Position numbers and translations under genes: made by a program | The notes under the pieces: model-generated | What the model was told of the DNA's origin: nothing | The model's database searches: none | What the model saw: only the letters and a program-made list of their open reading frames with translations | Assembly (NCBI GenBank): GCA_965248355.1 | Contig: OZ252098.1 | Coordinates: 2,080,001-2,144,000, forward strand | DNA from: Candidatus Latescibacterota bacterium | GTDB taxonomy: Bacteria > Latescibacterota > UBA2968 > UBA8231 | DNA length: 64,000 nucleotides | Direction: 5' to 3' | Shown: positions 1-64,000 of the stretch, in pieces | Numbering within the stretch: the stretch's first letter is position 1 | How the letters are laid out: the number at the start of each line of letters is the position of its first letter

Positions 1-618
1 CAGGTCGTAAAACGGCAGAGGCCACGGCTTCCACTGGTCGTAGCGGTAGATGGTGTAGTGCTTGTCGAAGTTGCGGAAGGCCGGCCCCATCGATCCGTTG
101 TGGGCGCATTTGATGAGCCTCTTCTCCGGATCGTAGTTGAGGGCCTCCGGATCCTCGTTGAGGTAGAAGCCGGCGTAACGTCTCGCCCTCTCGGCGTTGC
201 GCTCGTTGCCCGGGTCGGCGAGGCAGAGGTTGTAGAAGAAGGCATACCCCTCCCCCTGGTGCATCCAGTCGTACCCCTGCTCGTACTCCTTGACCACCAT
301 CGGGTGTCCGTGCCCGGTGTCGTAGCGGCTGAACTGGCGGGTGATCCCCTCCCAGGCGAGATGGGAGTGCTCGAGCAGGTGGTCCCCTCCTCCCATCAGG
401 TAGAAGAGCGGCCAGTTGTGGAAGCTCTCGTAGGCGTCGTCCAGACCGTCGATGCCGGTGAAGTCTTCCCGGGTGGGCCACATGACCGAGCCGTCGGCGT
501 GGACGTAGCGCTCCATCACGGGGGCGACCGAGTCGTCCATGAGGTCGATGAGGCTGCGCTCGAGCAGGGCCCATTCCGGCGGCTCGACAAAGGGGACGTT
601 GGCTTCGATTCGGGTCAT
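1..618 (-). CDS. Conserved-looking hypothetical protein, 3' part runs off the window (absent from the ORF track)
   Basis: ATG at 618 overlaps the TGA of the upstream gene (ATGA). Open frame MTRIEANVPFVEPPEWALLERSLIDLMDD...DDAYESFHNWPLFY...YDWMHQGEG... with strong GC3 bias up to the window edge. Confidence 0.85.
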   Translation of the reverse strand, partial: MTRIEANVPFVEPPEWALLERSLIDLMDDSVAPVMERYVHADGSVMWPTREDFTGIDGLDDAYESFHNWPLFYLMGGGDHLLEHSHLAWEGITRQFSRYDTGHGHPMVVKEYEQGYDWMHQGEGYAFFYNLCLADPGNERNAERARRYAGFYLNEDPEALNYDPEKRLIKCAHNGSMGPAFRNFDKHYTIYRYDQWKPWPLPFYDL

Positions 619-1898
619 GGGTCATGCGCCGCCTCTTCATGGCGCGCGGCGTAGATCGTGAGCCGGGTCGCTTCACCGATCTGCTCCAGCTCGGGGCGGC
701 GCCCGGACAGGCGCAGGCTGTCCCTCACCAGGTTCAGGAATCCCTCCCCTCTCGCTTCCATGTAGCTGCGGCCTGTGAGGGCGCTCTTGTAGTCGCGCAT
801 GAAGCCCGCCAGAAGCTGATTCCGGCGGACAGGCTGACAGCCCGCGTACAGGTTCTCGATGGTCAGCGTGTTGTAGAGGGCCCCGGGATTCTGGAACTCG
901 ATCCGGTCGGGAAACATGCGGATGATGATCTGGGACCCCGCGATCTCGTAGTCCCGGTGGACGACGGCGTTCACGAGCGCTTCCTGGAGAGCCGTCTCCA
1001 CGTAGCTCGGATAGTCCATGCGGCCCTCTCCGTCCTTCCTGGAAAGGGTCGGAACCAGGGGAGATAGCCGGATATACGACAGGGCTTGGGCGATCTGCTC
1101 CGGCACGGGACCGGCGATCCGTTTGCTGTCCACGGTATTGCCGTCGGGTTCCTCGTGCGCGTAGGCGGCCAGATCGATGCAGGCGCCGTTCATGTGCTGC
1201 TCGGGTTGTTCGGCAAAGAGCAACAGGCCGAGGTGCGTCGGCGTCACCCCCGAGTCCAACTCCACGGCGAGCTTGTGGGACACGAGGGTCGAGCCCCGGT
1301 CCTCGGGCCAGGACCAGTCCGGGAAGCGATCGCGGAAATATCTCTCCAGGCGCACCTCGCTGAGATCGTTCAGATCGCTGCCCACGACCGGGCGTTCCTC
1401 TATGGGATCGGCCAGACGACGAGCACTCAACAGGCGTGCCAGCCGCTCGGGAGGGATGGATTGCCGGTGGCTTCCCAATCGTTGAAGAAAGCGCCCGTCG
1501 CTGGTCTGGTGTACATCGAACCTGGACATGGGGACTTCGATGATGAGACAGAGCTTCGGTACGTCGTCTTCTCCGGGCAGGTACTCCCAGTTCAACGACG
1601 GGACGATCATCGGCTTGCAGTTGTTCAGCGCGACATTGATGACGAACTGCTCCAGGAGATCGCGCTTTTCGGGGTCGATTCCGACGGGCACTCGATCGCT
1701 GTCGCGCACGCCCATCACGACCTCGCCCCCCTTCGTGTTGGCCATGCTGACGAATACCTCGGCGAGCCGGGACGCGGCGCGTCCTTCCTCCCTTGCCAGG
1801 GACACTCTGTCCCCCTGGAAGACGATCTCCTTCAGTTCGGGCTCGGTGTCTTCCCCCGCCCGGATTGAGCTCATGCGTTCTTCTTTGTCAATCGTCAT
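615..1898 (-). CDS. AlbA_2 (Schlafen-like) domain plus HATPase_c_4 (RecG C-terminal-like) protein
   Basis: N-terminal GED..ELKE and 'SMANTKGGEVVMGVRD'; C-terminal 'ALQEALVNAVVHRDY...FPDRIEFQNPG...RNQLLA...MEARGEG'. Confidence 0.85.
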   Translation of the reverse strand: MTIDKEERMSSIRAGEDTEPELKEIVFQGDRVSLAREEGRAASRLAEVFVSMANTKGGEVVMGVRDSDRVPVGIDPEKRDLLEQFVINVALNNCKPMIVPSLNWEYLPGEDDVPKLCLIIEVPMSRFDVHQTSDGRFLQRLGSHRQSIPPERLARLLSARRLADPIEERPVVGSDLNDLSEVRLERYFRDRFPDWSWPEDRGSTLVSHKLAVELDSGVTPTHLGLLLFAEQPEQHMNGACIDLAAYAHEEPDGNTVDSKRIAGPVPEQIAQALSYIRLSPLVPTLSRKDGEGRMDYPSYVETALQEALVNAVVHRDYEIAGSQIIIRMFPDRIEFQNPGALYNTLTIENLYAGCQPVRRNQLLAGFMRDYKSALTGRSYMEARGEGFLNLVRDSLRLSGRRPELEQIGEATRLTIYAARHEEAAHDP

Positions 1899-2019
1899 CG
1901 TCGCCTCGCTCCGTGCCCGGCCGCCTCTGCGAGCGTCTCCGGCAGGACTCCACCGTCCGGCGGCTGGCCTTTCCCGTCGAATATACAGGTAGCGCCTGCC
2001 GTCGGAACGTCCACAATGG

Positions 2020-2505
2020 CGGTGGCCGTCGCCAGCCCGCCGACCATGGGAGCCGCGATCGCTTCATCACCTGCGACCCGGTGCCCGTGGCCCACATGAT
2101 CGGCAGCAGGCCGCCCACGGTCATGAAGATCTGCCGCACCCGCCTCGAGGCCCCCTCGACGATGGCGGCGGCGAGGTCTCCGGGGCTTTCGAGCCGGCCC
2201 TCCCTGCGGCGGCACTCGAGGGCCTGGTCGAGGTAGGTGAGCATGACCACCCCCAACTCGGCGCTGACCCCGGCGAGGGCGTTGCACCCCACGCCCTCGT
2301 CGTCGCCAGCTCCCCCGACCAGCGCGAAAGGCAGCGTCAACATCACAATGTGGCTTTCCACGACGCTGCGGAAGTGGAGGAAGAGGAGCAGGAAGATGAA
2401 TGGCCAAGGTCACCGGGACGACGAGACTATTCGTACTGCCCGCTCCAGATCAGGCTGGACCCCTGGGCAGGTCGATCGCCTCGCCCACGATCTTCCGGGC
2501 GCGCT
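2020..2505 (-). pseudogene. Degenerate duplicate of the cusA 3' end
   Basis: Aligns by eye to about 16000-16554 (e.g. AGVSAELGVVMLTYLDQALE, GRLESPGDLA, GGLLPIMWA, APMVGGLATAT), with deletions and frameshifts. Confidence 0.92.
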
Positions 2506-2511
2506 GTTCCC

Positions 2512-5500
2512 CTACCGAATCAGCGCCAGCTTTCCGACCCGGACCTGGTCACCGGCGACGAGGCGGTAGAGATACAGCCCCGAGGCGACGGGACGGTCCG
2601 CCCGGTCGGTGCCGAACCAGACGCGTTCGTGGAGCCCGGCGGTCAGGACCTGGCCATGGATCAACTCGACTACTCGTTGACCAGCCGTATTGTGAATGGT
2701 CAGGGTCACCGGCGCGGCGGCCGTCAACTGGAAGCGCAGGGTGGTTTCCGGGTTGAACGGGTTCGGCCCGGGGCGCACCGCCAGCGAGTCGGCTCCTGCC
2801 AGCCAGCTGGCCTCCGGCCCCTCGGCCACGGGCTTGGCGAAGATCACCACGTCGTCTTCGCCGGGTTCGGGGACCTCGCCCTCGGGCATCAGCTCGTCCT
2901 CGGTCTCTTCGTGCTCACCCCGGGCCCCTCGGCTGCCGCCGGGACCCAGGGCCGACGCCGAGATCTGGGCGGTGGTGCCGTAGCCGACATCGTTGCGGGC
3001 CCGCACCTGGAAGACGTACGGGGAGCCGTCGCCGAAGTTGGTCCAGCTCTTGCTGCGCGCGTCCGCCCCGCCGGTGCGGCGATACCAGCCGCGCCAGTCC
3101 TCGTCCCCGGTCTTCTTGTAGCGATAGTAGTAGTGCAGGATGGACGCGCCGTTGGAATCGGCCGTCTCCCAGGTCAGCTCCATGAACCCGTTTCCGCCCT
3201 GCCGGTCCGTGGCCAGGCTCTGCGGCGCCCCCGGGGGGCCGGCCGGGGTGACGCTGGTCGAAGCCGCCGGGCCCTCGCCGACCCCGTTCTCGGCCAGCAC
3301 CTCGAAAGTGTACGGGGTGCCGTTGGTCAGGTTTGTCATGAGCTTGGACCGGGCCCCGTGCCCGCCGCGGACGGTGGACCACGAGGACCAGGGCTCCGTG
3401 CCTTCCTGCCGGCGGATCTCGTAGTGCAGGATGTGGGAGCCGTTGGAATCGGCCGCCGACCAGGACACCGTCGTCCGGCGGCTGCCGCGCGGGGCCTCCA
3501 GGCTCTTCGGGGCCGACGGCCGGCCGGCGGGCTTGGCCCGCTCGCTGTCGCTCGGGCCGAAGCCGGCGCTGTTGTGGGCGCGCACGTAGAAAGTGTAGGT
3601 CGTGCCGTTGGTCAGGCCGGTCACCGTCTTGGTGCGGTCCGTGCCGGTCGACGCCCAACTGGTGCCGATGCGGCGCCACTGGTAGTAGTCGATGGTCGCG
3701 CCGTTGTGGCGCGGCTGGGTCCACGACAGACTCACCTGGTCGGCGCCGGGCGTCGCCGTCAGCGACGGCGCCCCCGGAGGGGCGGCCTGGACCGTCCCGG
3801 ACGTGCCGGCCGCGCCCTTGCCGGGACCGTGGGCATCGTCGTAGGAGACCGTCGCCCGCAGACGCCGGCCCGCGTCCTCGCTCTGCACCGTGTACCGCTG
3901 GCTGGTCGCGTCGGGGCGGTCGTCCGTGCTGCGAGTCGCGTAGCCCCACCCCCATTGGTCGCCGGTCACGCCCCCGTCCGGGTCGCGCAGCTCGGCGGTG
4001 ATGTGGTCGCCCACCGTGGGCGTGGGGTCCGACAGGGTCACGACGCCGGGCTCGTCCACGTTGGTCAGGGTGACCGTGGTGGAAACCGAGTGCTGGAGGC
4101 CGCCGGTGGGCCGGTCGCGGACCCCCACCCGGACCGAGTACGTCCGGCGCGTCTCGTAGTCAGGCTCTTCGAGGAACTCCAGTTGCCGCGTGTGGCCCGA
4201 TCCGGTGAGCTTGAAAGAGCCGGCCTGGGCGCCGCTGCGGCTGAAGCGCAGCGCGTCGCTGTCCGGATCGCGGCCCGTGTAGGTGCCCACCACCCACGGC
4301 GAGGAACCGCCTTCGGGCAGGGTCTTGGTCGACGGGCCGGTCACCGTCGGGGCTTCGTTCACGTCGGTCACCCGCACCGTCACTGCCACGGTCGCCGAAT
4401 CCGCCAGCGCGTGGGTGTCCTTGACCTTCACCGTCACCCGGTAGGGCGTGCGCCGGGCCTCGTAGTTCGGCGCGCTCTGGAAACGCAACGCCCGGCTCGA
4501 CCCCGACCCCTGCAACCGGAAAACGCCCGCATCCGCCCCCGCCCGCGACCACCTCAGCGCGTCCCCGTCCGGGTCGCTCGCTCGGTACGTAGCCACGGTG
4601 CCGGTGCCGTTCTCGGCGAAGGTCGTATCGCTCGGTCCCGACAGCGTCGGCACCCGGTTGGCGGTGTAAGCGCTGCGCGGGATCGACCAGGCCCCGTCCC
4701 CCTCTTCGTTCTCGGCCCGCACCCGCACGAAATACTGCGTGTGGGAGGCCAGCCCGGTCAGCGTCGTGCTCCGCGCCCCGGCGGGGTGTTCCTGATAGTA
4801 GCGCCAGGAAGCCTGGAGGCCGCTCTTGCAGTGGCCCCGGCACCACTCCACCCGGTACCCGTTGATCTCCGGCCGCCCCTCGTTGTCCGGCGCTTGCCAG
4901 CTCACGTTCAGCCGCTCATGCCCAGCCGTGGTCGGCACCGTCACCGGCGCCAACACCGGCGCCAACGGCGGCTCGTCCACGTCCGTCACCCGCACCGTCA
5001 CCCGCAGCGTGTCCGCCAGCGACTCCGGGTCCGTCCCCACCACGCCCACCGCGTACGTCCGGCGCGCCTCGTAGTCGGGGGCTTGCCGGAAGTGCAGGGC
5101 CTGCTTCGACGCCACCGGCCGGGCCAACTCCCGCAGATCGAAGGCCGCCGTGTCGGCGCCTGACAGGGACCACTCCAGCGCGTCCCGGTCCGGGTCGGTC
5201 GCCGTGTACGTCGCCACCGGGCCGGTGCCGTTCTCGGCCAAGGGGGGATGGCTCGGCCCGCTGACCGTCGGCCGGCGGTTCGGCGAAACCGGCGTCTCCC
5301 TCACACGGGCCGCCGGGCCGTAGCCCTCGACATTGTGGGCCCGGAGGTGAAAGGTGTACTCCCTGCCGTTGATCAGACCCGTCACCGTCGTGCTCCGGGC
5401 GGCGCCCCCGCCGGCGACCTCCGTCGTGTCCCCGGACCCGCTCCAATACTCGTAGCGGTCGATGGCCGAGCCGCTGTCGTCGGCCGCCTCCCAGGTCAGA

Positions 5501-6969
5501 GTCGCCTGGCGGTCCCCCGGGTCCGCCGACAGCTCCTTCGGCGGACCCGGCGCCACCCCCCGCACCGGCCGAGCCGACTGCCCCGTGGCCGTCTTGCCCG
5601 GGCCGTGGGCGTCGTCGTAGGTCACCGTCACCGACAGCCGCTGCCCCGCGTCCGACGGCCGCGGGGGGTACCGCGGGTTGTTCGCCGACAGGAGCACGGT
5701 CGGGACATCCCGGGGCCCCCGGGTCCCGTCCTCCGTGACGTGGCTCCACCGCCACGTTTTCTCCGTGTTGTCGGCGAGGCCGTCTTCGTCGACCAGCTGC
5801 GCGGTCACGGTCCGGTTCACCCGAGGCGGCGACGGCGTGAGCGTCACCCGGCCCGGATCGTCGATGTTGCCGATCGTCACCACCAGCGCCCGCGGCGACG
5901 ACCAGAGGGTCCCCACCCGGGCCCGCACCTGCACCTCGTGATCGTGATCCAGGTCCTGGTCGGTGGGGTTTTCATGGTCCGGCGCCCGGTGCTTGAAAGA
6001 CACCTGCCCCGACGCGTTGATCTGCAGTGTATCCCGCCGGGTCTGAGAATCCGCGCCGCGGATCTCCCAATCGCCCGCCGTCACCATCGCGCCGTTGCAG
6101 TCGATGGCCGCAAAGGTGGCGATCACACTGTCCGCCGGCGCCCGCTCCCGCACAAAGACACTGTCCGGCCCCCCCACCATCGTCGCGCACACCTCGGGCG
6201 TCGCCGGCCGGGTGCGCACGAGCCCGTCGCCGGCCGCGTTGTGCGCCCGCACCTCGAAGGTGTAGGGCAGGCCGTTGGTCAGGCCCGTCACCGTCGTGTC
6301 GCGGGCCGTGGGATCCTCCGGCGGCACCTTCGTCCACGCCGACGGTTCCCCACCCTGCGGTGTATACCGGCTCTGGTAATACTCGATCGGGGCCCCTCGG
6401 GCCGCCGCCGCCGCCCACGTCAACCTCACCTGCCGGTCCCCCGCCGCCGCCTGAAGATTCGCCACCGTGTCCGGCACGTCGATCGTGAGCCCCGTCGAGT
6501 CGAGGGCCGTCTGCCCCGGACCGTGGGCGTCGGTGTACGTCACGAGGGCCCGCAGACGGTGATGCAGGTCGCCGGACCCCGGCGTGTACGCGGCCTCGTC
6601 GGCGTCGATGGGCTGCCAGGCATCGCCGGCACGAGGCTTCTTGTGCCATTGCCACGCCAAGGCCGACACCGGCCCGTCCGGATCCCGCAGCGTCGCCGCC
6701 AGACGCCCGCCTACCCTTGGCCACGGTCGATCCGATCCCGGGTCCGGCGACAGCGTGACCGTGCCGTCTTCGTTGACATCGGTCACCGTCACCGTCGTCC
6801 GCTGCGTCGCGGTGGCAAACTCACTACCAGAGCTCTGCACACCTTTGATCGTTACGACATAGGTGGTATCATGGGCTGAACTCTCGTAGTCCGGCGGATT
6901 CCTGAACCCCAGGCGGACAGTCCGGCCGCTGCCGGTGACCGTGAAATAACCGTCATCCTCTCCCTCCAC
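2512..6969 (-). CDS. C-terminal fragment of the giant protein: cadherin-like and FN3 repeats with an FlgD-Ig/T9SS-type C-terminal sorting domain
   Basis: FN3 motifs (GLTNG..YTFEVRAHN..G), cadherin motifs (PDYE, VTDVNE, ATDPD) and C-terminal 'PNPFNPETTLRF...VASGLYLYRL...GKLALIR'. Confidence 0.9.
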   Translation of the reverse strand: MEGEDDGYFTVTGSGRTVRLGFRNPPDYESSAHDTTYVVTIKGVQSSGSEFATATQRTTVTVTDVNEDGTVTLSPDPGSDRPWPRVGGRLAATLRDPDGPVSALAWQWHKKPRAGDAWQPIDADEAAYTPGSGDLHHRLRALVTYTDAHGPGQTALDSTGLTIDVPDTVANLQAAAGDRQVRLTWAAAAARGAPIEYYQSRYTPQGGEPSAWTKVPPEDPTARDTTVTGLTNGLPYTFEVRAHNAAGDGLVRTRPATPEVCATMVGGPDSVFVRERAPADSVIATFAAIDCNGAMVTAGDWEIRGADSQTRRDTLQINASGQVSFKHRAPDHENPTDQDLDHDHEVQVRARVGTLWSSPRALVVTIGNIDDPGRVTLTPSPPRVNRTVTAQLVDEDGLADNTEKTWRWSHVTEDGTRGPRDVPTVLLSANNPRYPPRPSDAGQRLSVTVTYDDAHGPGKTATGQSARPVRGVAPGPPKELSADPGDRQATLTWEAADDSGSAIDRYEYWSGSGDTTEVAGGGAARSTTVTGLINGREYTFHLRAHNVEGYGPAARVRETPVSPNRRPTVSGPSHPPLAENGTGPVATYTATDPDRDALEWSLSGADTAAFDLRELARPVASKQALHFRQAPDYEARRTYAVGVVGTDPESLADTLRVTVRVTDVDEPPLAPVLAPVTVPTTAGHERLNVSWQAPDNEGRPEINGYRVEWCRGHCKSGLQASWRYYQEHPAGARSTTLTGLASHTQYFVRVRAENEEGDGAWSIPRSAYTANRVPTLSGPSDTTFAENGTGTVATYRASDPDGDALRWSRAGADAGVFRLQGSGSSRALRFQSAPNYEARRTPYRVTVKVKDTHALADSATVAVTVRVTDVNEAPTVTGPSTKTLPEGGSSPWVVGTYTGRDPDSDALRFSRSGAQAGSFKLTGSGHTRQLEFLEEPDYETRRTYSVRVGVRDRPTGGLQHSVSTTVTLTNVDEPGVVTLSDPTPTVGDHITAELRDPDGGVTGDQWGWGYATRSTDDRPDATSQRYTVQSEDAGRRLRATVSYDDAHGPGKGAAGTSGTVQAAPPGAPSLTATPGADQVSLSWTQPRHNGATIDYYQWRRIGTSWASTGTDRTKTVTGLTNGTTYTFYVRAHNSAGFGPSDSERAKPAGRPSAPKSLEAPRGSRRTTVSWSAADSNGSHILHYEIRRQEGTEPWSSWSTVRGGHGARSKLMTNLTNGTPYTFEVLAENGVGEGPAASTSVTPAGPPGAPQSLATDRQGGNGFMELTWETADSNGASILHYYYRYKKTGDEDWRGWYRRTGGADARSKSWTNFGDGSPYVFQVRARNDVGYGTTAQISASALGPGGSRGARGEHEETEDELMPEGEVPEPGEDDVVIFAKPVAEGPEASWLAGADSLAVRPGPNPFNPETTLRFQLTAAAPVTLTIHNTAGQRVVELIHGQVLTAGLHERVWFGTDRADRPVASGLYLYRLVAGDQVRVGKLALIR

Positions 6970-6987
6970 ATCCTCCGCGCTCCACGC

Positions 6988-7364
6988 TCAGGTGTAAGAC
7001 CCCCTTGCGGGCAACTCCTCGCGCGGACCATAGGTCCCCACTTCCCGCTGGTGCTCCTCCACCCGGATCGTCGACGGCAACGTCAGGCCCCCGTAGTGCA
7101 GGACCTGAGTGTTCGAGCCCAAGCGAACGTTGCCCCCTTCGCCATGGAGGCAACGCTGGCCATGGGACAAGGTCGCTCCCGTCAGCAGCACCGTGCCCTT
7201 CAAATACCTACCCGCCTGCAGCACGCGAATCCCGTGCCAGGCCGCCGTCTGTGTCGGGGATACCGGCTTGAAGACATCGCTCGAGCCGTACAGATTCGCT
7301 TCCGGCCCCACGACGATTTCCACCAGGTTGGGGTGGGATTGAAACACAACATCGTCCGGCTTCC
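6988..7364 (-). pseudogene. Internal fragment of the giant gene between the IS3 and the in-frame TGA
   Basis: KPDDVVFQSHPNLVEI...WHGIRV...SYT*; in frame with both neighbouring fragments. Confidence 0.8.
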
Positions 7365-7441
7365 GGTAGTGTACCCCAAATCCTGGACAGGTGGCTAAGC
7401 GAGACTTTGCGTCCACCGACCCACTGTCCGGAGGGGCTTGG

Positions 7442-7735
7442 ATGACGAGGAAACGCAAGACGCATTCGGCGCAGTTCAAAGCCAAGGTGGCCTTGGAGGC
7501 TCTGCGCGAACGGCAGACGGTCAACGAGCTGGCCCACAAGTTCTCCGTCCACCCCAGCCAGATCCACGGCTGGAAGAAGCAGTTGCTGGAGCGGCTGCCC
7601 GAGGTCTTCCGGGGCCCCGGGACCCGCCGGGCCGACGACGAGGCCGCCTTGGTGCCCGAGCTCTACCAGCAGATCGGGCGGCTGCAGATGGAACTGGAGT
7701 GGCTTCAAAAAAAACACGAGGCTCTCGGTGGCTGA
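7442..7735 (+). CDS. IS3 transposase OrfA (HTH)
   Basis: [41 protein letters not shown]...[19 protein letters not shown]8 run at 7707-7714. Confidence 0.93.
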
Positions 7736-8555
7736 GCGCCGCGCCCTCATCGAGCCGCACCCCGGCCCGCTGAGCGTGCATCGGCAGTGCCAACTGCTCG
7801 GGCTGGCCCGCTCCAGTTTCTACTACCGCCCGGAGGCGCCGGATCGGCTCACCCTCGACCTGATGAACGCCATCGACCGGATCTACACCGAGCACCCGGT
7901 CTACGGCGTGCGCCGGATCTGCGCGGCCCTGAGGCGGGACGGCTACCCGGTCAATCCCAAGCGCGTGCACCGCCTGATGAAGGCCCTGGGCCTGCAGGCG
8001 ATCTATCCCCGGCCGCGACCGACTACCCCCAACCCTCAGCACCGGGTCTATCCGTATCTGCTGCGAGGGGTGACCGTGAACCGGCCGGACCAGGTGTGGT
8101 GCAGCGACATCACCTATCTGCCGATGCCCTCCGGCTTCGTCTACCTGGTGGCGGTCATGGACTGGTTCAGCCGCTACGTGCTGGCCTGGCGGGTCTCCAA
8201 CACCCTCGACGCGGCCTTCTGCCTGGAGGCCCTGGAGGAAGCCCTGAGCCAGGGGCGGCCGGAGATCTTCAACACCGACCAGGGGGCCCAGTTCACCAGC
8301 ACCGCCTTCACCGGGCGGGTCGAGGCGGCCGGGGCCCGGGTGAGCATGGACGGCCGCGGCCGGGTGCTGGACAACATCTTCATCGAGCGGCTGTGGCGCT
8401 CCCTGAAGTACGAGGACATCTACCTGAAGGCCTACGACAGCGTCCCCGAGTTGATCGAGGGCGTGGCGGCCTACTTCCGCTTCTACAACCTCGAGCGGCC
8501 GCACCAGGCCTTCGACTACGAGACCCCCAGCGATGTCTACCACCGGGCGGCCTGA
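7728..8555 (+). CDS. IS3 transposase OrfB (rve/DDE integrase core)
   Basis: [50 protein letters not shown]. Confidence 0.95.
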
Positions 8556-8712
8556 GCGCGGGGGCTCCTCACGGCCTCGGTGGCCCGGCCTGGGTGCAAG
8601 TCCGGGAGGCGGGGCTTCGGTCCCAGCGCCGGGGCGCAGTACGGCTCCATTACATCTCGAGACTCTCGCTTGTACAAGCCCAATTCCTGTCCAGTTGACG
8701 GGGTACACTTCC

Positions 8713-10219
8713 TCCACCCGGCCACGTCGTACTCATCCGCGTTGTTCTGAATCCGCACCGTCACCGCATCGTCGGGGGAACTCTTGCGGTGCAGGCGCAG
8801 AACCGCCTGTCGTTGCACCCGCTCGAAGTCCCCCACCAACAGATCCCCCCGCAAGGTCAGGCTCCCGCTCGGATCGGCGTACAGGTAGTGAGTGCCGCTC
8901 TCGATCTTCAACCCGTCGAGAGTGGCCGTGCCCCCGGATTGCACCTGCAACCCATGTTCCGTCGCCGTGCCGGCCGACCGGAAGATCACCCCGCCGCCGA
9001 TGTGGAGGGTGCCCAGGTTGGCGGCAATCAGCTCCGAGTACACGTCCCCACTCGATGCCTCCGGAGCCAGGAAGTGCACCGCCGCACCCGCCGCAATCGT
9101 CAGGTTTCCGCCAATCGTCACGTCGCCGCCCACATATACCGTGTCCGACCAGCTCTCCGTCCCCGTGATCGAGCCCGACCACGCCGGCGTCGCCGTCACC
9201 CGCGAAGAGTCGCCGGTTCCCACGGCGTTGACCGCCCGCACCTCGAAGGTGTATTCCGTGCCGGTGCGCAGGCTCTCCAGCGTGTGGCTCGTGGTCGTCG
9301 AATCGCTGCCCGCAATCGCCCCCCAGTCCGGCACCCAGGTCGTGCCCCCGTCGGTACTGTGCCGGTACTGATACCCCGTCAGGGGGGAGCCGTTGTCCGG
9401 CGCCCGGGTCCAATCCAACGTCACCCAATCGCCGGCCGTGGACGCCGACAGATCCCCCGGGGCCTCCGGCACGCCGGCGGGCGTGGCCTGCCGGGTGAAT
9501 GAGGCGACCGCTGCCCGATAGTCCGTCGCCGCGGTCTCGTAGACCCCCTGCACCTGGAACCGGTAGGCCACCCCGTTCGTCAAGGCCGGCACCGTGCAGG
9601 AGGCCGTCGACGAGTCGCTGCCGGCCACGTCCTGCCAGGCCTCCCACCCCCCGTCGTACGGGTTCAGCCGGTACTGCCACTCCTCGACGAGGTCGTTGCC
9701 CGGGTTGTCCCACTCCAGCGTCACCTGCTCATCGCCCCTTCGCGCCCGCAACGGCACCACCGCCACCGAGTCCGAGGCCTCACCCGGCACGTCGTCCGCG
9801 TTGACCAGGCGCACCCGGATCTGGTGGATCATCGAGCTGTCCAGGTTCGATACGCCGTACGTGCTCAGAATCGACCGGCTGTCGTCCACCGCCCCCACCC
9901 GGTTCGAGAATGTGATCGGGCTCGACACCGGCTGCCTCGGCCCGCTTGTCCCCGAGGCCCCGGACCGCACGGCCCCCCACGCATTCCACACCCCGCTTCC
10001 CGATTTCGCTTGATATTGGAAAGCATCGAACTGAGGCAAATTGCTGGTGGAAAGAACCGCCAGCCCCTCAGCCCCCGCCTCGCACACCGGCTCAAAGCAG
10101 TCGACAGTGATCTCGAACTCATCAGACGAAGCCACGGGCTTGCCCGCGGATCGAACGCCCATCCCCGCCAACTGGGGCGCCAGAGGACTGACACCGTTCG
10201 GAGGGAAGGTCCGTGACAA
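8713..10219 (-). pseudogene. Internal fragment of the giant gene (FN3 repeats and beta-helix-cap modules)
   Basis: LTNGVAYRFQV, DNGSPLTGYQY, EYTFEVRAVNAVG; SGSITGTESWSDTVYVGGDVTI. Confidence 0.82.
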
Positions 10220-19132: not shown

Positions 19133-20490
19133 GCACCCTCCCGCATGGAGCTGATCGCCGCCTTCAGGTTGCTCTCCGAGTCGATGAGGAACTGGGCCGA
19201 GGTGACGATCCGCTCTCCTTCGCGCAGGCCTTCGAGCACCTCGTAGAAGCCGCCGGCCTCCGCCCCGACGCGGATCTCGCGCGGCTGGAAGCGGCCTTCA
19301 CCGAGGCTGACCACGGCCACACGGCGCGGCCCCGAGTGGATCACCGCCTGCACCGGCACCGCGACCACGCTCTCGGCCGGCAGCGGCGAGTGGATGTTGA
19401 CGTTGGCGTACATCTCCGGCTTCAGCTCGAGGTTCGGGTTGGGGAAGCTCATGCGCACCTTCACGGTCCGCGTCTCCGCCTCGAGGAAGGGGTAGACGTA
19501 GGTGACCTTGCCGGTGAAGGTCCGGCCCGGCAGGTAGGAGAGCTCGACCTCGGCCTCCTGCCCCTGGCGCACCCACGGCAGCTCGTACTCGTAGATGTCG
19601 GCGTAGACCCACACCCGCGACAGCTCGGCGATGCGGTAGAGGTGCTGCCCCGGGGCGATGTGCTGGCCGTCGAAGACCGCCTTGTGCACCACCGTGCCTT
19701 CCTGGGGCGAGTGCACGGTCATGGTGCGCCGCGCCTCGCCCGTCTGGCGCAGGTCCTCGATCTGCCGGTCGCTGATGTCCCAGTAGCGCAGCCGCTGCAG
19801 CGATGCCGACAGCAAGTCGCGCGCCCCGGTCAGAGCGTCGCCCCCGGCGCCGGAGCGCAGGCGCTCGCCGTAATCGACGGCGGTGAGGAACTCCTCCTGG
19901 GCGGCCACCAGCTCGGGGCTGAAGATCTGCAGCAGGGGCTCCCCCTTCTCCACCATCTGCCCGGTGTAGTCGACGAAGAGCTGCTCCACCCAGCCGGCGA
20001 TCTTGGTATTGACGTCGGTCATGCGCGTCTCGTCGTAGGCCACGCGGCCCACGGTGCGCACCGTCCGGTGCAGGGCCCGGCGCTCCACGAGCGCCGTCCT
20101 GACACCGATGTTCTGCACCGTCGCCGGATCGATGGTCACCGTGCCCTCGGCCTGCAGCTCGTCCTCGTAGACCGGCACCAGGTCCATGCCCATGGGCGAC
20201 TTCCCCGGCTCGTGGGAGGTGTACGACGGATCCATCGGCGCCCGCCAGTAGGCGACGGCGCGCTCACCCGAGGCGCTGCCCGCCGCCGGCTGGTCGGCCA
20301 CCAGGTCCATGCCGCAGACCGGGCAGCTGCCCGGCTTGTCGGAGACCACGGCGGGGTGCATGGGGCAGCGGTAGAGGTCGGCCTGTTCGTGGGGGGCGTG
20401 CATCGATGCCCCACCGGCGCCCCCCAGCCAGAGACCGAAGCCGGTGCCGGCGGCCAGGGAGAGGATGACGGCGATCGCGTATCTCCACAT
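19129..20490 (-). CDS. cusB: CusB-type periplasmic adaptor with N-terminal metal-binding domains
   Basis: YRCPMHP...CPVCGMDL, APMDP...PGKSPMGMDLVP, SPELVAAQEEF, SAQFLIDSESNL. Confidence 0.95.
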   Translation of the reverse strand: MWRYAIAVILSLAAGTGFGLWLGGAGGASMHAPHEQADLYRCPMHPAVVSDKPGSCPVCGMDLVADQPAAGSASGERAVAYWRAPMDPSYTSHEPGKSPMGMDLVPVYEDELQAEGTVTIDPATVQNIGVRTALVERRALHRTVRTVGRVAYDETRMTDVNTKIAGWVEQLFVDYTGQMVEKGEPLLQIFSPELVAAQEEFLTAVDYGERLRSGAGGDALTGARDLLSASLQRLRYWDISDRQIEDLRQTGEARRTMTVHSPQEGTVVHKAVFDGQHIAPGQHLYRIAELSRVWVYADIYEYELPWVRQGQEAEVELSYLPGRTFTGKVTYVYPFLEAETRTVKVRMSFPNPNLELKPEMYANVNIHSPLPAESVVAVPVQAVIHSGPRRVAVVSLGEGRFQPREIRVGAEAGGFYEVLEGLREGERIVTSAQFLIDSESNLKAAISSMREGA

Positions 20491-20505
20491 GTCATTGCCT
20501 CGCTT

Positions 20506-21765
20506 TCAGAAGAGCCGTTGGCCGACGACGGACTCCAGCCGGGCCAGGCTCTTCTCGTATTGCCACAGGTGGCGGTAGTACTCGATCTCGAAGTCGAGCA
20601 GGGTCATCTGGTTGTCCAGGAGGGTGAGGAAGTCGACCTCGTCCACCTGGTAGCCGGCGATGGCCGCGGCCAGGGACTGGTCGGCCTGGGGGACGATGAC
20701 GTCCCGGAACAGGGCCATCTCCTGCAGGTGGGTCCGGGCGTCGATGTGCAGCTGCTCGATCTGCAGCGCCAGCTCGCGGCTCTCCGCCTCGATGCGGGCC
20801 TCGGCCTCCCGGACCCGTGCCCGCGCCTCGGCGATCCTGGAATCCTGCTTGCGCCCCTGGTAAAGGGGCAGGTTCAGCCTGAGGCCGGCGGAGAAGAAGT
20901 CGCTGCCCGAGACGGGATCGTCCTCGAAGCCGCGCTGGCGCCAGGCGGCGCTCACCTCGAAGTCGGGACGCCGTTCCCGGACGGCCAGCCGCTCGGCCGC
21001 CTTCCAGCGCTCCCGCCCTTCGCGCAGGCCCCGCAACAGGGGCCGCTCCCGCAGGGCCAGCTCCCGCAGCCGGTCCTCGTCGAAGGTGAAGGGGGTCTGC
21101 TCCGGGGGAGGCGTGGGACCCACCGGCTCTCCGGGCCCCCGGTTCAACAGGGCGTTCAGCCGCGCCCCCGTCCGCCGGCGGTCCCCCTCCATCTCCAGCA
21201 GGCGCCGGCGCAGGCTCGACAGCGACACCTGGGCCTTGAGCACGTCCTGCTGCGGCACCCGCCCCACGGAGTACTTCGTCTGCGCGATGCGCACGAAGTC
21301 CCGCAGGAGGTCCCGGTTCTTCTCGGCGATGGCGATCGAGCGGTCGAGGAAGCCCAGCTCGAAGCAGGTCTGCTTCACCCGATTGACGATGGTCCCCTCG
21401 CGCTCCCGGAGGGCGGCTTCGGCGGCGGCGGCGCCGTGGGCGGCGGCGGCCTCCCGGTCGGCCCGCTTCCCCGGGTAGGGCAGCTTCTGGGAGAGCGTGA
21501 CCTGACGGCCGCTCATGGGCGAGCCGTCGAGGGCGAGGGGATGGAAGGGGACGTTGCTGAGCTCCAGCTTCAGCCCCGGGTCCGGCAGGGCCCCGGCCGC
21601 CGGGACCGCGGCCCGGGCCGCCTCGGCGCCGTGTTCCAGCGCCTTCAGCGACGGGTTGGCGGCCAGGGCCTCCTCGATCAGGCGGTCGAGGTCCAGCTCG
21701 GGCGGTTCAGCGGTCGCGGCCGCGGCCAGGGACACGACCGCGGCGCAGAGGGTTCTCCGGTGCAT
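20506..21765 (-). CDS. TolC/CusC-family outer membrane efflux protein
   Basis: Signal peptide; ALAANPSL, ALPDP, SQKLPYPGK, LNLPLY, Y..G...QQDVL; lies upstream of cusB and cusA. Confidence 0.92.
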   Translation of the reverse strand: MHRRTLCAAVVSLAAAATAEPPELDLDRLIEEALAANPSLKALEHGAEAARAAVPAAGALPDPGLKLELSNVPFHPLALDGSPMSGRQVTLSQKLPYPGKRADREAAAAHGAAAAEAALREREGTIVNRVKQTCFELGFLDRSIAIAEKNRDLLRDFVRIAQTKYSVGRVPQQDVLKAQVSLSSLRRRLLEMEGDRRRTGARLNALLNRGPGEPVGPTPPPEQTPFTFDEDRLRELALRERPLLRGLREGRERWKAAERLAVRERRPDFEVSAAWRQRGFEDDPVSGSDFFSAGLRLNLPLYQGRKQDSRIAEARARVREAEARIEAESRELALQIEQLHIDARTHLQEMALFRDVIVPQADQSLAAAIAGYQVDEVDFLTLLDNQMTLLDFEIEYYRHLWQYEKSLARLESVVGQRLF

Positions 21766-21768
21766 TCT

Positions 21769-21904
21769 TCCTTCTCCTGTTTCCGGACGGGCCGGTACGC
21801 GGCACGCGCGGGCTCACGGCCCGGCCCTGGGGGGTCGGACCGGCCTGCGCGTCGCATGGTGCGGCTCTGCGTCGGCCGGAAGGCGCGACGAGAGCGGAGA
21901 AGGA
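21769..21904 (-). promoter_or_regulatory. Putative SD-sequestering mRNA stem between the leader ORF and tolC/cusC
   Basis: On the mRNA, UCCUUCUCC follows the leader UGA directly and is complementary to GGAGAAGGA 3 nt before the tolC AUG; extra UUCCGG/CCGGAA pairing. Confidence 0.7.
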
Positions 21905-22282
21905 TCAGATCAGGTAGATGCTGTGGAGGGCGTAAAGGGGGACCTTGGCGGCATGGGGCGGAGGTCCCGGCTCAACCGTTTCGCGGGCCGTGGCGCGGAG
22001 GGCCCGGCCCGACGTGCTCGCGGGGGGAATGGCGGAGGTCCCCTGGCCGGAGGGCAGCCAGGAGGGGGCGGGATCCGGGGAAGGCCGGGAGTCCTCGGCA
22101 CACGCCAGGGCGGCGCAGCAACAGGCGGCCCGCAACTGCTCGGAGTCGCCCGCCGCAGGCGCGTGGCAGCCGGAGACAGCCGCCACCAGCGCGCATGGGG
22201 AGCAGTCCGCCGCGGCGGCGACGCTGCTGGCCGGCAGTGCGGCGACGAGCACTGCCAGCGCGATGGCTCGGGCGATTCTCAT
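21905..22282 (-). CDS. Small secreted Cys-rich protein, putative metal-sensing leader peptide (CutF/HYC_CC_PP-like)
   Basis: SD GGAG plus ATG at 22282; signal peptide MRIARAIALAVLVAALPASSVAAA; CSPC, GCH, CCC..C; C-terminal PGPPPH..VPLYALHSIYLI. Confidence 0.75.
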   Translation of the reverse strand: MRIARAIALAVLVAALPASSVAAAADCSPCALVAAVSGCHAPAAGDSEQLRAACCCAALACAEDSRPSPDPAPSWLPSGQGTSAIPPASTSGRALRATARETVEPGPPPHAAKVPLYALHSIYLI

Positions 22283-22478
22283 CTCAACTCCGGTCCCGGC
22301 GAACATACCCGGAGGGCCGACGTTTCGCAACCGGGGGCGGTTCCTGCGGGGCGGGTCTGCGGTGCGCTCCCGGCCGCGTCCCCCCCGGGGTAGCACCTGG
22401 GCCTTCGAGACGGCAGGCGGCAGCGCCCGGACTCGGAATTATGGGGGTATTTGCGAATTTACTCTTCATGGATAATAT

Positions 22479-22487
22479 TGCTATAAT
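22479..22487 (+). promoter_or_regulatory. Extended -10 promoter element for the AAA ATPase gene
   Basis: TGCTATAAT in an AT-rich patch 26 nt upstream of the ATG at 22514. Confidence 0.6.
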
Positions 22488-22513
22488 CGACAAACCTTCC
22501 TACAATTCCACTC

Positions 22514-23704
22514 ATGGATCCGATCAGGAATCCCTACGCTCCCGGGGCCGGCACGCCTCCGCCCCAGTTGGCAGGCCGGGACGATCTGCGCGAGAACGTC
22601 CGTGTGGCGCTGGCCAGAATCAAGCTCGGCCGTCCGTCCAAGAGCCTTCTCATGGTCGGCCTGAGGGGAGTCGGCAAGACCGTGCTGCTCGAGAGCATGC
22701 GCGAAGAAGCGCAGGCTGTCGGTATCCGCGCCTTGTCCGTCGAGGCGCCCGAGAACCGCTCGCTCCCCGCCCTGCTCGCCCCCCAGTTGAGGCAGGCGCT
22801 GCTCCAGCTGTCGAACAATGAGAGGGCGAAGAAACTCGCTCACAGGGCGCTCAGGGGCCTGGCGGGTTTCGCCGCCGCTCTGAAGGTGAAGTACCAGGAC
22901 ATCGAGGTGGGGCTCGATCTCGAGCCGGAGCCGGGATTGGCTGACAACGGCGACCTCGAGATGGATCTACAGGCGTTGCTGGAGGCCGCCGGTCTGGCGG
23001 CCAAGGAGGCGGAGACGGCGCTGGCCCTGTTCGTCGACGAGCTCCAGTACGTCGAGGAGGAGGAGCTGGCTGCGCTGATCATCTCCCTCCACCTGACCGC
23101 CCAGCGGCGGTTGCCCGTCGTCATGGTCGGGGCCGGCCTGCCCCAGCTCCGGGCCCGCACTGGAAGGGCGAAGTCATACGCCGAGAGGTTGTTCGACTTT
23201 CCAGAGGTCGGAGCGCTCACAGCCGCGGCGGCGCGAACGGCCATCGCCAGACCGGCCGAGGATGAAGGCGTGGCCATCGACGATGACGCCCTGCAACGAA
23301 TCGTCGAGGAGACTCACGGCTACCCGTACTTCCTTCAGGAGTGGGGGAAGCACTCCTGGGATGTGGCGGAGGGGCCGCCGATCGGGATCGCCGACGTCGA
23401 GCGCGCGTCGGTCACCGCTCGCGCGGCTCTGGACGAGGGCTTCTTCCGGGTGCGGTTCGACCGCCTGACGCCGTCGGAGAAGAGGTATCTGCGGGCCATG
23501 TCCGAGCTGGGCCCGGGCCCGCATCGCTCGGGCGACATCGCCCGGGTGCTGGGTCTCAAGGTCACCTCTCTCGGGCCGGCGAGGTCCCAGCTGATCTCGA
23601 AGGGCATGATCTGGAGCCCCGGCCACGGCGACACGGCCTTCACGGTGCCCCTCTTCGACCGGTTCATGCGCCGCATCATGCCCGGCGAGGACTGGCGGCG
23701 CTGA
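22514..23704 (+). CDS. P-loop AAA (AAA_16-like) ATPase with probable C-terminal winged helix
   Basis: NPYAPGAG.PPP.LAGR, Walker A GLRGVGKT, Walker B LFVDELQ, GYPYFLQEWG, FTVPLF. Confidence 0.9.
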   Translation: MDPIRNPYAPGAGTPPPQLAGRDDLRENVRVALARIKLGRPSKSLLMVGLRGVGKTVLLESMREEAQAVGIRALSVEAPENRSLPALLAPQLRQALLQLSNNERAKKLAHRALRGLAGFAAALKVKYQDIEVGLDLEPEPGLADNGDLEMDLQALLEAAGLAAKEAETALALFVDELQYVEEEELAALIISLHLTAQRRLPVVMVGAGLPQLRARTGRAKSYAERLFDFPEVGALTAAAARTAIARPAEDEGVAIDDDALQRIVEETHGYPYFLQEWGKHSWDVAEGPPIGIADVERASVTARAALDEGFFRVRFDRLTPSEKRYLRAMSELGPGPHRSGDIARVLGLKVTSLGPARSQLISKGMIWSPGHGDTAFTVPLFDRFMRRIMPGEDWRR

Positions 23705-23738
23705 CCCCCGCGGATCAGCAACGCGGGAAGGCCTGGGC

Positions 23739-24137
23739 TCACGACCGGGACCAGTTCTCCACCCGCAGGTCCGGCACGCGCCCGAACTCCCCCTGGTCGT
23801 TCGTGACCAGGGTTGCGTCCAGGCTGCGGGCATGAGCGGCGATGAAGAGATCGTTTGCGCCTATCGGCCTGCCTCGCTGCCTGAGCGCATGGCGAATCTC
23901 ACCGTAGTGCGCCGCGGCATCGACGCCGAACGGGAGAATCGACAGATCGTGAAGAAACCCCTCCAACACCCGCCTGTTCTCCTCGACGCGCTCCGAATTG
24001 GCGACGCCGTAGCAGAGCTCCGCGCAGGTGATCGAGGAGATGCAGATCTTGGCCGCATGCTCTTCGAACCTCTCGCGCAGTGCCTCATCGCGCTGGTTGA
24101 TCACGTAGATGCAGATGTTGGTATCCAGCATGTACAT
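23739..24137 (-). CDS. vapC: VapC PIN-domain toxin
   Basis: MYMLDTNICIY, ISSITCAEL.YG, GRPIGANDLFIAAHA, LVTND..EF.RV..L.VENW. Confidence 0.96.
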   Translation of the reverse strand: MYMLDTNICIYVINQRDEALRERFEEHAAKICISSITCAELCYGVANSERVEENRRVLEGFLHDLSILPFGVDAAAHYGEIRHALRQRGRPIGANDLFIAAHARSLDATLVTNDQGEFGRVPDLRVENWSRS

Positions 24138-24376
24138 CAGCGAATGTCATCCCGCTCTTCGAGGGCGGGCTGATCCCGCGGAGGCAGGGAGCCGCGCGAG
24201 CCGGAATCGAACCAGGCGCGCCAGTTCTTGCCGCGGGGGCGCAGAGTTACCTCGTCGCCCACCTTGACGATCTCGACTTCGGAGGTCTCGAACCGGCATT
24301 GAGCCGGCAGGCGGACGGCTTGGCTGCGGCCGCTCCAGAAGACCTTGGCGATGCCTCGAAAGTCCGGTGCGTTCAT
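24137..24376 (-). CDS. vapB: VapB (AbrB/MazE-type) antitoxin
   Basis: AKVFWSGRSQAVRLPAQCRF; SD GGAG before the ATG at 24376; stop overlaps the vapC start. Confidence 0.92.
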   Translation of the reverse strand: MNAPDFRGIAKVFWSGRSQAVRLPAQCRFETSEVEIVKVGDEVTLRPRGKNWRAWFDSGSRGSLPPRDQPALEERDDIR

Positions 24377-24400
24377 TGCTTCTTCTCCGTTACAGAATCG

Positions 24401-24422
24401 GGTATATCTCACGATATATACC
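24401..24422. promoter_or_regulatory. Inverted repeat, probable vapBC autorepression operator
   Basis: GGTATAT-N8-ATATACC just upstream of vapB. Confidence 0.6.
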
Positions 24423-24448
24423 AGTGCTCCTCCCGTCAACCAGGAAGG

Positions 24449-25336
24449 CTACGTGGGATGCTCGAAGAGCCGCACCGGCCCGGGGTGGATCCGGGCGACG
24501 GTGAAGCGGGAGCCCGGCATCGCCCGGGTGTAGGCCGCGCCGGTGTCGATCATCCACAGATTGGCCATCCTCACGGCCCGCTGCCCGCGGGCGTGGCCGC
24601 AGATGACGCACGCCACCCGCCCTTCGACGGCAGGCGCTCCCTTTGCGGATCCTCGATGGAGGTAGCGCTCCATGCGGCGGCGGGACCATATGGCGTGGTA
24701 GCTGTCCTCGCGGCTCCCCTCCCGCAAGGCCGAGAGAAACTCCTCCCAGCTGCGGTCCTCCGGAACGTCGGCATGGACGATGCCGACAGGCCCCGTCTCG
24801 CAATCCACCTCCGCGGCCAAGGGCAGGGCGAAGAACGCCCGCACGTAGGCATCCCGCGCCGGCGCCGGGATCGAGTTCCACCACATCCCGCCGTTGTAGT
24901 TCACCCAGAGGTCGTACTCCTGGCCCCACTCCCCGGCGGGATCGGCGGCCGCGTCGAGCAGGAACTGATCGTGGTTGCCGCGAATGGCGTGGAACCATTC
25001 GCGTCCGGTCAGCCATTGAAGAGCTGCCTCCGATTCCGGCCCGCGGTCGATCAGGTCGCCCACCGAGAACAGCCGGTCCCTGCCAGGGTCGAAGGAGAGC
25101 TCGTGGAGGAAGCCTTCGAGGGCGGAGAACATCCCGTGGATATCCCCGACCACGAAGTCCCGGCCCCGCTCGTTGCGAGCGAAGGTCCTGACGGCGCCGT
25201 CTCCTCCCAGCGCCGCGGATACGAAGGTCGGGCGCTGGAGCACATCGATTTCCCAGATCGGCCGGCGCGGCGGACTGTTTCCTCGTTCCACGTCCCCCAT
25301 CCTGTCCACGAGGAGCACGGTGCATACCTGGACCAC
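24449..25336 (-). CDS. PphA/NinI-like Ser/Thr protein phosphatase (metallophosphoesterase); true start probably downstream
   Basis: GDIHG, SVGDLIDRGPES, RGNHD, NGGMW, VHAD, CGH, IDTGA. Confidence 0.9.
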   Translation of the reverse strand: MVQVCTVLLVDRMGDVERGNSPPRRPIWEIDVLQRPTFVSAALGGDGAVRTFARNERGRDFVVGDIHGMFSALEGFLHELSFDPGRDRLFSVGDLIDRGPESEAALQWLTGREWFHAIRGNHDQFLLDAAADPAGEWGQEYDLWVNYNGGMWWNSIPAPARDAYVRAFFALPLAAEVDCETGPVGIVHADVPEDRSWEEFLSALREGSREDSYHAIWSRRRMERYLHRGSAKGAPAVEGRVACVICGHARGQRAVRMANLWMIDTGAAYTRAMPGSRFTVARIHPGPVRLFEHPT

Positions 25337-25438
25337 GTGCGCGACTGCAACCGCCTAAGATACGGCCGCTGTTGGTATGGTTGAGCGAAGCCGTCCTGCT
25401 CTGCAACTCCCGTTGCGTCCCGTATATTCCCGCCTGGC

Positions 25439-26179
25439 ATGAATACCATCCCCGCCGCGTTGCTGCTCCTCCTCGCCCTTCCGGCCGCGGCCCGGGCTCC
25501 GGGCGAGCTGACCCCTCGAGAGATTCTCGACCGCTTCGACGACCTCTACCGCGGCGACTCCTCGCACGCGGTCATGGCCATGACGGTGGTCACCGGGCAC
25601 TGGACGCGCGAGCTGAGGCTCGAGGCCTGGAGCCAGGGCCGGGAGAAGTCGCTCTTCCGGATCCTGTCGCCGCGCAAGGAGAAGGGGACCGCCACCCTGA
25701 AGTCGGGCCGGCAGATGTGGAACTACCTGCCCAAGGTCGACCGCGTCATCAAGGTGCCGTCGTCGATGATGGCCGGCTCCTGGATGGGCAGCCACTTCAC
25801 CAACGACGACCTCGTCAAGGACAGCCGCATGGCCGACGACTACGACTTCGAGTTCGGCGAGGCGGCCGGCGACGGGGAGATCGCCATCGTCTGCCGGCCG
25901 AAGCCGGAAGCCCCGGTGGTCTGGGGAAAGGTGGTGGTCCGCGTGCGCGGCGCCGACGGGATGCCGGTGGCGGTCGAGTACTTCGACGAGGACATGGAGC
26001 CGGCCCGGACCATGAGCTTCGGCGACTACCGCGAGGTCGGGGAACGGCGGATCCCGCTCAGCATGCGCGTCGTGCCCGCGGACGAGCCGGAGGAGCACAC
26101 CGAGGTCCGCTACGAGCAGATCGAGTTCGATCGGCCCCTCGCCGAGGACCTGTTCTCGCTGCGCAGCCTGCGCGAGTAA
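25439..26179 (+). CDS. LolA-like outer membrane lipoprotein-sorting protein
   Basis: Signal peptide; SP..EKGTATLK...MWNYLPK.DR.IK..SSMM..SWMGSHFTNDDL; ends FSLRSL. Confidence 0.88.
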   Translation: MNTIPAALLLLLALPAAARAPGELTPREILDRFDDLYRGDSSHAVMAMTVVTGHWTRELRLEAWSQGREKSLFRILSPRKEKGTATLKSGRQMWNYLPKVDRVIKVPSSMMAGSWMGSHFTNDDLVKDSRMADDYDFEFGEAAGDGEIAIVCRPKPEAPVVWGKVVVRVRGADGMPVAVEYFDEDMEPARTMSFGDYREVGERRIPLSMRVVPADEPEEHTEVRYEQIEFDRPLAEDLFSLRSLRE

Positions 26180-26183
26180 TCGG

Positions 26184-27413
26184 ATGCGTTCCCTGGCCAT
26201 CGCCTGGCGCAACATCATGCGCAAGCCGCGGCGGACCGCGGTGACGGTGGCCGCCGTCGCCCTGAACACGGCCGTCCTCATCTTCACCTACGCCATGATG
26301 GACGGCATGATCGCGCAGCTCGTGCACAGCTCCCGGCACACCTACGTGGGCGACGTGCAGCTCCACGCCCCCGGGTACCGCGCCGACCGCTCGATCTACA
26401 AGAGCCTCCCCGAGCCGCAGTCGCTGCTCGACAGGGCGGCTGCGGCCGGCTTCGGGGCCGCGGCCCGCAGCTTCGGCTTCGGCCTGGCTTCATGCGGCGC
26501 CAAGTCCGCGGGGGCCAGCTACTGGGGCATCGATCCGGCGGCGGAGAGCAGCACCTTCGAGATGGCGGGCCGGCTCCGGCAGGGACGCTTCCTGTCGGCC
26601 CGGGCCCGGTCCGAGGTGGTCATCGGCCGCCGCCTCGCCCGCAGTCTGCAGGCGCAGGTCGGCTCCGAGATCGTCGCCGTGGTGCAGGCCGCGGACGGGT
26701 CTCTCGGCAACGATCTCTTCCGCGTCGCCGGCATCCTGCAGAGCGTCGGCGAGGAGATCGACCGCGGCGGCATCCTCATGCACCGGGAGGACTTCGACCG
26801 CCTCTTCGTGGCCGCCGGGCGCGTCCACGAGGTCGCCCTGCTCGGCCACGGCAGGGCCGCGGAGGAGGTGGCCGCCCTGTACGCCGGCCCGGAAGAGGAG
26901 GGGGCAGCCCTGGTGGCCGAGACCTGGCGCGAGCTGCTGCCCACCCTGGCCGACATGCTCAACGTATCCGGCGCCTCGATGGGGATCTTCTCCGTCGTCT
27001 TCCTGCTGGCCGCCGGCCTCGGCGTTCTCAACACGATGTTCATGGCCACCCACGACCGGGTGCGGGAGTTCGGCATGCTCAAGGCCCTCGGCACCCGGCC
27101 GCGGCGGATCGTCGGGGACGTCCTCGTGGAGGCGTTGGTGCTGTCGGGCGCCGCCGCCCTGATCGGGGCCGGTCTCGGCAGCGGGGTCAGCCTCTATCTG
27201 GAGGTCTCGGGCGGCCTCGATCTGACGCGCTGGCAGGGGGAGTCGCTGACCATGTCGGGGATGCCGATCTCCGCGGTCTACCAGTTCTCCCTGCATCCGG
27301 CCAGGGTCGTGACCGCCGTCGTCTCCATGTCGGCGGTCTGCGCCGCCGCGGCCCTGTTCCCCGCCCTCAAGGCCGCCCGCCTCGACCCGGTGGCGGCGAT
27401 GACCCACCAGTAG
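26184..27413 (+). CDS. ABC transporter permease (LolE/FtsX-like)
   Basis: IAWRNI.R.PRRT, TWRELLP, LNTMFMA..DRVREFGMLKALG, FPALKAARLDPV.AM. Confidence 0.92.
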   Translation: MRSLAIAWRNIMRKPRRTAVTVAAVALNTAVLIFTYAMMDGMIAQLVHSSRHTYVGDVQLHAPGYRADRSIYKSLPEPQSLLDRAAAAGFGAAARSFGFGLASCGAKSAGASYWGIDPAAESSTFEMAGRLRQGRFLSARARSEVVIGRRLARSLQAQVGSEIVAVVQAADGSLGNDLFRVAGILQSVGEEIDRGGILMHREDFDRLFVAAGRVHEVALLGHGRAAEEVAALYAGPEEEGAALVAETWRELLPTLADMLNVSGASMGIFSVVFLLAAGLGVLNTMFMATHDRVREFGMLKALGTRPRRIVGDVLVEALVLSGAAALIGAGLGSGVSLYLEVSGGLDLTRWQGESLTMSGMPISAVYQFSLHPARVVTAVVSMSAVCAAAALFPALKAARLDPVAAMTHQ

Positions 27414-27417
27414 AGGC

Positions 27418-28659
27418 ATGGACAAGCTCGCCCTGATCTTCAGGATTTCCTGGCGCAGCATCTGGCGCAACCGGCGCCGCACCTGGATCACCCTCAGCGC
27501 CATCGCCTTCGGCCTCGCCCTGGCGGTGTTCTTCATCGCCTTCGCCGATGGCGTCTACAACCAGCTCATCGACGACGCCACCCGCATGCAGGGCGGTCAC
27601 TTCACCCTCGAGCACCCGCAGTACCGGGAAGCCCCCGCGGTCGATCTCTTCGTCGGCGGCGTCTCCGGTCTGCGCGCCCGCCTCGAAGCCCTCGACGGCG
27701 TCGGCGGCACCAAGGCCCTGGTCCTCGGTCAGGGGGTCGCCAGGTCGGCCCGCGGCGCCGCCGGTGTATCGGTCATGGGGGTGGAGCCGTCGCTCGAGGC
27801 CGCGGCGTCCCCCATCGCAGCCAGCATGGCCGCCGGGTCCTACCTCGAAGAGGGGGACGGGCGCAAGGTCGTCGTCGGCACGGGGCTCGCCAAGCGGCTC
27901 GAGGTGAGGACCGGCCGGAAGCTCGTCCTCGCCACCAACGACGCCTCCGGCGAGATCGTCGAGGAGCTGTTCAGGGTCAAGGGGACCTTCGAGGTCGGCT
28001 CCGACGAAGTCGACGCCTACCTGGTGCAGATCCCGCTCGAGTTCGCGCGCCGGCTCTACGGCCTCGGCGTCGACGACGCCACCCAGGTCGGCGTCCTGCT
28101 CGCCGATGCCGGCCGCCGGCCGGCGGTGATGGCCGCGGCGCGGGAATTCGTTCCCGCCGAAGTGGCGCTGCGCACCTGGGAAGAGGTGATGCCCGACCTG
28201 GCCAACTACATCCGCGTCGACCGCGGCGGCAACCTGGTCTTCCAGGGGATCGTCGTCTTCCTCAGCCTGTTCACCATCTTCAACACCATCCTCATGTCGG
28301 TGCTGGAGCGCACCCGCGAGCTGGCCATGCAGCTCGCCCTCGGCGTCTCGGCCTCCCTGCTGCGCCTGCAGGTGGTGATCGAGTCCGCCCTGCTCGGCGC
28401 CCTCGGCAGCACCCTCGGGGTCCTGCTCGGCGGGGGCCTCGGGTACTGGATGCAGGCCGAAGGGCTCGACATCTCGCGCTTCTACGGGGATGACCTCGAC
28501 GTCTCGGGATTCGCCCTCGACACCATGGTCTACGCCGATGTCACCGTCGAGCTGCTCGTCTCCATGTGGCTGCTGGTCTTCGCCGCCACCGTGCTCCTCA
28601 GCCTGATCCCGGGACGGCAGATCTCGCGCATCGCCGTGGCCGACGTGCTGCGGGCCTGA
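27418..28659 (+). CDS. ABC transporter permease (LolE/FtsX-like)
   Basis: WRSIWRNRRRT, TWEEVMP, FNTILMSVLERTRE..QLALG. Confidence 0.92.
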   Translation: MDKLALIFRISWRSIWRNRRRTWITLSAIAFGLALAVFFIAFADGVYNQLIDDATRMQGGHFTLEHPQYREAPAVDLFVGGVSGLRARLEALDGVGGTKALVLGQGVARSARGAAGVSVMGVEPSLEAAASPIAASMAAGSYLEEGDGRKVVVGTGLAKRLEVRTGRKLVLATNDASGEIVEELFRVKGTFEVGSDEVDAYLVQIPLEFARRLYGLGVDDATQVGVLLADAGRRPAVMAAAREFVPAEVALRTWEEVMPDLANYIRVDRGGNLVFQGIVVFLSLFTIFNTILMSVLERTRELAMQLALGVSASLLRLQVVIESALLGALGSTLGVLLGGGLGYWMQAEGLDISRFYGDDLDVSGFALDTMVYADVTVELLVSMWLLVFAATVLLSLIPGRQISRIAVADVLRA

Positions 28660-28663
28660 AGCG

Positions 28664-29371
28664 ATGACCGCCGCCATCGTTCGTCTGGAGGGAGTCGTCA
28701 AGGACTACGGCGAGGGTCAGGTCGGGACCCGCGCCCTGGCGGGGATCGACCTCGAGATCCGCGCCGGGGAGTTCACGGCCGTGGCCGGGCCCTCGGGCTC
28801 CGGCAAGAGCACCCTGCTCAACATCGTCAGCGGCCTCGACCGGCCCACCGCGGGCCGGGTGTTCTTCGCCGGCGAGGAGATCACCTCCGCCCCCGGCAGC
28901 CGCCTCAGCGAGCTGCGCCTGCGGCGCATCGGCTTCGTCTTCCAGGCCTACAACCTCATCCCCGTGCTGACCGCCTTCGAGAACGCCGAGTACATCCTCA
29001 TGCTGCAGGGAGCGCCGGCGCGGGAACGGCGCGAGAGGGTGATGGAGCTGCTGGACCAGGTCGGTCTGGCCGGCATGGAAGACCGCTTTCCCCGGGAGCT
29101 GTCCGGCGGCCAGCAGCAGCGCGTCGCCATCGCCCGGGCCATCGCCTCGACGCCGGCGCTGGTCCTGGCCGACGAGCCGACCGCCAACGTCGACCAGACC
29201 ACCGCGTCGTCGCTGATGGAGCTGATGGCGCGGCTCAACGAGGAGCGGGGAACGACCTTCCTGTTCTCCTCCCACGACCGCCATGTCCTCGAGCGCGCCC
29301 GGCGCCTGCTGACCCTCACGGACGGCCGCATCACCGGCGATACGGCGCCGTGGAACGACGCCGCGGAATGA
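28664..29371 (+). CDS. ABC transporter ATP-binding protein (LolD-like)
   Basis: [30 protein letters not shown]. Confidence 0.95.
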
Positions 29372-30642
29372 GGCCGGTGGCCGCCGCCTGCCTCGGCGCC
29401 GCGCTCTCGGGGCTGCCCTCCGGCGCCGCCGGCGGCCTCCTTCCGGCCCTCGGGGCCAACCTCCGGACCACGAGCCTGGTGGCGCGCAACTACGACCAGG
29501 AGCTGCTCTGGGGCCGGGGCAACGGCGCCGACGGCCACACCGATCTGGCCCTGCGGGTCATCGCCTCCGGCCGCCCGCACCCGCGCCTGCGCTGGGAGGC
29601 GCACATCGTCCAGAACCTGGCGCTGACCACCTTCGCGGGCACCGCGGCCGGCTCCGTGAACCCACTGGGAGCCGGCGGCGACGAGGTCCCCTACCGCCTG
29701 GCCAGCGCGCGCTGGGAGTGGGGGGACGCCGGCGACGTCAGAGCTTCCGCCCACGTTGACCGGGCCCACTTCAGGATCGCCCTGGAGCGCGCCGACATCA
29801 CCCTCGGGCGCCAGGCGATCACCTTCGGCAAGACCTGGTTCTGGAACCCCCTCGATCTCTTCCTGCCCTTCGGCTCCACCCAGTTCGACCGCGACTACAA
29901 GCCCGGGGTCGACGCCCTGCGCGTCGATCTCCCCTTCGGCGACTTCTCCGGCGCCACCCTGGTCGGGGTGCCCGGACGGGCGCGGCCCGGGGCTCCGCCC
30001 GCCGGCGGCGGAGACGCCTGGTACCGCAGCGCCCTGGTGGCGCGCGCCCATGGAAACGCCCGCGGCTGGGACATGGCGGCCCAGGGGGGCAAGATCCTCG
30101 GGGGGTATCAGCTCGGAGGAGCGGTCGCCGGAGAGCTGGGCCGCCTCGAGCTGCGCGGCGAAGCGGCCTGGTTCGCCACCCTGGACGAGACCGGGGCCGG
30201 GGCTCCGGCCGGTTCGGTGGTCGACAGCCACCTCGGCGCCGTGGCCGGGGCCGGCCGCGGTTTCGCCGGCCGCGACCTCCAGCTGCAGGTGGAGTACTTC
30301 TACAACGGCGGCGCCCGGGGCCGTCTGGAGGAACGGTTCGCCCTGGCCGCAAGGGGCCGCCTCGGGCACGCCTCCCGCCACCTGCTCGGCGGGCTCGCCA
30401 GCGGGCGGATTCACCCCCTGGTCAGCGCATCCCTCGCCCTGCTGTGGGGAGTGGGGGACGGCTCCCGGCTGGCGCAGCCCGGCCTCGTCTACGCGGCGGC
30501 GGACGAGGTCGAGGTGATCGCCGGGGCGTTGCTGGCGCGCGGCCGGCGGCCCTCGGGGAGCACCGTGGCAGACCTGAGGTTGCGCAGCGAGTTCGGAACC
30601 TGGCCCGACTTCTACTACCTTGAGACCAAGCTCTATTTCTAG
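29368..30642 (+). CDS. Hypothetical outer-membrane beta-barrel-like protein
   Basis: Signal peptide; LGRQAITFG...WNPLD...DRDYKPGVDALR; C-terminal LETKLYF beta-signal; ATG at 29368 overlaps the upstream TGA. Confidence 0.8.
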   Translation: MRPVAAACLGAALSGLPSGAAGGLLPALGANLRTTSLVARNYDQELLWGRGNGADGHTDLALRVIASGRPHPRLRWEAHIVQNLALTTFAGTAAGSVNPLGAGGDEVPYRLASARWEWGDAGDVRASAHVDRAHFRIALERADITLGRQAITFGKTWFWNPLDLFLPFGSTQFDRDYKPGVDALRVDLPFGDFSGATLVGVPGRARPGAPPAGGGDAWYRSALVARAHGNARGWDMAAQGGKILGGYQLGGAVAGELGRLELRGEAAWFATLDETGAGAPAGSVVDSHLGAVAGAGRGFAGRDLQLQVEYFYNGGARGRLEERFALAARGRLGHASRHLLGGLASGRIHPLVSASLALLWGVGDGSRLAQPGLVYAAADEVEVIAGALLARGRRPSGSTVADLRLRSEFGTWPDFYYLETKLYF

Positions 30643-30670
30643 CGATCCCACGCGATCGAGAGGCCATCTC

Positions 30671-31480
30671 ATGCAGGATTCCTCAAGTTGCGGCGCAATC
30701 CTCATCGTCATCGATGGTTGCCGTCCCGATGGCATCCAGCAGGCGGATACGCCAGCCATCGACAGCCTGATCGCACGCGGGGCATACACCTTCCATGCAC
30801 AGAGCGTTGTCCCGTCCTCCACCCTGCCGTGCCACACCTCGATGTTTCGCGGGGTGACGCCCTCACGCCACGGGATCACGACCAACACCTGGGTTCCCAT
30901 GGTGCGTCCGGTCCCGAGCATCGCCGAGTCGGCTCACGCGATGAACCGGAAGACGGCCTTCGTCTACAATTGGGAGCAGCTTCGGGATCTGGCAGCGCCG
31001 GGGTCGCTGGATTTCTCCTACTTCAGTGCCAACCTCGACGATGCAGAAGGCGACCTGACGATCGCGCAAGTCTCCGCGGAGCACCTGGTGGCCGAGCAAC
31101 CGGACTTCTGCTTCGTCTACCTGGGCATGGTGGATATCGCGGGACACCGCCATGGATGGATGTCCGCGGAGTATATCGAACAGATCGCCATTGCAGACCG
31201 GGCGATCGGGCTTCTGTTGGAAGAGCTCGAGAAGGCAGGCCTCCTGGACCGCTACTTCATCCTCGTGCAGAGCGACCACGGCGGGCATGGAAAGAGCCAC
31301 GGCACGGACCTGCCGGAAGACTTGACGATTCCGTGGATAGCGGCGGGAGCGAAGGTCCGGCAGACCGGTGAGATCCAGCAGCCGGTGCGCATCTTCGATA
31401 CCGCGCCGACACTCGCCCACGTCCTGGATCTGACATTGTCCGAAGAGTGGGAAGGACGACCGGTTCTGGAGATCTTCTGA
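30671..31480 (+). CDS. Alkaline phosphatase superfamily / nucleotide pyrophosphatase-phosphodiesterase
   Basis: IDGCRPD, PSSTLPCHTSM..G..P..HG, D.AGH..GW, SDHGG, D.APT. Confidence 0.9.
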   Translation: MQDSSSCGAILIVIDGCRPDGIQQADTPAIDSLIARGAYTFHAQSVVPSSTLPCHTSMFRGVTPSRHGITTNTWVPMVRPVPSIAESAHAMNRKTAFVYNWEQLRDLAAPGSLDFSYFSANLDDAEGDLTIAQVSAEHLVAEQPDFCFVYLGMVDIAGHRHGWMSAEYIEQIAIADRAIGLLLEELEKAGLLDRYFILVQSDHGGHGKSHGTDLPEDLTIPWIAAGAKVRQTGEIQQPVRIFDTAPTLAHVLDLTLSEEWEGRPVLEIF

Positions 31481-31492
31481 AAGGAGGATGCT

Positions 31493-32743
31493 CTGTTCGC
31501 TGAAATCGTTCGTCACGCCCTCGATCGCGTGCCCTTGTCGATCATCTTCGACGATTCCACCGTGCTGGTGAACCTCAACTACTTCTTCCTGCGCGACCGC
31601 ACGATCGCCGAGGGACGCCACCAGCGCTGGGAGGACGTGCCGGTGGTCCATCCCGCCTCCTTCACCCGCGAGTTCGCAGAGTGGTGCCTGGCAAGCGGTG
31701 TGCGCGGCAAGTTCTCGGTGGTGCCCTGCCCGGCGGCCCTGGGGCGCATCGACGAGGGGCTTCCCCTCTTCAGCAAGTCCCAGCAGGACGAGTGGCTGGC
31801 CATGTGCCGCGAGGTCATCGTCCCCGCCTTCGACATCACCCCCGAGATGCTTACCCACACTTTCGTGCTGGATCCGAAAACCCTGAAACCCCTCCCCTCC
31901 GGAATATGGGAGCAATACGATTGGGCGGCCCTGCCCGAAGACCAGGAGGAACTGGTCACCGAGTACATCGCTCAAGCGTGCCGCATCCTGGTCGCCGTGG
32001 GCCTGACGCCCCAGGGGGTGACCTCGCCGGGCGGCTTCGGGGGACGCACCCTTCCCTTCTACGCCCGCTGCGCCGGCGAGGCCGTGCGCCAGGTCACGGG
32101 AAACCCGGTGCCCTACTTCTTTCAGAGGGTCTCCAGGGAGGCCGCGGTGGACACCCCCGTGTGGTACCCCGACCGCCAGGCGGGACAGGCCACGGGCGAG
32201 ATCATCGCCTCCACCGGGGACTGGACCGGCAACTGGACCGGGTACGGCGAGGCCGATGCCGACAAGTACATCACTCCCGACCTGGAGGGCGGCCGTCTGC
32301 CAGCCCTCATCGACGCGGGCGAGCCGGCCGTGCTCATCAGCCATTGGCAGGGGTTCTATGGGCTGCACGACGGGGACCGGCGCGGCTTCAGGGCCTTCAA
32401 GAAGGTGGTGAGCCGCCTCGCCGAACGCGACCCCCGCGGAGAGCGCACCCGGTGGCGCACCAGCAGCCAGATCACCACCTATGCCTGCGCCCGGGCCATG
32501 GCCGAGGTCTCGGTAGAGGGGAACACCGTCCGCCTCGACCTGCCGGTGCGGACCCCTGACCTCACCCTGCGGCTGACGGATGGAGAGGTGCGCTCGGTGC
32601 GGGTGGACGGCCGCCCCCTGGCGCGGGCTTCGACTCGAGCCGCCTTCAAGAGCGGCACCTGTCTGATGGAGGACGGAGCGGCCCTGGCCGCCTTCGACCC
32701 GGCCCGACGACGAGTGCTGGTGGAGGTGGATCACCTGAATTAG
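31493..32743 (+). CDS. Hypothetical protein, possibly polysaccharide-deacetylase-like fold; probable CTG start at 31493 (track start GTG 31529)
   Basis: SD AAGGAGG at 31481-31487; RVPLSIIFDD, GKFSVVP, DITPEMLTHT, GVTSPGGFG, SHWQG. Confidence 0.75.
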   Translation: MFAEIVRHALDRVPLSIIFDDSTVLVNLNYFFLRDRTIAEGRHQRWEDVPVVHPASFTREFAEWCLASGVRGKFSVVPCPAALGRIDEGLPLFSKSQQDEWLAMCREVIVPAFDITPEMLTHTFVLDPKTLKPLPSGIWEQYDWAALPEDQEELVTEYIAQACRILVAVGLTPQGVTSPGGFGGRTLPFYARCAGEAVRQVTGNPVPYFFQRVSREAAVDTPVWYPDRQAGQATGEIIASTGDWTGNWTGYGEADADKYITPDLEGGRLPALIDAGEPAVLISHWQGFYGLHDGDRRGFRAFKKVVSRLAERDPRGERTRWRTSSQITTYACARAMAEVSVEGNTVRLDLPVRTPDLTLRLTDGEVRSVRVDGRPLARASTRAAFKSGTCLMEDGAALAAFDPARRRVLVEVDHLN

Positions 32744-32791
32744 ATCATGCGAATCCCGGATCGACAAGCCTCGAGAGAAAAGGATGACATC

Positions 32792-33772
32792 ATGCACATC
32801 GCCCTGGCCCTCGGACCCGAGGCCGGCCCCGTGTCGACCTTCGGAGCCCAGTGCGGCGTCGAGCACGCCGTGGGAACCTTCGACCTGACGCCGGTAGCGG
32901 AAGAGCCGATCGACGGCGACGCCCAGCCCTTCAGCCGCGCCTCCCTGGCCCGCTGCAAGGCCCGGTACGAGAGCAACGGCTACGACCTGTCCGTCATCGA
33001 GAGCCGCCCCCCCATGGAGAGCATCAAGCTGGGCCGGGCGGGCCGCGACGAGGAGATCGCCGTCGTCCGCGAGTTCATCCGCAACATGGGGGCGGTGGGC
33101 ATCCCGGTCTGGTGCCCGGCCTGGATGCCCGTCCACATGGTGATCCGCACCTCGCGCGAGATCCCCACCCGGGGAGGGGCCCGGGTGACCGGCTTCGACC
33201 TCGAGGAGTTCAACCGCACCCACGCCGCCGGCGCCCACGGCGAGATCACCGAGGCGGACCAGTGGGACAACCTGAGGTACTTCCTGGAGCGGATCGTGCC
33301 CGTTGCGGAGGAGGCGGACGTCAAGCTCGCCATGCATCCCGACGACCCGCCCCTGTCGCCGATCCAGGGCGTGGCCCGCATCATCAGCAGCGTCGAGAAC
33401 TACCAGCGCATGGTCGACCTCGTCCCCAGCCCGGCCAACGGCATCGGACTCTGCCAGGGCAACTTCGGCCTCATGACCGACGACCTGCCCGCGGTCATCC
33501 GCCACTTCGGCGGGCAGGAGAAGATCCACTTCGTCCACTTCCGCGACATCCGGGGCACGCCGGAGAAGTTCGAGGAGGCCTTCCACGACGACGGCAAGCA
33601 CGACATGGCGGCCTGTGTCCGGGCCTACCGGGACGTCGGCTACGGCGGCGTGGCGCGGCCCGACCACTTCCCGCAGCTGGCCTACGAGGACTTCGAAGAC
33701 GTCCATTCGATGGAACGCCTCTACGCCATCGGCTACATGAGAGGTCTCATCGAGGCGGTCTACAGCGAGTGA
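32792..33772 (+). CDS. uxuA: Mannonate dehydratase family protein
   Basis: IKLGR..RD.EI, W.NL.YFL..I.PVAEEA.V.LAMHPDDPP, HFVHFRD, RPDH.P, GYM.GL.EA. Confidence 0.85.
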   Translation: MHIALALGPEAGPVSTFGAQCGVEHAVGTFDLTPVAEEPIDGDAQPFSRASLARCKARYESNGYDLSVIESRPPMESIKLGRAGRDEEIAVVREFIRNMGAVGIPVWCPAWMPVHMVIRTSREIPTRGGARVTGFDLEEFNRTHAAGAHGEITEADQWDNLRYFLERIVPVAEEADVKLAMHPDDPPLSPIQGVARIISSVENYQRMVDLVPSPANGIGLCQGNFGLMTDDLPAVIRHFGGQEKIHFVHFRDIRGTPEKFEEAFHDDGKHDMAACVRAYRDVGYGGVARPDHFPQLAYEDFEDVHSMERLYAIGYMRGLIEAVYSE

Positions 33773-34491
33773 CCCCGGTCTCGGTGGCCCGCGCCCTCGG
33801 CCGGGCCGCGGGGCGGCTGCGGTTCGCCGACCCGGTGGCCCACGTCTACAACCCCCTGGTCTACGCCTTCGAGGCCCACAGGTCGTACCTGGAGCGCTAC
33901 TGCCGGCGCGAGGCCGAGGTCCTGCTGGTGGGCATGAATCCCGGCCCCTGGGGCATGGTGCAGACCGGCGTCCCCTTCGGCGAGGTCGGCCTCGTCCGGG
34001 ACTGGCTCGGCATCGAGGCCGGGGTGCGCGCCCCCCGGTCGCAGCACCCCCGGCGGCCGGTGGAGGGCTTCGGCTGCCGGCGCAGCGAGGTCAGCGGCCG
34101 GCGGCTCTGGGGATGGGCCCGGGACCGCTTCGGCACCCCCGACCGGTTCTTCGACCGGTTCTTCGTGTGGAACTACTGCCCCCTCGCCTTCCTCGAGGAG
34201 AGCGGCCGCAACCGCACCCCGGACAAGCTCCCGGCTCAGGAGCGCGCCCCCCTCTTCGAGATCTGCGACCGGGCGCTCCGGCGGATCGCCGGGCACATCG
34301 AGCCCGTCTCCGTCCTCGGCGTCGGCCGCTTCGGGCGGGACCGGGCTCGCGCCGCCCTGGACGGCGCCTTCTCCGTGGGCGAGATCCTGCACCCGAGCCC
34401 GGCGAGCCCCGCGGCCAACCGCGGCTGGGCCCACCAGGTCGAGGCCCAGCTCGCCGCCCTCGGCATCGATCTGGAAGCCGGCAAGGCCTGA
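33769..34491 (+). CDS. SMUG1-like (family 3) uracil-DNA glycosylase
   Basis: YNPL.YA, GMNPGPWGM.QTGVPFG, SEVSG.RLW, NYCPL, HPSPASP; GTG overlaps the uxuA stop. Confidence 0.93.
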   Translation: MTPVSVARALGRAAGRLRFADPVAHVYNPLVYAFEAHRSYLERYCRREAEVLLVGMNPGPWGMVQTGVPFGEVGLVRDWLGIEAGVRAPRSQHPRRPVEGFGCRRSEVSGRRLWGWARDRFGTPDRFFDRFFVWNYCPLAFLEESGRNRTPDKLPAQERAPLFEICDRALRRIAGHIEPVSVLGVGRFGRDRARAALDGAFSVGEILHPSPASPAANRGWAHQVEAQLAALGIDLEAGKA

Positions 34492-34519
34492 CCCGCCACT
34501 CACCTCCCAGGAGCCCTCC

Positions 34520-35035
34520 ATGCAGATCGGCATCATCTCCGACACCCACGACAACTGGCCGGCTCTCGACCGGGTCTGCCGGTTCCTGGCCGACAGCGGC
34601 GTCGGCACGCTGATCCACTGCGGGGACGTCTGCGCGCCCCTCACCCTCGGCCACCTGCTGGACCAGTACGAGGGCCAGGTGCATCTCGCCTTCGGCAATG
34701 TCGACGGGGATCCCTTCCTCATGGCGGCGCGCTTCGGGGACCGCCCGAACCTGCGCCTCCACGGGGCCGAGCGCGGGGAGCTGGACCTGGGGGAGCGCCG
34801 GGTCGGCGTGCAGCACTACCCCGCCCTGGCGCGGGGGCTGGCCCTCACCGGGGAGTACGACGCCGTGTTCTTCGGCCACGACCACGACCCGCGCCAGGAG
34901 GTCCTCACCCTGGGCAACCGCCGGGTGCTGCTCGCCAACCCCGGCACCCTGGCGGCCATGGGCAAGCCCCAGACCTTCCTGCTCTACGAGACCGGGACCA
35001 ACGACGTGGAGCGGTTCGAGGTGGACCGGCTCTAG
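34520..35035 (+). CDS. YfcE/MJ0936-type metallophosphoesterase
   Basis: ISDTHD, HCGD, GNVD, H.P, GH.H, NPG. Confidence 0.9.
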   Translation: MQIGIISDTHDNWPALDRVCRFLADSGVGTLIHCGDVCAPLTLGHLLDQYEGQVHLAFGNVDGDPFLMAARFGDRPNLRLHGAERGELDLGERRVGVQHYPALARGLALTGEYDAVFFGHDHDPRQEVLTLGNRRVLLANPGTLAAMGKPQTFLLYETGTNDVERFEVDRL

Positions 35036-35511
35036 GGGCTCTCGACCTGCAGCAGGGCGCCGGGCTCCTCCGCCCGGGACGCCTCCACGCCGTGGGTCGT
35101 ATCCAGCAGATCCTGCAGGCTCGTGCGCGACAGCACGCCGTCCACCGCCTCCTGCACCCGCATCCAGAGTCCGCGGATTGAGCAGTCCACGGAGGTGTGG
35201 CTGCAGGTCTCCTCGGCTCCGGTGAAGTGGTCGCAGAAGGTGGGGTCGTAGAGGGGCCCTCCGAGGGCGGCCACGACCTCGGCCACGGCGATCCGCGAGG
35301 CCGGGCGCGACAGGCTGTAGCCGCCGCGCTGGCCGCGCTCGCTGTCGACGAGGCCGCTGCGCCGCAGGGTGCCCAGGTAGCGGGCGGTGTTGTGGGGCGA
35401 CAGGCCCTCGGCCTCGGCGATCTCCGGAATCGTGGCGCTGCCGCCGGGGGAGCGGCGGGCCACCTGGAGCAGGCAGCGCAGGCCGTACTCCTCCTGGGCG
35501 CTGAGCTTCAT
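35032..35511 (-). CDS. Rrf2-family (IscR-like) transcriptional regulator
   Basis: EYGLRCL, EIAE.EG.S, L...GLV.SERG..GGY.L.RP; three Cys in FCDHFTG..ETCSH..VDC. Confidence 0.93.
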   Translation of the reverse strand: MKLSAQEEYGLRCLLQVARRSPGGSATIPEIAEAEGLSPHNTARYLGTLRRSGLVDSERGQRGGYSLSRPASRIAVAEVVAALGGPLYDPTFCDHFTGAEETCSHTSVDCSIRGLWMRVQEAVDGVLSRTSLQDLLDTTHGVEASRAEEPGALLQVESP

Positions 35512-35512
35512 C

Positions 35513-35872
35513 CTACATCATCCCGAGCTGCAGCTTGGCCGCTTCCGACATGCGGTCGATGCTCCACGGCGGGTCCCAGGTGATGTCGACCTGCGAGTCG
35601 TCCACCTCCGCCACCTGCTCGAGCACCTTGCGCTGCACCTCGCCGGGCAGGGTCCCGGCCACGGGGCAGGCCGGGGAGGTGAGGGTCATGGTGACGTGGA
35701 CCTTCCGGCCCCCGTCCTCCCCCTCCTCCACGTCGACGGCGTAGATCAGGCCGAGCTCGTAGATGTCGACGGGGATCTCGGGGTCGTAGCAGGTCCTGAG
35801 GACGTCGACGACCTTGGACTCGACGCTGCCGGGGGGGTGCTCCTGCGGTTCGGTTGGTTCCACGTTGCTCAC
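35513..35872 (-). CDS. SufT/MIP18 (DUF59) Fe-S assembly protein
   Basis: LRTCYDPEIPVDIYELGLIY, MTLTSPACPVA, WDPPWS.DRMSEAAKLQLG. Confidence 0.93.
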   Translation of the reverse strand: MSNVEPTEPQEHPPGSVESKVVDVLRTCYDPEIPVDIYELGLIYAVDVEEGEDGGRKVHVTMTLTSPACPVAGTLPGEVQRKVLEQVAEVDDSQVDITWDPPWSIDRMSEAAKLQLGMM

Positions 35873-36327
35873 TCCGTCCTGACCGGCTCGGCGGCGTCGC
35901 CGTCGAGGGCGGCCTTCATGGTGTGCCAGGCCAGGGTGGCGCACTTGACCCGCATGGGAAACTCTCGGACCCCGGCGAAGACGACGAGCTTGCCGGCCTT
36001 CACCGGATCGACGGGCTCGTCGGAATCGGCGGTGACCAGATCGTGAAAGCTCTCGAAGGCGGCCCTCGCCTCCTCGGCGCTGCGGCCCTTGAGCTGCTCG
36101 GTCATGAGCGAGGCCGAGGCCTTGGAGATGGCGCAGCCGGAGCCGTCGAAGTGGATCTCCTCGATCACCCCCTCGTCGCCGAGCAGAAGGTAGACGTGGA
36201 GGTGGTCGCCGCACAGCGGGTTGTAGCCCTCCTGGTGGCGGTTGGCCTTCTCCAGGGGGCCAAAGTTCCTCGGGCTGCGGTTGTGGTCGAGGATGATCTG
36301 CTGGTAGAGCTCTCGAAGCTCCGTCAC
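35869..36327 (-). CDS. sufU: SufU Fe-S assembly sulfur-transfer protein
   Basis: LYQQIILDH..SPRNFG, NPLCGD, GSGCAISKASAS, RVKCATLAWH. Confidence 0.95.
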   Translation of the reverse strand: MTELRELYQQIILDHNRSPRNFGPLEKANRHQEGYNPLCGDHLHVYLLLGDEGVIEEIHFDGSGCAISKASASLMTEQLKGRSAEEARAAFESFHDLVTADSDEPVDPVKAGKLVVFAGVREFPMRVKCATLAWHTMKAALDGDAAEPVRTE

Positions 36328-37598
36328 GACACGCCTCCCAGGACCGTTTCGACCTGGTTCAGGCCCTCCACGAGCAGGTCGATCTCGCGGCGCGTGTTGT
36401 AGAAGGCCAAGGAGGCCCGGGCCATGGCGGGCACCCCGAAGCGGGCCATGAGGGGCTGGGCGCAGTGGTGGCCGGTGCGCACGGCCACGCCCTCGGCGTC
36501 GAGGATCGTGCCCATGTCGTGGGGATGGGCGCCGTCGAGGGCGAAGGAGAGGACCGGGACCTTGCGGCGGGCCTCGCCGAAGATGCGCAGGCCCTCGACC
36601 CCGGCGAGGCGGCCGCCGGCGTAGGCGAGCAGGTCCTCTTCGTACTCGCTGATGCGTTCCATGCCGAGCCCGTTGAGGTAGTCCACGGCGGCGGCCAGGC
36701 CCAGGGCGCCGGCGATGTTCGGGGTGCCGGCCTCGAACTTGGCGGGCGGCTCGGCCCAGGTCGTGCCCTCGAAGGAGACGGACCGGATCATGGAGCCGCC
36801 GCCCTCGTAGGGAAGCATGCCCTCGAGCAAGTCGCGGCGGCCGTAGAGGATGCCGATCCCCGTGGGCGCGAACAGCTTGTGGCCGGAGAGGGCGTAGAAG
36901 TCGCAGCCCAGGTCCCGCACGTCCACCGGCAGGTGGGGCGCGCCCTGGGCGCCGTCGACGAAGACCGCGGCGCCGTACTCGTGGGCCAGGTCGCAGATCC
37001 GGCGCACGGGGTTGACGGTGCCGAGGACGTTGGAGGCGTGGGCCACGGCCACTATGCGGGTGCGCGGCGACAGGCGGTCGGAGAAGGCCGCCAGGTCGAG
37101 CTCCCCTTCGTCGGTGATGGGCGCCACCCTCAGGCGGGCGCCCGTGGCCTCGCACAGCATCTGCCACGGGACGATGTTGGAGTGGTGCTCCATGTGGGTG
37201 ACGAGGATCTCGTCCCCCTCGCCCACCCGGGACCTGCCGTACCCGTGAGCCACGAGGTTGGCCGCCTCGGTCGTGCCCCGGCAGAACACGACCTCGGCGC
37301 TCTCGGCGGCGTTGACGAAGGTGGCCAGCCGCCCTCGGGCGCGCTCGTAGGAGAACGTGGCCTGCTGGCTGAGGAAGTGGACGCCGCGGTGGATGTTGGC
37401 GTTCTCCTCCTCGTAGTAGCGCTCCACGGCGTCGATCACCGGCCTCGGCTTCTGGGTGGTGGCGGCGTTGTCCAGGTAGACCAGGGCCCGGCCGCGCACC
37501 GCCCGGCCGAGGATCGGGAAGTCCCGCCGGACCGCGTCGACGTCGAGAACCCCCTCGTCGCGGCCGGGGGCGGTCATCACGGGCTGGGGGGCGGTCAC
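36324..37598 (-). CDS. sufS: SufS cysteine desulfurase
   Basis: YLDNAATTQKP, NIHRGVH, MEHHSNIVPWQ, SGHK, KFEAGTP, RTGHHCAQPL. Confidence 0.96.
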   Translation of the reverse strand: MTAPQPVMTAPGRDEGVLDVDAVRRDFPILGRAVRGRALVYLDNAATTQKPRPVIDAVERYYEEENANIHRGVHFLSQQATFSYERARGRLATFVNAAESAEVVFCRGTTEAANLVAHGYGRSRVGEGDEILVTHMEHHSNIVPWQMLCEATGARLRVAPITDEGELDLAAFSDRLSPRTRIVAVAHASNVLGTVNPVRRICDLAHEYGAAVFVDGAQGAPHLPVDVRDLGCDFYALSGHKLFAPTGIGILYGRRDLLEGMLPYEGGGSMIRSVSFEGTTWAEPPAKFEAGTPNIAGALGLAAAVDYLNGLGMERISEYEEDLLAYAGGRLAGVEGLRIFGEARRKVPVLSFALDGAHPHDMGTILDAEGVAVRTGHHCAQPLMARFGVPAMARASLAFYNTRREIDLLVEGLNQVETVLGGVS

Positions 37599-38944
37599 CC
37601 GGCCTCCTCGGCCGCCAGGACGGCGTCGACGCGCCGGGAGACCAGGCCCTCCACGTGGCGCCTCAGCCCTTCGTGGGTGACCCGCTGCACCAGCTCGCCG
37701 GCGAAGGCCCGGGTGAGGACGCGCCGGGCCTCGGCCCGTCCCACGCCGCGGGAGCGCAGGTAGAACAGGGCCGCCGCATCGAGCTGGCCGGTGGTCGATC
37801 CGTGGCTGCAGCGGACGTCGTCCGCGTAGATCTCCAGCTGGGGCTTGGAGGTCACCTGGGCGTCGTCGGAGAGCAGCAGGTTCTGGTTGGACTGGAAGGC
37901 GTCGGTCTTCTGGGCCGCCTGGCGCACGTGGATCTTGCCCCGGAAGACGCCCTGCGCGCGGCCCCCCAGGATCCCCTTGTAGAGCTCGTGGCTGCTGCAG
38001 TTGGGGGCGGCGTGCTCGATGGTGGTGTAGTTGTCCACCAGCTCCCGGTCGCGGGCCAGGAACAGGCCGTTGAGGGTGGAGTCGATGCCCTCGCCCTCCA
38101 GGACGGTGGTCACGTCCTCGCGCACGGTTCGCCCCGAGAGGCAGAGGGTGTGGGCGGTGAAGCGGGCGCCCTCGGCCTCCCTCACGTGCAGGGTGCCCGC
38201 GTGGCAGGCCGCCTCCCCGTGGAGATGGGCCCGGCCGTACTCGACGGCGGCGCCGGGGCCGGCGGCGATCTCGGTTACCGGGGCCACCAGGCGGCCGGCG
38301 CCGGCGCCGGTGCCGGCCAGGGTCTCGAAGACGGTGACCCGGCTGCCGGCGCCGGCGGTCACGAGGGTGCGCGGCGTCGTCAGACCCCGGCCGCTGGCCG
38401 CGTGGAGGACCTGGATGGGCGCCTCCACGGCGGCGCCCGCCGGTACCGATATGAAGGCTCCGTCGCGCACGAAGGCGGTGCTGAGGGCGGCAAAGCTCTC
38501 GTCGAGACTCAGCGTATGCGCGCCCAGGTCGTCGAGCTCCGCCCACTCCGCGGCATCGACCTCGCCGAGGGAGCGCACCTGGACCCCGCCGGGAAGTGCG
38601 CCGGCCCGCGACAGGTCCGGGGCGTAACAGCCGTCGACGAAGACCAGCACAGGGCCGTCGAGGGCGTCGGCCAGCAGGGGCCGCACTTCGGCCGCCGTCA
38701 GGGGGCCGGGCTCGGCCACCGGGGCATAGAAGGTGTGGGTCAGGGGCGCCGGGTTGGTGTGCGACCAGGCCTCGTAGCGGGCCGTGGGCAGGCCGTGGTC
38801 GGCGACGCGGGCGATGGCCTCCCTGCGGCGTTCGTGCAGCCGCCCGTGGCCGCCGCCGTTGAGGGAACGCTCGAAGCCCTCGAAGGCGGCGAGATAGGCG
38901 TCGAGAACGGCCTCCGGGCCGCGGCGGGTTTCCTCTGCGCTCAT
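37595..38944 (-). CDS. sufD: SufD Fe-S assembly protein
   Basis: YKGIL...GVFRGKI.V...AQKTDAFQ...NLLLS, KPQLEIYADDV.CSHG.T.GQLD. Confidence 0.96.
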   Translation of the reverse strand: MSAEETRRGPEAVLDAYLAAFEGFERSLNGGGHGRLHERRREAIARVADHGLPTARYEAWSHTNPAPLTHTFYAPVAEPGPLTAAEVRPLLADALDGPVLVFVDGCYAPDLSRAGALPGGVQVRSLGEVDAAEWAELDDLGAHTLSLDESFAALSTAFVRDGAFISVPAGAAVEAPIQVLHAASGRGLTTPRTLVTAGAGSRVTVFETLAGTGAGAGRLVAPVTEIAAGPGAAVEYGRAHLHGEAACHAGTLHVREAEGARFTAHTLCLSGRTVREDVTTVLEGEGIDSTLNGLFLARDRELVDNYTTIEHAAPNCSSHELYKGILGGRAQGVFRGKIHVRQAAQKTDAFQSNQNLLLSDDAQVTSKPQLEIYADDVRCSHGSTTGQLDAAALFYLRSRGVGRAEARRVLTRAFAGELVQRVTHEGLRRHVEGLVSRRVDAVLAAEEAG

Positions 38945-38951
38945 GGGCCCC

Positions 38952-39713
38952 TCACGCCGCCGGCTCGGCGGCCTCCTCGCGGATCCACTCGTAGCCCTGC
39001 TCCTCGAGCCGCAGGGCCAGCTCGGCGCCGCCGGAACGCACGATGCGGCCGTCGAGGAGGACGTGCACGTAGTCGGGCACGATGTGGTTGAGCAGCCGCT
39101 GGTAGTGGGTGACCACGATGGCGCTCTTGTGGGGCGCCCGCAGCTTGTTGACGCCGTCGGCGACGATCCGCAGGGCGTCGATGTCGAGGCCGGAGTCGGT
39201 CTCGTCCAGGATCGCCAGGCGCGGCTCGAGGACGGCCATCTGCAGGATCTCGTGGCGCTTCTTCTCCCCGCCCGAGAACCCCTCGTTCACCGAACGCCGG
39301 AGGAAGCTCTCGTCCATCTCCACCAGCCGCAGCTTCTCGCGGATGAGGACCAGGAAGTCGATGGCGTCGACCTCCTCCTCGCCGCGGTGCCGGCGGATCT
39401 CGTTGAGGCCGGTGCGCAGGAAGTAGGTCGTGTTGACCCCGGGGATCTCCACGGGGTACTGAAAGGCGAGGAAGAGGCCTTCGCGGGCCCGGTCCTCCGG
39501 GGCCATGTCGAGCAGGTCCCGGCCCTCGTAGCGCACGGACCCGCCGGTGACGTCGAAGGCCTCGTGGCCGGCCAGCACCTGGGCGAGGGTGGACTTGCCC
39601 GAGCCGTTGGGGCCCATGACCGCATGGACCTCGCCGGGGCCGACGGTGAGGTCGACGCCCTTGAGGATGGGGGTCTGGTCGATGGCGGCGTGCAGGTTGG
39701 TGATCTCGAGCAA
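38952..39713 (-). CDS. sufC: SufC ABC-type ATPase
   Basis: MGPNGSGKST, FQYPVEIPGV, NEGFSGGEKKR, LDETDSGLDIDAL; TTG start with SD AGGAG. Confidence 0.97.
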   Translation of the reverse strand: MLEITNLHAAIDQTPILKGVDLTVGPGEVHAVMGPNGSGKSTLAQVLAGHEAFDVTGGSVRYEGRDLLDMAPEDRAREGLFLAFQYPVEIPGVNTTYFLRTGLNEIRRHRGEEEVDAIDFLVLIREKLRLVEMDESFLRRSVNEGFSGGEKKRHEILQMAVLEPRLAILDETDSGLDIDALRIVADGVNKLRAPHKSAIVVTHYQRLLNHIVPDYVHVLLDGRIVRSGGAELALRLEEQGYEWIREEAAEPAA

Positions 39714-39728
39714 TTCGTTCTCCTGTCG

Positions 39729-39898
39729 GGCGGCGGGCGCGGGCCCTTCGGCGCCTACGCCGGTTGAGGTCAGTTGTGCTTGGCCTTCAGTCGTTCTGTA
39801 GCGCTTGCGAGCCTCGACGTTGTCGAGTCTCGCGGTCCTTCAAATCCGGGTGCGTGCTTCTACCGGCGTAATGCGCCTGCGGGCCCACGCCCGCCGCC
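39729..39898. repeat. Long imperfect inverted repeat enclosing an internal hairpin in the sufB-sufC spacer
   Basis: 39729-39764 pairs with 39862-39898; inner hairpin 39807-39818/39822-39833. Confidence 0.8.
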
Positions 39899-40095
39899 GC
39901 GCGAGAGGCCGAGGATCATACCCGGCCGCTGTAGCCACTCGGAGGGTCTCTCGTCGTTCCCGGCTTCGAGGAGGGAAACAGCGGCAGCCTCCTCTTGCGG
40001 GATCTTCGTGGGCGCCGGTTCGCTGCGCTCACGGCGCCCGGGTGTTTGCGGCGGCGGCGTCATGCGTCTGTGGAGCACCCGCGGCGGCGGGTACT

Positions 40096-41598
<1,503 letters not shown>

Positions 41599-41668
41599 GT
41601 GGTCCTATCTGTTTGCTTTACAGAAGGTTGGAGGCCGGGGGCGGGATCCCCGTCCAAGGGAATCTACA

Positions 41669-41692
41669 AATCTTGCAAGAAATTGCAAGATT
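41669..41692. promoter_or_regulatory. Perfect inverted repeat overlapping the likely suf promoter (operator candidate)
   Basis: AATCTTGCAA-GAAA-TTGCAAGATT; minus strand TTGCAA-N16-TAGATT. Confidence 0.65.
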
Positions 41693-41703
41693 GGCCCGGC
41701 GGG

Positions 41704-42620
41704 TCAGCCGATGCGCCGCCGGCGCACGAGATAGCGGCTCAGGGCGCTGTCGAAGGAGGTGGCCGTGTCCATCAGGACGTAGTCGACGCCGGCCTCCGCG
41801 CAACCGTGGCGGTAGCGGCCCAGCAGGGATTCCACGTGGGCGCGGTAGGTCTCCTGCACGTGCCACGGCTGGGTGACGATGGAGGCGCCGGCGGCGTCCT
41901 CCAGGTCGACGAAGCGCGTCTCGGAACGGCGGAAGTCCAGGTCGACCTCCCTCGGGTCGAGGACCTGCAGGACCAGCACCTCGTGGCCGCGGTGGCGCAG
42001 GTGGCGCAGGCCGCCGAGGACCTCGCCGGGATCGTCCAGCAGGTCGGAGAGGACGATCACGAGGCCGCGCCGCGACAGCCGCTCGGCCAGGTCGTGCAGG
42101 CCGGGGGCCAGGGCCGTCTCGGCGGCGGGTTCCGCGCCCGTGAGCTGGCGCAGAAGGACGCTGAGGTGGCTGCCCACCGAGCGCGGCGGCACCAGGGAGA
42201 GGAGGCCCCCCCGAATCAGGGCCAGCCCCACGGCGTCGCGCTGGCGGAGCATCAGGTAGGCCAGGGCGGCGGCCAGGCAGCAGGCGTAGCGGAACTTGCT
42301 GATGCGGCCGCCGTCGCCGAAGGCCATGGAGCCGCTCACGTCGACGGCCAGGCAGGCCTTCAGGTTGGTCTCCTCCTCGTAGCGCTTGACGTAGAGGCGG
42401 TCGGTCCTGGCCAGCGCCTTCCAGTCGAGGTCGCGCAGCGGGTCGCCCGGCATGTACGGCCGGTGCTCGGAGAACTCGACGGAGAACCCGTGGTAGGGAG
42501 AGCGGTGCAGGCCGGTGATGAACCCCTCCACCACGAGGCGGGCGATCAGGTCCAGGCGGCCCAGGCGCGAGGCCGTCTCGGGATCGAGGTACCCCGTGAG
42601 GCCGCCGGCCTCGCTCTGCG

Positions 42621-42624
<4 letters not shown>
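41704..42624 (-). CDS. DUF58 domain protein (MoxR partner)
   Basis: GLHRSPYHGFSVEFSEHRPY.PGD..R.LDWK, KRYEEETN, DVSGSM, LSDLLD. Confidence 0.93.
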
Positions 42625-43610
<986 letters not shown>

Positions 43611-43627
43611 TCAGGGTCTCCTTCGGA

Positions 43628-44896
43628 TCACGTCTTGCGCTGCTTCTTCCGGGCCGCCGGGAACAGGACGTTGTTCAGGATCAGCCGGTAGCCCGGAGAG
43701 GAGGGGTGCAGGGACAGCTGCGTCGGCGGGTCTCCCACGTGGTGCTTGTGGTCCTCGGGGTCGTGGCCGCCGTAGAAGGTGACGGTGCCGCGCCCCACCC
43801 GGCCGTGGATGTACTTGACGATATCGGTGCCCTCGACCTCGGCCAGCACCACCACGTGGTCCTTGATGAGATGGCGGCGGAAGGCGGTGGTCTGGCCGAG
43901 GAAGCCGTTGACGACGCTGGTGTGGCACTGGGTGAGCATGGTGGGCACGGGGTCGTGCCGGGCCGAGAACTCGAAGAGGGTGAAGTACTCGGCCTCGGCC
44001 GTGCGGATGCGGCGCGCGTCCCGGGGCGTCGTGTCGATGTCGGAGTGCTCGTAGACCAGGGGATCGGTGACGATGGTGAAGCCCTCGAAGGCGACGCACC
44101 GGTTGAAGTCGAGGCGCTCCTGGGCGCGGGGGTCGAGGCCGTCTCCGTCGAAGACGGTGTGGGCAACGTCGACCCCGGCGGCGGCCAGGGCTATGTCGAA
44201 GGTATCGGTGGCAGAGCACATGGCGAAGAGGAAGCCGCCGGCGGCCACGTACTCGTGGATGCGGCGCGCCACGGCCTTCTTCTGCTCCGACACCTTGGCG
44301 AAGCCCAGACTGCGCGCCTGGGCCTCGTAGAGCCGCTGCTGGTCGCGGTACCAGGCCTCGTTGCGGAAGCTGGCGTAGAACTTGCCGTACTGGCCCGTGA
44401 AGTCCTCGTGGTGCAGGTGCAGCCAGTCGAAGTCCTCGAGCCGGCCGGCCAGCACATCCTCGTCCCACAGCTTCTCGTAGTCGATGCCGGCGAACTCCAG
44501 GGCCAGGGTCACGGCGTCGTCCCAGGGCTGCCGGTTGGGCGGCGTGTACACGGCGATCCGCGGGGCTTTCTCCAGCCGCACCACGTCCATGTTGGCGGTC
44601 TCGATCTCGGCCTGGATGCGCGCCATGTCGGCCTCGGAGATCGTCTGGAAGGTGATCCCCCGGATCCGCGCCTCCGCGGCGATCAGGTCGTGGGCCTCGA
44701 TGGCGAAGGAGCCGCCGCGGTAGTTGAGGAGCCAGTCCACGTCGATGCCGCGCTCGAGCACCCAGAACGCCAGCCCGTAGGCCTTGAGGTGCTGCTGCTG
44801 GGTCAGGTCCATGGGCACCAGCAGCCGCTCGGCCCCGGAGGGCAGGGCGCACAGCAGCCACAGGGCGGTGGCCAGGCGCCGGAAGGAGCCCGTCAT
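43628..44896 (-). CDS. Conserved exported FCB-group protein (family often labelled 'asparagine synthetase B', likely a misnomer)
   Basis: Signal peptide; LLVPMDLTQ..HLKAYG, WLLNYRGGSF, PWDDAVTLAL, WLHLHHEDFTGQYGKFY, FAMCSATD, GGHDPED, SPGYRLILNNVLFPAA. Confidence 0.85.
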   Translation of the reverse strand: MTGSFRRLATALWLLCALPSGAERLLVPMDLTQQQHLKAYGLAFWVLERGIDVDWLLNYRGGSFAIEAHDLIAAEARIRGITFQTISEADMARIQAEIETANMDVVRLEKAPRIAVYTPPNRQPWDDAVTLALEFAGIDYEKLWDEDVLAGRLEDFDWLHLHHEDFTGQYGKFYASFRNEAWYRDQQRLYEAQARSLGFAKVSEQKKAVARRIHEYVAAGGFLFAMCSATDTFDIALAAAGVDVAHTVFDGDGLDPRAQERLDFNRCVAFEGFTIVTDPLVYEHSDIDTTPRDARRIRTAEAEYFTLFEFSARHDPVPTMLTQCHTSVVNGFLGQTTAFRRHLIKDHVVVLAEVEGTDIVKYIHGRVGRGTVTFYGGHDPEDHKHHVGDPPTQLSLHPSSPGYRLILNNVLFPAARKKQRKT

Positions 44897-46596
44897 CCGT
44901 CCCGGGGCTCCAGCTGCCGGCGCAGGCCCTCGATGCGGCGCCGGATCTCCGGGGCCCGCGAGTCCTCCGGCGCCGACAGCAGCATCTGCTCGTAGAGGTG
45001 CAGGGCCTCGCCGGCCTCGCCGAGACCCTCCAGGACCCGGGCCCGGCCCAGGGAGGCCGAGACCGCCTCGCGGCTGCGGGCCTCGGCTCCGGCCTCGGCC
45101 TCGACGTAAAGGGCGAGGGCCCGGGCCGGGTCGCGTTCCTCCAGCTCGCGGGCGCGCTCGAGCCGGACCACCTGCCTCAGGGCCGGGGGCGCCTCGGTCA
45201 GCAGCCAGCCCCACTCCCGCGCCGCCTCCTCCAGCCGCTGCTGCCGCTGCCGCAGCCGCGCCCGGGCGAGAACGGCCAGGGCCTCCGGCTGGTCGCCGAA
45301 CTCCTCGATCAGCAGCAGCAGGGCCAGGGCGTCGTTGGCCAGCGGGTGCGAGGGCGACGACGTGACCATCGAGTCGATGAGGACCCGGGCCCCGTCGAAG
45401 TCGGCCAGGTAGAAGGCCACCAGACCCAGGTGGTGGGCGGCTTCGGCGCCCCCTCCTTCGATCGCGGCCAGCCGTCGCAGCTCGCGCCGCGCCGAGGGCA
45501 GGTCGTCGAGCAGGATGTGACACTCCGCCCGCAGGCCGAGCCACCGGCGCTGCAGGTCGGGGGTGCCGGCGCGCCCCTCGAGAACGGCCAGAGTCTTCAT
45601 CGCCTCGACCGCCGTGCCGTGGCCCGCGGCCTGCAGCCGCGCCACTCGCAACAGGGCTTCGGCCGCCTCGCGGCGGCGGGGGTGGCCGGCGGCCAGTTGC
45701 GTGTAGAGCTCGATGGCGCCCTCGCCGTCGCCGAGGAGCTCGCGCATCTCGGCCTGCTTCAGCAGGGAGTGGTACCGGTGCGGGGAATCGCCTCCATGGG
45801 CGGCGAACACGGCGTAGGCCTCGACCGCGGCCCCGGCATGGCCGCGGGCCTCGCAGCGGGAGGCGAAGGAGTAGAGGGCCTGCAGGACGGCGTCGTCGGG
45901 GAGGGCCTCGCGCAAGGCCCGCACTCCGCGCTCGGGGCGGCCGGTCTCCAGGGAGGCGGCCGCCGCCAGCCGGGCCGCGGTGGCGCGCGCCGGGCCCTCG
46001 ACCCGGGTCAGGGCGGCCTCGGCGGCTTCGAGGTATCGATGCCCCGGGTCCTGGCCGGCCGGCCCCTCTCCGGACTCGGCGCCAGCCATGTGGGCGATGC
46101 GGTTCTCCACCAGGGGGAGCCGCCAAGGATGCTGGCGCAGGAATTCCAGGTGCGCGGCCAGGGCCTCTTCGGGGCGGCCCAGCCGCATGGCCAGCTCGGC
46201 CCGCTCCCAGGCGAAGGGGTCGTCGCCATCGACGCGCCGGGCGCCGTCCCGGAGCACCTTCAGGGCCTTTTCGAGATGGCCCAGATCGGCCATGCGGACG
46301 CTGACCGCGCGGTATCGGTCGAGGTCCACGGGCAGCTCCTCCAGCGCCCGGCTCCAGATCTGGACCGCCTGGGAGGGACGCCCGGCGTCGACGAGGACCT
46401 CGCCCAGGAGCAGACGCGCCTCCGCGTCCTGCGGATGGCCGTCGATCCAGCGGCCCAGCAGAGCGGCCGCCTCCTCGAACCGGGAGGCCCGGCGCAGCTC
46501 GGAGACCGAGCCGCGGATCTCGGACCGCGGCACCTCCCCGCCGACCGCGGCGGGCAGCCAGCACAGGGCGGCGAGAAGGGCGGCGCCTCGCCTCAC
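44893..46596 (-). CDS. Exported tetratricopeptide-repeat protein
   Basis: Signal peptide after a GTG overlapping the upstream stop; helical TPR-like repeats (HPQDAEARLLLGEVL, AAEALLRVARL, P.HPLANDAL). Confidence 0.8.
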   Translation of the reverse strand: MRRGAALLAALCWLPAAVGGEVPRSEIRGSVSELRRASRFEEAAALLGRWIDGHPQDAEARLLLGEVLVDAGRPSQAVQIWSRALEELPVDLDRYRAVSVRMADLGHLEKALKVLRDGARRVDGDDPFAWERAELAMRLGRPEEALAAHLEFLRQHPWRLPLVENRIAHMAGAESGEGPAGQDPGHRYLEAAEAALTRVEGPARATAARLAAAASLETGRPERGVRALREALPDDAVLQALYSFASRCEARGHAGAAVEAYAVFAAHGGDSPHRYHSLLKQAEMRELLGDGEGAIELYTQLAAGHPRRREAAEALLRVARLQAAGHGTAVEAMKTLAVLEGRAGTPDLQRRWLGLRAECHILLDDLPSARRELRRLAAIEGGGAEAAHHLGLVAFYLADFDGARVLIDSMVTSSPSHPLANDALALLLLIEEFGDQPEALAVLARARLRQRQQRLEEAAREWGWLLTEAPPALRQVVRLERARELEERDPARALALYVEAEAGAEARSREAVSASLGRARVLEGLGEAGEALHLYEQMLLSAPEDSRAPEIRRRIEGLRRQLEPRDG

Positions 46597-49500
46597 GGCA
46601 GGGCCTCCGGGTCCGGGCCGTCCCCTTCGTGCAGATCGTGGTAGACGCTCTCGTAGTACCGGCGGATGAGCTCGCGGTACTCGGCGGGGTAGCCGGCGGC
46701 CAGGGCGCGGCGCATGGCCTCGCGCCAGGCGTCCGGACGCTGGCCGAGGTCGACGGGCAACCAGCCGGGACCCGCGAAGGGCCGCTGCTCGCCCCGCTCC
46801 GAACGGCGGCGCTTCTCGAAGCCGCGGGCGTGGATGGACCGGCTGGCGTCCAGCAGGCGCTGCAGGATCCGCTCCTGACCCTGGGGCACGCCCGGGTCGG
46901 CGCGGGGTCGCTCCATCCGGGCCAGCACCGCCTCCATCTCCTTCTGGATGGCGCCGACGCGCTCCTGCAGCGAGCGCTGGCCGCGCAGCGACCTCTCCAC
47001 CTCGGCCAGGGCCTGGTAGATGCGGCGCTGCTCGGCGGCGAGGCCCGGCATGGCCGGGAGCCGGCCGCCGGCGCGCCGGGGTCCCGGAGCGGACCCCGGC
47101 CCCGGCTGCATCGCCTCCCGGGTGGCCTCGTTGAGGGCGGCCTGCTGCTCGGACAGGGCCATCATCTTCTCCATGGCCTCCCCGAAGGAGGAGGGGGTGC
47201 GCGCCTCCTGCAGGTTCTCCACGCTCCGGCGCAGCAGCAGCACGGCCTGGTTCAGGAAGCCCATGGCCTCGCCCTGAAGGTGGCCGGCGCGGCCGCTCTG
47301 CTGTCCGAGCCGGCCGGCGGCCTGCTCCATGCGGCGAAGGGCCCCGCCGAGGGTGGCGGGCAGGGAAGGCTCGAGAGCCAGGGTCCGCGAGCCGGCGCGG
47401 GCGACCTCTTCGATGACGAGCTCCGTTCCTTGGGCCAGGGCCTGCTGGCGGGCGGCCAGGCCGGCGGCGGCGCCCCCGGGCTGCCGGGAAGAGCCCTCTC
47501 CCAGCTCCTCCTGGCGCCGGGAGAGGTCGACGAGGTCGGCCATGGCGCCGCGCAGGAGACCGGCGAGCTGCTCGCGCTGGTCGCCGAAGAACCCCTCCCG
47601 GAGCTCGCGCAGCGCCTCGGAGAGATGCGCGAGGTCCTCCTGCAGACCGGCGCCGACCCGTCCGGCCTCCTGGCGCCGGCTCGAAGCCAGGAGCCGCTCC
47701 ATCCGGCGCATGCGCTCCGAGAGGGCCTGCTGCTCCATCTCTTCGGCCTGGAAGCGCAGGGCGCCGGCGGTCTCCGCGCTGAGGTCCTCCAGCTCCTGTC
47801 CCAGTTGATCCAGCTCCTGCCGCAGGCGGTCGGCGTCGCGGGCGAGCCTCCCCTCCTGGGGCTGCAGGGCCTCCTCCCCCAGGCCGGCGTCCCCGGCCGG
47901 CCGCGCCAGCTCCTCGTTGATCCTCCCCTGCCGGTCCTCCAGATCCTCCGCCTGTTCGACCACGGCCAGCAGGCGCTGCTCGGCGTGCACCTGCCGCAGC
48001 AGGTCCAGGGTGCGGTCCAGGCGCTGCTGGAACGCTTCCTGGTCGCGGGCGAACTGCCGCAGGGCCTCGGCCAGCTGGTCCGCGTCTGGCTGCTCGGCCG
48101 CCTCCTGCAGGGCCCGCAGGGCCTCCAGCAGCTCCGGCGAGGCGACGGCCGCCATCAGCTCTCTGATCTCGTCGAGCTTGCCGAGCAGGTCCCGCGAGTC
48201 GGCGCCGCCCTGCTCCAGCTTCTCCAGGCTGCCGGCCATCTTCCGGGCGACCTCCTCCACGGCCCGGGCGCGCTCCTCCTCGGCGGCCAGGGCGCGCTCC
48301 AGCTCCTGCTTCTGATCCCAGGTCAGCTCCTCGGTGCGCAGCACCTCCCGCCGCAGCCGCTCCACGTACTCCCGGGCGCCGGCCTCCTCGGCGGCGAGCT
48401 CCTCGAGCGACCCCAGGCGCTCCTGCTGCTGCCTCGAGGCCTCGTCGAACAGCTCCCACAGGGAGGGGAAGCGCAGCACGTGCTCCGGGCTCACGGCCCG
48501 CTTCGGCCCGCCCACGGCGTCGTTGTCGAAGGCCTCGGCGCGGTAGCGGACCCGGTCCTCCGGCAACAACTCCAGCGGCGACAGGTCCCACAGATGGGAG
48601 ACGGTCTCCCGGACGTCGCCCTCCACGGGCAGGGACAGGCGCTTCTCCGGACCCCGGCCGACGCGGAAGACGAGGTCGACGCGGCTCACCCCGAAGTCGT
48701 CGGCGGCGTCGATCTGCAGCCGCACCTGCTGGCTCTCGGGAAGGTCGGCCTCCGGACCCGGCTCGGAGATGGCCACCTCCGGCGGCCCGTCGCGCAGGAC
48801 CTGGACGGTGTAGCGGATCGGGGCCCGGTTGCCGACCCCGTCCCGGTCGGTGAGGGCCACACGGTACTCCCGGCGGGCCCCGGCGCTGTCCCCCGGCGCC
48901 GGCAGGGTCCAGCTCACGACGGCGCGGTCGTCCACGACCCGGGCGGGCCGGCGCAGGGTATCGTCGACCACCAGGGCCGCGGCGGACAGGGCCTTGCTGG
49001 CGTGGATCCCCCATTCGACGACGGTCCCGGCGAGGGCCCGCACGTCCCCGCCCGGCTCCTCGACCCGGGGCGGGAGGCGGCTGTACTCCGGATAGTCGTA
49101 CCGCAGCCGCATGCGCGTGACCTCGGGCGGATCGATGACGGTGACGCGGTAGGGACCGGCCTCGCCGTCCCCGGCGGCGACCACGAAGTCGAAGGAGGAG
49201 CGCACGTCCTCGAAGAGATGGCGCAGGGAGTCGGCCCGGCCCGGCTCGAGGAGCACCTCCTCGTCGATGCGGCGGCCGCCCTGGACCGCCTGGCGGCGGA
49301 TCCGAAGGGCCGGAGGCAGGTCGCCCTCGACGCGGACGGTGAGGGCCACGTCCTCGCCCCGGATCGCCTGCTGGTCCCCGGGCTCGACGGAGACGCGGGT
49401 CCGCTGCGGTCGCTGGAAGGTCGTCCCGGGATGCAGGCAGCGGTGCAGGGCCTCGCCCGCCGCTCCGGAGAGGCCGAGCAGGAGCAGCAGGGGGCCGGCG

Positions 49501-49979
49501 GCGGCCGCGCCCCGGAGCGCGGCGCGGCGCAGCCCCGCCGCCGGCACCAGGCAGGCGTCCCCGAGGCGATCGAGGACGGCCACGGCTTCGGCGGCCGCCG
49601 CGGCGAGCAGGTCGGAGGAGTAGAGCCGCGAACGGGGGCCGCCGCCGACCTCCAGGGCCGTCATCAGCCGCTGCGAGAGCTCCGGAGTGCGCTCCTCGAC
49701 GGCCTGGGCCACGGCGCGCAGGGGCAGACCCTTGCGCCAGGGCCACAACATGCGCGCCCCCAGGCCGGAACCGGCCGCCGCGACGAGCAGGAGCAGGCCG
49801 GCCCTCCATGGAGAGGACAGGTAGAGGAGAGCCTCCAGCCCGATGGCGACCACGCCCGCGGCGGCGCCGAGGGAGAGGCCTGCCACCAGGGCGGTGGCGG
49901 CCTCGAGCAACAGCCGTCGCCGGCGCAGGCGGCGGAGGCGCTCCAGCAGGAGGCCGCGTGGGGAGGCGTCGGCGGCCAC
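46593..49979 (-). CDS. DUF4175-family membrane-anchored coiled-coil protein
   Basis: N-terminal TM helices, Ig-like region (YDYPEYS..PP, DDFGV), long Q/E/R coiled coil, C-terminal RLLDASRS...EK.R.S...YPAEYRELIRRYYE. Confidence 0.82.
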   Translation of the reverse strand: MAADASPRGLLLERLRRLRRRRLLLEAATALVAGLSLGAAAGVVAIGLEALLYLSSPWRAGLLLLVAAAGSGLGARMLWPWRKGLPLRAVAQAVEERTPELSQRLMTALEVGGGPRSRLYSSDLLAAAAAEAVAVLDRLGDACLVPAAGLRRAALRGAAAAGPLLLLLGLSGAAGEALHRCLHPGTTFQRPQRTRVSVEPGDQQAIRGEDVALTVRVEGDLPPALRIRRQAVQGGRRIDEEVLLEPGRADSLRHLFEDVRSSFDFVVAAGDGEAGPYRVTVIDPPEVTRMRLRYDYPEYSRLPPRVEEPGGDVRALAGTVVEWGIHASKALSAAALVVDDTLRRPARVVDDRAVVSWTLPAPGDSAGARREYRVALTDRDGVGNRAPIRYTVQVLRDGPPEVAISEPGPEADLPESQQVRLQIDAADDFGVSRVDLVFRVGRGPEKRLSLPVEGDVRETVSHLWDLSPLELLPEDRVRYRAEAFDNDAVGGPKRAVSPEHVLRFPSLWELFDEASRQQQERLGSLEELAAEEAGAREYVERLRREVLRTEELTWDQKQELERALAAEEERARAVEEVARKMAGSLEKLEQGGADSRDLLGKLDEIRELMAAVASPELLEALRALQEAAEQPDADQLAEALRQFARDQEAFQQRLDRTLDLLRQVHAEQRLLAVVEQAEDLEDRQGRINEELARPAGDAGLGEEALQPQEGRLARDADRLRQELDQLGQELEDLSAETAGALRFQAEEMEQQALSERMRRMERLLASSRRQEAGRVGAGLQEDLAHLSEALRELREGFFGDQREQLAGLLRGAMADLVDLSRRQEELGEGSSRQPGGAAAGLAARQQALAQGTELVIEEVARAGSRTLALEPSLPATLGGALRRMEQAAGRLGQQSGRAGHLQGEAMGFLNQAVLLLRRSVENLQEARTPSSFGEAMEKMMALSEQQAALNEATREAMQPGPGSAPGPRRAGGRLPAMPGLAAEQRRIYQALAEVERSLRGQRSLQERVGAIQKEMEAVLARMERPRADPGVPQGQERILQRLLDASRSIHARGFEKRRRSERGEQRPFAGPGWLPVDLGQRPDAWREAMRRALAAGYPAEYRELIRRYYESVYHDLHEGDGPDPEALP

Positions 49980-49982
49980 GGG

Positions 49983-50642
49983 CTACCGGGTGAGGGCGTA
50001 GAGGACGATGTTGGCGCCCATGCGCAGGGCCTGCCGCCTGACCTCCTCGGCGTCGCCGTGCACGTGGGCGTCCTCCCAGCCGTCGCCGAGGTCGGACTCG
50101 TAGGTGTAGAGCACGAGCAGGCGGTCGCCGCCGAACAGCCCCAGGGCCTGGGGCCGCCGGCCGTCGTGCTCGTGGACCTTCGGCAGACCGTCGGGCAGGT
50201 CGAAGTGACAGTGGAACAGGTCGTGGCCGGCCGGCAGCTCCACGAACTCCCGGGTGGGAAAGACCTTGCGCATCTCGCGGCGGAAGGAGGGGTCCATGCC
50301 GTAGTTGTCGTCGGCGTGGAGGAAGCCGCCGGCTTCGAGGTAGCGCCGCAGGCGGGCCGCCTCCTCCGGGGTCCAGGAGACGTTGCCGTGTCCGGTCATG
50401 TAGAGGTAGGGGTAGGCGAACAGCTCGCGGTCGAGGATCCGCACGCGGGCTTCGGCCGAGGCCGTGGGCAGCCGTGTGTGCCGCCCGAGGAAGGCCAGCA
50501 GGTTGGGCAGCGACGAGGGATCGCTGTACCAGTCGCCGCCGCCGTCGTACTGGAGCCGGGCGATGGTGAACAGGTCGGTCTCCCCGGCGCGGACGGGAGC
50601 TGCCGAGACCAGGACCGCCGCCACCAGGGCCGCCCCCCGCAT
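49983..50642 (-). CDS. DUF4159 domain protein
   Basis: IARLQYDGGGDWY.DPSSL.NL, PYLYMTGHG, GGFL.ADDNYG, PKVHEHDG, SDLGDGWED, MGANI. Confidence 0.92.
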   Translation of the reverse strand: MRGAALVAAVLVSAAPVRAGETDLFTIARLQYDGGGDWYSDPSSLPNLLAFLGRHTRLPTASAEARVRILDRELFAYPYLYMTGHGNVSWTPEEAARLRRYLEAGGFLHADDNYGMDPSFRREMRKVFPTREFVELPAGHDLFHCHFDLPDGLPKVHEHDGRRPQALGLFGGDRLLVLYTYESDLGDGWEDAHVHGDAEEVRRQALRMGANIVLYALTR

Positions 50643-50665
50643 GGCGGGGAGCGCCCGGTCCGCGG

Positions 50666-52888
50666 TCAACGCCGGACCCCGTTCAGCAGGGCGAAGCGGC
50701 CCGACACCGACTCGCCCGTCTCGCTCTCGGCGACGTAGTAGTAGACCCCCGTGGCCACCAGGTACCCGGCCTCGTTCAGGCCGTCCCACGTGATCGTGCC
50801 GCGGCCGGCCTGCCCCCGCAGGTCGGCCACCAGGTCTCCGGAGACCGAATAGATCCGCAGGGAGGCGCCGAGGGGCAGTCCCTTGATGGTCAGCTCCTGG
50901 CGCCCGGTCGTCACGTAGGGGTTGGGATGGACGTTGAAGACCTCCGGTCCGCCGCCGTCCACCGGGGTCAGGCACAGGCGGCTGAGGCCTTCGAGGGTGC
51001 CGATCCACATCACTCCGCGGTCCCGGTCGTAGCGCAGACCCTTCACGCGGTCGTCGATGAGTTGGCTGTTCCTGCGAGTGAAGGTGAGGTCCACCTGACC
51101 GCGGACATTGATCCGGGACAGGCCGGCCGCCGTGCCGACCCAGATGTTGCCGTCGTCGTCCTCCTCGAAAACGCTGATCTCGGCCGAGGGCAACTCGTCC
51201 GAGGTGTCGTAGGTCTGCCAGCCGGAGACCTCCAGGGTCCCGGTGGCGCGGTCGTACTCGGGCGTCAGGACGTTCACACCGTTTTCCGAGGCCATCCAGA
51301 CCCTGCCGTCCCGGCTGGCGAGGACACCGAAGAGACGGTCACTCGTCAGCCTGCTCTCGTCGGCCTGGGAGAGGTTGATCATGCGGTCGTCGCCGCCGGT
51401 GAAGGGCGTGCCGCCGTCGTCGAGCAGCACCAGGCCCGACCTGCGGCTGACGATCCACTTCAGGCCGCCGGGGCCGATATCCATGCGGTAGAGATCGAAG
51501 CCGGGGAGCAGCCCCAGGGCCTCCTGATCGAACAGGAACTGACGCTCCGGCGGATAGCCGTCGAAGACGGCCACGCCGGTCAGGGTGTTGAGCAGCCACA
51601 TGTGGCCGGACCGGTCGCGATGGATGTCGCTGACGACGACGAAATCCGGGTTCTTTGGAATCCCCTGCAGGACGGTCTCCTCGACCGGGATCGTCGTCCA
51701 GTTGCCGTCCGCCTCCTGGATCAGACCTCCGCCGCCCCAACTGCCGACCCAGATGCGCCCTTCGGCGTCGGTCTCCACGGCGACGATCTCGTTGTTGGGC
51801 ATGCTGTTCCAGCGGTTGAAGACCGACCAGCGGCCATCCGACTCCGACAGGCGATAGACCCCGGCCGAAGCCGCCCGCTGCTGGTCGTCGGGCACGCTGG
51901 TAGCCCACAGCTCTTTCTCGCCGGTGACCTCGATCTCGAAGAACCGGCTCGATCCCGGTTCGCTGGGCAGGATGACGGACGAGTCGCCGATGATGCGCAG
52001 ACCGGTGGTGGTGCCGAGCCAGAGGACATCGTCTCCCGAGGTGCCGATGGTCAGGATGTTACTGATCTGCAGTGCCCCAATCCTCACCCACTCACCCTCT
52101 TCGGTGCGCTCCACCAGTCGTCCCTCGTCGGTGGCCGCCACCGCGCGCCCGGCCCGGGATCCCAGACTCACCACCGGCTCCTGGTAGTCCCGACGGAAGC
52201 TCTCCTCCTCGGGGTCGTAGGCCACGACCCCTCTTGCGGTGGCCGCATACAGCACTCCGCCGATGGCGGCGACGGTGCCCACGGAACCGTAGGCGGAAAG
52301 GGAACGCCAGCTCTCCGGATCCTGCAGGTTCGGCTGGTCGAGGCGGGCCCAGGCGATACCCACTGCAGTGCCGACGAAAAGGGTGCCGTCGAAGAGGGCC
52401 AGGTCCAGGGCGGCCTCGTCTTTCGGGAGGTCGCCGAGGAGGCGATAGGTCTCCATCACCTCCTCGCGGTCGGTCAGGAAGAGGCTGACGCCGCTGCTCG
52501 TGCCGACGAAGAGGCGGGTGCCCACGCTCAGAAGGGAGGTGATGGCCAGGCCGCGGAACTCCTGATAGACCGCGAAGGTCGAGGTGGCGGGGCGGTAGCG
52601 GCTGAGACCCTGACCGTCGCTGCCGAACCAGAGGTTGCCCTCGTCGTCGGCGGCCAGGGAAAGGATGCGGTTGCCGGCCAGTCCGTCGGGCCGGGTGAAG
52701 CGATCGTACCGTTGCTGAACGCGGTCGTAGCGCAGGATCCCGCCCGTGGTCGCCGCCCACACGCTGGAAGTGTCGACGAGCAGCCCCTCGATCTGCTTCA
52801 TGCTGGTGTAGGCGTCCCACTCCCGGTCGCACGTCGGGGCGCTGGCGGAGGCGCTGAGGAGAAGGCCGAGACAGAGCAGGAAGATCAC
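50666..52888 (-). CDS. PorZ-like two-beta-propeller protein with T9SS-type C-terminal domain
   Basis: Signal peptide; propeller repeats (D.EGNLWFG, D..GNIWVGT..GLS); LDDGGTPF...DD; C-terminal HPNPY...IKGLP....RIYSVSG.LV...WDG.N..G..VATGVY. Confidence 0.75.
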   Translation of the reverse strand: MIFLLCLGLLLSASASAPTCDREWDAYTSMKQIEGLLVDTSSVWAATTGGILRYDRVQQRYDRFTRPDGLAGNRILSLAADDEGNLWFGSDGQGLSRYRPATSTFAVYQEFRGLAITSLLSVGTRLFVGTSSGVSLFLTDREEVMETYRLLGDLPKDEAALDLALFDGTLFVGTAVGIAWARLDQPNLQDPESWRSLSAYGSVGTVAAIGGVLYAATARGVVAYDPEEESFRRDYQEPVVSLGSRAGRAVAATDEGRLVERTEEGEWVRIGALQISNILTIGTSGDDVLWLGTTTGLRIIGDSSVILPSEPGSSRFFEIEVTGEKELWATSVPDDQQRAASAGVYRLSESDGRWSVFNRWNSMPNNEIVAVETDAEGRIWVGSWGGGGLIQEADGNWTTIPVEETVLQGIPKNPDFVVVSDIHRDRSGHMWLLNTLTGVAVFDGYPPERQFLFDQEALGLLPGFDLYRMDIGPGGLKWIVSRRSGLVLLDDGGTPFTGGDDRMINLSQADESRLTSDRLFGVLASRDGRVWMASENGVNVLTPEYDRATGTLEVSGWQTYDTSDELPSAEISVFEEDDDGNIWVGTAAGLSRINVRGQVDLTFTRRNSQLIDDRVKGLRYDRDRGVMWIGTLEGLSRLCLTPVDGGGPEVFNVHPNPYVTTGRQELTIKGLPLGASLRIYSVSGDLVADLRGQAGRGTITWDGLNEAGYLVATGVYYYVAESETGESVSGRFALLNGVRR

Positions 52889-52913
52889 GCGGCGATGCCA
52901 CTCACGATGCCAC

Positions 52914-55379
52914 TCACATGGTTGACTGGGGGTCGACGACGACGCCCAGATCGACGCCGCAGCGGGAGGCTTCGCGGTGCATGGCCCCCAGCGCCGCCAC
53001 GGCGGTGCCGCGCAACTGACGGCCGGCCGGCCCGGCGAGCAGGACCTGCCAGCGATAGCGGCCCCGCAGGCGCGCCAGCGGCGCCGGCGCCGGGCCGAGG
53101 ACGGAGACCCCGGCCGGCCCGGTTCGCTGCAGCACTTGTGTTCCCTGCCTCGCCGCCCGGCTCACGGCCTCCTCCGATTCGCCCCGCCAGCGGAACACGA
53201 TCAGGCGTCCGAAAGGCGGGAATCCCGCCGCTCGCCGCTCGACGAGTTCCCCGTCGGCGAAGGCGTCGTAGTCCTGGCGCGCGGCCGCGAGCAGCACGGG
53301 GTCCTCGGGGAGGCGGGTCTGGATGACGACTTCGCCGGGGTTCGAGCCCCGCCCGGAGCGTCCCGCCACCTGGGTGAGCAGCTGAAAGCTGCGCTCGGCG
53401 GCGCGGAAGTCCGGCAGGTGGAAACCGGTGTCGGCGGAGATCACGCCCACGAGGGTCACCTCCGGGAAGTCGAGCCCCTTGGCCACCATCTGCGTGCCGA
53501 GGAGCACATCCGCCTCGCGGCGGCGGAAGCTTTCCACTAGGCGGTCGTGGGCGCCCTTCCACCCCGTGGTGTCCACGTCCATACGGATGACGCGGATCCC
53601 GGGAAACTGTTCCTCCAGGGCGGCTTCCACCTTCTGGGTCCCGGCGCCGGTGAGCTTGACCTCGGCGCTGCCGCAGGACGGGCACTGGCCAGGCACGGGA
53701 ATGCGGAAGTCGCAGTAGTGGCAGCGCAGACCCTCGCCGTGACGGCGGTGGTAGGTGAGGGAGACCTGGCACCGCTCGCAGGCGACGGCTTCGCCGCAGC
53801 TGGCACACTGGACGATGGGAGAGAATCCACGCCGGTTCTGCAGGAGCACGATCTGCTGGCCGCGCTCGAGCCGCTCCCGGATCTTGAGGCGCAGGGTCTT
53901 GGAGAACAGGGTCCGCTGGCGTCCCTGGAAGGGCTCTCGCCTCATGTCGACGACCTCGACCCGGGCCAGCGGCCGATCGTCGATTCGCCGCGGCAGGCTG
54001 AGGCAGGTGTACTTGCCGCTGCGGGCGTTGGACCACGACTCGAGGCTGGGCGTCGCCGAGCCGAGGATCACTGGCACCCCGGCCAGGCGGGCCCTCACGA
54101 CGGCCAGGTCGCGGCCGTGGTAGACCAGGGGCTGCTGGCTCTCCAGGTCGTCCTGGAAGTACGAGCCGTCGTGCTCCTCGTCGACGACGATGAGGCCCAG
54201 CCCCTTCACCGGGGCGAGCACGGCGGACCGGGCGCCGATGACGAGCCTGCGCTCGCCTCGCCGCAGCCGCCGCCAGGTGTCGTAGCGCTCGCCCACCGAC
54301 AACTGGCTGTGGAGGACGGCCACGGTCTCGCCGAAGTGGGCCCGGAAGCGGCGAACCATCTGCCAGGCCAGGGCGATCTCCGGCGTGAGCACGATGGCGC
54401 TGCGGCCCGAGCGCAGGACCCGCTCCACGGCGAGCAGGTAGACCAGGGTCTTGCCGCTGCCGGTGACCCCGCGCAGCAGGAGGGGCTCGAAGCGGCCGGC
54501 ATCGAGGGCGGAGTGGACGCGCCGGAGGACCTCCCTCTGGTCCGCTGTTGGCTCCGGCGTGGGGGCGGCATCCGCCACGTCGAGGTCGGCGAGGGGGTCG
54601 CGCAGGACCTCCTGCTCCACGGTCTCCGTGAGCCCCCTCCCCTGCAGCCCCTTCAGGACGGCGTAGCCGAACCCTTCCTCCAGAAGCCGGCGCTTGGCCA
54701 CGGGACCCTCTTGCAGCAGGCGTTCCAGGCAGCGGCCCTGAGCCGGGGCGCGCCGGGCCACCGCCGACAGGTCGCCCCGGGCCCGCTGCGGGTCGGCCAG
54801 GCGCACCAGCTGCCGGCGGCGGGCGCGAACGCCCCCGCCCGCCAGATGGGGCCGCATCTCGATCCGTCCGTGCTGAAGCAGTCCTCGCAGGGCGCCCTCC
54901 AGGCCCCGCTTGCCCAGCCGGCTGCGCAGAGTGGTCACCTTCAAGGGGCCGCGGGCGCTCCGCAGCTCGGTGAGCACGCGCTCCTGCACGGCATCCGGCG
55001 GCGGCGGGTCCCCGTCCGCCTCGGCCAACTGCACGGTGCGGCTGGAGGTGAGGCGCACCCCGGGGGGCAGGGCCGCGGCCAGGGCGGCGCCGACCGGCGC
55101 CAGGTAGTAGTCGGCGAGCCAGGCGCACAGGCGCACCACCTCGGCGCTGATGGGGGCCTCCGTATCGACGACCTGGGTGATGTCGCGGATGCGGCCCGGC
55201 GCCACCTCCCGGTCACCGGCCTCGTCGGCGACCACGAAGCCCGTGACCAGACGCTGCTGGACCGGCACCAGCACCACCGACCCGGGCCCGATCAGGGCGC
55301 TCAACTCCGGGGGCACGCTGTAGGTAAGCTGCCGCGAAAGGGGAGGAGGCAGGGCGACCTGCACCAGCCGGCGGTCCAT
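52914..55379 (-). CDS. priA: Primosomal protein N'
   Basis: GVTGSGKT, PEIAL, GARSA, DEEHD, GSATPS, four CxxC, GTQMVAKGLDF, QVAGRSGR. Confidence 0.97.
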   Translation of the reverse strand: MDRRLVQVALPPPLSRQLTYSVPPELSALIGPGSVVLVPVQQRLVTGFVVADEAGDREVAPGRIRDITQVVDTEAPISAEVVRLCAWLADYYLAPVGAALAAALPPGVRLTSSRTVQLAEADGDPPPPDAVQERVLTELRSARGPLKVTTLRSRLGKRGLEGALRGLLQHGRIEMRPHLAGGGVRARRRQLVRLADPQRARGDLSAVARRAPAQGRCLERLLQEGPVAKRRLLEEGFGYAVLKGLQGRGLTETVEQEVLRDPLADLDVADAAPTPEPTADQREVLRRVHSALDAGRFEPLLLRGVTGSGKTLVYLLAVERVLRSGRSAIVLTPEIALAWQMVRRFRAHFGETVAVLHSQLSVGERYDTWRRLRRGERRLVIGARSAVLAPVKGLGLIVVDEEHDGSYFQDDLESQQPLVYHGRDLAVVRARLAGVPVILGSATPSLESWSNARSGKYTCLSLPRRIDDRPLARVEVVDMRREPFQGRQRTLFSKTLRLKIRERLERGQQIVLLQNRRGFSPIVQCASCGEAVACERCQVSLTYHRRHGEGLRCHYCDFRIPVPGQCPSCGSAEVKLTGAGTQKVEAALEEQFPGIRVIRMDVDTTGWKGAHDRLVESFRRREADVLLGTQMVAKGLDFPEVTLVGVISADTGFHLPDFRAAERSFQLLTQVAGRSGRGSNPGEVVIQTRLPEDPVLLAAARQDYDAFADGELVERRAAGFPPFGRLIVFRWRGESEEAVSRAARQGTQVLQRTGPAGVSVLGPAPAPLARLRGRYRWQVLLAGPAGRQLRGTAVAALGAMHREASRCGVDLGVVVDPQSTM

Positions 55380-56410
55380 CAGCGAACCCCCGGCTGGCTC
55401 GACTCCGTCCTCTCTGGGTTGAACTCGCTGACCGGGGCGATGGGCTGGAGATCCGGGCCGAGGAGCTGGTAACCGCCGGCGGAGACCCGGAACCGCAGCG
55501 TCCTGTCGGGTTTATCCAGGAGGCCCTCGCCCAGCAGTTGGCCCTGGAAGCGGAAGCGGATGTTCCGAGAGCGTCCCACGTGCACCTCGAAGAACCGTTC
55601 GGCGGTCCAGGTCCGTTGCTCGCCTCCCACGATCGTCTCCATGACACTGTCCGCACCGTCCCAGCCGACTTGTACCCAGACCGTGTCGAGCACCTCCGCC
55701 TGCAGCACCATCGGGGCAATGGCCGGGGTGTCGGCGGCCGGGGCTGCTTCGGTGGATCCTGCCGCCGGGACCTCTTCCGGAGGGCCGGCTTCCGCCAGGT
55801 CGTCTGCGGCCGCGGATTCGTCGGGACCCCCCTCGAGCGCTGTCCCGGAGATGTCCGGCGCGGCCCGGTCCCCGGGTCCGGCCTCCGCCGGCCGGCCGGC
55901 CTCGACGGGCTCCGCGGAATCGACGGGCTCCGCGGAATCGACGGGCTCCGTGGAAACAACGTCGGCCTGGTCCCAGACGGAGGGCGCCTCCCGGGAAGCG
56001 GGGGCCTCGGGAACCGGCGCCGCCTGGGGCGCGGGGTCCCCCCCGCCGCGGTTCAGCAGGTAGACGACGGCCAGCAGGACGGCGATGGCGCCGGCGAGCA
56101 CCCACTTCAGCAGGCCGCCCCCGAACACGGGCCCGCCGCCTTCGGACAGGGTCCGAGCCGGCGGTCTCCGCATGGCCTCACGCCCCCCCAGGCGCTGGGC
56201 CAGGGCGTTGCCGTCGAGGCCCAGATAGCTGCCGTAGTGGACGACGGCCAGGCGCATGTAGACGACTTCGAGGGCCTCCAGGTCCCCCTCCTCGAGGGCC
56301 TGCAGAACCTTCTCGCCGATGCCCGTACGTTGGTGAACCTGATCGAGAGACTCGCCGCGGCCCTCGCGGGCCCGACGCAACTCCTCGGCCAGAGTAAGTT
56401 CTTCGCTCAT
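55379..56410 (-). CDS. RodZ-like protein (HTH, TM, acidic linker, DUF4115); in frame with upstream maf
   Basis: LRRAREGRG.SL.QV..RTGI...L.ALE.G, Y..YLGLD, TM segment, C-terminal LQAEVLDTVWVQV..DG. Confidence 0.85.
   Translation of the reverse strand: MSEELTLAEELRRAREGRGESLDQVHQRTGIGEKVLQALEEGDLEALEVVYMRLAVVHYGSYLGLDGNALAQRLGGREAMRRPPARTLSEGGGPVFGGGLLKWVLAGAIAVLLAVVYLLNRGGGDPAPQAAPVPEAPASREAPSVWDQADVVSTEPVDSAEPVDSAEPVEAGRPAEAGPGDRAAPDISGTALEGGPDESAAADDLAEAGPPEEVPAAGSTEAAPAADTPAIAPMVLQAEVLDTVWVQVGWDGADSVMETIVGGEQRTWTAERFFEVHVGRSRNIRFRFQGQLLGEGLLDKPDRTLRFRVSAGGYQLLGPDLQPIAPVSEFNPERTESSQPGVR
55902..55955. repeat. 18-bp tandem repeat x3 in the RodZ linker
   Basis: TCGACGGGCTCCG(C/T)GGAA x3, encoding S(T/A)EPV(D/E). 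Confidence 0.9.
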
Positions 56411-57013
56411 CCTGAGTCCTGAATCGAGATCGTACCCCGCCGACTGGAGGAGGAGGCAGAGCCGGGCCAGGGGCAGACCTACGACATTATAGTAACACCC
56501 CTCTACACGTTCAACGAAGCGGCCCCCCCGGCCCTGGATGGCGTAGCTGCCCGCCTTGTCGAGGGGCTCGCCGCTGCGCACGTACCCGGCGATGGCGGCC
56601 TCCGACATGGCGCACAGGCGCACGCGGGAGGTCTCGCAGGCGGTATCGATGCGCCCGGCCTCCGGACCGACGACGGCCACGCCCGTGCATACGGTGTGCT
56701 GGCGCCCGGCGAGCCAGCGCAAGGTGAGGGCCGCCTCCTCCGGGCTGCCGGGCTTGCCCACGATCCGGTCCTCGCAACAGACCACGGTGTCCGCCCCTAT
56801 GACCAGGGCCGAGCCCGGACGGCGGCCGAGGAGAGCGGCCACCGCCCGGGCCTTGGCGGTCGCCGATTCTACCACGAAGGCCGCCGGATCGCGGCCCCGG
56901 GGCGCGGGCTCCGCCACCGGGCTCGGGACCTGCTCGAAGGGGATGCGCAGCTGCCGCAGGAGATCGGCGCGCCTCGGAGAGGCGGAGGCCAGCACGATGG
57001 CGGGGTTCGCCAA
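56411..57013 (-). CDS. maf: Maf/YhdE nucleoside-triphosphate pyrophosphatase, no stop codon before the rodZ-like gene
   Basis: IVLASASPRR..LL, IGADTVV, GKP, GEPLDKAGSYAIQG, GCYYNVVGLPL. Confidence 0.9.
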
Positions 57014-57014
57014 G

Positions 57015-57473
57015 TCAGCCCTCCCCGCGGCGCGGACTCTCGACGAGGACGGTGACCGGGCCGTCGTTGGCCAGCTCGACGACCATGTGGGCGCCGAAGC
57101 GGCCGCATTCCACGCGCAGGCCGTGCTCCTGCCGCAGCCGCTCCACGAAGGCCTCGAACAGCCCCGCGGCGTCCTCCGGGGCCGCGGCTTCGGTGAAGCT
57201 CGGCCGCCGGCCCCTCCGGCAGTCGGCGTAGAGGGTGAACTGGGACACGGCCAGAATCCCTCCTTCCACCTCCAGGACGGAGCGGTTGAAGCGCCCCCCG
57301 TCATCGGGAAAGATGCGCAGGAAGGCGCACTTGTCGGCGCAGAAACGCACCTCTTCGGCGCCGTCGTCCCGGTGGATTCCGACAAGGGCGACCAGGCCGG
57401 GCCCGATCCGCCCGGAGAGCTCGCCGTCGACGGTGACCCTGCCGTGGAGCACCCGCTGCACCAGGACCCGCAC
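57015..57473 (-). CDS. dtd: D-aminoacyl-tRNA deacylase
   Basis: R.LVQRV, LRIF.D..G.FN.S, VSQFTLYAD.RRGRRPSF, GRFGAHM.V.L.NDGPVT. Confidence 0.96.
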   Translation of the reverse strand: MRVLVQRVLHGRVTVDGELSGRIGPGLVALVGIHRDDGAEEVRFCADKCAFLRIFPDDGGRFNRSVLEVEGGILAVSQFTLYADCRRGRRPSFTEAAAPEDAAGLFEAFVERLRQEHGLRVECGRFGAHMVVELANDGPVTVLVESPRRGEG

Positions 57474-57475
57474 TA

Positions 57476-58646
57476 GTGTCGCGTCCGACAAATGAGTTGT
57501 AAAAACAGAGTCAAGGCCTTATCTTCAGGCCATGGCCCGCCCGGTGTCCCGCCTTGAGTTGACCGCGTCCGAGCGACAGGAGTTGGAGCGTCGCGTCAGG
57601 GCCCCCTCCGCGTCCCAGCGCGACAGCCTGCGCGCGGCCATCGTCCTGCGCCGGGCCGAAGGGATCAAGCAGGTGCAGGTGGCCGCCGAGTTGGGCGCCA
57701 GTGTGGCGTGTGTGAACAAGTGGTCGCAACGCTTTGATCGCGAGGGTTTGGCGGGACTGAACGACGCCAAGGGCCGGGGCCGGCCGGCGAGCTTGCCGGC
57801 GGACAAGGTCGAGCAGGTCCTCACCGCGGTCACGCAGCCGCCGAAGCCGCGCACGCGCTGGAGCGTGCGCTCGATGGCCCAGGCGGCGGGGATGTCGCCG
57901 GACAGCGTGCACCGGATCTGGAAGGCCAACGACATCAAGCCCCATTTGACCAAGACCTTCAAGGTCTCCACGGACCCGCACTTCGAGGAAAAATTCTGGG
58001 ACGTGATCGGGCTCTACCTGGATCCCCCCGAGCGCGCGCTGGTGCTGTGCTGTGACGAGAAGAGCCAGTGCCAGGCGCTGGAACGGACCCAGCCGGGCTT
58101 GCCGCTGGGGATCGGCGACATCCGCACCCGGACCCACGATTACAAGCGCCACGGTACGATCACCTTGTTCGCCGCGCTCAACTACCTCGACGGCAAGCTC
58201 ATCGCGCGTCTGGAGGCGCGTCATACCCACGTCGAATGGCTCCGCTTTCTCAAGCAGATCGACCGCGAGACGCCCAAGAACCTGTCGCTGCACCTGATCG
58301 TGGACAACGCCGGCCCCCACAAGGAGGAGAGCGTGCAGCATTGGTTGTCTCGGCATCGGCGCTTCCATGTCCATTTCACCCCCACCAGTTCCTCCTGGAT
58401 GAACTTGGTCGAACGGTTCTTCGGCGAGCTGACGCAGGATGTGATTCGGGACGGCAGCTTTGCCAGCGTCGGGGAGTTGGTGCGCGACATCGAAGCCTAC
58501 TTGGCGCAGCGGAACTTGGCCCCCAAACCCTACCGCTGGAAGGCCGACGGCGAGACCATCCTGCGCAAGATCCAGCGCGCTCGGGAGACGGTGGCGGCGA
58601 CATCGGACAGCCCTTGTTGATTCTTCTTAATTCTCGGACGGGACAC
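57476..58646 (+). mobile_element. IS630-family insertion sequence
   Basis: IRs GTGTCGCGTCCGACAAATGAG and (reverse complement) GTGTCCCGTCCGAGAATTAAG; TA duplicated (57474-57475, 58647-58648) within CTAG. Confidence 0.93.
57532..58620 (+). CDS. IS630 transposase
   Basis: N-terminal HTH (KWSQRF...GLAGL.D..GRGRP); DEKSQCQAL, YKRHGT..LFAAL, IVDN, TPTSSSWMNLVERFF. Confidence 0.96.
   Translation: MARPVSRLELTASERQELERRVRAPSASQRDSLRAAIVLRRAEGIKQVQVAAELGASVACVNKWSQRFDREGLAGLNDAKGRGRPASLPADKVEQVLTAVTQPPKPRTRWSVRSMAQAAGMSPDSVHRIWKANDIKPHLTKTFKVSTDPHFEEKFWDVIGLYLDPPERALVLCCDEKSQCQALERTQPGLPLGIGDIRTRTHDYKRHGTITLFAALNYLDGKLIARLEARHTHVEWLRFLKQIDRETPKNLSLHLIVDNAGPHKEESVQHWLSRHRRFHVHFTPTSSSWMNLVERFFGELTQDVIRDGSFASVGELVRDIEAYLAQRNLAPKPYRWKADGETILRKIQRARETVAATSDSPC

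Positions 58647-64000: not shown

What the first reader, a model, noticed from the sequence alone, without database searches (positions are those of the whole stretch)
21763..22282. Candidate metal-sensing ribosome-stalling leader controlling cusCBA: secreted Cys-rich uORF plus an anti-SD arm abutting its stop codon
Seen: a 125-aa ORF with a signal peptide, CxxC/CH/CCC clusters and a PGPPP..VPLYALHSIYLI tail lies directly upstream of tolC-cusB-cusA. The 9 nt right after its UGA (UCCUUCUCC, 21896-21904) are perfectly complementary to the tolC SD region (GGAGAAGGA, 21769-21777), with a further UUCCGG/CCGGAA helix. Known: Rhodobacter CutF and Bordetella CruR are secreted Cu-binding leader peptides that couple ribosome stalling to downstream gene expression, and for CutF this acts by unfolding an SD-masking hairpin. 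Inference: a ribosome arrested near this stop would cover the anti-SD and switch on efflux translation. The tail has no RAPP motif and resembles the uncharacterised HYC_CC_PP-type leaders, so this could be a distinct arrest-peptide class on an RND pump.
Basis: partly seen in the sequence, partly recalled or inferred. Interest (0 to 1): 0.85.

Follow-up and report, generated by a model that had tools for sequence, protein, structure and literature searches.

The report
CutF-like leader gating copper efflux
A small exported, cysteine-rich gene ends right beside an RNA stem that hides the start of a copper/silver efflux operon, so it probably works like the known copper sensor CutF, but its conserved proline-free tail suggests the ribosome pauses by a different chemistry at or next to the stop codon.

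Summary
Real and conserved. The 125-codon ORF (22282-21905, minus) precedes cusCBA, and the 9 nt after its stop pair with the cusC Shine-Dalgarno (P 0.88-1.0; fold z -5.1). The extra UUCCGG/CCGGAA helix is not supported (P 0). The leader occurs in 102 of 168 genomes of the phylum and in at least eight other named lineages, mostly before an outer-membrane efflux gene. Conserved: export signal, Cys clusters, a linker free in sequence but fixed in length (CC to C-terminus 66-76 aa, 27 of 27 clusters), and a tail L[YF]xL[HNKY]xS[FYL]L[IL]-stop. The anti-SD/SD helix changes sequence between lineages and keeps pairing. In this gene only a modelled ribosome on the last three codons frees the cusC start (12.2 to 3-4 kcal/mol); one at PPP does not. 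The concept is published: Ozturk 2023 lists outer-membrane efflux genes as the commonest neighbours of CutF-like leaders. New here: a family no library names, sharing its tail with HYC_CC_PP proteins, and geometry that points to a stop-proximal, non-proline pause. Stalling and metal sensing are inferred, not shown. Verdict: new variant of a known kind.

The parts
22325..22330 (-). putative sigma-70 -35 hexamer of the leader-cusCBA transcript
   Evidence: TTGCG(A/G), 17 nt, (T/C)AT(G/A)TT in 7 of the 7 closest loci that hold this DNA (read by eye); 8 of 12 consensus matches, below the threshold of the scan, which did not list it
22302..22307 (-). putative -10 hexamer
   Evidence: as above; inference
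22288..22291 (-). GGAG ribosome-binding site of the leader
   Evidence: sequence
21905..22282 (-). leader ORF, 125 aa, no Pfam/NCBIfam family
   Evidence: GC by codon position 0.71/0.68/0.86 and excess third-position changes against close orthologues; homologues in 102 of 168 genomes
22211..22282 (-). probable Sec signal peptide (about residues 1-24)
   Evidence: hydropathy, (91 of 99 homologues of 105-140 aa have a similar N-terminus); helix 2-14 in the model; not a SignalP result
22100..22204 (-). Cys/His cluster CxxC-x8-CH-x13-CCC-x4-C (residues 27-61), putative metal or disulfide sensor
   Evidence: C30, C39, C55, C56 conserved in 90% or more of 95 aligned homologues; metal binding is inferred
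21941..22099 (-). disordered linker acting as a length ruler; holds PPP at 21964-21956
   Evidence: mostly non-synonymous change (e.g. 19 non-syn to 6 syn codons against L003); CC(C) to C-terminus 66-76 aa in 27 of 27 clusters; no fold, pTM 0.26
21905..21940 (-). conserved tail PLYALHSIYLI-stop, candidate arrest sequence
   Evidence: L(-10) 110, Y/F(-9) 107, L(-7) 105, S(-4) 91, F/Y/L(-3) 116, L(-2) 103, I(-1) 98 of 120 homologues; synonymous codons vary. The window has I in place of S at -4
21896..21904 (-). anti-SD arm, +1 to +9 after the stop codon
   Evidence: 8 inner pairs kept in 8 of 8 close loci with one change on both sides
21778..21895 (-). G+C-rich inner hairpins that bring the two arms together; variable in length between relatives
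21769..21777 (-). Shine-Dalgarno region of cusC, masked in the model
20506..21765 (-). cusC-like outer membrane efflux protein
   Evidence: PF02321 6e-52
19129..20490 (-). cusB-like adaptor with heavy-metal-binding domains
   Evidence: PF16576, PF19335; best NCBIfam hit CusB, below its cut-off
15899..19132 (-). CusA/CzcA heavy-metal RND transporter
   Evidence: TIGR00914 over cut-off

Best explanation
The gene is a cis-acting, co-translationally exported sensor leader of the CutF kind. One transcript covers leader and cusCBA; its intergenic RNA folds so that the 9 nt after the leader's stop hide the cusC Shine-Dalgarno (modelled, conserved). While a ribosome translates the last codons, the 72-residue linker spans the exit tunnel and translocon and places the Cys cluster in the periplasm (inferred from length). 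Metal (most likely Cu(I)/Ag(I), from the CusA/CusB-type pump) bound there, or the loss of disulfide-driven pulling, prolongs the ribosome's stay on the last one to three codons or at the stop, where the hydrophobic tail sits in the tunnel (inferred by analogy with CutF). The dwelling ribosome covers the anti-SD, cusC is translated, and Rho-dependent polarity may carry the effect on to cusBA (Rho present; inferred). Shown here: gene, family, neighbourhood, helix and geometry in silico. Not shown: export, metal binding, stalling, direction of control.
For: Helix P 0.88-1.0 and z -5.1. Cost of opening the cusC start falls from 12.2 to 3.2-4.1 kcal/mol only with the P site at codons -3 to -1; 11.5-13.1 at -22 to -5. 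With the ribosome on the last codon the drop is 4 kcal/mol or more in 7 of 25 phylum clusters (counted from its rows) and 8 of 22 loci of other lineages, against 1 of 111 control gene pairs of this genome, none reaching this locus's 8. The helix differs in sequence by lineage and keeps pairing: U-A to C-G between two genera; 10 pairs with G-U changes in 17 loci of another genus, one locus with 3 nt added on both arms; 9-13 nt helices at about -2 to +15 in Zixibacteria, Acidobacteria and others. +1 to +10 is 84% pyrimidine. Tail runs to the last residue in 112 of 120 profile hits. A pattern for the tail and stop alone recovers 26 Cys-rich leaders among 80 loci read, and 18 of 25 next genes scanned are OEP. 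No CusR-type or CueR regulator over cut-off in this 95.7% complete genome. CutF precedent: PMC9973294 and bioRxiv 10.1101/2025.02.05.636593.
Against: About half of the family does not show the effect: a drop of 2 kcal/mol or more in 12 of 25 clusters and 11 of 22 outside loci; representatives of the three largest clusters (22, 17, 12 loci) show none. In some lineages the partner of the SD lies in the coding region (-32 to -21, or -44 to -35, over the PP codons), which fits a pause further upstream. Cognate against non-cognate arms is weak: 18 of 27, p 0.041 for -6 to +18, and 15 of 27, p 0.095 for -45 to +20, on related sequences. Within close groups there is one two-sided change among 8 loci, a single event, and none among 17. 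The tail counts come from hits of a profile that contains the tail. Any terminating ribosome would cover the same arm. No expression or stalling data.
Confidence: 0.55

Rival explanations
1. Plain long-range translational coupling: every ribosome that terminates at the leader's stop opens the stem, so cusC output follows leader translation without arrest. The exported product is a periplasmic metal-binding or pump-tuning protein (as CzcI is said to be), and the hydrophobic C-terminus is a protease or PDZ tag.
For: The arm starts at +1, inside the footprint of any terminating ribosome. All three stop codons occur (TGA 76, TAA 12, TAG 5 of 93). CzcI is called a quencher of Czc activity (PMC9045368 passage). 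Non-polar C-termini as protease tags are recalled, not tested.
Against: A free product gives no reason for a linker fixed in length (66-76 aa, 27 of 27) yet free in sequence and unfolded. The motif spans 10-12 residues, longer than recalled PDZ tags. No usual copper regulator over cut-off in the genome.
Confidence: 0.2
2. Same sensor, but the pause is proline-based (EF-P-sensitive PP at -12/-11 in most members, PPP at -19 to -17 here) and acts through Rho or through refolding rather than by covering the +1 arm.
For: P is commonest at -12 and -11 (71 and 63 of 120). In some lineages the SD partner overlaps or follows the PP codons and the best opening is at codons -12 to -8. The region -40 to +10 is C/U-rich and G-poor, like a rut site; Rho is present; CruR acts through Rho (PMC9426467 passages).
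Against: PP lies in the last 15 residues of only 58 of 120 proteins and 11 of 27 clusters; many have no PP there, while L, L, S, F/Y, L, I are kept. In this gene a ribosome at PPP leaves the SD closed.
Confidence: 0.2
3. The helix is incidental (pyrimidine-rich codons next to a purine-rich SD in G+C-rich RNA) and the gene is an ordinary small periplasmic protein.
For: The tail's residues have pyrimidine-rich codons; cognate-arm test is weak; half of the clusters show no opening.
Against: The arm here is non-coding, the pyrimidine peak is after the stop, control pairs rarely show the effect, and different helices sit at the same place in distant lineages.
Confidence: 0.05

Closest known systems
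CutF of Rhodobacter capsulatus (cutFOG; PMC9973294; bioRxiv 10.1101/2025.02.05.636593)
   Same: Small Sec-exported Cys-rich uORF, first in a copper-defence operon, followed by a stem that masks the next gene's SD; the effective ribosome position is within a few codons of the stop.
   Different: CutF ends PEPEGPPPRL (PPP 3-5 residues from the end, EF-P-sensitive) and has CxxxC about 45 residues from that motif. Here PP is within the last 6 residues in 1 of 120, the tail is hydrophobic, the main cluster is CCC about 72 residues from the end, there is no DUF2946 hit at this locus, and the target is cusCBA.
'CutF-like' list D of Ozturk 2023, including CusD, SilD, CzcI of Cupriavidus metallidurans
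   Same: OEP genes of RND metal pumps are their most frequent neighbours; cusD is expressed in unchallenged cells while cusCBA is not, and cus has no two-component genes (PMC9045368 passage).
   Different: The list required PP within the last 15 residues; this protein fails by one residue, and about half of its family fails. Whether any of the 29 clusters has this tail could not be seen: the logos are pictures and File S1 was not among the three files held. Most listed gaps are under 100 nt; here 94-268 nt.
NCBIfam HYC_CC_PP (NF047658)
   Same: Signal, paired Cys clusters and the same tail: two members over cut-off end PL[YF]IL[HN][SE]SFLI-stop.
   Different: No HYC motif; the window protein does not hit the model; 4 of 120 homologues hit at 10-17 bits, cut-off 28. 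No paper in the library names the family.
CruR of Bordetella pertussis (PMC9426467)
   Same: Cys-motif uORF with fixed spacing to a C-terminal arrest motif.
   Different: CXXC-45-RAPP, Rho termination, copper switches uptake off; RAPP-like in 1 of 120 here.

Membership tests
CutF-like proteins (Ozturk 2023 filters) | at most 150 aa | tested here: met
   125 aa
CutF-like proteins (Ozturk 2023 filters) | Sec signal peptide (SignalP) | tested here: inconclusive
   hydropathy and charge fit; SignalP not available
CutF-like proteins (Ozturk 2023 filters) | PP within 15 residues of the C-terminus | tested here: not met
   PPP at 107-109 of 125, 16 residues follow; 58 of 120 homologues meet it
CutF-like proteins (Ozturk 2023 filters) | next gene on the same strand within 1000 nt, metal-related | tested here: met
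   139 nt to cusC; 90 of 93 distinct phylum loci have an OEP-like gene next, 2 cusA, 1 a heavy-metal-binding-domain gene
CutF-like proteins (Ozturk 2023 filters) | Cys/His metal motif | tested here: met
   CxxC, CH, CCC conserved; binding itself not testable
CutF mechanism | stem masking the downstream SD within reach of a ribosome at the leader's end | tested here: met
   in silico only
CutF mechanism | Cu-induced stalling at an EF-P-sensitive C-terminal PPP | not testable with these tools
   stalling needs experiments; the PPP here is 16 residues from the end and a ribosome there does not open the stem in the model
DUF2946 (PF11162) / CruR | profile match; CXXC, 45 residues, RAPP | tested here: not met
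   no hit for the protein or 18 aligned members nor at this locus in the genome; RAPP-like 1 of 120
HYC_CC_PP (NF047658) | score over 28 bits; HYC motif | tested here: not met
   weak hits in 4 of 120 homologues
HYC_CC_PP (NF047658) | same C-terminal tail before the stop | tested here: met
   2 members over cut-off share it; they were picked by the tail pattern, so this does not give its frequency in that family

The most novel reading that the evidence does not exclude
The stop-anchored L[YF]xL[HNKY]xS[FYL]L[IL] tail, shared with HYC_CC_PP proteins and spread over many phyla, is an arrest peptide of a kind not yet described: it holds the ribosome at the last codons or at termination without a proline or RAPP motif, and a periplasmic Cys cluster about 72 residues away sets the dwell time according to metal, making it the main switch for RND metal pumps in lineages where no CusRS-type control was found.
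Probability: 0.3. Interest if true: 0.75.

Novelty: new variant of a known kind. Interest (0 to 1): 0.47.

Why it matters
Only two metal-sensing leaders of this kind have been worked out (CutF and CruR, per the papers read), both with proline motifs 3-5 residues from the end. This family gives the same layout with a different tail, a longer ruler and an anti-SD whose position predicts where the ribosome must sit. That makes two questions testable with one construct: whether periplasmic metal can control a non-proline, possibly termination-stage pause, and what the unexplained HYC_CC_PP, CusD and SilD type genes do. If it is only coupling, it is still an unannotated regulatory gene family at the head of many metal-efflux operons.

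Tried and rejected
UUCCGG/CCGGAA helix: rejected. PPP as the site that opens the stem: rejected for this gene. DUF2946 membership: rejected; the two weak genome hits are elsewhere, and the one inspected (L125) overlaps another reading frame. RNA-level explanation of the tail: disfavoured, synonymous codons vary, including purine-rich ones. Rfam: 0 matches at E up to 1 over 21600-22600. No terminator-like site in the intergenic region. Structure prediction gave no fold (pTM 0.26), so no fold search was run. ESM Atlas: nearest clusters at 0.96 are unnamed, mostly Acidobacteriota; nearest named DUF8199, DUF6769, DUF6660 at 0.92-0.94, leads only. The structure string was off by one column; its +1 control and one search give the right register. 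Literature searches for HYC_CC_PP, for arrest peptide plus termination plus heavy metal efflux and for CutF-like plus Bacteroid plus efflux since 2023 found no paper on this tail; the library lacks most subscription journals.

Full report
Observation. The ORF at 22282-21905 (minus) encodes 125 residues with a basic-hydrophobic N-terminus and Cys at 27, 30, 39, 54-56 and 61. After 139 nt come an OEP gene, a CusB-like adaptor with heavy-metal-binding domains and a CusA/CzcA transporter. The 9 nt after the stop pair with the cusC SD region at probability 0.88-1.00; the region folds better than 200 of 200 shuffles (z -5.13). A sigma-70-like promoter with a 17-nt spacer lies 19 nt before the leader's start in 7 of 7 close loci (by eye; the scan did not list it).

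The gene is real and forms a family. Of 30 loci fetched by similarity to this cusC in 41 genomes, 26 have such a leader directly upstream; of the other four, one is cut by a contig end, one has the leader in front of an intervening ATPase gene, and two show none. A profile of 18 leaders matched 102 of 168 genomes of the phylum, nearly always once, and 120 proteins among 50%-identity representatives. I held DNA for 30 matches and fetched 60 more of the 104 listed: 116 loci had a hit, 114 had downstream DNA, 93 were distinct; the next gene was OEP-like by BLAST in 90 (one placed by hand), cusA in 2 and a heavy-metal-binding-domain gene in 1. No member matches Pfam or NCBIfam over cut-off. A 78%-identical relative is labelled hypothetical protein by NCBI.

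Anatomy. Three things are kept: Cys clusters; the distance from CC(C) to the C-terminus, 66-76 residues in 27 of 27 clusters and 60-80 in 117 of 120 proteins, although the linker changes mostly non-synonymously and has no predicted fold; and the tail. Counting from the end, L(-10) 110, Y/F(-9) 107, L(-7) 105, S(-4) 91, F/Y/L(-3) 116, L(-2) 103 and I(-1) 98 of 120, against P(-12) 71 and P(-11) 63. These hits came from a profile holding the tail, so the counts lean upward; that 112 of 120 matches end at the very last residue is not built into a local profile. Synonymous codons vary in the tail, so selection is on the peptide. Of 25 next genes scanned, 18 are OEP, 1 CusB-like, 2 FtrD-like, 1 DUF3347, 1 redoxin-like, 2 without hit. 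Two of the Bacteroidota leaders are HYC_CC_PP members over cut-off.

RNA switch. Among 8 close loci of two genera the 8 inner pairs are kept in all, with one U-A to C-G change between genera, a single event. In 17 loci of another genus a different 10-bp helix sits at +1 to +10, with G-U changes and no two-sided change in the alignment; one locus has 3 nt added on both arms. Over 92 loci (9 start codons corrected by hand) 47 pair the ribosome-binding region with -30 to +15; others pair with -44 to -35 or locally. Own arm against foreign arms: better in 18 of 27 clusters, p 0.041, for -6 to +18; 15 of 27, p 0.095, for -45 to +20; 11 and 8 of 27 for two coding control windows. This is weak, and clusters are related. 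A modelled 30-nt footprint lowers the cost of opening this gene's cusC start from 12.2 to 4.1, 3.2 and 4.1 kcal/mol at P-site codons -3, -2, -1, to 10.7 at -4, and not at all at -22 to -5, PPP included. Across 25 of 27 clusters (2 skipped for long gaps) a drop of 2 or more occurs in 1, 5, 8, 9 and 12 at codons -20, -12, -8, -4 and -1; the three largest clusters show none in their representative. In 22 outside loci (of 26; two near-duplicates left out, two skipped for long gaps, some starts probably wrong) the drop at -1 is 2 or more in 11 and 4 or more in 8, against 3 and 1 at -12. Among 111 of 244 roughly called control gene pairs of this genome it is 2 or more in 9, 4 or more in 1, 8 or more in none. 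The control has this genome's G+C and crude gene calls.

How it most likely works. Shown in silico: a constitutive-looking promoter, an exported-type leader, a masked SD, and a position at the leader's last codons from which a ribosome unmasks it. Inferred: the ruler puts the Cys cluster just beyond the translocon while the tail is in the tunnel; metal there lengthens the dwell and turns the pump on, as for CutF. No CusR-type or CueR regulator over cut-off was found in this genome; Rho is present. Confidence 0.55. Rivals: coupling by ordinary termination with a product that acts in the periplasm (0.2), a proline- or Rho-based route (0.2), chance (0.05).

What is known. PMC9973294 (abstract, results sections 5 and 10-12, first part of the discussion, bioinformatic methods, legend of Fig. 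S6 read) shows the mechanism for CutF and predicts 5,334 CutF-like proteins, with OEP genes as commonest neighbours, and notes CzcI without a proline motif. bioRxiv 10.1101/2025.02.05.636593 (abstract, discussion, passages) places the CutF pause at PPP, five to three residues from the end. PMC9426467 (passages) gives CruR's RAPP and Rho route. PMC9045368 (passages) reports cusD expressed without cusCBA in unchallenged cells. So a leader on an RND metal pump is in print as a prediction. This protein fails that paper's PP filter by one residue, is not DUF2946 and is not HYC_CC_PP by score; it works like CutF by layout and is a sister of HYC_CC_PP by tail. The cluster logos are pictures and File S1 was not held, so I cannot say whether this tail class is among the 29 clusters. 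Three searches found no paper on the tail. This scan holds 129 earlier notes with the words CutF, leader and efflux; they are unchecked, and show only that the kind recurs.

Verdict. Real, conserved, a new variant of a known kind. Interest 0.47. The boldest reading left open, a non-proline pause at or next to the stop codon tuned by periplasmic metal, has probability about 0.3 and would deserve 0.75.

Noticed in passing
window 22514-24439; L004: An AAA-ATPase gene and what looks by eye like a PIN-toxin/AbrB-antitoxin pair (label recalled, not searched) lie between the metallophosphatase-like gene and the leader; in G006 the phosphatase-like gene is directly upstream of the leader, so the block looks inserted or lost.
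   Followed up: no
L133 and L195: Leaders with the same tail precede FtrD-like genes in two Desulfobulbales genomes, with no modelled unmasking at the last codon; control could run the other way for an uptake system.
   Followed up: partly
L121 and L012 (G030:C2): The leader stands before a gene with a heavy-metal-binding domain that appears to be the P-type ATPase gene ending just before cusC.
   Followed up: partly
L093, first 13 nt after the leader stop and the SD region: Three bases are added on both arms of the helix relative to 16 congeners, a matched insertion.
   Followed up: partly
L131, L136, L142, L149, L150, L152, L174 and others: Prevotella and other genomes carry dispersed TTCA-type intergenic repeats that read FFILHSSFFI-stop in one frame and swamp the tail pattern.
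   Followed up: no
L016-L030, L071-L098: cusC often starts with GTG or TTG behind a strong SD in relatives.
   Followed up: no
window 11973-13244: A 423-aa ORF that looks by eye like an IS256-type transposase (label recalled, not searched) lies 2.6 kb beyond cusA.
   Followed up: no
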